Under the pieces are notes generated by a model that saw nothing but the letters and a program-made list of their open reading frames with translations, was not told where the DNA came from and did no database searches. A DNA stretch of 47,410 nucleotides. Source: Eubacteriales bacterium. Its GTDB lineage: Bacteria > Bacillota > Clostridia > Oscillospirales > CAG-272. The stretch covers positions 1 to 47,410 of the forward strand of contig JAZSMX010000161.1 in NCBI GenBank assembly GCA_045536125.1, read 5' to 3'. The translations under genes and the position numbers were made by a program. The first letter of the stretch is position 1. Each line of letters begins with the position of its first letter. Positions 1-47,410 of the stretch are shown piece by piece.

Positions 1-110
1 ACACACTCAAAAAACAAGGATTTTGACGATCCTCTTTTTGTCGTACTCTTTTTTGCCTCGTTTCGGGGCTTTTTTCTTTACTTCGGCAAAATCTTTTTCT
101 GATACACAAA

Positions 111-155
111 AAAAGAACTGCCTCAAATGCTTTTTATCGCACTTGAGACAGCCCC
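111..155 (-). terminator. Intrinsic terminator of the GH/DUF5662 unit
   Basis: Arms ctgcctcaaatgc (118-130) and gcacttgagacag (139-151) pair with G-U wobbles on the minus strand and are followed by a U-run, just after the stop at 163. Confidence 0.65.
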
Positions 156-162
156 TTTCGTT

Positions 163-732
163 TTACAATCGATCCTCTTCCGCATTCACTTCTTTTCCGT
201 ACGAAGCATCGTTGCGGATTGCCTTCAAATGGGCAAAGGCAGCCTTTTCCCCTTCACTTGCCAAAAGCCGTAACCATTCCTCCAAAAGATCCGCGGTATC
301 GGAAGACATTTTCCGTCTTGCGTTCCCCCTCAAAAAATATTCGAGCGGTTGCGTGTCCGCATACTCCTTCCCCTTGTAGATTTTGCTTGCCGCAACACGG
401 TCGCAAAACATCTCCTTGACGTAACGCAGTGGCATTTTTACAGGCTCGTACATTTTTGACTTCGGGTTGAGATCATTCCAATATTCGAAATGATGACGGT
501 TTCTCCCTTTATGATGCATCCATGCCAGCGAATAGCCGAGAGCTTCTCGTTCCCCCTCGTTTGGGCTTCGAGTTCCCTCATAGTACCGCGCACCGGGAAT
601 AAATTCGGAGGGCGAATACTTGGAAAGGTCGTGGAACAAGCCTTGCCAACCGATGCCCGCCCGAAAGCAATGCGAAATAACCTTATGGCGGTGCTTGGTA
701 ACAGTGCGAAAATGCAAAAACGGATGTGCCAT
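163..732 (-). CDS. DUF5662 family protein (HD-like putative metal-binding protein)
   Basis: 189 aa; motifs HDLSKYSPSEF, AWMHHKGRNRHHFEYW and EMFCDRVAASKIY typical of this clostridial family; GGAG-like RBS upstream. Confidence 0.75.
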   Translation of the reverse strand: MAHPFLHFRTVTKHRHKVISHCFRAGIGWQGLFHDLSKYSPSEFIPGARYYEGTRSPNEGEREALGYSLAWMHHKGRNRHHFEYWNDLNPKSKMYEPVKMPLRYVKEMFCDRVAASKIYKGKEYADTQPLEYFLRGNARRKMSSDTADLLEEWLRLLASEGEKAAFAHLKAIRNDASYGKEVNAEEDRL

Positions 733-763
733 ATCCTATCCCTCTCCTTTTTTCAACAAAAGT

Positions 764-2845
764 TCATTCCTCGATTTTGTAGATACGCGTTTCAAACTCT
801 TCCATTTCAATATCCGTATAAATACCGTTGAAAAGGAAGGGCTGTTCCCCTGTTTCCGTATCGGTAAGAGCACGGATACGGCAAGGAAAACAAATACGCT
901 TCTCTCCTGCACTGCGTGCATGAATTGCTACGTAATTTCCTCCCGCATAAATAATATCACCCTTCCGCGTGTAAACGTGTGCACCGGCAAGTGTTGCGAT
1001 TTCGCGCATAAGATCGCTTGAAAGACATGGAAGCGTGCTGACAATCTCGCGGTAGCCATCTCTCTCAAACGCCATAACCGACGGCTTGTGATCATCAGCA
1101 AAGAATGCCAAAGGATACCCTTCTTTCAGCGTTTTTTCCGAAAAGCGTGCACACGCAACTGCCTCGTCGGGAAATGCTTGCCCTTTGAATATCCCCTGTG
1201 ATTTTGGGGCATACGGGTCGTACACAGTCTCCGCCCCTGTCAGATCGTCGGGGGTAAATTGACACCAAAGCAGGGTTCTTCCGTTTTTGCGAAGCTTTTC
1301 ATCAATTGCACAGCAAATCTCCTTCGACGGAGACAAAAAGCTCGACAAAATAATCAAGCGGTACTTGTCCGCATCAAACGAATCACACAAAAGATCCTTT
1401 GCCTCCAGCATATCCACCGGTACGCCCATACGGGAAATCTCGTCGATCTGGCGCTTGTTGATATATTCCGCCGGGGGATCGTTTCTCTTCATATGGAATA
1501 CACCCGTTTCATCTACGATAAATGCCACGTCACGGTGAAGAGGTGCCGAGGTTCGCTCTTTCATACAAAGGCAAAAATCCGAAAACAACCCCATCACGTC
1601 GGGATCGTCAAATGCACCGCCAAACATATCAAACCACCAAACGGAAACTCCCTCAGTCAGCACGCGTGCAATCGCTTTTTTTACAGCAGAGAAGGTCAGT
1701 GCCTTGCTGTCAAGAGGTTTCCAAACAGGCGTTTTGTAGTAGTTGTTTTTGGAAACGACGTGTGGCAGCATCTCCCCTAAAGGGCGTGTGAGATGCGTAC
1801 GGATATCTCCTTCGCAGAAAAAGAGCTTTCCGTGCAATGCGGCACTCGTAAGCGTTGCATTGTTCGACCATGCACCTCCCGGCTCGGGATGATTCCCCGT
1901 TGCCGCGATGAAATCCACGTATTCGGAGTCAAGCACCCGTGAGAGTGCAAAATGTCCTTTGTCGGGATGGATCAAGAAAATATTGTAACCGTAAAACGCC
2001 CCTGCTAGCCGTGTGGATGCCGAATGCTCCTTGACCGTTTTGCAAAAACAAACGATGGCATCGGCAAAGGTATCATTGGTATAGGCATAAAAATCAATAA
2101 CGTTTTGTTCGCGTTCTTCATCACGCAGCACACCGCGCAAGGAATAACAACGTTCAAGAACACTTGGAATTTTGACGTCGTAAAAGGATGCAAGCGTTCT
2201 CCCCCAAGCCAAACTTAATTCCTTGACGTCTTTATATTTTTCCTCAAGCCATCTGACAAAGCCTTGGCGGTTGACCTCGGAATAATCCAGGCGGAAGATT
2301 TCCCCCTCGTAGCATTCCGGAGTCCACTCCTCTGTGCCCCCTGCGGCAATGTGATATCCTACCACACATTCCTTCCATTTGGAGGCTGCAATATGATCCA
2401 TCAAAGCTCGCAAAGCGCAGGATGCATCCTCTCTCCATTTTTTTGAGGCAAAGGACTGGCGAAGCAATACGCCTTTGTCGTCCATACAGCGCTCCGTCGG
2501 ATATTTTTCCTCCCACCAAGTGGGAACGTCCAAAAACACACGGGGGAAAATGTACATTTCATTTCCCTTGGGGCAGATCAATTCAAGATCATGATCGACC
2601 TGTGAAAAATCGTATGCTCCTTCCCCTACCCAAAAATGCTTTGTCATAGGGAAAAGCCCCGCAAAATCATTGATACCGTGATCGGGTGCGTAGGCGCCAA
2701 AGCTTGCAAAACGCACTCCTGCCCTTCTAAACTCGGAAAAGATACGCGCATCGGGGCGATAGGTCATAAAAGCCGTAGGCTCCAAGATTTCTCCGTTTAC
2801 GTCAATTTTTACAAACCCGTCACGAATCACTGTTTTTGCATACAT
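764..2845 (-). CDS. Beta-galactosidase-like glycoside hydrolase (GH42/GH-A clan-like)
   Basis: 693 aa from ATG 2845 (RBS GGGAG); WVGEGAYDFSQVD, SFASKKW, YHIAAGGTEEW, AGAFYGY, FFCEGDIRT resemble TIM-barrel GH-A enzymes; substrate unknown. Confidence 0.6.
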   Translation of the reverse strand: MYAKTVIRDGFVKIDVNGEILEPTAFMTYRPDARIFSEFRRAGVRFASFGAYAPDHGINDFAGLFPMTKHFWVGEGAYDFSQVDHDLELICPKGNEMYIFPRVFLDVPTWWEEKYPTERCMDDKGVLLRQSFASKKWREDASCALRALMDHIAASKWKECVVGYHIAAGGTEEWTPECYEGEIFRLDYSEVNRQGFVRWLEEKYKDVKELSLAWGRTLASFYDVKIPSVLERCYSLRGVLRDEEREQNVIDFYAYTNDTFADAIVCFCKTVKEHSASTRLAGAFYGYNIFLIHPDKGHFALSRVLDSEYVDFIAATGNHPEPGGAWSNNATLTSAALHGKLFFCEGDIRTHLTRPLGEMLPHVVSKNNYYKTPVWKPLDSKALTFSAVKKAIARVLTEGVSVWWFDMFGGAFDDPDVMGLFSDFCLCMKERTSAPLHRDVAFIVDETGVFHMKRNDPPAEYINKRQIDEISRMGVPVDMLEAKDLLCDSFDADKYRLIILSSFLSPSKEICCAIDEKLRKNGRTLLWCQFTPDDLTGAETVYDPYAPKSQGIFKGQAFPDEAVACARFSEKTLKEGYPLAFFADDHKPSVMAFERDGYREIVSTLPCLSSDLMREIATLAGAHVYTRKGDIIYAGGNYVAIHARSAGEKRICFPCRIRALTDTETGEQPFLFNGIYTDIEMEEFETRIYKIEE

Positions 2846-2910
2846 AATGGTATCTCCCTGAATTTTATTGATTATGTCACAGAATGATTCCACCAATTCT
2901 CATCTTTTTT

Positions 2911-2939
2911 ATTATAGCACACCTCTCTTTTTGTGTCAA
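2911..2939 (-). promoter_or_regulatory. sigma-A promoter
   Basis: TTGACA-17-TATAAT with a TG extension on the minus strand. Confidence 0.8.
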
Positions 2940-2967
2940 TCTAAAACCGCAATTTCATGCAACTTCA

Positions 2968-3002
2968 AAAAAGCCGCCCTGCCGCAACCGACAGGGTGGC
3001 TT
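2968..3002 (-). terminator. Intrinsic terminator after spoIVA
   Basis: Minus strand aagccaccctgtcg-gttg-cggcagggcggc-TTTTT. Confidence 0.75.
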
Positions 3003-3041
3003 AAATCAATGCGGGGACACAGCTTCCTCATCAAGCACCGA

Positions 3042-4520
3042 TCACAAAAGAATACAGATCAACCCATTGCTTCCTTCATTGATGATTCTTTCAAGTGTTT
3101 CGGAAAGCTTTTTCCTCGATTCCTCCGGCATATGCTCCAATTTTGTATGAAGTCCCTCATTGATCAGCTCGTAAAGCGACTTTCCGAACATATTGGATTG
3201 CCATATACTTTTAGGATCCTCCTCGAATTCCTTGAGCAGATAACGCACAAGATCCTCCGATTGTTCCTCCGTCCCAACCATCGGATTGATCTCCGCCTCG
3301 ATATTCGCGCGAATCATATGAACGGACTGTGCTGCCGCGCGGAGCTTAACACCGTATCCTCCCGCTTGCTTGACGATCTGCGGCTCTTCCAAGCGCAGAT
3401 CCTCTACGTCGGGCATCACAATTCCATATCCCCCTGCATTGACCTCGTCAAGTGCCTCCGCAACCTTATCGTAACGCTCCTTCATCACGGAAAGCTCGCA
3501 CAGCAGTCCAATCAGCTCTCGCTCGTTTTCAACCGAAAATCCGCTCAGCTCACTGATCACCTCATAGTAAAGTCCTTTTCTCATCTGCAATTCAATCCAT
3601 GCTGTTCCCGTACCAAGATCCAGAACCTTGACTGTAGCTTCCCCTGTGTATTCATTTTCCTTCATTCCTTCGAACGCACCCCTGACGTCTCCCGCACGCT
3701 CTACCAGCTCCGCGCAGCGACAAAGAGACGCACGCACGGAAGCACGGATTCTGTGATCCTCCGAAAGCGCATCCATCCATTCAGGAACGCTGACCTTGAT
3801 TTCAGCGATTGGAAACTCTTCAAGCACAAGCCCGAGGATATGGCGAATATCCTCCGCATTCAGATCAAGACAACTGACAAGCGCCACAGGTACTCCGTAT
3901 TTTTCTTCCAGCTCAAGCGCCAGAGTCCCCGCGCTTTCAGATTCCGGATGTGCAGAATTAAGAATGATCGCAAACGGTTTTCCAAGCTCCTTCAGCTCTT
4001 TCACAATCCGCTCTTCCGCTTCGATATAGGCATCCCTCGGAATTTCTCCGATGGAACCGTCCGTCGTAACAAGCATTCCAATGGTAGAATGCTCCGTGAT
4101 CACCTTATGAGTTCCCATTTCCGCTGCCTCAACAAAGGGCATGGGCTCTTCTCTCCACGGTGTCCGTACCATACGCGGCTGTCCGTCCTCGATTGCTCCC
4201 ATTGCTTCGGGAATCAAATATCCTACACAATCAATCATTCGAACACGCATCTGTGCGTTATGATCCAAAACAACGGAAACCGCCTCTTCGGGAATAAATT
4301 TCGGCTCAGTCGTCATCACCGTTTTTCCCGCGGCAGATTGCGGAAGCTCATCCCGCGCACGATCCTTCGAATATCCTTCTCCGATATTCGGAAGCACGAC
4401 CTCTTCCATAAATCTCTTAATAAAGGTGGATTTTCCACTGCGAACCGGTCCTACAACTCCAACGTAAATGTCTCCGCCCGTCCGCTCGGCAATGTCCTTG
4501 TAAATTGAATGCTCCGGCAT
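3042..4520 (-). CDS. spoIVA: Stage IV sporulation protein A (spore coat morphogenetic ATPase)
   Basis: 492 aa; IYKDIAERTGGDIYVGVVGPVRSGKSTFIKRFM Walker A, MTTEPKF, C-terminal RIINEGSNGLICILL; GGAGG RBS. Confidence 0.97.
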   Translation of the reverse strand: MPEHSIYKDIAERTGGDIYVGVVGPVRSGKSTFIKRFMEEVVLPNIGEGYSKDRARDELPQSAAGKTVMTTEPKFIPEEAVSVVLDHNAQMRVRMIDCVGYLIPEAMGAIEDGQPRMVRTPWREEPMPFVEAAEMGTHKVITEHSTIGMLVTTDGSIGEIPRDAYIEAEERIVKELKELGKPFAIILNSAHPESESAGTLALELEEKYGVPVALVSCLDLNAEDIRHILGLVLEEFPIAEIKVSVPEWMDALSEDHRIRASVRASLCRCAELVERAGDVRGAFEGMKENEYTGEATVKVLDLGTGTAWIELQMRKGLYYEVISELSGFSVENERELIGLLCELSVMKERYDKVAEALDEVNAGGYGIVMPDVEDLRLEEPQIVKQAGGYGVKLRAAAQSVHMIRANIEAEINPMVGTEEQSEDLVRYLLKEFEEDPKSIWQSNMFGKSLYELINEGLHTKLEHMPEESRKKLSETLERIINEGSNGLICILL

Positions 4521-4550
4521 GATAAAACCTCCCGTATATCGCGTTGATAC

Positions 4551-4579
4551 AATATATGGGAGGTTATTATTTTTTAGAA
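4551..4579 (-). promoter_or_regulatory. sigma-E-like promoter of spoIVA
   Basis: Minus strand TTCTAAA...CATATATT (CTA-17-CATAnnnT); spoIVA is a known sigma-E gene. Confidence 0.6.
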
Positions 4580-4606
4580 CAAGCCTATTTTTGTTTTATC
4601 AGAAAA

Positions 4607-5260
4607 TCAGACAATCCCCTTGGGAAGCCCTGTCCGAGCATCTCCTTGATGTCCGTCATATCCGCACAAATGCACACGGTAAGTGCCATTCTCAAGATAA
4701 TCCACAACCGAAACGGAAGCATTGGAGCAAAACGCTACCTTGGAAAGCTCCTCGGGGGGATACCCTTCCCAACGCGCGCGCAAAAGACGGATCGGTGTGG
4801 CATGAGAAAAGACAGCAACGCATTTCCCCACGTTTTCTTTTGCAATACGATCCACTTCCCTGTAAATTCGCTCCGAAAGCTCAACCACACTTTCCCCTTC
4901 CTCGGGATGTGCGCGTCCGCAATCGGTGCGCCACATGTCGTAGCTTTTTGTGAAATCTCTCATGAGTGTTTCATAAGGAAGATTCTCCCAAGCCCCCGCA
5001 TAGATTTCGCGAAGCTCCTCACGCGGAATAATCGGAACGCCTTGCTCCTTTGCCGTCGGAATCGCGGTTTGCATCGCACGGGTAAGATCACTTGCATAGA
5101 TGGCATCGATCCGATACTCCGAAAGAAATTGTGCGGTTTTTCTCGCCTGCTCTTTTCCAAGCTCTGTCAAAACAGTGTCAGTGTGTCCCGCAAAGATGCG
5201 TTCAAGATTCGTCTTGCTCTGTCCGTGACGTACAAAAATCATTTTCGTCATTTTCATCAA
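4607..5260 (-). CDS. Histidine phosphatase family protein (phosphoglycerate mutase-like)
   Basis: FVRHGQS, IYASDLTRAMQTA, LREIYAGAWE, GES, VFSHATPI motifs. Confidence 0.9.
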   Translation of the reverse strand: MMKMTKMIFVRHGQSKTNLERIFAGHTDTVLTELGKEQARKTAQFLSEYRIDAIYASDLTRAMQTAIPTAKEQGVPIIPREELREIYAGAWENLPYETLMRDFTKSYDMWRTDCGRAHPEEGESVVELSERIYREVDRIAKENVGKCVAVFSHATPIRLLRARWEGYPPEELSKVAFCSNASVSVVDYLENGTYRVHLCGYDGHQGDARTGLPKGIV

Positions 5261-6438
5261 ACCTTCTTTCTTTTATGGAATAGCAAGGCTACAAAACAAA
5301 GCACGGGAAAGACCGTGGCAAACAAAAACGCCCACTTCAGATCTCCTTGCATCAGATCTGCGATCCCACCTGCCGCACTGGGACCGGAAAGGCATCCGAG
5401 ATCCCCCGCCATCGCAAGAACGGCAAACATGGAAATACCACCCATGGGGAAAGCTTCCGCGGCACGGCTCAAAATTCCGGGCCAAAAAACACCGACACTC
5501 AAGCCGCACAAAGCGCATCCGAAGAGTGCCAGGGCGGGGTGAGATGCAAAGGCTGCCAATAGGTAGGAAGCAGCACAGCCGATACACCCTGCCAGCATCA
5601 ATCTGTGAAGATTGATGCGTTCACTGAATTTTCCGTAGAGGGCACGTGCGCATCCCATCATCAAAGCGAACATGCAAGGACCTAAGAGATCCCCCACCGC
5701 CTTAGGAATTTTCAGTGCCGATTCCGCAAAAGCGCTGGACCATTGGCTCATGACCATCTCGCCGGCACCCGCACAAAGCATCATCAGAAGGAAAAGGAAA
5801 AACAAGGGCTTCCGAAAAAGATCGGAAAGTCCGAGAGCCCCCTCCTCGCAATCCCCGGGTAATTGATAAATCGGAACAACCATAAAAGCAATCGCCCCCA
5901 AAAGTGGGATGATCGCCCACAAAAAAGGTAGGTAGCGCCAGGAAAAATCAATATCAAAAAAATAAAAATAGAGTCCCGAGAAAAGAACTACCCCTGCCTG
6001 TCCCCAACAGTAAAAGGAATGGAGAAGGCTCATATTTCCCGATTTTTCATCCGTCGGACAAGCTTCCAGCAAAGGACTGATCAGCACCTCCGTAAAGCCG
6101 CCGCCAAGCCCCAGAAGCCCCACGGCAATCAAAAGTCCTATATACGGTGGAAGGAGAGACGGAAGCACGGAAAGACTGCAAAGACCAAGTACAACAAACA
6201 CGTGCGCAAGCACGGAAAAAAGGCGAAGGTTCATACGCCTTGAAAAGCGCGATGCAATCACGTCGATGGAAAGCTGCGTAAAAAAATTAAAAGCGATCAA
6301 TCCGCTAAGCTCGCCTACGGAAATTCCAAACTCCCTTTGAAACGTCAGATATAAGAGCGGAGCCAGATTGATGGATATTGCCTGTGTGATATAGCCGTTA
6401 TAGCACGCAAGCATCGTGGAACGGTGAGTCAACTTCAT
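5257..6438 (-). CDS. MFS transporter
   Basis: 393 aa with about 12 hydrophobic segments; MSLLHSFYCWG motif; stop overlaps the phosphatase start. Confidence 0.85.
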   Translation of the reverse strand: MKLTHRSTMLACYNGYITQAISINLAPLLYLTFQREFGISVGELSGLIAFNFFTQLSIDVIASRFSRRMNLRLFSVLAHVFVVLGLCSLSVLPSLLPPYIGLLIAVGLLGLGGGFTEVLISPLLEACPTDEKSGNMSLLHSFYCWGQAGVVLFSGLYFYFFDIDFSWRYLPFLWAIIPLLGAIAFMVVPIYQLPGDCEEGALGLSDLFRKPLFFLFLLMMLCAGAGEMVMSQWSSAFAESALKIPKAVGDLLGPCMFALMMGCARALYGKFSERINLHRLMLAGCIGCAASYLLAAFASHPALALFGCALCGLSVGVFWPGILSRAAEAFPMGGISMFAVLAMAGDLGCLSGPSAAGGIADLMQGDLKWAFLFATVFPVLCFVALLFHKRKKV

Positions 6439-6471
6439 TTTTACCTATAGCCCTCAATTTTTGATACTGAT

Positions 6472-6500
6472 ATTCTATCACAATCCGACATTTTTGTAAA
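6472..6500 (-). promoter_or_regulatory. sigma-A promoter of the MFS-phosphatase operon
   Basis: TTTACA-17-TAGAAT with a TG extension. Confidence 0.65.
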
Positions 6501-6658
6501 TAGGTATCCACAAAAAAACATTTTTCACCCTCGAAAAAAATGTGCGACATTTATGTCCATTGAAAATATCCACAAAAAAGCCGACTCAAATCAATTGAAA
6601 ATTCTAACTCATATGCTTTTTCACAAATTTTTTTGCTAATTTTCGTCACTATTGATTA

Positions 6659-6687
6659 TTTACAAAACATGGGAAATGATGTATAAT
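6659..6687 (+). promoter_or_regulatory. sigma-A promoter driving the candidate sRNA
   Basis: TTTACA (6659-6664)-17-TATAAT (6682-6687). Confidence 0.75.
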
Positions 6688-6693
6688 ATTATC

Positions 6694-6806
6694 TGCCGGT
6701 GAGCAAGCGCTCTCCGGGTTCCCCTTTATGCACACCGCATATACTCGGCGAAGTGTCAATCTTATGGCACCCCCCTCGCAGGAGTCACGGTGTGCAATTT
6801 TATTTT
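6694..6806 (+). ncRNA. Candidate structured small RNA or leader, about 110 nt
   Basis: Starts just after a -10 box; hairpin 6696-6717, single-stranded UUCCCCUUU linker, long imperfect hairpin 6729-6796, then a U-rich tail. Confidence 0.5.
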
Positions 6807-6818
6807 GCGGCCAAACTT

Positions 6819-6848
6819 GCATAAACGTATTTTCGGGAGTTGATAATA
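6819..6848 (+). promoter_or_regulatory. sigma-G/F-like promoter upstream of eno
   Basis: GCATA-18-GATAATA, the same geometry as the gpr promoter in this window. Confidence 0.4.
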
Positions 6849-6849
6849 G

Positions 6850-8211
<1,362 letters not shown>

Positions 8212-8245
8212 GAACAGCAAGCAACTCAATTTCCGCGTCCTCACA

Positions 8246-8289
8246 AAAATACCGCACACTGAAATTCCCAAATCAGTGTGCGGTATTTT
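8246..8289. terminator. Bidirectional terminator between eno and radC
   Basis: Perfect 17-bp inverted repeat aaaataccgcacactga / tcagtgtgcggtatttt. Confidence 0.85.
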
Positions 8290-8320
8290 GCATTTTACAA
8301 GCGAAGGATTTCCAAACTTC

Positions 8321-9118
8321 TTATTCCTTCCCTTGAATTTTGTTCAAAAGAGGCTCGAAACGATACGTTTCTTCATCCACGTCGTAAAAATGATCGTAAT
8401 CAAACGGAATGGTTCCGACCATACGGGAATCGCTTTCGATACAGCTTTTATTGTAGTACATTTTGATAATCGGAGAAAAACGGTTTTCCGCAACCACAAG
8501 ATGTTCAATCAGCGGAATGTCCACAAGTGCCAATCCGTCGCAAAGCTTCATGGTCATTGAAATGTCGCTCTCTGACGGAGTTGCAAGACCGTGCGGATGG
8601 TTATGCACAAGCACCACTCCCGAAGCCTTTTTGGAAAGCGCACGTTCAATGATCGCTCTGGAATGAAAGAATGCACTGCTGACCGAACCGTCGGCGACGG
8701 GAACACATTCGATGATCCCCATCCTATTATTGAAAAGGATCATAAACAGGCGTTCATGATCCAACCCGAAGAAGCGAGGCCATACGTAATCCGCGATTTT
8801 TCTCACGGTATCGTACTGTACCTCTTCCTCTACGTAGGAGGTAGCATACATGCGAACCGCCGCCTCAATCAGCTTGATCAGCATTGCCGCCGATTCACCG
8901 ACGCCCTTGACGGTGCGCAGCTCCTCGGGCTTTGCTTCAATCACACGGTTGAAGCTTCCGAAATGATCAATCAAAAGATGTGCGATTTCATTGGTATCTC
9001 CGCGAGGGATGGCATGGTAGAGCATCATTTCCAAAATTTCATGATCCGAAAAAGAATCGAATCCACCTGCGTAATAGCGGTTTCTCATGCGTTCTCTGTG
9101 ATTTTCGTGCATGGTCAT
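8321..9118 (-). CDS. radC: RadC family protein (HhH plus JAB/MPN domain)
   Basis: HENHRERMR, DHEILEMMLYHAIPRGDTN, VKGVGE, HNHPHG...PSESD JAB motif. Confidence 0.9.
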   Translation of the reverse strand: MTMHENHRERMRNRYYAGGFDSFSDHEILEMMLYHAIPRGDTNEIAHLLIDHFGSFNRVIEAKPEELRTVKGVGESAAMLIKLIEAAVRMYATSYVEEEVQYDTVRKIADYVWPRFFGLDHERLFMILFNNRMGIIECVPVADGSVSSAFFHSRAIIERALSKKASGVVLVHNHPHGLATPSESDISMTMKLCDGLALVDIPLIEHLVVAENRFSPIIKMYYNKSCIESDSRMVGTIPFDYDHFYDVDEETYRFEPLLNKIQGKE

Positions 9119-9139
9119 TCTCCTATCGGTTGATATAGT

Positions 9140-9958
9140 TTACTTGCGTTTCAGTTTCCCGACGACCTGGCCCTTGCATTGGATATCGGAAAAATCCTTT
9201 AACAGAATGGGAGGATATTCGGAGTTGAGAGACAGCAATCTGTCACCTCCGTAAGCCTTGAAGAAGCCGCATCCGTCCAAAAGGAAGATTCCAAGCTCTC
9301 CAACGTCTACACCGTCCGTTTCCTTGACAAGAAGCACGTCTCCGTCATGATACTTCGGCTCCATACTGTTTCCGCTGATGCGAAGCGCATAATCCGCTTC
9401 CGCCGTTTTCTCCGTATTCGGAATGCTGATGCTTTCAGCCGCCGTTTCATCAAGATAAACACCGACACCCGCGGAAACGGGAAGATCGTAAAGAAGGATC
9501 GAACGTTTTTCCGTACGTGCAGGAGACGCCGCATAACGTCCGCGAGATACCGCAGTCCGCAAAATACGCGTGCCTTCTCCCTGCTCCTTTTTGTGAGAAG
9601 CAGCATGCGTCTCCTCCTGCAAGGCGACACCGACGCGCGCAGCTTCCATCGAAATGACCGTCTCTACAAGCTCCTTCCCGAAGCGATCCAAAAGGCGGTA
9701 TTCTTCAATCAGACGGATTTCCTCTTTTCCAAGCGTATAATTGTTTGTGTTTTCCGGAGTACCGCTGACAATGTATTCCAGACTGCAATCCAACGCACTG
9801 CAAATTGCTACAATATTGGAAAGCTTCGGAGAGTCACTCATTCCCGCCAAGATCTTACTCAACGTGCCAAGCGGAATTCCCGACAGCTCCGACAACTGAT
9901 CGTTTGTCATTTTTCTTTCATTTTTTAAAAGCTTTATACGGTCCAAATAAGTTTCCAT
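9140..9958 (-). CDS. XRE-HTH plus S24 peptidase repressor (LexA/CI/HdiR-like)
   Basis: N-terminal HTH (MTNDQLSELSGIPLGTLSKI), Ala-Gly autocleavage site (VSAGVG), catalytic Ser (GNSMEP) and Lys (GFFK). Confidence 0.9.
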   Translation of the reverse strand: METYLDRIKLLKNERKMTNDQLSELSGIPLGTLSKILAGMSDSPKLSNIVAICSALDCSLEYIVSGTPENTNNYTLGKEEIRLIEEYRLLDRFGKELVETVISMEAARVGVALQEETHAASHKKEQGEGTRILRTAVSRGRYAASPARTEKRSILLYDLPVSAGVGVYLDETAAESISIPNTEKTAEADYALRISGNSMEPKYHDGDVLLVKETDGVDVGELGIFLLDGCGFFKAYGGDRLLSLNSEYPPILLKDFSDIQCKGQVVGKLKRK

Positions 9959-9971
9959 GGCAACCTCCGTT

Positions 9972-10115
9972 TTCCGATTACGGCATCATTATATCACATT
10001 TATTTCGCATTGTAAATAGTTTTTTGAAAAAATTTTTCTTTTTTTGGAAAAAAAGTATTGACAAACCGTTTTTTATCTGTTATAATGTCGTCACAGGAAA
10101 ATTCCAATAATGGAA
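9972..10115. promoter_or_regulatory. Back-to-back sigma-A promoters with three TTCC-N6-GGAA-like operators
   Basis: Minus TTTACA-17-TATAAT (10016-9988); plus TTGACA-17-TATAAT (10058-10086); palindromes at 9972-9985, 10036-10049 and 10102-10115. Confidence 0.7.
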
Positions 10116-10130
10116 CAACGGAGGACTGTT

Positions 10131-10451
10131 ATGAACGCATATTACAATAACAAAAGAGAAATAAATTCCAATAACGATATTTTTAAAAACTATCTTTTAG
10201 GAGAAGCAACCCCCGCTCCTATGTGGAAAAGACGTTCTGATGCGGTTCTTGCCATCATCATGGCGATTCTTTCCATCCTCACGGGAAGTACCGCACGCCG
10301 CATTGTACGTGTCTTTTCCGTCGCCCTTCTTTTGGTTGCTCTCGTCGGTGTGATCGGTGCGGTTGAAATCGGAGCGATCGGCTTGGGACTTGGCTTTTTG
10401 ATCGGCTCTTGTATTCTTGTCCTTGAATATCTTTGCCTTAGAAAGCACTGA
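10131..10451 (+). CDS. Small membrane protein, three predicted TM helices, function unknown
   Basis: 106 aa from ATG 10131 with a GGAGG RBS; three hydrophobic stretches after a polar N-terminus. Confidence 0.75.
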   Translation: MNAYYNNKREINSNNDIFKNYLLGEATPAPMWKRRSDAVLAIIMAILSILTGSTARRIVRVFSVALLLVALVGVIGAVEIGAIGLGLGFLIGSCILVLEYLCLRKH

Positions 10452-10494
10452 ATGAACGGCATCTTCGAGCAACTCCCCACCCCTTATCAAAAAC

Positions 10495-10757
10495 AAAAGG
10501 GGGTGTCTCAAATTGAAAAATTGAGACACCCCCAAGGGGCTCGGCAGATTTAGGCGAGAAGCGTCGAATTCGGGGCGTGAGGCGTACAAAGGTACGTCGA
10601 GCCCCGAAGTCGGCGGTAGAAAAAGCCCGTTAAAATTTGGAGAATTTCGAAGAAATTCAACATATTCCTGTCTCATTTTTCGATTCTTCCGGAAAACGGG
10701 GCTTTTTTCTTTTTCCCACGGGCTTTTTCGTTCTCGTCAAATGTGACAGCCCCTTTT
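10495..10757. mobile_element. MITE/REP-like non-coding palindromic element
   Basis: Imperfect terminal inverted repeats aaaagggggtgtctcaaat / aaatgtgacagcccctttt, several internal inverted repeats, no credible ORF, between convergent genes. Confidence 0.45.
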
Positions 10758-10815
10758 CTGTTCGCAACGCTGCTACGCGATGAAAGGAACTCTCCCACAA
10801 GCGAAGTGTATTTGA

Positions 10816-11919
10816 TTATTTACGTATCAACTCAGCCAGAGCGTTCCCTACAAGAGTGGCGCTTCGCTTGGCTTCCTCCACAGAATTGGCACCCGTACCG
10901 ATCTCCAAAAGAAGTGAATATGTACACAGCTCCTGATTATAGGATGCATTTCTCAGGATACTCGGTCTGCAAAGATCCTTTGTTTCTTGATTTAAAGAGA
11001 CACGCAGCTGCTCTGCCAAAGCAAGATTTTTCTTCCAATTGGGATGGTGCGTACCGTTGGCGTCACTTCCCACCACTGCCATAACCTGTGCCAAAGCCAC
11101 CTCGGAATCATCGGCAATTGCGCGGACGTACTCCCCATCCGAGGTAAGAATCGCATCTCGGTGAAGATCAATCACGTATGAAATCGATGGATAAAGCTTC
11201 AAGAAAAAGCGAATGCTCTCGGCACTGCGTTGGTAGCTTCCCACGTTTCCGTCGGCATCGTGAACGGTCGTGCAATGAATTGTTCCGATTCCGTGTCCGT
11301 TCAACGTATCTTGAAGCACTTCACCGACTGCCACCACACTTCGTCCGACATCCTTCGTATAAGTTGCCTCCCCAACGTCTCCCCTGATCCACGTTGCCCC
11401 TTCTTCCGCATACCCTTCCTGCGTGTGTGTATGAAGAATCAGAACCACAGGATCTTCTCCCACCTTGCGCGAGAGATCGTAAGAAAGCCAGTCCTCACCG
11501 TTCAGAGTTTGAATGCTCTCATTGTTTATATAGCCGTCTTCCCCACGGTGCGCGGGAAAGGTCACGGATAAAATCGGAACTCCCGCCTGTGGGGACTCTT
11601 CAAGGATCTCCTTGTCCTCACTCGCATTCTGCGACGGTGTCTTCCCACTCTCGATGTCCCAATCCCCTGTTGTGCTTCCGAGCAAAACGTCTGACGAAAA
11701 ATCCGTTCCCGCGGTTGTTCTCCCCGTTCCAACGTCTGTTTCTTCGTTTTCCTTCCAATCCTCCATTTCAAACGCATAGGTTACTGCAAAGGCGGCAACC
11801 AGCAATGCGGCACAAATCAGAAACAGAGCGAAAAAGCGTTTTCTTTTACGGCAATATTCCAAAAGTGAAACTTCTTCCCCATCACTGATCTGATCCCGTC
11901 TGATCGGATGCTTTTCCAT
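10816..11919 (-). CDS. spoIIP: Stage II sporulation protein P (amidase/endopeptidase)
   Basis: N-terminal TM; LILHTHTQEGY, SVVAVGEVL, SYQRS, IDLHRD, YNQ...LLLEIG motifs; directly downstream of gpr. Confidence 0.92.
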   Translation of the reverse strand: MEKHPIRRDQISDGEEVSLLEYCRKRKRFFALFLICAALLVAAFAVTYAFEMEDWKENEETDVGTGRTTAGTDFSSDVLLGSTTGDWDIESGKTPSQNASEDKEILEESPQAGVPILSVTFPAHRGEDGYINNESIQTLNGEDWLSYDLSRKVGEDPVVLILHTHTQEGYAEEGATWIRGDVGEATYTKDVGRSVVAVGEVLQDTLNGHGIGTIHCTTVHDADGNVGSYQRSAESIRFFLKLYPSISYVIDLHRDAILTSDGEYVRAIADDSEVALAQVMAVVGSDANGTHHPNWKKNLALAEQLRVSLNQETKDLCRPSILRNASYNQELCTYSLLLEIGTGANSVEEAKRSATLVGNALAELIRK

Positions 11920-11960
11920 ATGATCCTTCCCTTCCTTTTATATTCCGTCACGGACATCAT

Positions 11961-11990
11961 ATCTTATGCAAGCCGTTGAAAAAATATTAC
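11961..11990 (-). promoter_or_regulatory. sigma-E-like promoter of spoIIP
   Basis: Minus strand ATA-16-CATAagaT between gpr and spoIIP. Confidence 0.45.
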
Positions 11991-12895
11991 GGCAAGGTGT
12001 GCATCAGTGTCGGTGTAAACGCTTCTCCGATGGCACTTGAAAGAATCTCTCCCACCCTTTTCGCAATCATATCGGATTCTCTCGGAGAAACGAAAAATGC
12101 CTCTCCCTCACACAGCACCCGTGCCAGCTTCGGATCGGGATGTTCAATCCCCGCTTTTTGCAGCGCATCGTATACAAGCGTCGCGGAATTGACGACGGTC
12201 GGCACTCCGATGGCGATCACAGGAACGCCAAGTGATTCACGGTTGATAGCAGCCCGATGATTTCCAACTCCCGCGCCCGGTAAAATCCCCTCGGTGGAAA
12301 GCTGAACCGTGGACGCCAATCTTGAACAGCTCCTGGCTGCCAGCGCATCAATGATCAATACAAGATCCGGGCGAACCGCTCTCACCGCTCCACGTACAAT
12401 TTCAAGTGTTTCAATTCCCGTTTGTCCAAGAACCCCCGTTGACAGAGCCGAAAGTGAGGTACATCCAAGTTCACGGTAAACTGACCGCTCGTGTGTGCGA
12501 AGATGCCGCGTCGCGGTAAGAGCCTTGACGGTTTTCGGCCCAATCGCATCCGCTGTCAACTCCTCATTTCCAAGTCCTGCAACAAACACCTCAAAATCTT
12601 CATCGAAATTTTTTTTCGTCAAGCGAGCCCCCATGTCTCTGATTTCCTTTGAAAGAAGCTTGATCAGAGCATTCTTTTCCTCTGTCAAAAGCTGATCCAG
12701 CCGTCCGCATTCCAGTGTAACGTAGGATCCGATCCCGCGACCGATCCGATCCGCCGCCTCCTTTGTTAAAATTTCAGCTCGCTGAACGTGAAAAGCACCC
12801 TCTGCTTCCTCGGACGTTCTCACTCCGTGCTCCGCTTCAAGCGTTCCGCAATTCATGTTTTCACAAGCAAGATCGCTTTTTGTATAGTCCCTCAT
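11987..12895 (-). CDS. gpr: Germination protease (GPR endopeptidase)
   Basis: SDLACE propeptide region, GLGNEELTADAIGP, GVLGQTGIET, IDALAARS, PGAGVGNHR, IAIGVPTVV. Confidence 0.95.
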   Translation of the reverse strand: MRDYTKSDLACENMNCGTLEAEHGVRTSEEAEGAFHVQRAEILTKEAADRIGRGIGSYVTLECGRLDQLLTEEKNALIKLLSKEIRDMGARLTKKNFDEDFEVFVAGLGNEELTADAIGPKTVKALTATRHLRTHERSVYRELGCTSLSALSTGVLGQTGIETLEIVRGAVRAVRPDLVLIIDALAARSCSRLASTVQLSTEGILPGAGVGNHRAAINRESLGVPVIAIGVPTVVNSATLVYDALQKAGIEHPDPKLARVLCEGEAFFVSPRESDMIAKRVGEILSSAIGEAFTPTLMHTLP

Positions 12896-12928
12896 GTCTC
12901 TTTTCTCTCTCCTTTTACCTTCTATTCC

Positions 12929-12958
12929 TACTTTGATAAAAAAATTAACAAAATATAC
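12929..12958 (-). promoter_or_regulatory. sigma-G/F-like promoter of gpr
   Basis: GTATA-18-CAAAGTA; gpr is a known forespore gene. Confidence 0.6.
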
Positions 12959-12979
12959 ATCAAAAAATTTGGGAATCTA

Positions 12980-13008
12980 TTGAAATCAAATAGAAAATAG
13001 TTTATAAT
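12980..13008 (+). promoter_or_regulatory. sigma-A promoter
   Basis: TTGAAA-17-TATAAT. Confidence 0.65.
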
Positions 13009-13075
13009 AATAGAGTATATAATCGTGCTTTACGGCTCGATCGTGATTATATCTATTTTGAGGAGGTTTTCCACC

Positions 13076-15196
13076 ATGTTAAAACGTATCTTTGCTCTCA
13101 TGCTGTGCGTATTGATGCTGGTTCCCGCCCTCGCTTCCTGCGCCGACAGCGGAGATGACAGCGATCCCGGAGCTTACATCACTATGTATCTGACAGACGA
13201 GATCTACGATTTCGATCCTATCAACGCATACAGCAACAGCAGTACATACAACATCGTCAGCATGATGTATGATACACTGTTCACACTGACGAAGGATGGT
13301 GAAATCAAAAAATCGCTTGTAAAGGAATACAAGAAGATCGAGGACAGTGACGAGAACGAGTACGGTGTGGAGTTCACTCTGAACGATACCTACTGGAGCG
13401 ACGGTTCTCCCCTTACCGCGGATGACATCATCTTTGCATGGAAGCGTCTTTTGAACGTTAACTCCAATTATGAAGCCGCATCGCTTCTCTTCGACATCAA
13501 AAACGCGCGTGCCGTTAAGCAGGGAGATGCCAGCATCGACGACCTCGGTCTTGAAGCTCTTGAGAGTAAGGTTTTGAAGGTTGTATTTGAAGGGCCTGTG
13601 GACTACGACCAATTCTTCCTCAACCTGACAAGCGTTGTGACCGCTCCCCTTTCCGAGAGTGCGGTTTCCAAGGACAGCGACTGGGCAAAGAAGAGCGCAA
13701 CCATCCGTACGAGCGGTCCTTACAAGCTCGGTAAAACCACGTACACCAACACAACCGACAGCGACACTCCCGACACCTTTGATAAATACGCGTATGACGC
13801 TAAGGGCAACTTAGTTCCTCCCACAAGCGATTCCAACAACGCATTTGAAAAGACGCTCACCAACTTTATTCTGGAGCGCAACCGTTACTACTACCGCAAT
13901 GACGCGACCGATGCAATCAAGTCCTCCGTTACGAACTATCGAATCCTTGTAGACTGCACAAAGTCTGCAGAGGAGATCATGGATGAGTATAAGGCCGGCA
14001 AGATCTTCTACATCGGAGACATCCCCTACTCTGTCAGAGGCAATGAGGATTATGCGGATCTTCTTGACACTGCAACCGTCAGAGATTCTCTCTCCACTCT
14101 CGTCTTCTACTTGAATCAGAATGCTCTGATCGATGACGGAGCAGAGGGTGCTACTCTCTTCAAGGACAAGAACGTTCGCAAAGCACTTTCCCTTGCAATT
14201 GACCGTGAAAAGATCGCGTCCATGCTCGTCTACGCAGAAGCAGCAACCGGTCTTGTTCCGAACGGTGTCATCTCTTCCTATCAGAAGAAGAAATCGGAAA
14301 GCTTCCGCACCGATGACAATGCACTTCTTTCCGCTTCGGCAGATATGAAGGCAGCAAAGGCACTTCTCAAGGATATTACTCCTTCCGACTACAGCTTCTC
14401 CATCACCGTTGCGAAATACGACAAGAAAAACGTTGCCGTTGCCAATGAAATCAAGAAGGCATGGGGCAGCGACGGACTCGGCTTCAACGTCACGGTGAAA
14501 GAAGTAACCACCATTCAGAACAACGATATTCTGAAGCTGATCGGTGCTGCATCCGAAGACGTTTGTGACGATCAGTTCACAGAAGCGCTTCAGATGGCAG
14601 ATTACGAGGTAATTCTTGCAGATTCCGTTTCTTACTCCGCGGATGCATTTGCAACGTTGGCTTGCTACGCAAAGCCCTTCTCCGGAATGCCCGTTGACAT
14701 GGATTCCACCGATTATGCATTGGTTCCTCATCGCACCGGATATGACAGCGCCGATTACAACAACTTGATCGAGGCAATCTATTACATTCCTTACTTTGAA
14801 GAAATGGATCGCGACGGTTCTTCCTTCTCCGAGCTTTACCACGCGAAGGGTGAATATGAAGCACTCTACGATGCAATCGAAGAGATTTACGACACTCACG
14901 GAATCGAAACCACCACAGACAGCAAAAAGTGGGCTGCACAGAAGGCAGAGCTTCTGGAAGCAGCAGAAGAACTCCTCCTTGAAGATATGCCTGTGATCCC
15001 CGTGGTCTTCAACAAGGATGCCATTCTCGTTTCCGAAGAGCTGACCAACGTAGATTCCACCTTCTACATTCCCGCGTCCTTTACCAAAACCGATCTGAAG
15101 GATTATCAGAAATATTCTTACAAGGACGCTAATGACAACTCTATTTCCATCTTCGCTTCCTTCCCCGAAATCCTTTGGGATAAGGTTGAAGAATAA
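13076..15196 (+). CDS. OppA/DppA-family (SBP family 5) ABC substrate-binding lipoprotein
   Basis: GAGGAGG RBS; lipobox ALASC; WSDGSPLTADDIIFAWKR, SGPYKL, LERNRYYY, VRKALSLAIDRE, EELLLEDMPVIPV. Confidence 0.88.
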   Translation: MLKRIFALMLCVLMLVPALASCADSGDDSDPGAYITMYLTDEIYDFDPINAYSNSSTYNIVSMMYDTLFTLTKDGEIKKSLVKEYKKIEDSDENEYGVEFTLNDTYWSDGSPLTADDIIFAWKRLLNVNSNYEAASLLFDIKNARAVKQGDASIDDLGLEALESKVLKVVFEGPVDYDQFFLNLTSVVTAPLSESAVSKDSDWAKKSATIRTSGPYKLGKTTYTNTTDSDTPDTFDKYAYDAKGNLVPPTSDSNNAFEKTLTNFILERNRYYYRNDATDAIKSSVTNYRILVDCTKSAEEIMDEYKAGKIFYIGDIPYSVRGNEDYADLLDTATVRDSLSTLVFYLNQNALIDDGAEGATLFKDKNVRKALSLAIDREKIASMLVYAEAATGLVPNGVISSYQKKKSESFRTDDNALLSASADMKAAKALLKDITPSDYSFSITVAKYDKKNVAVANEIKKAWGSDGLGFNVTVKEVTTIQNNDILKLIGAASEDVCDDQFTEALQMADYEVILADSVSYSADAFATLACYAKPFSGMPVDMDSTDYALVPHRTGYDSADYNNLIEAIYYIPYFEEMDRDGSSFSELYHAKGEYEALYDAIEEIYDTHGIETTTDSKKWAAQKAELLEAAEELLLEDMPVIPVVFNKDAILVSEELTNVDSTFYIPASFTKTDLKDYQKYSYKDANDNSISIFASFPEILWDKVEE

Positions 15197-15201
15197 TCAA
15201 C

Positions 15202-15248
15202 ACATACAAAAAGGTCTGAACCACCGCGGTTCAGACCTTTTTGTATGT
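15202..15248. terminator. Bidirectional terminator
   Basis: Perfect 21-bp inverted repeat acatacaaaaaggtctgaacc / ggttcagacctttttgtatgt. Confidence 0.88.
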
Positions 15249-15263
15249 ATTGCAACGACTGTT

Positions 15264-16034
15264 TTAAATCGTCTCGTAGATTTTTTTCATTCGGAGAAGC
15301 ATTTCGTTAAATTGCTCGCATTCGTGTGGTCCCCCCTCAAAGCTCATCGCCCGATCGTATCCGATGCTCTTGAGCTTTTTGATGCAATCCTCAAAGAATG
15401 CCCAATCCTCCTCCGTGGTAGGTCGGGTACGCGTGTTTGCGGTTGCAATGTGAGTGTGATACAAAAGATCCTTGTTTTGTTCAATCGTTGAAAAATCCTC
15501 TCCGTTAGCGGAAAAATGATAAAAATCAACAAGAAGCTTGAAATTATCTCTGTTGACCGTGCGACAATATTCAGCCCCTTCCGCAAATGTATTGACAATA
15601 TTGACTTCTTCGAAGCGCAAGGGCTCAACCACAACCGTCTGTCCAAGCGGCTTTGCAATATCGGACATCAGATTTCCAAGCTCATAAAGCTGATCCCATG
15701 CCTTTTCCCGCGAAAATCCGTCCGGAACGCGCTTTGCTTTTCCGGAACCGAATACCAATACAGACACCTTCAGTTCGGCAAGTCGGTAGAAAATCTGATC
15801 ACAGTAAGCGCGCACGGCATCCCAATTCACGTCTCCGGTCAAGCGAAGATCCTGTGGAAACAGTCCGTTTGAGCTGTACGTTGTAAACCATCCGTCCTCC
15901 ACCGCTTTTTTCAAGTGATCTAAGCGCTCTTTTTCAAGATCCACGAGATCCCACGCCGCGATCTCCACAAAATCCGTATGCTTTGGATAAGCCTCCTGTG
16001 CTTTTTCAAAATTGATACATGCACCAAATTTCAT
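15264..16034 (-). CDS. Sugar phosphate isomerase/epimerase (xylose isomerase-like TIM barrel)
   Basis: VFGSGKAK, VVEPL, LLVDFYH, HTHIA, MSFEG metal-ligand motifs. Confidence 0.85.
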   Translation of the reverse strand: MKFGACINFEKAQEAYPKHTDFVEIAAWDLVDLEKERLDHLKKAVEDGWFTTYSSNGLFPQDLRLTGDVNWDAVRAYCDQIFYRLAELKVSVLVFGSGKAKRVPDGFSREKAWDQLYELGNLMSDIAKPLGQTVVVEPLRFEEVNIVNTFAEGAEYCRTVNRDNFKLLVDFYHFSANGEDFSTIEQNKDLLYHTHIATANTRTRPTTEEDWAFFEDCIKKLKSIGYDRAMSFEGGPHECEQFNEMLLRMKKIYETI

Positions 16035-16044
16035 AGTATTCTCC

Positions 16045-17438
16045 TTATGGATTCATACCAAAGTATTTTACAGAGTTATAGTAAGAAATATCACGAACAA
16101 CGGTTCCTACCGTCTCTATATCCGCAGTCATTTCTCCCGCCTCCATCATTTCTCCAAAATATGAGCAAAGAATGCGACGGAAATAATGATGTCTGGGATA
16201 GGACAGAAGTGAGCGGCTATCGGTCAGCATTCCCACAAAAGCACCGATGTGTCCCGTCGCAGTCAAATCTCTCAAATGCTGCTCCATTCCGACTTTGTTA
16301 TCAAGGAACCACCAAGCGGGACCGTACTGCAGCTTCCCACGCGCTTCGCTTCCCTGGAAGCAACCGATGAGCGTCATGATCTCCGTATTCATTTTCGGAT
16401 TCAGGTTGAATACGATGGTCTTCGGAAGCGAGCCTTCCCCGTACAAGCGATCAAAGAGACGAGACATCAGCGTTGTACTGTCGGTATCCGAAATACTGTC
16501 AAAGCCCGTATCCAAACCAAGGTGCGAAAGCATCACGGAATTGTTGTTTCGCATCGCTCCGATATGAAGCTCGGTGGCAACGTCATATTTTGCATACAGC
16601 TTCATCAGGTAGTAAGTAAGGTATCCCTTGAAGCACTCGGTCTCCTTTTCCGTAGGCCGTCCTCCCGAAAGAACGGATAAGAGCACCTTCTCCGCCTCCT
16701 CGGGTGTTGTGATCGGGAGAACACGCTCCAATGCGATATCGCTGGCGCGGGCACCCACACGCAAAAACTCACGCAAACGCAATTCCAATGCCTCTTCCAA
16801 GGCACGAATGCTTGTAATCGGGTGCGTAAGAGCCTCCAGCTTTCCTAAAAATTCACGGTAAGCGGGCGCATCAATGTTCATAATCTTGTCCGCACGGAAG
16901 GCGGGATGCACCGTAAAACGGTATCCCTTTTTGGCAATCTCTTCAAAAACGCTAAGATCGTCAAACACCTCATTCGTGGTATACAGGTGGCGTACGTTGG
17001 AGACCTCAATCAAAGAAGAAGGAGTAACCTTGTGATCACGGATATATGCGTTACACTCTTCCCAGATTCCTTCTGCGTTCGCTTCATTGATTTCCTTGGT
17101 ACAACCGAAAAACGTTTCCAATTCCACCTGAGACCAATGGTAGAGCGGATTTCCAAACGCAGTCGCCAATGCCTTACAGTAAGCCAAAAACTTTCCTTGT
17201 TGGAACGATTTCCTGTAATGAATTCTTCATCTACCCCGTAATTTCTCATCAATCTCCACTTGTAATGATCTCCCGCAAGCCAGATTTCAAAGACGTCCGA
17301 AAACGGACGGTTTTCGAGGATCTGACGCTCGGGAAGATGGCAGTGATAATCAAAGATCGGAGCGTCCTTGGCAAACTCCGTATAAAGTCTCTCAGCCGTT
17401 TTGTTCTTCAACAAAAAATCTTTTTGAATATAACTCAT
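16045..17438 (-). pseudogene. uxaC: Uronate isomerase split by a single-base frameshift near 17192
   Basis: N-part MSYIQKDFLLKN...IFDYHCHL...WLAGDHYKWRLMR; C-part GNPLYHW, FRADK, HIGAMRNNN, GPAWWFLD, GMLTDSRSLLSYPRHHYFRRILC; one extra A restores a 464-aa frame. Confidence 0.9.
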
Positions 17439-17448
17439 CCGCAACTCC

Positions 17449-18507
17449 TTACCAACCAAGCTTTTCGGTCACTCTCAATATTTCTCCCCAAACGATATCC
17501 TCGCACCACCAGTGCTCGCGAGGTGTTACTGTCAAGCTGCATGCATCGGAAGCATCTTCCTTGGCATAGATCTGCTCTACAGTGGCATATCCCTCTCGGA
17601 CTCCCGTAATCGGGAAGATATTGTCATTGACACCCGCAATGACCGAGAGGTGTCTCGGAGCAATCAGACAAGCGAGATCCTGCATATCGAAATAGCGATA
17701 TGCCGAGGGAATATAGTTACAGGAGCAATGGAACATCGCAAGAATGGAAGGTCCGTAGGGGCAGAAAGCACAGCTCGGTGCGCAAATCTTGATTCTTTCA
17801 TCATAGCATGCGGAGTAAAAGGATGCGGTTCCGCCACCGGAGTTTCCTGTGATCAGCACCTTCTCCGTATCGCATACGGGAAATGCGGATTCCAAAAGAT
17901 CAATGGCACGGTGAACGTCCCAGACTCGCTCTGCAAGAATCGTACGTCCCATTAAAAGTGCCTGCATAGCCGTATAGGTACAGGAGCGATAGCAATCCGC
18001 TTCCGTCGCTCTCGGGCGGCGCTCACCCATTCCGCGTTGCTCAATACACAGCGTTGCAAATCCACGACGTACCGCTTGCAAACCAAACTCACCGCGCGGA
18101 TGATAGTCGATATCCTCGAGATATTTGAACTGTCCTACGGAATTATGGAACCCCGTAGAATGTCCCTGCAACGTGATAGCAACCGGATATTTTTCCTTTG
18201 CATCGTCCGGGATCAGCAAGAAACACGGAACACGGTATCCCTCTTCGCTCCGGAAGGTAAAGCGTGTTTCCGTATAGCCCTCCTTCTTTTTCGTGTATTC
18301 AATCTCAAGTGCAAGATCACACTTTCCCGCAGCCTCGATCAGATCAAGTCCCGACAGCTCCTTGAATTTTGCGCGGACACTTTCCTTCCATGCGGTATAG
18401 TCCCCATTGGGATCATACTTCAAGGCTTGCTTCATTGCTTTTGCAAGTTCACCGTGCAACGGTTCTTCCGCATACTCATAAGCATTTTTTAAATTTGACG
18501 TGTCCAT
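17449..18507 (-). CDS. Alpha/beta hydrolase, acetyl-esterase-like
   Basis: LQGHSTG, EQRGMGER, nucleophile elbow GNSGGG, LIAPR, D-NIFP, EHWW. Confidence 0.75.
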   Translation of the reverse strand: MDTSNLKNAYEYAEEPLHGELAKAMKQALKYDPNGDYTAWKESVRAKFKELSGLDLIEAAGKCDLALEIEYTKKKEGYTETRFTFRSEEGYRVPCFLLIPDDAKEKYPVAITLQGHSTGFHNSVGQFKYLEDIDYHPRGEFGLQAVRRGFATLCIEQRGMGERRPRATEADCYRSCTYTAMQALLMGRTILAERVWDVHRAIDLLESAFPVCDTEKVLITGNSGGGTASFYSACYDERIKICAPSCAFCPYGPSILAMFHCSCNYIPSAYRYFDMQDLACLIAPRHLSVIAGVNDNIFPITGVREGYATVEQIYAKEDASDACSLTVTPREHWWCEDIVWGEILRVTEKLGW

Positions 18508-18544
18508 AAACATTTTCTCCTTATCGGTTTGTAGCATAATATTT

Positions 18545-19705
18545 TCAAAAATCCAGTATATCGGCACTCACACGTGCAATTTGTCTGATACCGTTGTGCA
18601 CGGTATCAAAGCTGATGTAGCTTCCGTTGCATATAAACCTTGCGTGCAGATCACAGCGGATATCCCAATTCCCATTGGGGGTGTAGGTGGCAGCGCGGAA
18701 CAATTCACAGCACTCGCCCGAGGAAAGACTGTATGCCATCAAACATCGATATCCGTCGATCGGATAACCGTCGCCAATGATGTATTTTTTGTCGGGTGAT
18801 ACGTTACAGTGAATATCCGGGTTGTAATTTCCGTAAAAATACGGCATATCATACTCTGTTGCGGAAGAATCGGTAACGCAAAGGCTGTATAGACTCTTTT
18901 TGTCATTCACTGTACAATGCGCCAGAATATGGTCGGCATCCACCCAGAAATAGTGGGAGACGTAGGTTTTTTCAAGAACGGTATGCACGTTTCCCTCCAA
19001 ATCTCCGATCATCATGGAAGTCAACCAAGGAACTTCATTCGTCCCGAAATTTCGCACCAGCATCACAAAACGGTCAGATGCTGTGTTAAAGGTGATGTGA
19101 TTGACAAGAATCTTTGAAATTTCCGTGTCAAAGCCGGAGGCGTGTGCCATGTCCTTGTAGGAACAGATCAGCTTGGAGGTTCCGCTTTCCATATCCACAA
19201 GAAATACACCGTCTGTTTCGGGAGCATGCTCCCCACTTCCAAGATCCCCAAATCCCGCATAGCCGTATCCCGGACGAAAATCGTAAATGCGACCGAAATT
19301 GATCGCAAGTCCCATTTTCCCATCGGGTGAGAGGCAAGCCAGAGCGCGCTCGGTATATTTTTTCTCCCCCGTTTGATAATTGTGCATCACGGAAAGAAAT
19401 CGTCCGTCAAGACACACGTTATAAAGTACGGTGTCTTCCAGCGTCGGATGATATTGAAGCATCGCTCCTTGCTGAAAATTCCATGCGGTGGTTTCTCCGA
19501 ATTTGTAAAATACACCGTTTTCCAAATATCCCAGCTCGCACACGTCCGCTTCGGTCGGCAACCGATCCTCAAAATCAACGCGATGACACAAATGACGACC
19601 GCGCGCATCCGTAGCTCGCATATCATAGTATCCAAAGAAATAATGAGCACCGTCATTCGGAGTTATTATTTCACAATCCTTACAGAACGAACTGATAAAA
19701 TTCAT
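18545..19705 (-). CDS. Beta-propeller protein resembling oligogalacturonate lyase (PL22)/TolB-like proteins
   Basis: HYFFGYYD, AWNFQQG, VNHITFN, VSHYFW, DIHCNVSPD, RCDLHARF repeats; AGGAG RBS; uronate operon context. Confidence 0.55.
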   Translation of the reverse strand: MNFISSFCKDCEIITPNDGAHYFFGYYDMRATDARGRHLCHRVDFEDRLPTEADVCELGYLENGVFYKFGETTAWNFQQGAMLQYHPTLEDTVLYNVCLDGRFLSVMHNYQTGEKKYTERALACLSPDGKMGLAINFGRIYDFRPGYGYAGFGDLGSGEHAPETDGVFLVDMESGTSKLICSYKDMAHASGFDTEISKILVNHITFNTASDRFVMLVRNFGTNEVPWLTSMMIGDLEGNVHTVLEKTYVSHYFWVDADHILAHCTVNDKKSLYSLCVTDSSATEYDMPYFYGNYNPDIHCNVSPDKKYIIGDGYPIDGYRCLMAYSLSSGECCELFRAATYTPNGNWDIRCDLHARFICNGSYISFDTVHNGIRQIARVSADILDF

Positions 19706-19719
19706 TATCTCACTCCTTT

Positions 19720-21096
19720 TCAAAGTGTAACGCCGTCCTTGAAAATAGCAATTTCTCCAAACCCCTTTTCTTCCGCAAGTGTCCGTTTTCCATCGGAAAC
19801 TTCTATGCAAAGTGCCAAAAGCTCCTCTGCCATTGCATCCATATCCCCGAGAGCGAGAAGCCTTCCCGCATCAAAATCAATCCAATGTGGCTTTTTCATC
19901 GCAAGAGGTGTGTTGGTGGAAATTTTCAGTGTAGGGATCACCGAGGAAAGCGGTGTCCCTCTTCCCGTTGTAAAGAGGATCAGATGCGCCCCGGAGGCAG
20001 CAAGATCGGTTACTGCCACCATATCGTTTCCCGGTCCGTTGACAAGATAAAGACCGCCCGAAGCATTCGGAAGCTCACCGAAATCCAACGCGCCGCACAA
20101 AGGAAGCTGTCCCGCTTTTTGCACACATCCGAGAGATTTCTCCTCAAGCGTCGTAATTCCCCCTTCGATATTTCCCGGTGAGGGATTGTCAGCAATGCCT
20201 TCACCGTGTGCGATGAAATAGGCGCGAAACGCTCGGATCATTTCAGCCGCAGATTCAAACGCCTCACGGTCACGCGCGCGAGAAAGCAGAAGCTGCTCCG
20301 CACCGAAGACCTCGGGCAGCTCACTCATAAGAACCGTTCCACCGTATCTTCCGAAGAGCTCCATCGTCCTCCCAACCAAGGGGTTCGCTGTGATTCCGCT
20401 GTATCCGTCGCTTCCACCGCACTTGACGGCGATACGAAGCGCGGAAAGCGGCATGGACACGCGAATGTCCTTTTGCATCAACTCCTTCAATTCAAAGAGA
20501 ATGTTTTCCCCTTCAAGAAACTCGTCCTCGCAGTCCTGCAAGGAAAGGAAGCGCACCCGTTCCCGATCGTAAACTCCCAGCATCCTCTTTAGGTCTTCCA
20601 TGCGGTTGTTTTCGCACCCCAACCCTAACACAAGAACGCCTCCCGCGTTGGGGTGCTTGATCAATCCGCAAAGAATTTTTTGCGTGGTCAAAAGGTCTCC
20701 CCCAAGCTGTGAGCATCCGTAAGGATGAACAAGCGCTTTTGCATCGCACCTTGCCGCCAGCTCTCGGGCAACGTCATTGATGCATCCGACCAAGGGGACG
20801 ATCCAAAGCTCGTTTCTAATACCGACGTCTCCGTTTTTGCGAAGATATCCCTTGAACGTTCCCTGAAGATCTCCGATCCGTGAGGTCCCAGAGGGCGAGT
20901 ACGTCCATTCACCAAGTCCCTGCAGAGCCGAACGAAGATTAATGGGAGACACCTTCTCTCCATCGGAAATATCCGCTGTCGCCATACCGATGGGAAAGCC
21001 GTATTTGATGACGGATTCTCCCCTTCGAATCTCGCGCAAGGCATATTTTTGACCGTCCCCGCGCACCTCAACGTTATCTGACGGATGAATCCGCAT
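19720..21096 (-). CDS. uxaA: Altronate dehydratase
   Basis: SAF domain (IKYGFPIG), VGIRNELWI, HPYGCSQLG, HPNAGGVLVLGLGCENN, KCGGSDG, NPSPGNIEGGITTLEEKSLG, FTTGRGTP, EIAIFKDGVTL. Confidence 0.95.
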   Translation of the reverse strand: MRIHPSDNVEVRGDGQKYALREIRRGESVIKYGFPIGMATADISDGEKVSPINLRSALQGLGEWTYSPSGTSRIGDLQGTFKGYLRKNGDVGIRNELWIVPLVGCINDVARELAARCDAKALVHPYGCSQLGGDLLTTQKILCGLIKHPNAGGVLVLGLGCENNRMEDLKRMLGVYDRERVRFLSLQDCEDEFLEGENILFELKELMQKDIRVSMPLSALRIAVKCGGSDGYSGITANPLVGRTMELFGRYGGTVLMSELPEVFGAEQLLLSRARDREAFESAAEMIRAFRAYFIAHGEGIADNPSPGNIEGGITTLEEKSLGCVQKAGQLPLCGALDFGELPNASGGLYLVNGPGNDMVAVTDLAASGAHLILFTTGRGTPLSSVIPTLKISTNTPLAMKKPHWIDFDAGRLLALGDMDAMAEELLALCIEVSDGKRTLAEEKGFGEIAIFKDGVTL

Positions 21097-22366
21097 ATCG
21101 CTCGACCTCCTCCGTCATCTCGGAAAGATCCTCTCCCCAGAAGGAAGTGTTGGAAAGAATCTCTCTCACCGTGGACGATTTCATCACTTCTATGACGGCG
21201 ACATCATCCTTCGGAGTTCCGTTTTTGTAAAAATCAATCAGCTTTCCAAAGGAGAACATCAGCCTTGCGGGATAAGTGCCGTATCTCTTGCGGTATTCCA
21301 GGATGGACGGAAGCACGCGCACACGGAATTTACTGACGGAATTGAGGGAGATCGCCGCAAGATAATGCTTGATGTAAGGATTGGAAAAGCGAAGCAATAC
21401 GTTCTCTGCGTATTCCTCGAGTTCTTCCTTGGAAAGATCCAACGTGGGAATGATCTCTTCAAAGAGGCAACCTCTGACAAAAGTCTGCATTTTTTCGTCA
21501 TCCATGCAGGATTTCACGGTATCAAATCCCAAAAGAAGGGCGTACGGCACCATGGAGGTGTGCGCACCGTTGAGAATCCGTACCTTCCTTGTGCGATAAC
21601 GCTCCAGTGCATTCCGTGTTACGATAACGTTCAAGCCCGCACGGGAAAACGGAAGCTCCTTTTCAATGTCATAATCGGTTTCGATCACCCAAAGATGAAA
21701 ATACTCCGATGCATTGATTATGCGGTCTTCAAATCCTACGTCGATGGATTCTTCCTTGGGATATCCCGTATTGATACGGTCTACCAATGTATTGCAAAAG
21801 ACGTTTTCGCGCTCGATCCACGTCTCAAACGCATCTCCGAGCTTCCAGAGTCGTCCATATCGGAGAACAGCTTCCTTCAGGTGATCTCCGTTACGGTCGA
21901 TCAGCTCGCACGGAAGGAATACAAATCCGTCAAGACCAAGCTCAAATCTTCTTTTTAAAAGGAGCGTCAGCTTTGCGGGAAAGGTTGCGGGCGGAAGATC
22001 GGTCGGGCGGTCATTTGCACGGAATTCAATTCCCGACTCGGTGGTGTTGGAAATAATGAAGCGCGCCTCGACAATCTCAGCAAGACGCAAATAGGAATCA
22101 AAATCCTCATACGGTTTGACGCAGGTTTCGATCACGTCAATCTTCGTCATCTCAACCCCCTCAGCGCCTCTGATCACATGGGTATAAACGTTCCCTTGTG
22201 CCGAAAGCTGATCGCACATTCCTTCCTTGATCGGCTGAACCACAGCCACACCACCGTCAAAAAGCCCCTCATCGTTCAATTTTTGAAGCATCCAATCGGC
22301 AAATCCTCTTAGAAATCCACCCTCGCCAAACTGAATCACGCGAATCGGTCTCTTCATTTCTTTCAT
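21074..22366 (-). CDS. uxaB: Tagaturonate reductase (altronate oxidoreductase)
   Basis: IQFGEGGFLRGFADW, ISNTTESGI, FPAKLT, LPCELIDRNG, NTLVDRI, RKVRILNGAHT, RFSNPYIKH. Confidence 0.93.
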   Translation of the reverse strand: MKEMKRPIRVIQFGEGGFLRGFADWMLQKLNDEGLFDGGVAVVQPIKEGMCDQLSAQGNVYTHVIRGAEGVEMTKIDVIETCVKPYEDFDSYLRLAEIVEARFIISNTTESGIEFRANDRPTDLPPATFPAKLTLLLKRRFELGLDGFVFLPCELIDRNGDHLKEAVLRYGRLWKLGDAFETWIERENVFCNTLVDRINTGYPKEESIDVGFEDRIINASEYFHLWVIETDYDIEKELPFSRAGLNVIVTRNALERYRTRKVRILNGAHTSMVPYALLLGFDTVKSCMDDEKMQTFVRGCLFEEIIPTLDLSKEELEEYAENVLLRFSNPYIKHYLAAISLNSVSKFRVRVLPSILEYRKRYGTYPARLMFSFGKLIDFYKNGTPKDDVAVIEVMKSSTVREILSNTSFWGEDLSEMTEEVERYADSSVR

Positions 22367-22383
22367 ATACTGTTTTCTCCTAA

Positions 22384-24099
22384 TCACAGTTTGTTTTCAT
22401 TGGCAAACAAACAGTATTTTTCCTTTGCCATGCGATAAGCGAGCTTCGGCTTGCGGTGCTCGTTCAAAAGCCCCTTGTTGTTAAATCCGCGCGCGCGATT
22501 GATTCCCGCCTCAAGACATGTGCGGATATCGGCAAACTGCCAGATAAAGCTTCCCGCCACGCGGGGATGCGCGTGGAAAACGTCCAACGCATGTCCCAGC
22601 TGCGCAGCCTGGTTTTCTTCGCTCCACAAAATATCCTCTTCATCGTGGCAGCCGTAAAGTGCAGCACCTCCGAATTCGCTCATCACAATAAGCTTGTCGG
22701 AAAGGCCGAGAGTTTCGATATGTGCCGTGAATTTTTCAAGGAAGCGCTCCCATGCATCTGCCTCATAGCCGTAATACCAACCGTAATACTGGTTCAGACA
22801 GATCACGTCGCAAAGCTCGAAACAAATGTCCTCCCACGGCTTATCGGAGGCGTAGACCACCGCGCGGTTTCCGCCGTGCTCCTTCAAATAAGCATAGTAG
22901 CGTTCGGTCATTTGATATGCCGCTTTGGTTTTGAGTTGAATTTCATTGTGCATTCCCCAAAAAATAATACACGGATGATGATAATACTGAGACAGCATCT
23001 CGCGATGCATTTCAAGTCCGCGCTCCACGACCACGGGATCTGCCAACGCTTCCTCCGAAAAGCCCCAACCCCAAATCGGGATCTCACTCCAAAACAGAAT
23101 ACCGCGTGCATCCAGCATGTCCAGAAAGATCTTTGAATTGGGATAATGAGAGCCGCGGATCGCGTTACACCCCATCTCAAGGATCAGATCGATATCTCGC
23201 TTCATCAAGCCTTCCGGGAAGGCAAAACCCCAGTCGGGATGCTCCTCGTGACGGTTGACGCCGCGAATTTCAAAAGGCTTTCCGTTCAGAAAAAGTCCCT
23301 CAGCCTTCACGTCAAGACGGCGAAATCCGACACGATCAAACAAATCGTCCCCACAAGAGGAGATCTGCAAAGTATAGAGATTGGGGCATCCGATGTCCCA
23401 AAGCTCGACTCCGTGCATTTCAAAGGCAGGAAGTGTAACCCGTCTTCGCTCCTTTGCCTCCAGCGACACATCGATCGTCCCCACGGAAAACGACTCCAAC
23501 GCAGCAGAAATACGATCGGTACACGGTGTCTCGGATGCGTTGCAAAGCTCCAGCGTCAAAGCCCCGCGCACACTCGAAAGGTCCTCCGAAAGTGTGTATT
23601 CAAGGCGACTTGCCAAAATACAGATTCCCCGCAAGATCTCCACGGACACCGAGCGTATAATTCCACCGTAATGATACCAATCCACTCTGGCTTGCGGAAT
23701 CGACTGAGCATCAAAGCGATTATCCACGCGAACCGTCAACGTGTGCCAACCCTCCGACACACCGTATACAATAAAATCAAATGCCGAAAAGCCTCCGTAA
23801 TGTTGCCCCAAGGCTTCCCCGTCAAGCCATACAGAGGCTTCGGTCATCACCGCCCCGAAGGCAATGCGAAGCGTTCCCCCTTCGCTGTAAAAGCGCTTTT
23901 CGTACCACGCTGCCCCCTCATAGGTAAGACTTCCCTTTTCGGTGTTCCATACGGAAGGAATTGTTGTGGTTTCACGGGTAGGAACTCCCCGATACCATGC
24001 ATGTGAGAGTCCCTTGTCGCAAGGGTCTTTCAAAAAGATCCATGTGCCGTCAAGAGAGCAAATTTTTCTTTTTACGTGTTCATCAAACAGTCTCTTCAT
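22384..24099 (-). CDS. GH2 beta-hexuronidase (beta-glucuronidase/beta-galacturonidase)
   Basis: DWYHYGGI, GVNRHE, RGSHYP, catalytic HNE and MSEFG, NQYYGWY, WQFAD and the uronate-binding NxKG motif (FNNKG). Confidence 0.88.
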   Translation of the reverse strand: MKRLFDEHVKRKICSLDGTWIFLKDPCDKGLSHAWYRGVPTRETTTIPSVWNTEKGSLTYEGAAWYEKRFYSEGGTLRIAFGAVMTEASVWLDGEALGQHYGGFSAFDFIVYGVSEGWHTLTVRVDNRFDAQSIPQARVDWYHYGGIIRSVSVEILRGICILASRLEYTLSEDLSSVRGALTLELCNASETPCTDRISAALESFSVGTIDVSLEAKERRRVTLPAFEMHGVELWDIGCPNLYTLQISSCGDDLFDRVGFRRLDVKAEGLFLNGKPFEIRGVNRHEEHPDWGFAFPEGLMKRDIDLILEMGCNAIRGSHYPNSKIFLDMLDARGILFWSEIPIWGWGFSEEALADPVVVERGLEMHREMLSQYYHHPCIIFWGMHNEIQLKTKAAYQMTERYYAYLKEHGGNRAVVYASDKPWEDICFELCDVICLNQYYGWYYGYEADAWERFLEKFTAHIETLGLSDKLIVMSEFGGAALYGCHDEEDILWSEENQAAQLGHALDVFHAHPRVAGSFIWQFADIRTCLEAGINRARGFNNKGLLNEHRKPKLAYRMAKEKYCLFANENKL

Positions 24100-24122
24100 C
24101 CTCACCCCTCCAGTCTGTATTC

Positions 24123-24252
24123 ATTATAAAGCAAAGCTAACGATAAAGCAATATAAAATCGTTCATTACATTTTCAAATCGTTCATTTATTTTATGTTTT
24201 TCAAAAAATAAAGCCGCAAGCTATTGAAAATCATTCAAGCATATGATAAAAT
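24123..24252. promoter_or_regulatory. Divergent promoters with AraC-type tandem repeats
   Basis: Minus TTGCTT-17-TATAAT (24151-24123); aaatcgttcatt at 24156 and 24176; plus TTGAAA-17-TAAAAT (24224-24252). Confidence 0.65.
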
Positions 24253-24285
24253 AAAGCGAACACAATTCAACTAAGGAGTCCCACC

Positions 24286-25125
24286 ATGCCAACCAATCTG
24301 GAAAACCTTCAATACAGAAAAGACTGGAACGATTGCACAGTCGATTATTACGAGGGCTACCGACATACCATGGTAGACTTTCATATGCATGATTATTATG
24401 AAATCAGCCTGATTCTGGCGGGAAGCGTCAAGGTTCTCCTTCCCGATCACGTTCAGGAAGGGGTGGAATCAAGACTGGTATTGACCGCACCGAAAACACC
24501 TCACTTTATCTCCCGGAATCCGGATATTTTCTACAGCCGCCTCAATCTTTTGTTTGCCCACAGCTTTATTGAAAATTACGTTCCCGAGGTCAATCGCATT
24601 CTGTCGGTCTTCGGAGAACGCGGAAAAGTGATTCTTTTGGAATCCTCGCAAAAAGAGCTATTGTATGCAAAGATCCAAGAAATTTCCGAGGAACACGATA
24701 CCTTCCGCAAACGCTTGATGCTCCTGTGTCTCCTCTCCCACATTTCCGAAATGGGAATGGAAGAGAACAGTGCCTCCGTGGTCCCGACACACGTCACAGA
24801 AGCCTTGACCTATATCAGCAAGCATTACTCCGAAAAAATACTTGCCGCCGACTTAGCTTGGCGTTTAGGAGTCGGACGCACCACCTTGATGACCTCCTTC
24901 AAGGCATACACGGGAAGCACTCTCAATGAGCACATCATTCAATGCCGCACCAAAAATGCCCTTCACCTTTTGCGGACGGGAATCACAGAGCAGGAAGCGG
25001 CGGAGCGCTGCGGCTTTGGGGATGCCTGTAATCTCATTCGCAGCTTCAAGAAGTGCTACGGAGAAACGCCGCGAAGATACCTCAACCTTGAAAACAGAGA
25101 AAAGAAGGCGAAATCCGCCCATTAA
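24286..25125 (+). CDS. AraC family transcriptional regulator
   Basis: Cupin motif FHMHDYYEI; C-terminal double HTH (AAERCGFGDACNLIRSFKKCYGETP). Confidence 0.92.
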   Translation: MPTNLENLQYRKDWNDCTVDYYEGYRHTMVDFHMHDYYEISLILAGSVKVLLPDHVQEGVESRLVLTAPKTPHFISRNPDIFYSRLNLLFAHSFIENYVPEVNRILSVFGERGKVILLESSQKELLYAKIQEISEEHDTFRKRLMLLCLLSHISEMGMEENSASVVPTHVTEALTYISKHYSEKILAADLAWRLGVGRTTLMTSFKAYTGSTLNEHIIQCRTKNALHLLRTGITEQEAAERCGFGDACNLIRSFKKCYGETPRRYLNLENREKKAKSAH

Positions 25126-25148
25126 ATCGGATTTCGCCTTCTTTTTTT
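25101..25148. terminator. Bidirectional terminator overlapping the araC stop
   Basis: aaagaaggcgaaatccg / cggatttcgccttcttt followed by a T-run. Confidence 0.8.
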
Positions 25149-25157
25149 GTTGTTCTG

Positions 25158-25646
25158 TTAAGCAATGGCATCGGGATGCAGATATTGAATTTGGGAGACA
25201 CGTCCGCTATTTGAAATGTTAAAGCGAAGATACATATTCCCCGCACGGTAAATCAACGCATTCCCCTTTTCCTCGGTAGGATTTCCGTAAGCCTCGGTCA
25301 CCGCATCACGCGCGTTTCCGATCCGCACCCCCTCGGCAGTTGCTACCGTATCGTCAAACAAAGTGATCTTGTATACGTAATCCTTTCCGTTTTTAGGATA
25401 GGTTTCTACCTCAAGCTTTGTTCCGTAATAATAAAAATGTGCATCCCCGTCGTGATTACAGGAAGGAGAGGTTTCGTGGCGGTCATACCTACCAAGCGCC
25501 GCCAAAGCGGAGGACATCTCCATGTCAACGGAAATTTCAGAGCCGTTATATTTGAACGCATATGCTTTTGAGCTTCCCCCTGCCGCACAAGCCACAGAGG
25601 CAAGGAGCATCAGAACACAAAGTGCCAAAGACAGTATTTTTTTCAT
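25158..25646 (-). CDS. Lipoprotein of unknown function
   Basis: 162 aa; signal peptide with lipobox ASVAC; GVRIG...VTEAYG motif; start overlaps the upstream stop. Confidence 0.75.
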   Translation of the reverse strand: MKKILSLALCVLMLLASVACAAGGSSKAYAFKYNGSEISVDMEMSSALAALGRYDRHETSPSCNHDGDAHFYYYGTKLEVETYPKNGKDYVYKITLFDDTVATAEGVRIGNARDAVTEAYGNPTEEKGNALIYRAGNMYLRFNISNSGRVSQIQYLHPDAIA

Positions 25647-26668
25647 GATTCGCCATTCCTTTCATTTTTGTACCGTTCAAGCTTCTGTTCCCAAGCTTCA
25701 TTCGTATCGTCCTCCGATCTCCGATCGGAAAGGCCGTATTCCGTTTTCAGAATATTCCCAAAATAGGAGGTCAGCTTCTCAGCTCCGTATACGTTGAGAT
25801 GCGCCCCTTGGTCATGCGTATCCGTGCTCCAATCGATTCCGATCTCATCGCAAAGCAGAATGAAATTGTAATAGTCCAATCCGTGTTCTTCGGCATAGGA
25901 AACGATCTGCGCGTCCCATTCGTCGTACCAATAGTATCCGCGGGTATTGGTCGGTGCTTTGATCAGAACCAGCTCCGCGCCCTTTTCTTTGCAAAGTGCA
26001 TGCATTTTATCAAGATATTCAAAGCAGATTTGCGGGAGCTCATATTCATCGGGCTGGGGCACCAAAATAGGATCCGTAGACTTCGGAGCGATCCCCGTAT
26101 TCATCAAATACCCGTTGTGGGACACCGTATCCCTTTGGAAGAGATACTCAAAATCCTCTCCCGACAGCTGATTCCAACGGCTGTGAAAGCGCAAGATTGG
26201 AAAGACGTAGGAGAGAAAGCTTTCTTCCTCGGTCATGGAAGCGCGGATCGAATTGAATTTCGCCTGTGACCATTTCATCCCGTCCAAGGTTTTGCGGTTT
26301 GCCGCTTCATCCTGAGGCGTTCCGTACTTCATCGCGTAGACGTTGAAAACCACAACGCGGGGCGTTTCCGTCTCCAACATTTCTTCAAGAAGATAATAGG
26401 ATTGCCAGATCAATTGCTGTGCGCTGCCGCGCACAAAGGAGGTAATCCCGTATTCCTCCCAAAGAGTTGGGGGCGTAAAGGATTCATAGACCTCGCAGTC
26501 ACCGACAAACAGAACGTCGTTGCCGCCCGAGTCTTTGTAGTATTCCCCGATCAGCGCACCCTCGCGAAAATCGGTCATATATTTCGGTATCAGCACCGCT
26601 TGAAAAATGCCCAACAAAAGCACGGTGACAAGCAAGATACAGACACAGAGAATGATTGTTTTCTTCAT
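25643..26668 (-). CDS. Membrane-anchored SGNH-like acyltransferase (DltD/AlgJ/PatB-like) with a GDC motif
   Basis: N-terminal TM; block I VLFVGDCE, QQLIWQSYYLL, block V DQGAHLN; downstream of an MBOAT gene. Confidence 0.8.
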   Translation of the reverse strand: MKKTIILCVCILLVTVLLLGIFQAVLIPKYMTDFREGALIGEYYKDSGGNDVLFVGDCEVYESFTPPTLWEEYGITSFVRGSAQQLIWQSYYLLEEMLETETPRVVVFNVYAMKYGTPQDEAANRKTLDGMKWSQAKFNSIRASMTEEESFLSYVFPILRFHSRWNQLSGEDFEYLFQRDTVSHNGYLMNTGIAPKSTDPILVPQPDEYELPQICFEYLDKMHALCKEKGAELVLIKAPTNTRGYYWYDEWDAQIVSYAEEHGLDYYNFILLCDEIGIDWSTDTHDQGAHLNVYGAEKLTSYFGNILKTEYGLSDRRSEDDTNEAWEQKLERYKNERNGES

Positions 26669-26713
26669 GAAAGATCCTTCGTTTATGTACTTGGCACAAG
26701 ACGTGCCGTTTGA

Positions 26714-28306
26714 TTAGAATTGCGAATAAATAAACTGATTTGCATCATATCCGATGCCGTATGATCCAAAGATCACGATGACCGTAAAGATCAAACAGAT
26801 CAAGGCGAACCACAGAACAACGGATTTTGAGGCAATGCGGTAACGCACGGGTGTTTCCTTTCCTGCGCGGCTGACAAAAAACACAATGACAGCACTCAGA
26901 AGAATCACCGCAAAATCAAAATAGGAAAGCCCGAAGGAGAGAAGTCCGCCTTGGAAAAGCTCCCCGACGTTGAAAACTGTAACCATGCTTCCCCACTGAG
27001 AAAACGTGGTAGGGACATCGCGGTAGCAGTCCAGCGATCGGATCAGTCCCATCAAAAGGAAGGTACGAACGGCACACCATGCGCCCCATACTGAAGAAGA
27101 ACCCAACCGCGGGAATTTTTTATGGAAAACGCGGTAAAGCGGCTCCAACTCACGGGAGACGAGAATCACCAGGCAGTTAAGAAGTCCCCAAACAATAAAA
27201 TTCCATCCCGCACCGTGCCAAAGACCTGTCAAAAACCAAGTCACCACTGTGGCGAAATATACGGGAAGACGAAGACCGAGCGCGCGGCCGAATTTCTTGC
27301 ACGAAAAGGAAGAAAAGCGTTGCATCGGCTTGGAAACGGAGAGCGGATAAAAGACGTAATCCGTGAACCATGAGCCCATGGTAATGTGCCATCGATTCCA
27401 GTATTCCTTGGTGGATTTTGAGGAAAAGGGACGGTTGAAATTTTCCGTCAGCTTGATCCCCATCATTTCGGAAAGACCGATGGTAATGTCGATGCCACCT
27501 GTAAAATCACCGTAGATCTGCGCGGAGTACAAAAGGATCAGAAGAAGAACGTAAATTCCCTGATACTCCGACGGATTTTCGATCAACACCTTGATTCCCA
27601 CCATCGCGGTATCCGCCATCAACAGCTTTTTAAAATATCCCCACATCACGCGCAAAAATCCTGCGCGGAAGGAATACGCATCAAAGCGGTGAGGAGAAAT
27701 CAGTTGATCGTGTAAAGCGTCAAAGCGGCTGATCGGTCCTTGAAGAAGCTGCGGAAAGAAGGACACGAAGAGCAAAAGCTTACAGTAATTGCGCTCCGCA
27801 TGCACCTTCTTGCGGTAAACGTCGATCAGATACCCCATGGATTGGAAGGTATAGAAGGAGATGCCAAGCGGCAACAAGAGTGAAGGGACAGAGAAGCCCT
27901 CTCCACCGAAGAGCATTACCACGTCGCTGACAACGCCGACGGCAAACGCCGTGTATTTGAGGACCGCAAGCATACCAAGCCCCAGAACAAGACCTGACAA
28001 AAGCAAACGGAATCTCTTTTTCTTTTCCTTTGCGCGATATGCCTTTCGCGCCGCCTTGTCCATGTCCTCCCGATGCAATTCGACAAACGCGTCCTCCGCG
28101 TCCGCCCGCTTTTGCAAAAGACGTGAGATCACGTACGTGACGGTTGCCGTATAAAAGATGAAAAAGAAGAGCTCAATGCCGCACAGCGCATAAAAAACAA
28201 GGCCGGAAAGCAGGAGCACCCACCACTGCGCGCGCCTTGGAACCAGAAAGTATAACAGCAGCGTCAGGCAAGCAAAGAGCACAAACGCACCCGATGTAAA
28301 CAGCAT
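26714..28306 (-). CDS. MBOAT family O-acyltransferase (DltB/AlgI-like) with a fused C-terminal FIYxxF motif
   Basis: LPLGISFYTFQ, FFPQLLQGPI, WGYFKK, ENFNRPF, WNRWHITM, catalytic GLWHG; ends FIYSQF. Confidence 0.93.
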   Translation of the reverse strand: MLFTSGAFVLFACLTLLLYFLVPRRAQWWVLLLSGLVFYALCGIELFFFIFYTATVTYVISRLLQKRADAEDAFVELHREDMDKAARKAYRAKEKKKRFRLLLSGLVLGLGMLAVLKYTAFAVGVVSDVVMLFGGEGFSVPSLLLPLGISFYTFQSMGYLIDVYRKKVHAERNYCKLLLFVSFFPQLLQGPISRFDALHDQLISPHRFDAYSFRAGFLRVMWGYFKKLLMADTAMVGIKVLIENPSEYQGIYVLLLILLYSAQIYGDFTGGIDITIGLSEMMGIKLTENFNRPFSSKSTKEYWNRWHITMGSWFTDYVFYPLSVSKPMQRFSSFSCKKFGRALGLRLPVYFATVVTWFLTGLWHGAGWNFIVWGLLNCLVILVSRELEPLYRVFHKKFPRLGSSSVWGAWCAVRTFLLMGLIRSLDCYRDVPTTFSQWGSMVTVFNVGELFQGGLLSFGLSYFDFAVILLSAVIVFFVSRAGKETPVRYRIASKSVVLWFALICLIFTVIVIFGSYGIGYDANQFIYSQF

Positions 28307-28315
28307 ACCGACCGA

Positions 28316-28543
28316 TTATTCCTCGTCCAGTCTCTCAATCATCGCAAGGATGGTTTGCACGTTCTGGAAGTTTTCGGGGATCAGCTCCTCGGGGGGAACT
28401 TCAACGTCAAAGGTTTGCGAAATTTCGGTTACCAAGCGAACCATATCCAAGGAATCCAGCACACCCTCCTCGTAAAGATCGTCCACCGAAGAAAAATCCA
28501 CGTCGGGATGTAATTGGTTCAAAATTTGCAAAAGTGCTTCCAT
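28316..28543 (-). CDS. Acyl/aminoacyl carrier protein (DltC-like)
   Basis: 75 aa, acidic; GVLDSLDM phosphopantetheine Ser; PENF motif; AAAGGA RBS. Confidence 0.9.
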   Translation of the reverse strand: MEALLQILNQLHPDVDFSSVDDLYEEGVLDSLDMVRLVTEISQTFDVEVPPEELIPENFQNVQTILAMIERLDEE

Positions 28544-28601
28544 AACGATACGTTCCTTTCTGAAATTGATAATCTCGTCTGTATCATATAACTCTTATAT
28601 T

Positions 28602-28630
28602 ATTATACCTTGTTCTCTTCGCTCTGTCAA
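28602..28630 (-). promoter_or_regulatory. sigma-A promoter of the ACP-MBOAT operon
   Basis: Perfect TTGACA-17-TATAAT. Confidence 0.8.
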
Positions 28631-28663
28631 TGAAAAGATAGAAGAAAATTCAAAAAACAAGAG

Positions 28664-29479
28664 TTAAGAATAATACCTCTCGGTACATTGCTTACGGTAC
28701 TGCCCCGGAGTTATGTAGGTTTCTTTTTTAAATTGCTCGGTAAAATATGCCTGTGAGGAAAATCCGCACTCATACGCGATCTCAGACAGCGTTTTTTCGG
28801 GCTGCGCCAGCAAATATTTCGCGTGCCTCATTCTGACGTCCAAAAGATATCTTTGAGGTGTTTTCCCCATCACCGAGGTGAACAGATGGTGAAAATAATT
28901 GGGAGAATATCCCGTAACGTAAGCAATATCGGAAAGTGAAAGATCCTCTTTATAATGCTCACGAATAAACTCAACAGCGCGCGGAATCGCAGAATCGGTT
29001 TGTATGCGCCGTGCCGTATGCTCCAAATAATTCCGATTTCTCTGCGCATCCTTCTCCAGATAGTAAAACAGCTCCAAAAGCTTTGCGTTGACGTAGTCCG
29101 ACGTCGGAGAATAACCGACTCCAAGAAGGTGGCGGATCAGCTCTTCAAAGATCCGCCCGTAGACCTCGCGGTCGATAATGCGGTAAAAATTCGGAAGCGA
29201 ATCCAACAGAGCACGGTACGGAGAATCCTTCGGAAATTCTGCATGAATATAAAAGCAGCGGAAATCGAATACACTTCCCCTCACCTCTCCGGGCTTGGCA
29301 CAAATCAAGGTTCCGGGAGCAATATCATACACCCGTCCGTTCACAACGGCATGTCCCGACACCGCCGTATAAAACTCGATTTCATACTCCGTGACGTTGC
29401 GGGACACCGTTTTCCGCCGCCCCGGAAAAGCGGTCTTTGTATCAAAGATCCCATATTCCTTCAATCTGCAGATTTCCAT
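28664..29479 (-). CDS. AraC family transcriptional regulator
   Basis: Start ATG 29479 with a GGAGG RBS; EIAYECGFSSQAYFTEQFKKETYITPGQYR. Confidence 0.92.
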   Translation of the reverse strand: MEICRLKEYGIFDTKTAFPGRRKTVSRNVTEYEIEFYTAVSGHAVVNGRVYDIAPGTLICAKPGEVRGSVFDFRCFYIHAEFPKDSPYRALLDSLPNFYRIIDREVYGRIFEELIRHLLGVGYSPTSDYVNAKLLELFYYLEKDAQRNRNYLEHTARRIQTDSAIPRAVEFIREHYKEDLSLSDIAYVTGYSPNYFHHLFTSVMGKTPQRYLLDVRMRHAKYLLAQPEKTLSEIAYECGFSSQAYFTEQFKKETYITPGQYRKQCTERYYS

Positions 29480-29544
29480 ACCGTCCTCCCACCTTCCCCG
29501 ATTGTTGAAATTATAGCATATAAAGGAGAGAAAAGCAAGTCTCT

Positions 29545-29610
29545 TATCGTAAGATTTTGAAAAAATATCATAATATCCCGATAGACAGAAGTAAGAAAAC
29601 GCTATATAAT
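29545..29610 (+). promoter_or_regulatory. Promoter with 21-bp-spaced AraC-type repeats
   Basis: tatcgtaagat (29545) and tatcataatat (29566) upstream of TAGACA-17-TATAAT. Confidence 0.55.
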
Positions 29611-29642
29611 AAAAGCGAATCAAACAGAAAAAGGAGAGCCCT

Positions 29643-30803
29643 ATGAAAATCACGGACATCAAAAGCTTTGTGGTTGACTGCTTCCGCACCAACTGGGTAT
29701 TTGTCAAGGTCTACACCGACGAAGGCATCACGGGCGTTGGGGAAGGCACACTGGAATACAAGGAAAAGGCATTGGTCGGAGCAATCGAGCATCTGCGCGA
29801 TACGCTGATCGGAAAAGATCCCTTGCAAATAGAAAAAATCTATCACGACGTTTACAGGGATGCCTACTGGCGCGGCGGTGCAGTGCTCATGAGCGCGCTT
29901 TCCGCGGTGGAAACGGCACTTTGGGACATTCTCGGAAAGCACCTCGGTGTCCCCGTATATCAATTGCTCGGCGGCAAGGTCAATGAGGATTGTCGCATCT
30001 ACGTCAACGGTTGGTTTGCAGGCGCGCGCGAGCCCGAGGAATTCGCAGAAAAGGCACGCATTGCCGTAGAACGCGGCATCACCGCAATGAAGTGGGATCC
30101 CTTCGGAAAGAGTTACTTGCAGATTTCCAATCAAGATCTGAACAAGGCACTTCGCTGTATCGCCGCTGTCAGAGAGGCAGTCGGTGACGAGGTTGATCTT
30201 CTCATTGAAGCCCACGGAAGATTCGACGTTCCCACAGGAATCAAAATCGCTCAGGAGGTATCGCCCTTCAAGCCGATGCTTTTGGAAGAGCCCGTTCCTC
30301 CGAACAATATCGAAGCACTGGCAGCCGTGCGTGAAAAATCCCCCGTCGCCATCTCGGCAGGCGAGCGCCTTTATACCCGTTTTGATTACAACGAGCTCTT
30401 CCGTCGCCGTGCCGCAGATTACATTCAACCCGACATTTCTCATGCGGGCGGTATCATGGAACTCAAAAAGCTTGCCGCCATTGCGGAAGCAAACTATATT
30501 CCCTTCGCTCCTCACAATCCTTCAGGGCCCATTGCCAATGCGGCAACTCTTCAGATCGCCGCATGCTGCCCTAACTTCTGCATTCTTGAGATCATGTATA
30601 GCGACGTGGAATACCGCCGCTTCGTAACGGATGAAAATCTGATCTATGAAAACGGAAGAATCAAAATCAGTGACCGTCCCGGACTTGGAATTGAATTGAA
30701 CGAGGAGGAGTGCCTCAAGCATCCTTACGTAGAGCACAATCTCCGCCACTACACGGGCGCACTCACCGATATCCGTCCTCAAAAAACAGCATTCTATTTT
30801 TAA
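29643..30803 (+). CDS. Galactonate dehydratase-like enzyme (mandelate racemase/enolase superfamily)
   Basis: WVFVKVYTDEGITGVGE, YWRGG, ALWDILGK...PVYQLLGG, EAHGR, EEP, GER, QPD, APHNPSGP; DgoD-like, substrate unproven. Confidence 0.85.
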   Translation: MKITDIKSFVVDCFRTNWVFVKVYTDEGITGVGEGTLEYKEKALVGAIEHLRDTLIGKDPLQIEKIYHDVYRDAYWRGGAVLMSALSAVETALWDILGKHLGVPVYQLLGGKVNEDCRIYVNGWFAGAREPEEFAEKARIAVERGITAMKWDPFGKSYLQISNQDLNKALRCIAAVREAVGDEVDLLIEAHGRFDVPTGIKIAQEVSPFKPMLLEEPVPPNNIEALAAVREKSPVAISAGERLYTRFDYNELFRRRAADYIQPDISHAGGIMELKKLAAIAEANYIPFAPHNPSGPIANAATLQIAACCPNFCILEIMYSDVEYRRFVTDENLIYENGRIKISDRPGLGIELNEEECLKHPYVEHNLRHYTGALTDIRPQKTAFYF

Positions 30804-30846
30804 AATGAACCTTCACTCAAAATTCAAAAAGCAAAGGAGCTTCCCC

Positions 30847-31632
30847 ATGATCAAAGCCACTCTGATTACAGGAGCCTGCATCAATACAGGCGTTGCCATC
30901 GTCGAAAAATTTGCAAGTGAAGGACACAACGTTATTTTTACGGGACGCAAAGCGGAAAGCGTACGCAAGGCAGAGACAGCCTACCGAAAGAAATTTTCCG
31001 ACGTCATGATCGAAGGATACGTGATCGACTCTCTTTATGACGAACGCACCGTCAATGAGGATGCCGTCACCGATCTTTTTGAAACGCTTGACAAAAAAGG
31101 AATCTTCATCGAAGCCTTGATCTGCAACGCTGCCGATCAAGGAATCGGTATGGAGGCATTCGAAAATCCCTTGACCGATTTCCAACGTGTTCTTAACACG
31201 AACATCGTTTGGAACTACTGTCTTTCCGAGCATGCCGCGCTCCGTATGAAGGAAGAGGGCAGCGGTTCCATCGTCTTTATCAACTCAAACACCGCCTACC
31301 GCGCAATTCCCAACCGAATTGCCTATTCCGCCTCCAAAGGGGGGCAGCTCGGTATGATGAGAGCCATGGCGTTGGATTTCGGAAAATATAACATCCGCAT
31401 CAACGCAGTTCTCCCGGGCATGATCCGCACCGACCGCTGGGATAAAAACCCCGAATTCTACAACAACGTCCCCTCCCGTTACACGCCGCTCGGTGACGTA
31501 GCCAACGGTAGTGACGTTGCCGATGCCGCATATTATTTTGCGGTACACGCGCGCAATACCACGGGCGCGGAGCTCACCGTGGACGGTGGAAACATGATTC
31601 AGCTCTATCCAATTGTTCCGAGTGAGCACTGA
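30847..31632 (+). CDS. Short-chain dehydrogenase/reductase
   Basis: ITGACINTG nucleotide loop, CNAA, INS, YSASK catalytic motif, INAVLPG, TGAELTVDGG. Confidence 0.88.
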   Translation: MIKATLITGACINTGVAIVEKFASEGHNVIFTGRKAESVRKAETAYRKKFSDVMIEGYVIDSLYDERTVNEDAVTDLFETLDKKGIFIEALICNAADQGIGMEAFENPLTDFQRVLNTNIVWNYCLSEHAALRMKEEGSGSIVFINSNTAYRAIPNRIAYSASKGGQLGMMRAMALDFGKYNIRINAVLPGMIRTDRWDKNPEFYNNVPSRYTPLGDVANGSDVADAAYYFAVHARNTTGAELTVDGGNMIQLYPIVPSEH

Positions 31633-31720
31633 AAGCAGCGACTGATCCATCGAAATCCAAGCCCCTTGTTTCCGTTTTACGGACAAAACAGTACGTAGCG
31701 TTCCATTTCATATACTTTTT

Positions 31721-31783
31721 GCCGTGTTCCCAACACCGATCATGCGTTTTGTATGACCGTGGTGTCGGGAACACGGCTTTTTT
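31721..31783 (+). terminator. Long intrinsic terminator
   Basis: gccgtgttcccaacacc ... ggtgtcgggaacacggc followed by TTTTTT. Confidence 0.75.
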
Positions 31784-31921
31784 CTAACCGATTCTTCTTT
31801 CGTGGTTCTCGTTTTTTTCGGCACGGTTAAAAAAAATTCAAAATTTCTTTCTTAATAGGACAACGGGTGACGGGTTTACATGATATTCTGTTTCCAAGAA
31901 CAACAGAAAGGAGAATTTACT

Positions 31922-32209
31922 GTGAAGGATACCCAAATCATTTTAGAACGCCATACGCAAAGAATTGAAGCGTTGGAAAAAGAGCTGTTGCAATTAAAAG
32001 CCATCCAACAGGAAATTCGCGGCATGAACGAAGTTCTCATCACCATCACAAATGAGTTAAAGCACACAAACGAGCGTTCCCGAAAAAACGAACAACGGCT
32101 CGGCCTTATGGAACGCAGACCTCATATCTACTTGCAACAAATCATCACAACCACCGTCTCTGCACTTGCAGCAAGCATCATTTCCTTTTTGATCGGAATT
32201 TCCATGTAA
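31922..32209 (+). CDS. Small coiled-coil plus C-terminal TM protein (XhlA/holin-associated-like)
   Basis: GTG start with an AAAGGAG RBS; HTQRIEALEK...RLGLMERRP followed by a hydrophobic C-terminus; 95 aa. Confidence 0.55.
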   Translation: MKDTQIILERHTQRIEALEKELLQLKAIQQEIRGMNEVLITITNELKHTNERSRKNEQRLGLMERRPHIYLQQIITTTVSALAASIISFLIGISM

Positions 32210-32342
32210 AAACGAACGCCTCTTTCGCAAGTCCCAAAGCCGGCAGGAAGGCTTTCGACACAAAACCGCCCCACGGAAAAGTCGATTTCATTCCAAAAAG
32301 CAACCTCAAGCAGTTTCAAAAGCACTCAAAACAGATAAAAAA

Positions 32343-33203
32343 TCACCGTGTCACGTTTTCTTGCAAACGATAATTTCGGGGTGAAATTCCAACGTATGCT
32401 TTAAAGGCACGGCTGAAAAAGTAGGGATCTCTGTAACCGCACAATGCGGCAATTTCCTTGACAGACATATCCGTATGCAGCAAAAGATCACACGCCGATG
32501 TAATGCGAAGACGCAAAATGTATTTTGTGGGAGACGTTCCCATCAGCTTTTTAAAGCAAGCATGATAACGCGGAATGCTCATATGCTCCATGGCGGCAAG
32601 CTCCGGGATGGAAATCTCTGTGGAATAAGAGGTCATGATATGGCGGATAGAGGTGGAAAGGTTGTTTTGCGATTCCTCGCTTCCCCCAAAAGCACGGCCG
32701 AGCGCAATCAAGAGGCACTCCAGAATCGCTGAGAGCTCCCGATCACGAAAGCGGTCTTGATTGGAAAATGCATCGTACAAAAGGCTGAAATGTTGAGAAA
32801 GCATGTGAGAGTTCTTCACGTTTCGAAGGGTGGGAAGTACTTCAATTCCGCACTCGGAAAGGCAAGATTGGACCTCTCTTCCCGTAAAATGCACCCAAGC
32901 GTAAGAAAGTGTCCCCTTTCCGTCAAAAGAATACTTGTAAGAATAATGAGGCGGAAACAGGAGGACAGATCCTTTTTTGGCAATGCAAAGAGCCCCGTCG
33001 ATGGGAACTGACAAGCACCCTTCCAAAACAAGCATCAAATAATAATCAAGGCGGCCTCCGCTGTTATGGGTTGTAAAAGGTCTCTGTGTGTTGAAGCAGC
33101 CCGCACAATTCACAACCAACGGTCTGACCGTTGATTCACAACTGCAATGATTATAGCCATCACTTGTAAGATCCTGATACGCACAAAAGCTGGTACTCTC
33201 CAT
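32343..33203 (-). CDS. AraC family transcriptional regulator
   Basis: LVVNCAG, GRLDYYL, WVHFTG, EIAALCGYRDPYFFSRAFK. Confidence 0.92.
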   Translation of the reverse strand: MESTSFCAYQDLTSDGYNHCSCESTVRPLVVNCAGCFNTQRPFTTHNSGGRLDYYLMLVLEGCLSVPIDGALCIAKKGSVLLFPPHYSYKYSFDGKGTLSYAWVHFTGREVQSCLSECGIEVLPTLRNVKNSHMLSQHFSLLYDAFSNQDRFRDRELSAILECLLIALGRAFGGSEESQNNLSTSIRHIMTSYSTEISIPELAAMEHMSIPRYHACFKKLMGTSPTKYILRLRITSACDLLLHTDMSVKEIAALCGYRDPYFFSRAFKAYVGISPRNYRLQENVTR

Positions 33204-33226
33204 TGCCTTCCCTTCCTTCAAATGAT

Positions 33227-33287
33227 AAAATAGTCCATCTTTTTTTAAAAATAGTCAATTGCTTTTTTCTTATATCTATTGTATCAT
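33227..33287 (+). promoter_or_regulatory. Promoter with 21-bp-spaced AraC-type repeats
   Basis: aaaatagtc at 33227 and 33248 abutting TTGCTT-17-TATCAT. Confidence 0.6.
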
Positions 33288-33342
33288 TTTTATAGGATCA
33301 AGTCAACCGTTCTTACAATAAAAAATACGGAGGATCAAAGAA

Positions 33343-34641
33343 ATGAGTACTCGCAAAAAAGTCATTCTGATCGGTGCAGGCGGTCGCGGTATGGGATATA
33401 CGAATATCATGGCAAATGAATTTCCAAACGATTTTGAGGTCGTTGCCGTTGCAGAGCCCATCGACGATCGAAGAAGCTACGTCCAGAAAAAGCACAATAT
33501 TCCGGATGAATATTGCTTTACGACATGGGAACCGCTTCTGTCACTTCCCAAAATGGCAGACGTTGCTCTCATCGCAACAATGGACCGAGATCATTTTGCA
33601 CCCGCGATGGCAGCCATTGAAAAGGGATATCATCTGCTTCTTGAAAAGCCCGCTGCTCCTACGCCCGAGCAATGCCGCGCCATCCAGAACGCAGCAGAGG
33701 AAAAGGGTGTATTCGTGCTGATCTGCCACGTTTTGCGCTACACCAATTTCTTCAAAGCAATCAAGGACATTATCGATTCCGGTGAGATCGGAAAGGTGAT
33801 GAACATCCAGCACATCGAAGGTGTTGGAAATATCCATCAAAGCCACAGCTTTGTCAGAGGTAACTGGGGCAACAGTGAGCGCAGCTCCGTGATGCTGCTT
33901 CAGAAGTGCTGCCACGACATGGACATTCTCGCGTGGTTGATCGGAAAGCCTTGTACCGCTGTTCAAAGCTTTGGAACATTGAGCTATTTCAAGGAAGAAA
34001 ACGCACCGAAGGACGCCCCTCTCCGCTGTATTGACGGATGTCCTCACGCAGATACCTGCCCTTACGATTCGGTCAAGCTCTACTTAAAGGACACCAATGA
34101 AACAGGACGCGGAAAATGGTTCCGCGGTGCTGCAACCAAGCTGACAGCTCCCACCGACGAAGAGGTAGAGCACGTATTGCGTACCACAGAGTACGGAAAA
34201 TGCATTTACCGTTGCGACAACGACGTGGTGGACCATCAAGTGGTCAACGCCCAGTTTGGAGAGGACGTTTACGTCAGCTTCACCATGAGTGCCTTCAATC
34301 TCGGAGGAAGGCGCCTCCGCATCATGGGTACCAAGGGTGAGATCGAAGCAAGAGCAGAAGGCAATCAGATCACCGTCTACAATCTTGAAACAGGTACTTC
34401 ACGCGATCACAACTGCAACAGTGCCCTCAGCGGAGATACCGTTGTCAGCGGTCACGGCGGCGGTGATCAAGGTATCATCGCAGCCTTGAATGACCTTCTT
34501 GACGGAATCACCGGCAAATCCGTTTGCAGTATTCGCGAATCCTGCGACAATCACATGATTGTTTTTGCAGCGGAAGAATCCAGACGTTCCGGCGGAATCC
34601 TTGTCAAGATGGACGAATTCATGAAGAAATACGGTATGTGA
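33343..34641 (+). CDS. Gfo/Idh/MocA family oxidoreductase
   Basis: IGAGGRG, LLEKP, CHVLRY, HSFVRGNW, KCCHDMD, DNDVVDHQ, GHGGGD. Confidence 0.92.
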   Translation: MSTRKKVILIGAGGRGMGYTNIMANEFPNDFEVVAVAEPIDDRRSYVQKKHNIPDEYCFTTWEPLLSLPKMADVALIATMDRDHFAPAMAAIEKGYHLLLEKPAAPTPEQCRAIQNAAEEKGVFVLICHVLRYTNFFKAIKDIIDSGEIGKVMNIQHIEGVGNIHQSHSFVRGNWGNSERSSVMLLQKCCHDMDILAWLIGKPCTAVQSFGTLSYFKEENAPKDAPLRCIDGCPHADTCPYDSVKLYLKDTNETGRGKWFRGAATKLTAPTDEEVEHVLRTTEYGKCIYRCDNDVVDHQVVNAQFGEDVYVSFTMSAFNLGGRRLRIMGTKGEIEARAEGNQITVYNLETGTSRDHNCNSALSGDTVVSGHGGGDQGIIAALNDLLDGITGKSVCSIRESCDNHMIVFAAEESRRSGGILVKMDEFMKKYGM

Positions 34642-34656
34642 CAAGGAGCAATTCAT

Positions 34657-35340
34657 ATGAATATCACTTATCTTGGACAAGCGGGCTTACTTTTTGAAGC
34701 AGACGGCAAAAAGATCGTCATCGATCCGTATCTCTCGGACAACGTCAGGAACTTCGAACCCGAAAATGCGCGTCGCCTTCCCATAGACGAACGGTTTCTC
34801 GAAATTGCTCCCGACATAATCCTGATCACGCACAATCACCTTGACCACCTGGATCATGAAACGCTCAAGCACTATCTCAAAAGGGATTCCCAAGCGTTCG
34901 TCTTCTGCCCTACGGGCGGATATCAGGAATTGCGAAAAACCTATCCCGATACCCGTTGCAACTATGTTCTTTTCAATGACGGTACAGAATGGACGGAGGG
35001 AGGTATCCGCATTCGTGCGGTCGCAGCGGAGCACTCCGATCCCAACGCAATCGGCATCATCCTTAGCTTTGAAGGAAAAAACTACTATATCACGGGAGAC
35101 ACGCTGTACAGTGAACGCGTTTTTGCATCACTTCCAAGCGAACCGATCTACGCAGTTTTCCTTCCGTGTAACGGACGCGGTAACAATATGAACATGACGG
35201 ATGCCTCGCGCTTTGCCGCGCGCATCGGTGCTCAATATGCCGTTCCCTTCCACATCGGTATGTTTGACAGCTTCACCGACGAAGCGTTCACGCATCCCGC
35301 AAAGATCACCCCGAAAATATACGAAAAAATCATCTTTTAA
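34657..35340 (+). CDS. MBL-fold metallo-hydrolase (UlaG-like lactonase family)
   Basis: YLGQAG, IDPYLSD, THNHLDHLD, AEH, TGDT, NMN, PFH. Confidence 0.88.
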   Translation: MNITYLGQAGLLFEADGKKIVIDPYLSDNVRNFEPENARRLPIDERFLEIAPDIILITHNHLDHLDHETLKHYLKRDSQAFVFCPTGGYQELRKTYPDTRCNYVLFNDGTEWTEGGIRIRAVAAEHSDPNAIGIILSFEGKNYYITGDTLYSERVFASLPSEPIYAVFLPCNGRGNNMNMTDASRFAARIGAQYAVPFHIGMFDSFTDEAFTHPAKITPKIYEKIIF

Positions 35341-35386
35341 AAAACGTGGGACAAGTCAAATCCGTTTGACTTGTCCCACGTTTTTT
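35339..35386. terminator. Bidirectional terminator
   Basis: Perfect 22-bp inverted repeat aaaaaacgtgggacaagtcaaa-tccg-tttgacttgtcccacgtttttt. Confidence 0.9.
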
Positions 35387-35400
35387 GAGAAGAACTCTTT

Positions 35401-36045
35401 TTAGGAAGCCTTTTTGCTCTTCAAGGTAAACTTTGATTCCGTTCCCTTGCACAAGCGGACAATATTTTGATGATGGCGTGCAATCACCAGTGCGGAAAGA
35501 ATGCATGCAGTCACGATCACAGCCCAATCACGGTTTCCGAGAATCAAAAGAACAATCGGGCTTGTAAACGCAAAGGTCATGGATGCCAAGGACATATACT
35601 TGATCGTCAACAGGATTACAACAAAGATTCCAAAACAGATCAAACCCATCCGCCAATCCACAAACCAGATTCCGGAAAGATAAGCAAGAACGGCTTTTCC
35701 CCCCTTGAACCTGTACCACACGGGGAAGCAATGTCCCAGCATACAGAAGAGCAAGGATAACACAGCACCGAACTGTCCCGCATTTCCAAAGAAAACGCCA
35801 AACAGAATCATGAAGGTTACGACGGGAATGATCGTCTTGAAAATATCGATCGCCATCGCCGCAAAGGTTGCAGGGCAAAAACCGTGCACGCGCTTGAAAT
35901 TGGTAAACCCGGGGTTGCCGCTTCCCTTCGTTCGGATATCCTCATGATAAACCAAGCGTGAGAGAATGATCGCACCGTTGATTCCACCGAGAAGATAGGA
36001 AGAAAGAGCTGCGATGATGGAAAGCACAATAAATTCAGTCGACAT
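35401..36045 (-). CDS. plsY: Acyl-phosphate:glycerol-3-phosphate acyltransferase
   Basis: SYLLG, DIRTKGSGNPGFTN, DIFK, GHCFPVWYRFKGGKAV, KYMSLASM, RHHQNIVRLCKGTE. Confidence 0.93.
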   Translation of the reverse strand: MSTEFIVLSIIAALSSYLLGGINGAIILSRLVYHEDIRTKGSGNPGFTNFKRVHGFCPATFAAMAIDIFKTIIPVVTFMILFGVFFGNAGQFGAVLSLLFCMLGHCFPVWYRFKGGKAVLAYLSGIWFVDWRMGLICFGIFVVILLTIKYMSLASMTFAFTSPIVLLILGNRDWAVIVTACILSALVIARHHQNIVRLCKGTESKFTLKSKKAS

Positions 36046-36063
36046 AGAAATCCCCTTTCTGTT

Positions 36064-38979
36064 TTAGGCGTCCAGCACAGCGAAAAGACTGCGAAGACGT
36101 ATTTTGACCGCTCCGAGATTCGTAATTTCGTCAATTTTGATTTGCGTATAAAGTTTTCCCGCACTTTCAATGATTGAACGGGTTTCATCGGTTGTGACGG
36201 CATCCACTCCGCAACCGAAGGAAACAAGCTGGACAAGATCGATGTCAAGATCCTTACATTCACTGACAAACCTGGCGGCACTGTAAAGACGGGAGTGATA
36301 CGTCCATTGATTCAGCACCGTTGTTTCGATCAAGCCGCCCCTGTGCGCCACAGAATCCTCTGTGACAACAACCGCTCCCATATCGGTAATCAAGCGGTGG
36401 ATTCCGTGATTGATTTCCGGATCGGTGTGATACGGTCTGCCCGCAAGCACAACCACACGTCTTCCCTCACGCTTGGCAATCTCAAGATACTCGTCGGCAA
36501 GATCCTTCAGCTTCTGCATATAGGAACGGTATTCCGCATAAGCGGCGGTTGCCGCCTTTTTGACAAGAGCGGCATCCAGCTCTATCCCGTACTCCTTCAT
36601 CATGCGAAGGAAATACTTCACAAAGAGCTTGGGATTGTGGAGTCCTACAAATCCGTTGATAAAAGCAATCTCCTTCGGGAAGCGCACGTTGTTTTTGATC
36701 AGCGCGGGATAATATGCCACCACAGGACAGTTGTAGTGATTGGCACCGAGAGATTCATCAAGATTATAGGTCATGCTGGGATAGAAGATCATATCCACCT
36801 TTTTCGTGAAAAGATCCTCCATATGCCCATGCAAAAGCTTTGCGGGATAACAAACCGTATCCGACGGAATGGTATGCTGTCCCTTGATATAAAGCTTGTG
36901 GTTGGATTCTCCGGAAACCACCACGTTATATCCCAAAGAGGAAAACAGCGTATGCCAGAAGGGCAACAGCTCGTACATATTCAATCCCATCGGGAGACCG
37001 ACGGTAGGCTTTCCTTCGACGCACTCGTTTTTACGGTATGCGGAAAGCAATGCGAGCTTTTCCTCATAAAGATCGTATCTTTTCAGCTCGCTCTTTTTCT
37101 CCAAAGGCTTTTCGCATCGGTTTCCCGCAATATAGCGTTCCCCGGTAGAAAAGGTATTGACTGTCAAACGGCAACGGTTGTTGCAGCCCTTGCAGGTAAA
37201 CGCTTTGACGTCATGAGAAAACTCCGCGAGTGCCTTGGCATCTACAATCCGGCTTTTCTCACCTTCCGCGGTACGTTCCTTCGCATAGAGGGCAGCACCG
37301 TAAGCCCCCATCAATCCCGCCACAGAGGGGCGCAGTACTTCTCTTCCCGTTTCCTGCTCAAATGCCCTTAACACCGCATCATTGAGGAAGGTACCGCCCT
37401 GCACAACGATCTTTTTACCAAGACTTGCGGGATTGGCACAGCGAATCACTTTATACAGTGCGTTTTTGACGACACTGATCGAAAGCCCCGCGGAAATATT
37501 CTCGATGGTAGCACCATCCTTTTGCGCTTGCTTTACCGAGCTGTTCATGAACACGGTGCAACGCGAGCCGAGATCAACGGGCGCATCCGCAAGCAATGCA
37601 AGCTGAGCAAAGTCCTTGACGGAATACCCGAGAACTCCGGCAAAGGTTTGCAGGAAGGATCCGCATCCGGACGAGCATGCCTCATTCAAAAAGATATTAT
37701 CGATGGCACCGTTCTTGATGCGGAAGCATTTGATGTCCTGACCGCCGATGTCCAGAATAAAATCCACGTCAGGGCAGAAATGCTTTGCCGCCGTATAGTG
37801 AGCAATCGTCTCCACGATGCCATGATCGATATGAAATGCACTTCGTATGATTTGTTCGCCGTATCCCGTTGCGGCAGCCCCCACGATGTTAATATCGGGA
37901 TACTCACGGTACAGTTCTTCCAGATAATTCTTAATGATCGGAACAGGATTTCCGCTATTCGGTGTATACAGCGTACGGAAAAGATTTCCATCCTCATCAC
38001 AAAGAAGTGTCTTGACGGTCGTTGAACCCGCATCAATTCCGAGATACATCCGAGATGCAGGCTTCGAAAGCGTGGTAATCCCATTGGAATCTTCCTCATG
38101 TCGCTTTACAAACGCATCAAGCTCCTCCTTGGAAGCAAACAAAGGAGGACAGCCGGGATATGCGTGAAGAGAGGTATAATTCTCTACGCGCGTTGCAAGA
38201 GACGAAGGATCAAATTCCTTAGAAGAAGCGGAATATGCCGCGCCCATCGCAACAAAATACAAGGAGTTTTCGGGACACACACCTTTTGCGTTCAACACGT
38301 CATCAAAGGCTGCGCGCAACGATGAGAAAAAGGTCAGAGGACCGCCCAAATACAGCACGTTCCCTTCGATCCGTCTTCCCTGCGCAAGCCCTCCTACCGT
38401 TTGATTGACGACTGCATAAAGGATGCTTCCCGCAATGTCCTCCTTGCGCGCGCCTTGGTTCAGAAGGGGCTGTACGTCGGATTTTGCAAACACACCGCAA
38501 CGGGATGCAATGGTATAGATCTTTTCGCGTTTCTTTGCCAACTCATCCATTTCATCGGAGGAAACGTTCATCAACTCCGCCATCTGATCGATAAACGCCC
38601 CCGTACCGCCGGCGCAGGTTCCGTTCATCCGAATTTCCATTCCATCGGTCAGAAACAGAATTTTGGCGTCCTCTCCGCCCAACTCAACGACAGCATCCGT
38701 TTCGGGGAAACGAGCCTTGACCGCCGTGCGCGTCGCATACACCTCTTGAACAAAAGGAAGCTCCATATCGGTAGCAAGTCCCATTCCGGCAGATCCGGAA
38801 ACAGAAAGAAGCATATGTTCTCCGGGATAAGCGGCGGCAACCAAGCGCAGCAGCTCTGCCATTTTCTCCGCAATTTTGGATTTGTGACGCTCATAGCTTT
38901 GATAGATCAGCGCTCCGTCCTCATCGAACAAAGCACATTTGATCGTCGTAGAACCGATGTCAATTCCAAGCCGCTTCAT
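36064..38979 (-). CDS. plsA: PlsA-like plasmalogen synthase subunit: two BadF/BcrAD ASKHA activase domains plus a DUF2229 reductase/dehydratase domain
   Basis: 971 aa; GIDIGSTT / ELGGED / MNGTCAGGTG / ASRCGVF, then GIDAGSTT / DIGGQD / LNEACSSGCG / GSRCTVF, then CKGCNNRC, GNRCE, SDTVCYPAK, SFGCGVD; architecture matches clostridial PlsA. Confidence 0.8.
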   Translation of the reverse strand: MKRLGIDIGSTTIKCALFDEDGALIYQSYERHKSKIAEKMAELLRLVAAAYPGEHMLLSVSGSAGMGLATDMELPFVQEVYATRTAVKARFPETDAVVELGGEDAKILFLTDGMEIRMNGTCAGGTGAFIDQMAELMNVSSDEMDELAKKREKIYTIASRCGVFAKSDVQPLLNQGARKEDIAGSILYAVVNQTVGGLAQGRRIEGNVLYLGGPLTFFSSLRAAFDDVLNAKGVCPENSLYFVAMGAAYSASSKEFDPSSLATRVENYTSLHAYPGCPPLFASKEELDAFVKRHEEDSNGITTLSKPASRMYLGIDAGSTTVKTLLCDEDGNLFRTLYTPNSGNPVPIIKNYLEELYREYPDINIVGAAATGYGEQIIRSAFHIDHGIVETIAHYTAAKHFCPDVDFILDIGGQDIKCFRIKNGAIDNIFLNEACSSGCGSFLQTFAGVLGYSVKDFAQLALLADAPVDLGSRCTVFMNSSVKQAQKDGATIENISAGLSISVVKNALYKVIRCANPASLGKKIVVQGGTFLNDAVLRAFEQETGREVLRPSVAGLMGAYGAALYAKERTAEGEKSRIVDAKALAEFSHDVKAFTCKGCNNRCRLTVNTFSTGERYIAGNRCEKPLEKKSELKRYDLYEEKLALLSAYRKNECVEGKPTVGLPMGLNMYELLPFWHTLFSSLGYNVVVSGESNHKLYIKGQHTIPSDTVCYPAKLLHGHMEDLFTKKVDMIFYPSMTYNLDESLGANHYNCPVVAYYPALIKNNVRFPKEIAFINGFVGLHNPKLFVKYFLRMMKEYGIELDAALVKKAATAAYAEYRSYMQKLKDLADEYLEIAKREGRRVVVLAGRPYHTDPEINHGIHRLITDMGAVVVTEDSVAHRGGLIETTVLNQWTYHSRLYSAARFVSECKDLDIDLVQLVSFGCGVDAVTTDETRSIIESAGKLYTQIKIDEITNLGAVKIRLRSLFAVLDA

Positions 38980-40283
38980 CCTACCACCTCACTTTCGGTC
39001 TCATAGGACTCCCCGTCTCGTGCCAATGCCAGCATCAGCTTGATGCGGTTTTCCTGGTTGACCTTCGAAGCCCCCGCATCGTAGTCGATCGGGCAGATGT
39101 TTGCCTTGGGATACATCTCGCGCAACGTACGGATCGTTCCCTTACCGACCACATGATTCGGCAAGCATCCGAAGGGTTGCGCACAAATAACATTATGGTA
39201 TCCCTTTTCAATCAGCTCCGCAACCTCTGCGGGCAACAACCATCCTTCGCCCATCTTCACACCGCGTCCGATGATCTTGTCACCAAGCTCACGGATACTT
39301 GCAAAGGATGTGGGAGTCACAAACTCCGGGTACTCGCTGAGCACCTCTACAAAGATCTTCTCAATGCGATCCGTCAGTGCGCTTCCCCCCTTGGAAATCA
39401 TTGCCGATTTAAAGCTCTTTCCGTAAAGGTGATAATCAGTTTGCTTGTTATCAAACATAAACTGGAAAAATCCAAGCACACCGGGCACCATATATTCGCA
39501 ATCCTGCGAATCCAAAAATTCTTCAAGCCCGTTGTTTCCAAAGGGAGAATACTTGACATAGATCTCCCCTACGATGCCAACGCGCGTCTTTTTGATGTCT
39601 CTTCTCGGAATCTCGTGAAAATCCTTGGCGATTGCGTGCAAATTCTCGCGGAATGCCTTTCCGAACAATCCCTTATTATGGCGGAACTGCTCTGCCAATT
39701 TGGAATACCAACGGTCAATTACTTTTTGGCAATCCCCTTTGTTAACCTCATACGGCCGTACCTGATTTCTCAAAAGCATCAGCATATCCCCGTAAATGAT
39801 GGCAACCATCGCCTTTGCGATCATCATTGGCGTAATCTTGAAGCCGCTTGTTTTTTCCATCCCCGTGAAGCTCAGGGAAATCACGGGAACGTAGTCCATC
39901 CCCATATTGTGAAGCGCCTTTCGCAAAAGCCATATGTAATTGGAAGCACGGCATCCGCCACCCGTCTGGAATTGAATCAGCGCACATTTGTGCGGATCGT
40001 ATTCCCCGCTTGTCAAGGCGTGCAGCTGCTGACCGCTGATACAGATTGCCGGGTAACACATGTCATTATGAATAAACTCCAGTCCCTTATCAACAACCTG
40101 CTTTCCTCTGCTCTTTAAAATCACAAGATCATAACCGTACATATTGAAGATCAGCTTGATCAATTCCATATGCACAGGGAAAATGTCCGGTGCCAAAATC
40201 TTATGGGTGGATTTCATTTCCTTGGTAAATTCCGGAGGGGAAAACACATGAGAAGACGGGGCTGCGTTTTTTTTCTTTGACAT
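38976..40283 (-). CDS. plsR: PlsR-like plasmalogen synthase subunit (2-hydroxyacyl-CoA dehydratase-like)
   Basis: 435 aa; HNDMCYPA, QTGGGCRASNY, GIVGEIYVK, GEGWLL, QPFGCLPNHV, IDYD; stop overlaps the plsA start. Confidence 0.78.
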   Translation of the reverse strand: MSKKKNAAPSSHVFSPPEFTKEMKSTHKILAPDIFPVHMELIKLIFNMYGYDLVILKSRGKQVVDKGLEFIHNDMCYPAICISGQQLHALTSGEYDPHKCALIQFQTGGGCRASNYIWLLRKALHNMGMDYVPVISLSFTGMEKTSGFKITPMMIAKAMVAIIYGDMLMLLRNQVRPYEVNKGDCQKVIDRWYSKLAEQFRHNKGLFGKAFRENLHAIAKDFHEIPRRDIKKTRVGIVGEIYVKYSPFGNNGLEEFLDSQDCEYMVPGVLGFFQFMFDNKQTDYHLYGKSFKSAMISKGGSALTDRIEKIFVEVLSEYPEFVTPTSFASIRELGDKIIGRGVKMGEGWLLPAEVAELIEKGYHNVICAQPFGCLPNHVVGKGTIRTLREMYPKANICPIDYDAGASKVNQENRIKLMLALARDGESYETESEVVG

Positions 40284-40308
40284 AAAAAACCTGCCTTTTT
40301 TGGATTTT

Positions 40309-41964
40309 TTATTCGGCAACCAAAATATAATCGTAAATATCCTGACCGCCATCCGCCTCGCAGGTCTCCGCAAGGGGATATTTGCTTTGCAGATAGGCCA
40401 TGATCGGAGCGGACTCTTCTTCGCTCACGCCGTTTCCGCGAATCAGTAAAAGAAGCGCGTGGGACGTCGGATCAAGAGCATCTGCCGTGCGGCAAACCAC
40501 CTCTTCGCGACTCTTGCCCGCAAACAGAATTTTCTTTCCTTCAATCCCGATGTAGTCACCCTTTTGCACCTTGACACCGTTCATTTCGGCATCACGGATG
40601 CTCTTTGAAATTTCAGCAGTCAGAACGCCTTCCATCGAAGCGTTCATTTCCTCTTCAATGGCATCCGCATCACCGCTGTCAAGATCCAGCATAGAAAGCA
40701 CCGCATAGGCATCCCCGATCGATTTTGTCGGGATCACTCTCACATCGCTCCCCGAATAGAGCTGTGCTGCCTGCTTTGCCGCAAGAAGAATATTTCCGTT
40801 GTTCGGTAAAACAAAAACAACGTCCGCATTGACGCGGTCAAAGGCGCGCAAAAAGTCCTCGGCACTCGGATTCATGGTTTGTCCGCCGACGATGACCTCG
40901 TCCGCACCCATTTCCGTAAACGCCTGTCGGATTCCCTCTCCCGTCGCCACGGTCACGATCGAAAAAGGAGTACGCTCCTTCGTACTCGGCACATTCTGCA
41001 AAACCCGCTCCTCTTTTTTGGCATTTCCGTTGTGCTGAAGCATCATATTTTCTATTTTGACGGTGAGAAACTCACCGAAGCGTTGGCAAAATTCAAGAAC
41101 TCGGTAAGGCGTCATGGTATGCACGTGAATCTTTACAATCGTTCCGTTCTTCACAAGAACCACCGAATCCCCTACGGTTTTTAAGAACTCTGTGATTACA
41201 TCCGCATCAAAATGTGCGGTATCCACCTTGCAGTTCTGCAAACGCAACAACAGCTCCGTACAGTACCCAAACTCCATCACCGTATTCTCGTCAAACAAAT
41301 CGGGATCGACCGACTGTAAGGAGGACGTCGGAACGTCGGAGGTCTCGGTGATCTCTTCACCGCAAAGACAAGCGTACATACCTTTGGCAATATAGAGAAG
41401 ACCTGCTCCGCCCGAATCGACAACACCCGCTTCCCGAAGGATCGGCAAAAGCTCGGGAGTGCGTTCCAAGGAACGCTCGGCTTCTTCCAAAAACGCCTTG
41501 AAATATTCTTTTGGCGTTTCACAATTTTTGTTTGCCGCATAACCGCCCGCATCACGCATCACTGTAAGAATCGTTCCCTCTGTGGGTGTCATCACCGATT
41601 CAAAGGCACAACCGACACCGCATGCAATCGCCTTTTCCAGCGTATGCATGTCCGCTTCTCGATATGTCTGAAAGCCCTGCGCGATTCCCGCAAAAAACTG
41701 GGATAGGATCACACCGGAGTTTCCTCTGGCGCTGAGCAGCATTCCTTCGGAAATTTTGGATGCCGCATCACAAAGCGAAGCAGTCACGTTTTTTGCCGCC
41801 TTCACTCCGCCCTGCATCGTCAACATCATATTTTCACCCGTATCTCCGTCGGGAATCGGAAACACGTTCAGATCATTGACCTCTTCCACATGAGCATGAA
41901 GATTTCTCGCGCCCGCCGCGACCATATCCGCCCAAAGAAAGCCGTCAAGAAGCTCTTCTCTCAT
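40309..41964 (-). CDS. fakA: DAK2-domain fatty acid kinase catalytic subunit
   Basis: LNVFPIPDGDTGENM, ARGNSGVILSQ, EGTILTV, GVVDSGGAG, FGYCTE, KIHVHT, GGQTMNPS, LPNNGNI, GGQDIY. Confidence 0.9.
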   Translation of the reverse strand: MREELLDGFLWADMVAAGARNLHAHVEEVNDLNVFPIPDGDTGENMMLTMQGGVKAAKNVTASLCDAASKISEGMLLSARGNSGVILSQFFAGIAQGFQTYREADMHTLEKAIACGVGCAFESVMTPTEGTILTVMRDAGGYAANKNCETPKEYFKAFLEEAERSLERTPELLPILREAGVVDSGGAGLLYIAKGMYACLCGEEITETSDVPTSSLQSVDPDLFDENTVMEFGYCTELLLRLQNCKVDTAHFDADVITEFLKTVGDSVVLVKNGTIVKIHVHTMTPYRVLEFCQRFGEFLTVKIENMMLQHNGNAKKEERVLQNVPSTKERTPFSIVTVATGEGIRQAFTEMGADEVIVGGQTMNPSAEDFLRAFDRVNADVVFVLPNNGNILLAAKQAAQLYSGSDVRVIPTKSIGDAYAVLSMLDLDSGDADAIEEEMNASMEGVLTAEISKSIRDAEMNGVKVQKGDYIGIEGKKILFAGKSREEVVCRTADALDPTSHALLLLIRGNGVSEEESAPIMAYLQSKYPLAETCEADGGQDIYDYILVAE

Positions 41965-42863
41965 CACTTCACCTCGCTGACACGGTAGGTCACTTCGTTA
42001 CCGAATGCCCAGATTCCAATGGCATCGGGGCCAATGCTGGCTCCGATGATCGGACCGATGTAAACGCATACGATCTCGCGGCAAGGAATCGAGGCTGAAA
42101 TCAGCGATTTCATCATGGTCAATTCTTCCTCGGAGCAATCCGCATGCGCAATGTAGACCGTCTGCTCTTGCGGAGAAACAATCGATTCGCCAAGCATTTT
42201 TACCATATCCTTAAAGGAATTCAAGCGTCCCTTTGCCTTCTTGATCGGAGTCTGAACGCCGTCAGCATCTGAGATCAGGATCGGCTTGACTCCCATCAGA
42301 TTGCCGAAAAATGCGGCGCTTCCCGTCACACGTCCCGCGCGCTTGAGCGCGTCCAGGGAATGAACGGTTACAAACTGATTGACCTGCTTTCTTTTTGCCA
42401 TCACAGCATGGTACACGTCCTCGGCAGAGCTTCCGCTTGAAGCAAGCTCGGCGGCATAAATCGCCAGCATTCCCTCCCCCATACTGGCATTGAGGGAATC
42501 AACGCAATAAATGCTTGCCTCCGGGTAGGACTCAAGCAGTTTTTTTGCGACCACCTGCGCGGTGTTCACAGAGCCCGATTGCTTAGAAGAGCAACCAACG
42601 TAAACAATGTCACATCCCGCTTCAAGGTATTTTGTAAATACACACTGAAACTCGGGAGCGGGAACCTGTGTCGTCTTAACACGCTCTCCTCCGCGCATAA
42701 CCTCGTAAAGCTCATGCGGCGTGTAATACTCCCACAAAAGAGATGCGGGTGTCTCCTCCTCGGAGCGCACCGTATTCATACGGCAATAGTCAATCCCATA
42801 TTGTTCAAGTAATTCCTTAGAAAGATCGGAACAGGAATCGGTAAGCACTTGGAGTTTTCTCAT
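41964..42863 (-). CDS. DegV family fatty-acid-binding protein (FakB)
   Basis: LTDSCSDL, SSKQSGS, VDSLNASMGEG, LKRAGRV, VKPIL, IAHAD, IGPIIG. Confidence 0.92.
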   Translation of the reverse strand: MRKLQVLTDSCSDLSKELLEQYGIDYCRMNTVRSEEETPASLLWEYYTPHELYEVMRGGERVKTTQVPAPEFQCVFTKYLEAGCDIVYVGCSSKQSGSVNTAQVVAKKLLESYPEASIYCVDSLNASMGEGMLAIYAAELASSGSSAEDVYHAVMAKRKQVNQFVTVHSLDALKRAGRVTGSAAFFGNLMGVKPILISDADGVQTPIKKAKGRLNSFKDMVKMLGESIVSPQEQTVYIAHADCSEEELTMMKSLISASIPCREIVCVYIGPIIGASIGPDAIGIWAFGNEVTYRVSEVK

Positions 42864-42876
42864 GTCAGTTTCCTCA

Positions 42877-43470
42877 TCATTGATTCTTCAGAATTTGATG
42901 ATTTTCCCGAATACGAACCGTATACATCGTTGTCCAGAAATTGGTAACGCCAACAATGCCCATCGCCACACCCATCCAGATGCGAACATCCATACCGTAA
43001 TATGCCAGAACCATCAGAACAATTCCCGCGGCAATTTCAAGAACGGCAGAAAGAACCACGAGATACCACTTGTGGATTCCAAAACGCTGTCCTTCAATTG
43101 CAATCTGAGATTTGTTACCGCCGTCAAGCAAGGTCAGAATGGAAATTGCCGTAGGCAGAAGTACAGGAAGCTGTACCGGTTTGATGATCAGCAAAATACC
43201 AAGAATGACATTGAAAATTCCCAAAGCAAAATCCGATTGAAAAGCCAAACGGTACATATCGTTTGAGAAATACCCATAGATCCCCGTCACCCCGATCACA
43301 ATACTTGCGATTCCGACGACAATGGTTCCAAAGGAATCAAACTCGTCAAAGCTGGGGACGAGCGCGATCAAAAGTCCCGCAATCAAAAAAATGACCGAGG
43401 AACACAGGTGCATGATCTTAGCACTTTTCACAACAGCACTGTTTGTTTTTACATCGAAATGCTCGTTCAT
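42877..43470 (-). CDS. DUF308/HdeD-like membrane protein
   Basis: 197 aa, six hydrophobic segments in two repeats; AAAGGAG RBS. Confidence 0.75.
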   Translation of the reverse strand: MNEHFDVKTNSAVVKSAKIMHLCSSVIFLIAGLLIALVPSFDEFDSFGTIVVGIASIVIGVTGIYGYFSNDMYRLAFQSDFALGIFNVILGILLIIKPVQLPVLLPTAISILTLLDGGNKSQIAIEGQRFGIHKWYLVVLSAVLEIAAGIVLMVLAYYGMDVRIWMGVAMGIVGVTNFWTTMYTVRIRENHQILKNQ

Positions 43471-43509
43471 ATCGATTCTCCTTTCTGCTGATCATAAATC
43501 ATCAGCGTA

Positions 43510-43590
43510 ATTTTATCAAAACAAAATCAAAAAAACCATAGGCAAAGAGCCGAAGTTGTCCGTTTTTTGGGCATTCTCGATTGAATGTCC
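43510..43590 (-). promoter_or_regulatory. Extended -10 promoter with two GGACA-N12-TGCC palindromic operators
   Basis: TGaTAAAAT at 43518-43510; palindromes at 43540-43561 and 43569-43590. Confidence 0.55.
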
Positions 43591-43607
43591 TACATTTTTA
43601 CATTTTT

Positions 43608-44177
43608 TTACAGTTGTGAAGCATTGCCTTCACGGTGTTTTTTGCAATTTTCAAGGCAATGAGAGAACATCCCGTCAAAGATAGCTTCAAACAATTCGGA
43701 ATCAATTGAAAAATCAAGCTCTGTCTTCAAGCGGTGCATCAGTTGACCTGTCAGCCCCTGAGCGTAAAAATCGGCAATCAGCTCAAGATCTGTTACGGAA
43801 ACCCCGTAACGTACGTTCTCCGCGTGCAGCATTTCCATCAAGATCGCACGCAAGCGGCGGTTCAGATAATTTTCCAATGCTTCATGTCCAAGACTTTTGT
43901 AAAGATTGGTAAATATCTTTCGGTATTCGTTGAAAAACTCATGCAGCTCACGCATTGCATTTTTTGAGTTGTCCCTCCACGTGCCCTCCAAGGAGTCGAA
44001 CTTTGCGTCGATCACATCCTCCAGCACCTCATAAATATCATGAAAATGGTAGTAGAAGGTATTTCTTGTAATTCCGCATTCCTCCACGATATCACGCACT
44101 GTGATCTTTGAAAGAGTGCGCGTTTGCGCCAATTTGAGCGTTGCTTCCACAATTGCCTTTTTCGTTAGCTGTGACAA
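43608..44177 (-). CDS. TetR family regulator (DhaS-like, TetR_C_8 type)
   Basis: TTG start with an AGGAGG RBS; KITVRDIVEECGITRNTFYYHFHDIY HTH; IADFYAQG. Confidence 0.88.
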   Translation of the reverse strand: MSQLTKKAIVEATLKLAQTRTLSKITVRDIVEECGITRNTFYYHFHDIYEVLEDVIDAKFDSLEGTWRDNSKNAMRELHEFFNEYRKIFTNLYKSLGHEALENYLNRRLRAILMEMLHAENVRYGVSVTDLELIADFYAQGLTGQLMHRLKTELDFSIDSELFEAIFDGMFSHCLENCKKHREGNASQL

Positions 44178-44238
44178 AGAGATACCTCCTTTCCCCATTT
44201 TGTATAAGCCCATGCTTGGCTTATGTTGTACTTTCTTT

Positions 44239-44267
44239 ATTATACCATTTATTTCTTCTTTTTTCAA
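44239..44267 (-). promoter_or_regulatory. sigma-A promoter of tetR
   Basis: TTGAAA-17-TATAAT. Confidence 0.65.
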
Positions 44268-44366
44268 CAGAAAGTTTGTAAACAATCATATTTCAGCCTC
44301 TGTACTATTGATTTTTAAGCCAAAGCATGTTACAATAGGGTTCGAATCTTTTGGAAGGACGTAATT

Positions 44367-45308
44367 ATGAAAACCAGAAACAATCTCAAGGGAACTGCCA
44401 TCCTCTGCTTTGCTTCACTCCTTTGGGGACTTGCGTTTGTGGCACAAGGGCAAGCCGCAGACAAGGTTCCTCCATTTATGTTCAACGCACTTCGCTCGTT
44501 TATCGGCTCGCTGTTTCTTCTGGGATTTCTTTTTATTACCTCGCGCCCCCGCCACCTTCCTTTGTTTCCGACCACAAAAGAAGGGCGCAAGGAGGCACTT
44601 CTCGGAGGCATTCTGTGCGGAATTCTATTGACGATCAGTGTCAATTTTCAGCAATTCGGACTCACCTATTACCCGGAAGGTACTGCCAGCGAAGCTCGCG
44701 CGGGATTTTTGACCGCCCTTTACGTAGTTCTTGTCCCGATCATTTCCGTATTTTTCGGAAAGCGCATCAAATTGCCGATCTGGATCGCCGTTGTCATTGC
44801 CATTGGCGGCATTTATATGCTGAGCTTGTCAGGCGGACTTGAGAGCATTTATCTTGGTGATATTTTGGTATTCTGCTGTGCGATCAGCTTCAGCTTTCAT
44901 ATCATGGCAGTGGATCGCTTTGCTGAGCCTGTCGGAGGAACGCTCCTATCCATGCTTCAGTTTTTTGTATGCGGTATCTTATCTCTCATTCTCTCCCTTT
45001 GCTTTGAAGCACCGATTTGGGAGGACATTCTTTCCGCGGCACCTCAAATTCTTTATACAGGCATTGTTTCCAGCGGTATCGCCTACACTCTTCAAATCTA
45101 CGGTCAACAGTATGCCGAGCCTGCCATCGCCTCTATTTCCATGAGCTTGGAAAGTGTCTTCGCGGCTTTAGGAGGTTGGCTGATTTCAGGGAACACGCTC
45201 TCTCCGCGTGAACTTTTGGGATGCACGCTTGTTTTTCTTGCCATTATTTTGGCACAGATTCCTCAATTCCTTGAAAGCAGAAGGCATCGCACTCCCACTG
45301 AAAAATAA
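44367..45308 (+). CDS. DMT/EamA family transporter
   Basis: LLWGLAFVAQ, AGFLTALYVVLVP, GDIL, AYTLQIYGQ, MSLESVFAALGG; about 10 TM segments. Confidence 0.9.
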   Translation: MKTRNNLKGTAILCFASLLWGLAFVAQGQAADKVPPFMFNALRSFIGSLFLLGFLFITSRPRHLPLFPTTKEGRKEALLGGILCGILLTISVNFQQFGLTYYPEGTASEARAGFLTALYVVLVPIISVFFGKRIKLPIWIAVVIAIGGIYMLSLSGGLESIYLGDILVFCCAISFSFHIMAVDRFAEPVGGTLLSMLQFFVCGILSLILSLCFEAPIWEDILSAAPQILYTGIVSSGIAYTLQIYGQQYAEPAIASISMSLESVFAALGGWLISGNTLSPRELLGCTLVFLAIILAQIPQFLESRRHRTPTEK

Positions 45309-45342
45309 ACACAAAAATCACGCACAAAATGCGTTCGGGCTC

Positions 45343-45371
45343 TTGACATCGAACGCATTTTGTGTTACAAT
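45343..45371 (+). promoter_or_regulatory. sigma-A promoter of tRNA-Gly
   Basis: TTGACA-17-TACAAT with a TG extension. Confidence 0.75.
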
Positions 45372-45397
45372 TTACATGTTCCAATGAAAACGAATAC

Positions 45398-45471
45398 GCA
45401 GATGTAACTCAATGGCAGAGTGTCCGCTTCCCAAGCCGAATACGCGGGTTCGATTCCCGTCATCTGCTCCA
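45398..45471 (+). tRNA. tRNA-Gly (CCC)
   Basis: Acceptor GCAGATG/CATCTGC, D arm ACTC/GAGT, anticodon loop TTCCCAA, T loop TTCGATT, encoded CCA. Confidence 0.92.
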
Positions 45472-45473
45472 AA

Positions 45474-45504
45474 AAAAAACGACAGGTCACCCTGTCGTTT
45501 TTTT
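45474..45504 (+). terminator. Terminator after tRNA-Gly
   Basis: aaaaaacgacagg-tcac-cctgtcgtttttt. Confidence 0.8.
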
Positions 45505-45529
45505 GAACGATCCACATACGGAGGGCTTT

Positions 45530-45964
45530 ATGAAATCACTTTTGGTCAGTGCCTGTCTCCTGGGCACTCCTTGTCGCTATGACGGCGCCTCACATCCTCA
45601 TAAAGACGTCTGTGCGCTCGCAAAGCACTACCGTCTCATCCCTGTATGTCCGGAGGTCCAAGGTGGCCTCCCTACGCCTCGTACCCCCAGCGAGATCATC
45701 GGCAACACCGTCATGACAAAGGACGGACGAAACGTCACACAAAATTATGAGCTCGGTGCGCGCGAAGCACTCAAGGCAGCTATTGAAAACGGTTGTGACA
45801 CTGCGATTCTCAAGGAAAGAAGTCCTTCTTGCGGTTGCAAAAAGATTTATAACGGTCATTTCGACGGCATACTTGTCGACGGAAACGGAATTGCCGCCGC
45901 CCTCTTGATCAAAAACGGCATTCGTGTACTGGGAGAGAGCGAGGCTTACACTTTATTGGATTAA
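45530..45964 (+). CDS. DUF523 family protein (2-thiouracil desulfurase TudS-like, Fe-S)
   Basis: VSACLLGTPCRYDG, PVCPEVQGGLPTPR, LKERSPSCG; GGAGG RBS. Confidence 0.9.
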   Translation: MKSLLVSACLLGTPCRYDGASHPHKDVCALAKHYRLIPVCPEVQGGLPTPRTPSEIIGNTVMTKDGRNVTQNYELGAREALKAAIENGCDTAILKERSPSCGCKKIYNGHFDGILVDGNGIAAALLIKNGIRVLGESEAYTLLD

Positions 45965-46013
45965 AAAATCTGTGCAGCGAACGCAAAAAGCGCATTCACT
46001 GCACAGATTTTTT
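45963..46013. terminator. Bidirectional terminator
   Basis: aaaaatctgtgcag ... ctgcacagattttt. Confidence 0.75.
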
Positions 46014-46018
46014 ACCAA

Positions 46019-46891
46019 TCAACCAAAGATCATAGAAAACTCCACCGTCTTCTCTGAACCGGGCTGCACGCGGAACATGTCGGATCTGGTTTCCATATCT
46101 TCGATCACACCGTCATATCCGGGAAGTCCGCACCAAGGCTCAATGCACACAAAGGGTGCTTCCATCTTCGGCTTATGCCATACACCGAGATAAGGCATGT
46201 CGGGATAATTCAAGGTAACGTAGCGATCGGTTTGATTCGATTTTAATGTCACCGTGCTGTCAGCACGGGAAAGGAAAATCGCATCATTATCAAACAGATC
46301 ATGGCGGAGCGAAAGCCGTTTTCCATCCTCAAGAGGGAACGCGGTTCTGGTTCCGTCACGCAAGCAGCGCTCCGTGCTGTTGATCTGATCGGGACTGCAA
46401 GCATTTTGAAACTCCAGATAATAATCGGAGAACTCTCCCTTTCCTTCCATAGGCACGTTGAAGCCGGGATGCGCACCAATCGTAATGGGAAGAACGTCTT
46501 CTCCCGGATTCTTCATCACAAAGCGATTGATCAGCCGGTGTCCTTCAAGAATATACCACACGTCCAATTCAAAATCAAAGGGATATACCGCCTTGGTTTC
46601 CTCATTTGCAACCAAGCGGAAGCAAATGGAGGTCTCACTCTGCTCCGCTACCGAGAATACGGAGGGACGGATAAAGCCATGGCAATTGATGTCATAGGTT
46701 TTTCCACGGTACGTATATTTGCTCTCAAAGAATCTTCCGCACACGGGAAATACGAGAGGTGCTTTGAATGGCCAAACGGCGGGATCTCCCACCCAAATGT
46801 ATTCGCAATCTCCTCCTTTTACAGAATGAAGCTCCGAACCGACGTCGGAGACCGTTACAGTCAGTTCACTGTTTTTCAACGTGTAAAGCAT
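46019..46891 (-). CDS. Aldose 1-epimerase family protein (LacX-like)
   Basis: GSELHS, EYIWVGDP, APLVFPVCG, HGF, YPFDF, GAHPGF, FVCIEPW. Confidence 0.9.
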   Translation of the reverse strand: MLYTLKNSELTVTVSDVGSELHSVKGGDCEYIWVGDPAVWPFKAPLVFPVCGRFFESKYTYRGKTYDINCHGFIRPSVFSVAEQSETSICFRLVANEETKAVYPFDFELDVWYILEGHRLINRFVMKNPGEDVLPITIGAHPGFNVPMEGKGEFSDYYLEFQNACSPDQINSTERCLRDGTRTAFPLEDGKRLSLRHDLFDNDAIFLSRADSTVTLKSNQTDRYVTLNYPDMPYLGVWHKPKMEAPFVCIEPWCGLPGYDGVIEDMETRSDMFRVQPGSEKTVEFSMIFG

Positions 46892-47068
46892 GGTAATTTC
46901 TCCTTTATATGTAAATAACGATCTGATAAAACTATTATACCGCATTTTCAATCGCATTGCAATACTTTTTCCAAAATGCACAAAAACATTCAAAAAAGCG
47001 TCAAACGGATACAAGTTTTGTCACTTATTACAAACATCTCACTTTTTTTATTTTTTTCAAAAAAAGGC

Positions 47069-47097
47069 TTGACAAGGATTGTGTTTTGTGTTATAAT
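47069..47097 (+). promoter_or_regulatory. sigma-A promoter of the tRNA pair
   Basis: TTGACA-17-TATAAT with a TG extension. Confidence 0.85.
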
Positions 47098-47108
47098 ATT
47101 CAAGCGTT

Positions 47109-47185
47109 GGCGGGATAGCTCAGTTGGCTAGAGCAACCGGTTCATACCCGGTAGGTCATGGGTTCAAATCCAATTCCCGCTACCA
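47109..47185 (+). tRNA. tRNA-Met (CAT), elongator type
   Basis: GGCGGGA/TCCCGCT acceptor, AGCTCAGTTGGCTAGAGC D arm, ACCGG-TTCATAC-CCGGT anticodon arm, CCA end. Confidence 0.92.
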
Positions 47186-47187
47186 TC

Positions 47188-47262
47188 GGCCCGTTGGTCA
47201 AGAGGTTAAGACACCGCCCTTTCACGGCAGTAACAGCAGTTCGATTCTGCTACGGGTCACCA
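47188..47262 (+). tRNA. tRNA-Glu (TTC)
   Basis: GGCCCGT/ACGGGTC acceptor, GGTCAAGAGGTTAAGAC D arm, CTTTCAC loop, AGCAG-TTCGATT-CTGCT T arm, CCA end. Confidence 0.93.
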
Positions 47263-47297
47263 AAAAGCAACAAGTCCTTTGGGACTTGGTGTTTTTT
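47262..47297 (+). terminator. Terminator after the tRNA pair
   Basis: caagtcc-tttg-ggacttg stem followed by a T-run. Confidence 0.7.
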
Positions 47298-47410
47298 GTT
47301 GTCCTGTAGCCACTGTGAGAACAGCCAAGCGCAAACGCGTACATAAAAGCTATCAGAAATTATATGCGCTTGGGGAAAGAATTTGCCATGCAAATTCTTT
47401 CGGCGAAGCA

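Follow-up and report, generated by a model that had tools for sequence, protein, structure and literature searches.

Organization of the locus

The window, a 47,410-nucleotide stretch of contig JAZSMX010000161.1 from the metagenome-assembled genome (MAG) of an uncultured gut Oscillospirales bacterium, includes between nucleotides 35401 and 44177 seven genes that are all oriented in the same direction on the (−) strand. These genes and the signals that accompany them are, in the direction of transcription:

43608..44177, (−): tetR, TetR-family regulator, 189 amino acids, TetR_N + TetR_C_8 (Pfam)
43487..43519, (−): promoter-like site TTGATA-17-TATGAT overlapping an inverted repeat (promoter scan)
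42877..43470, (−): DUF308 membrane protein, 197 amino acids (Pfam PF03729)
41964..42863, (−): degV/fakB, DegV/FakB-type fatty-acid-binding subunit, 299 amino acids, operon-linked paralogue (PF02645, TIGR00762)
40309..41967, (−): fakA, FakA fatty-acid kinase catalytic subunit, 552 amino acids, operon-linked paralogue (Dak2 + FakA_M + FakA_C, TIGR03599)
38976..40283, (−): plsR-like, PlsR-type second reductase/dehydratase subunit, 435 amino acids from the ATG (identity, cysteines, clade)
36064..38979, (−): plsA-like, PlsA-type subunit, 971 amino acids, with two activase ATPase domains, a 4-Cys motif and a DUF2229 reductase domain (Pfam)
35401..36045, (−): plsY, PlsY acyl-phosphate:glycerol-3-phosphate acyltransferase, 214 amino acids, operon-linked paralogue, catalytic residues intact (TIGR00023)
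35339..35386, (−): intrinsic terminator, 22-bp stem and U-run (folding versus shuffles)

The gaps from DUF308 to plsY, calculated from the gene coordinates, are 13, −1, 25, −4, and 18 nt. The fakA start codon is GTG with an ATG one codon further in, and the distance between degV and fakA is −1 when counted from the ATG and −4 when counted from the GTG. The six genes with tetR upstream, the gaps and the 22-bp terminator described in the original prediction were all reproduced from the coordinates and from folding of the terminator, the stem of which has a free energy of −34.9 kcal/mol (z = −10.4; none of 200 shuffled sequences was equally good). The flanking genes are unrelated: a gene for an EamA transporter diverges from tetR, and downstream lies a convergent gene for an MBL-fold hydrolase, which the terminator faces as well. 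Directly upstream of the DUF308 ribosome-binding site lies the inverted repeat GCTGAT-N8-ATCAGC (nucleotides 43487-43506), which is retained with a variable spacer in five of seven loci of the genus and is a candidate operator. We infer the co-transcription of the operon as well as the target and the ligand of its regulator; none of the RNA runs searched contained this stretch.

The PlsA and PlsR homologs

The 971-amino acid protein includes two BcrAD_BadFG (PF01869) stretches (TIGR00241, 250 bits) and a DUF2229 domain (245.7 bits), while the 435-amino acid protein has in Pfam and NCBIfam a sub-threshold match to DUF2229 of 22 bits as its only match. When compared to the fused orthologues of Ca. 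Enterococcus murrayae and E. quebecensis, which are congeners of the species with a tested enzyme, identities were 49-51% for the 971-amino acid protein and 42% for the 435-amino acid protein, the latter aligning with the C-terminal part of the fused proteins. The corresponding values for the PlsA-like and PlsR-like proteins were 46% and 40% with Veillonella parvula, and 52% and 46% with Clostridium mediterraneense. According to the available part of PMC12838417, enzymes that each make plasmalogen in E. coli share 48-55% and 41-42% identity; the identities of the operon pair fall in this range and were therefore counted in favor of membership in the PlsA/PlsR family.

The pair includes two activase domains, the DUF2229 unit (Red1) and a second unit, PlsR (Red2), each with its conserved cysteines. 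Fifteen cysteines that are invariant across 102 of 102 family rows are all kept, the invariant residues including C122, C161, C435, C439, C474, C596, C599, C603, C622, C710, and C751 in PlsA and C76, C111, and C373 in PlsR; PlsA C923, conserved in 99% of the family rows, is kept as well. Conservation of the cysteines of Red1 and Red2 (PlsA C710, C751, and C923; PlsR C76, C111, and C373) is 99-100%, and the activase pairs C122/C161 and C435/C474 are, by analogy, what we take to be cluster ligands. As judged from identity to the orthologues, the kept cysteines and the placement in the tree described below, the predicted assignment of both proteins to the PlsA/PlsR ester-reductase family is confirmed at the sequence level.

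The domain set, two activase ATPase domains followed by DUF2229 Red1 and Red2, is the same as that of C. perfringens plsA-plsR (CPE1194/1195) and of the fused plsA genes of Enterococcus faecalis, Lactococcus cremoris, and Bifidobacterium, and the cysteines invariant in the family rows are kept. On the other hand, plsA precedes plsR in C. perfringens while plsR precedes plsA here, and the pls genes of this operon, unlike the known ones, have fakB-fakA paralogues on one side and a plsY paralogue on the other, in a host in which FASII was not detected. The sections of PMC9702350 and PMC12838417 available to us describe the pls genes either as an operon of two genes or as one gene.

The R>A clade

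The order plsR-plsA (R>A) was found in this locus and 53 others, in place of the order plsA-plsR (A>R) or the equivalent fusion that is typical for the family. In a tree of PlsA plus PlsR (FastTree only, midpoint root) these 54 rows, mostly from Oscillospirales gut MAGs, form a monophyletic clade with an SH-like support of 100 that is nested next to split A>R forms; Veillonella, Liquorilactobacillus, and Clostridium/Sarcina are found in the opposite half. An R>A enzyme that acts on a different acyl substrate, such as an acyl-phosphate or a hydroxyacyl thioester, instead of reducing a glycerolipid ester would be in keeping with the BCR/HAD superfamily, whose members act on CoA thioesters and after which the Pfam and NCBIfam models are named, but the clade is nested within the PlsA/PlsR family, shows 40-60% identity and keeps every invariant residue, which makes this highly improbable.

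Since the trees hold no experimentally tested enzyme, the product assigned to the R>A clade is an extrapolation, and the pair could make saturated sn-1 alkyl ethers, as the glycerol ester reductase (Ger) of Thermotoga and Desulfatibacillum does, instead of plasmalogens. Alkyl ethers typically occur in thermophiles and sulfate reducers, and mesophilic gut Clostridia are known for plasmalogens. As far as the available portion of PMC13159169 describes it, Ger (Tmari_0479; D. alkenivorans SHJ90043) is a homologue with several domains in a single fused protein, in which HGD-D (PF06050) stretches follow two activase domains and a DUF2229 core like those of the operon pair, and its substrate is likewise the sn-1 ester, in the absence of oxygen. 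It is this description of Ger, including its saturated alkyl ether product, that sets it apart from the operon pair, which is split, agrees with the Enterococcus orthologue in its Pfam pattern and gave no match to PF06050 at E values up to 5, a weak test as the thresholds used in that paper may differ. Although the half of the tree with the R>A clade is not anchored by a tested enzyme, we consider an alkyl ether product rather unlikely.

Recurrence of the linkage

The sample of loci was biased, as it consisted of the 80 most similar to the query and 80 chosen by their AT-rich codon pattern. Among R>A loci, fakA was adjacent in 16 of the 41 with at least 3 kb of upstream sequence and plsY in 23 of the 48 with at least 900 nt downstream, both genes being adjacent in 16. 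Among A>R loci, linkage was absent from all 28 split ones and present in one of the 19 fused ones. Neither gene was adjacent in 20 R>A loci that could be evaluated on both sides, so that the linkage is frequent but not obligatory.

The whole seven-gene order was found in 6 further species-level genomes and the order degV-fakA-plsR-plsA-plsY in 16, and this recurrence indicates that the arrangement is not due to chance. A cluster confined to a single genome, which would have spoken against the original prediction, is therefore not what the neighborhood survey revealed; likewise, its suggestion that the integrated arrangement had not been described agrees with our literature searches on the linkage, in which no published description of fak, plsY, and pls genes together was found. 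A second architecture, degV-fakA-plsY-plsA~plsR, is present in two other species (fused locus L107 and genome G054). As the gene order is another one and the pls gene belongs to a different clade, the linkage must have arisen at least twice.

FakA, FakB, and PlsY paralogues

The FakA protein scores 529 bits with TIGR03599 (cut-off 396) and 442 bits with the S. aureus-type equivalog model, below its cut-off of 975. Similarly, the DegV/FakB protein matches PF02645 (193.5 bits) and TIGR00762 (207 bits), and its score of 126 bits with the FakB1 equivalog is below the cut-off of 350. The operon FakA is 48% identical to the other FakA of the MAG, encoded on contig C134, and two further degV genes are found on contigs C134 and C70. 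PlsY reaches 138.8 bits with TIGR00023 (cut-off 137.2). An alignment to 5XJ5 showed that it keeps, in Aquifex numbering, S35, N37, T41, N42, R45, H92, K104, H177, and N180, and has an alanine at the position of G105; the roles of the residues were taken from PMC5700162.

In quick tree searches the linked FakA copies formed a 22-row clade (SH-aLRT 92) and the linked PlsY copies a 28-row clade composed of 26 linked and 2 unlinked rows (SH-aLRT 90), both values being below the 95 mark. The two clades stand apart from the other copies in the same genomes; at least two FakA matches were found in 14 of the 17 fak-linked genomes and at least two PlsY matches in 16. These trees support the view that linked FakA and linked PlsY each represent a paralogue lineage of their own. 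As to the separate housekeeping copies considered in the original prediction, the MAG does hold more fakA, degV, and plsY genes, but the second PlsY carries the presumably inactivating substitutions N37D, T41N, and R45G. The operon PlsY is thus probably the only active one in the MAG and not an extra copy.

It follows that in this MAG the operon may be just the main phospholipid-initiation operon and not a dedicated branch. A more general form of this idea, that the pls genes merely landed in a phospholipid-initiation operon that says nothing specific on plasmalogen supply, fits the sole intact PlsY as well as the 20 R>A loci with neither neighbor. It appears quite improbable, however, when confronted with two independent architectures in which fak-plsY is combined with pls genes from different clades, with separate linked FakA and PlsY lineages that in most genomes are accompanied by other copies, and with the lack of linkage in all 28 split A>R loci.

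Fatty acid synthesis genes

No match to the ketoacyl synthase (PF00109) or FabZ (PF07977) families was found in the MAG, which is 88% complete so that their absence is not proven. A search for condensing enzymes in 18 relatives of the same genus detected no FabF-like ORF: 14 had no match, three had atypical ORFs of 650-790 amino acids and one had a weak match. The 17 fak-linked genomes also lacked any match to ketoacyl synthase or FabZ. The MAG encodes PlsX, two PlsC-like genes and an ACP. As neither a FASII condensing enzyme nor the dehydratase was found in the MAG or the genus, fatty-acid scavenging looks obligatory and not an optional side route. FakA/FakB and PlsX/PlsY of S. aureus, Streptococcus, and E. 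faecalis belong to the same families and presumably carry out the same chemistry, from fatty acid to acyl-phosphate to 1-acyl-glycerol-3-phosphate. In these model Firmicutes the fak, plsX, and plsY genes are scattered and coexist with FASII, while here a diverged FakA/FakB/PlsY set lies in the same operon as an ether-lipid enzyme, and the host appears to be FASII-less.

A proposed route to ether lipids

We favor, with a probability of roughly 60%, the reading in which this operon, presumably controlled by the TetR regulator, is a co-regulated module that takes a scavenged fatty acid to an sn-1 acyl chain and then to an sn-1 ether. FakB (DegV) would bind the scavenged fatty acid, FakA would phosphorylate it to acyl-phosphate, and PlsY would transfer the acyl group to sn-1 of glycerol-3-phosphate. 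After completion of the lipid by PlsC, encoded elsewhere, and by head-group enzymes, the ATP- and Fe-S-dependent PlsR/PlsA reductase-dehydratase would convert the sn-1 ester to an ether. By analogy with C. perfringens, the product would most likely be a plasmalogen vinyl ether formed on membrane phospholipid. We infer every one of these biochemical steps, and the product. Of the original prediction, the route from fatty acid to ether lipid at sn-1 gains support from the PlsA/PlsR family assignment, the conserved linkage and the paralogue clades. The operon would bring together the genes that provide the sn-1 chain of membrane lipids and those that modify it, and the linkage recurs in related species.

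The placement of plsR-plsA directly after fakA and before plsY (gaps of 25, −4, and 18 nt), a PlsY from a distinct lineage that travels with R>A pls genes, and the apparent convergence of all steps at sn-1 could also mean that the substrate of PlsR/PlsA is the 1-acyl-glycerol-3-phosphate made by the linked PlsY, or a different early intermediate, and not the completed phospholipid. In that case the formation of ether lipids would begin with the first committed step. This seems unlikely because, in the parts of PMC9702350 and PMC12838417 at hand, pls genes alone give E. coli plasmalogen and plasmalogens derive from diacyl lipids; furthermore, plsY precedes the pls gene in the second architecture, which indicates that the exact order is not conserved. 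In the module that we favor, linkage would reflect co-regulation and co-inheritance of dedicated paralogues, and physical channelling would not be required.

The TetR regulator and the DUF308 protein

Both DegV and the FakA Dak2 domain are related to proteins of the DhaK/DhaL type. The NCBIfam model nearest to the TetR regulator is DhaS, a TetR_C_8 regulator that, together with the EDD-fold protein DhaQ, regulates the Lactococcus dha operon. A DhaS-type identity is not supported, the score of 74.2 bits being below the equivalog cut-off of 129, and a DhaQ-like partner is not known at the locus; the likeness is a lead only. Regulators with the TetR_C_8 architecture and 24-27% identity to that of the operon adjoin pls genes in loci of Enterococcus and Streptococcus. 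The E. faecalis EF1326/EF1327 locus likewise has such a regulator nearby, and EF1326 is noted in the available part of the review PMC9702350. An Atlas search with the DUF308 protein returned DUF308 clusters only. The DUF308 gene adjoins the cluster in 11 of the 17 fak-linked loci as compared to one of the 36 other loci.

Organization of the operon

The operon lies on the minus strand between nucleotides 35401 and 44177 and includes the following genes, listed in the direction of transcription.

43608-44177, minus strand, tetR (189 aa)
42877-43470, minus strand, DUF308 gene (197 aa)
41964-42863, minus strand, degV/fakB (299 aa)
40309-41967, minus strand, fakA (552 aa)
38976-40283, minus strand, plsR-like gene (435 aa)
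36064-38979, minus strand, plsA-like gene (971 aa)
35401-36045, minus strand, plsY (214 aa)

The family assignment of every one of these genes was borne out by Pfam and NCBIfam, and the co-oriented run described in the original prediction was recovered, with gaps from the DUF308 gene on of 13, -1 or -4 (set by the start codon assigned to fakA), 25, -4 and 18 nt. The 22-bp terminator proposed past plsY is a perfect hairpin followed by a U-run (35339-35386; -34.9 kcal/mol, z = -10.4). A promoter-like site located between tetR and the DUF308 gene overlaps the inverted repeat GCTGAT-N8-ATCAGC (43487-43506), a candidate operator, whose arms are kept in five of seven loci of the genus with a variable spacer. 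The flanks are unrelated to the operon: an EamA transporter gene (44367-45308, plus strand) is divergent from tetR, and a gene coding for an MBL-fold hydrolase is convergent and located downstream. A non-coding motif with a consensus of about TGCCCAAAAAACGGACA (43540-43570, minus strand) is found between tetR and the DUF308 promoter and is kept in all seven genus loci (the window and L011 to L016).

Identity of the PlsA-like and PlsR-like proteins

The MAG includes one copy each of the plsA-like and plsR-like genes. In a comparison with congeners of E. faecalis and with other homologues, the PlsA and PlsR parts showed 49-51% and 42% identity to the fused proteins (1420-1425 aa) of Ca. Enterococcus murrayae and E. 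quebecensis, 46% and 40% to the fused protein of Veillonella parvula, and 52% and 46% to the split proteins of Clostridium mediterraneense. According to PMC12838417, lactic-acid-bacterial enzymes share 48-55% and 41-42% identity with C. perfringens PlsA and PlsR, and each enzyme so compared made plasmalogen in E. coli. The identities to the Enterococcus proteins fall in that range, and therefore the distance between the window proteins and the Enterococcus type is no larger than that reported among the tested enzymes.

Fifteen cysteines are invariant across 102 family rows and all of them are kept in the window proteins. They include C122, C161, C435, C439, C474, the CxxCxxxC...C motif at 596-622, C710 and C751 in PlsA, and C76, C111 and C373 in PlsR; PlsA C923, conserved in 99% of the 102 rows, is also kept. 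The identities to the Enterococcus orthologues and the 15 cysteines place the 971-aa and 435-aa proteins in the PlsA/PlsR family, as had been proposed, and it is very improbable that they carry out some other chemistry. An alkyl-ether product like that of Ger, the glycerol ester reductase of Thermotoga and Desulfatibacillum, is unlikely too: the window pair lacks a PF06050 match and shares its Pfam pattern with the Enterococcus orthologue, which weakly disfavours such a product, Ger having been compared by Pfam pattern only.

C. perfringens was absent among 80 fetched loci of 120 stretches identified by back-translating a conserved PlsR motif into an AT-rich pattern, among 27 loci related to Sarcina/Clostridium PlsR, and among five obtained with a longer Clostridium-specific pattern. 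PlsR-like genes of 49-53% identity were found in L068, L070, L071, L072, L076 and L078, some of them labelled Evtepia, and no plsA match reaching half length or more was found in the fetched flanks of these six loci (for L070, about 10 kb of upstream and 6 kb of downstream sequence).

A clade with reversed gene order

Gene order was surveyed in 101 loci with both pls genes complete, within a biased sample of 160 loci. The plsR gene comes first in 54, plsA comes first as a separate gene in 28, and the remaining 19 are plsA-plsR fusions. In a concatenated PlsA+PlsR tree (FastTree, 1382 columns, midpoint root) 54 reversed-order rows (53 loci and the window) form a single clade (SH-like support 100, branch length 0.30). 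It is nested next to split forms found in Sphaerochaetaceae, Tissierellales, Anaeroplasmataceae and others. Its members are mostly uncultured gut MAGs assigned to Oscillospiraceae, 'Eubacteriales' and Clostridia; a few rows are named otherwise (Lachnospiraceae, and single Sphaerochaetaceae- and Bacteroides-labelled bins). Clostridium massiliamazoniense (L168:3586-7998), in which plsR is followed by plsA after a 552-nt gap, is a separate reversal outside the main clade.

Linkage of fakA, plsY and the pls genes

Of the reversed-clade loci, 41 extend 3 kb or more upstream, and 16 of these have a same-strand fakA there; 48 extend 900 nt or more downstream, and plsY is found there in 23. Both genes are present at 16 loci, so the cluster is conserved beyond one genome, and six of these have the complete seven-gene order. 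Elsewhere in the clade plsY occurs alone at eight loci and fakA alone at one, and neither gene adjoins a further 20 loci that could be evaluated on both sides. In the plsA-first group such neighbours were found in 0/28 split and 1/19 fused cases, although fewer were evaluable (upstream 15 split and 7 fused, downstream 23 split and 12 fused).

A second architecture, of the fused type and in the canonical order, was found in two other species.

L107:937-8000, degV-fakA-plsY-plsA~plsR, Ruminococcus-labelled MAG
L321 (G054:C29:95000-107000), degV-fakA-plsY-plsA~plsR, genome G054

Genome G054 additionally carries a reversed-order plsR-plsA pair without fak or plsY neighbours, and another genome, G037, includes a degV-fakA-plsY triad (L322, G037:C12:1444-4680) whose members belong to the linked paralogue types and which is separate from its own plsR-plsA (L017). 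The degV-fakA-plsY unit occurs with pls genes from two clades and in two gene orders, and the linkage arose more than once. This makes the strongest case for a functional adjacency; that it reflects the proximity of housekeeping genes and nothing more is quite unlikely.

Linked PlsY and FakA paralogues

In a PlsY tree of 81 rows, all 26 copies linked to reversed-order pls genes belong to one 28-row clade (SH-aLRT 90). The two unlinked members are from a genome in which the cluster contig is cut short and from the G037 triad. Further PlsY copies from the genomes represented in the clade are located elsewhere in the tree. Similarly, the 20 pls-linked copies in a FakA tree of 41 rows all fall in one 22-row clade (SH-aLRT 92), which additionally includes the G054 and G037 copies and is separate from the genus-specific clade that holds the FakA of contig C134 (48% identical to the linked copy) and from a distant clade at 33-39% identity. 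At least two PlsY matches were found in 16/17 fak-linked genomes, and at least two strong FakA matches in 14/17.

Whether the genome holds separate fakA and plsY copies had been raised with the original prediction. The MAG has a second degV-fakA pair (contig C134), a third degV (C70) and a second plsY (C33); the PlsY encoded on C33 looks inactive. A FakB1 model was the only type-specific NCBIfam match of all three DegV paralogues, for which NCBIfam does not distinguish FakB1 from FakB2 types. The C33 PlsY (C33:1203-1931, plus strand; L004) has the motif GSGDADFNN...G versus GSGNPGFTN...R in the linked PlsY, corresponding to N37D, G39D, T41N and R45G in Aquifex numbering. It is predicted to be inactive because, in the mutagenesis reported in PMC5700162, the N37D enzyme has almost no activity left, R45K costs more than 90% of it and the effect of T41A is severe. 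Its orthologues in five genus relatives (L241, L242, L244, L246 and L269) show similar decay in motif 1 and the GH motif. Consequently, no intact PlsY other than that of the operon was found in the MAG. A 689-aa ORF in L039 considered as a PlsY-PlsR fusion was ruled out, as the two matches sit in different frames.

Fatty-acid synthesis and supply

No match to ketoacyl synthase (PF00109) or FabA/FabZ (PF07977) was found in the MAG, which is 88% complete. A FabF-like ORF was found in 0/18 other genomes of the genus (14 with no match, three with only atypical ORFs of 650-790 aa, one with a weak match), and FabZ was likewise not found across the genus. Some relatives carry unusual ORFs of 650-820 aa that have two KS-like halves. 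Among the 50 genomes with reversed-order pls genes (loci L011 to L060), none of the 17 that are fak-linked had a ketoacyl-synthase or FabZ match, and FabF-like genes were present in seven of the remaining 33. PlsX, two PlsC-like genes and ACP are present. Since no genes of type II fatty-acid synthesis (FASII) were detected, the hosts appear to build their membranes only from scavenged fatty acids, and fatty-acid auxotrophy may be widespread among these gut Oscillospirales, a subject on which a literature search for Oscillospiraceae/Ruminococcaceae found nothing relevant. Both the decay of the PlsY paralogue and the loss of FASII, which appears to extend across the genus, bear on the nutritional dependence and the culturing of uncultured Oscillospirales.

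Regulator and DUF308

The window regulator consists of TetR_N and TetR_C_8 domains; the nearest named model is DhaS, with a score under the DhaS cut-off. In two Enterococcus species and one Streptococcus, a regulator with the same two domains, 24-27% identical to that of the window, is encoded upstream of the fused pls gene in divergent orientation. The Enterococcus placement agrees with a note on the EF1326 regulator in a review (PMC9702350). The same review describes the regulator as absent from strict anaerobes; the present loci suggest, to the contrary, that it is not.

The pairing of tetR with the divergent EamA transporter gene is kept in four genus loci (L011, L012, L013 and L015), and we considered that tetR could belong to the transporter. 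However, TetR_C_8 regulators adjoin the cluster without EamA in L016, L030 and L057, and also adjoin pls genes in Enterococcus. As the pairing is conserved, the regulator may also control EamA. The DUF308 gene is found beside 11/17 fak-linked loci versus 1/36 others, and an Atlas search with its product returned DUF308 clusters only.

Proposed function of the operon

The components of the operon are all of known kinds; what is new is that they are integrated, that the paralogue lineages are dedicated and that the hosts appear to lack FASII. The bacterial plasmalogen synthase was reportedly not identified until 2021, as a stand-alone unit of one or two genes. No description of the fak-plsY-pls linkage or of the reversed-order clade was found in the literature searched, within which the view that the integrated arrangement is undescribed holds; the original report of the synthase (Jackson et al. 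2021) and all supplements are outside that search and may contain neighbourhood data.

We favor, with a probability of roughly 0.6, the interpretation that the operon is a co-regulated module that supplies and modifies the sn-1 chain, ending in a vinyl ether. FakB and FakA would supply the acyl group for sn-1, PlsY would act next, followed by a later acyltransferase and the head-group steps, and PlsR and PlsA would then reduce the sn-1 ester to the vinyl ether. Action of PlsR and PlsA on an early intermediate is a doubtful alternative. An equally speculative extension, for the FASII-less gut Oscillospirales, is that ether-lipid synthesis is tied directly to the first committed step: the dedicated FakB/FakA/PlsY would pick which scavenged fatty acid goes to sn-1, PlsR/PlsA of the reversed-order type would use nascent 1-acyl-glycerol-3-phosphate, or work in a complex with PlsY, instead of acting on finished phospholipid, and the TetR_C_8 regulator would sense fatty acid or the state of FakB. 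If true, this would constitute a second, early route to bacterial plasmalogens and would set which fatty acids from the diet or the host end up in ether lipids.

Under the favored supply-and-modify interpretation, this is a compact, portable seven-gene unit leading from free fatty acid to sn-1 acylation and an ester reductase, with dedicated paralogues and in hosts apparently without fatty-acid synthesis. The operon and its relatives can be considered a natural experiment on the substrate source of the plasmalogen synthase and on the stage of lipid assembly at which it acts, and sub-sets of the operon could bear on vinyl versus alkyl ether formation, on acceptance of lysophosphatidic acid and on the routing of fatty acids into gut-microbial ether lipids.

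Additional genes

Genes at two other loci were also noted.

Window 26714-28543, minus strand, MBOAT-family protein beside a small PP-binding carrier protein, a DltB/DltC-like pair
C70:7196-9510, minus strand (L009), third DegV/FakB gene, overlapping an aldehyde dehydrogenase gene directly after it

The DegV and aldehyde dehydrogenase of C70 may define a route from fatty aldehydes, a product of plasmalogen breakdown, to fatty acids.
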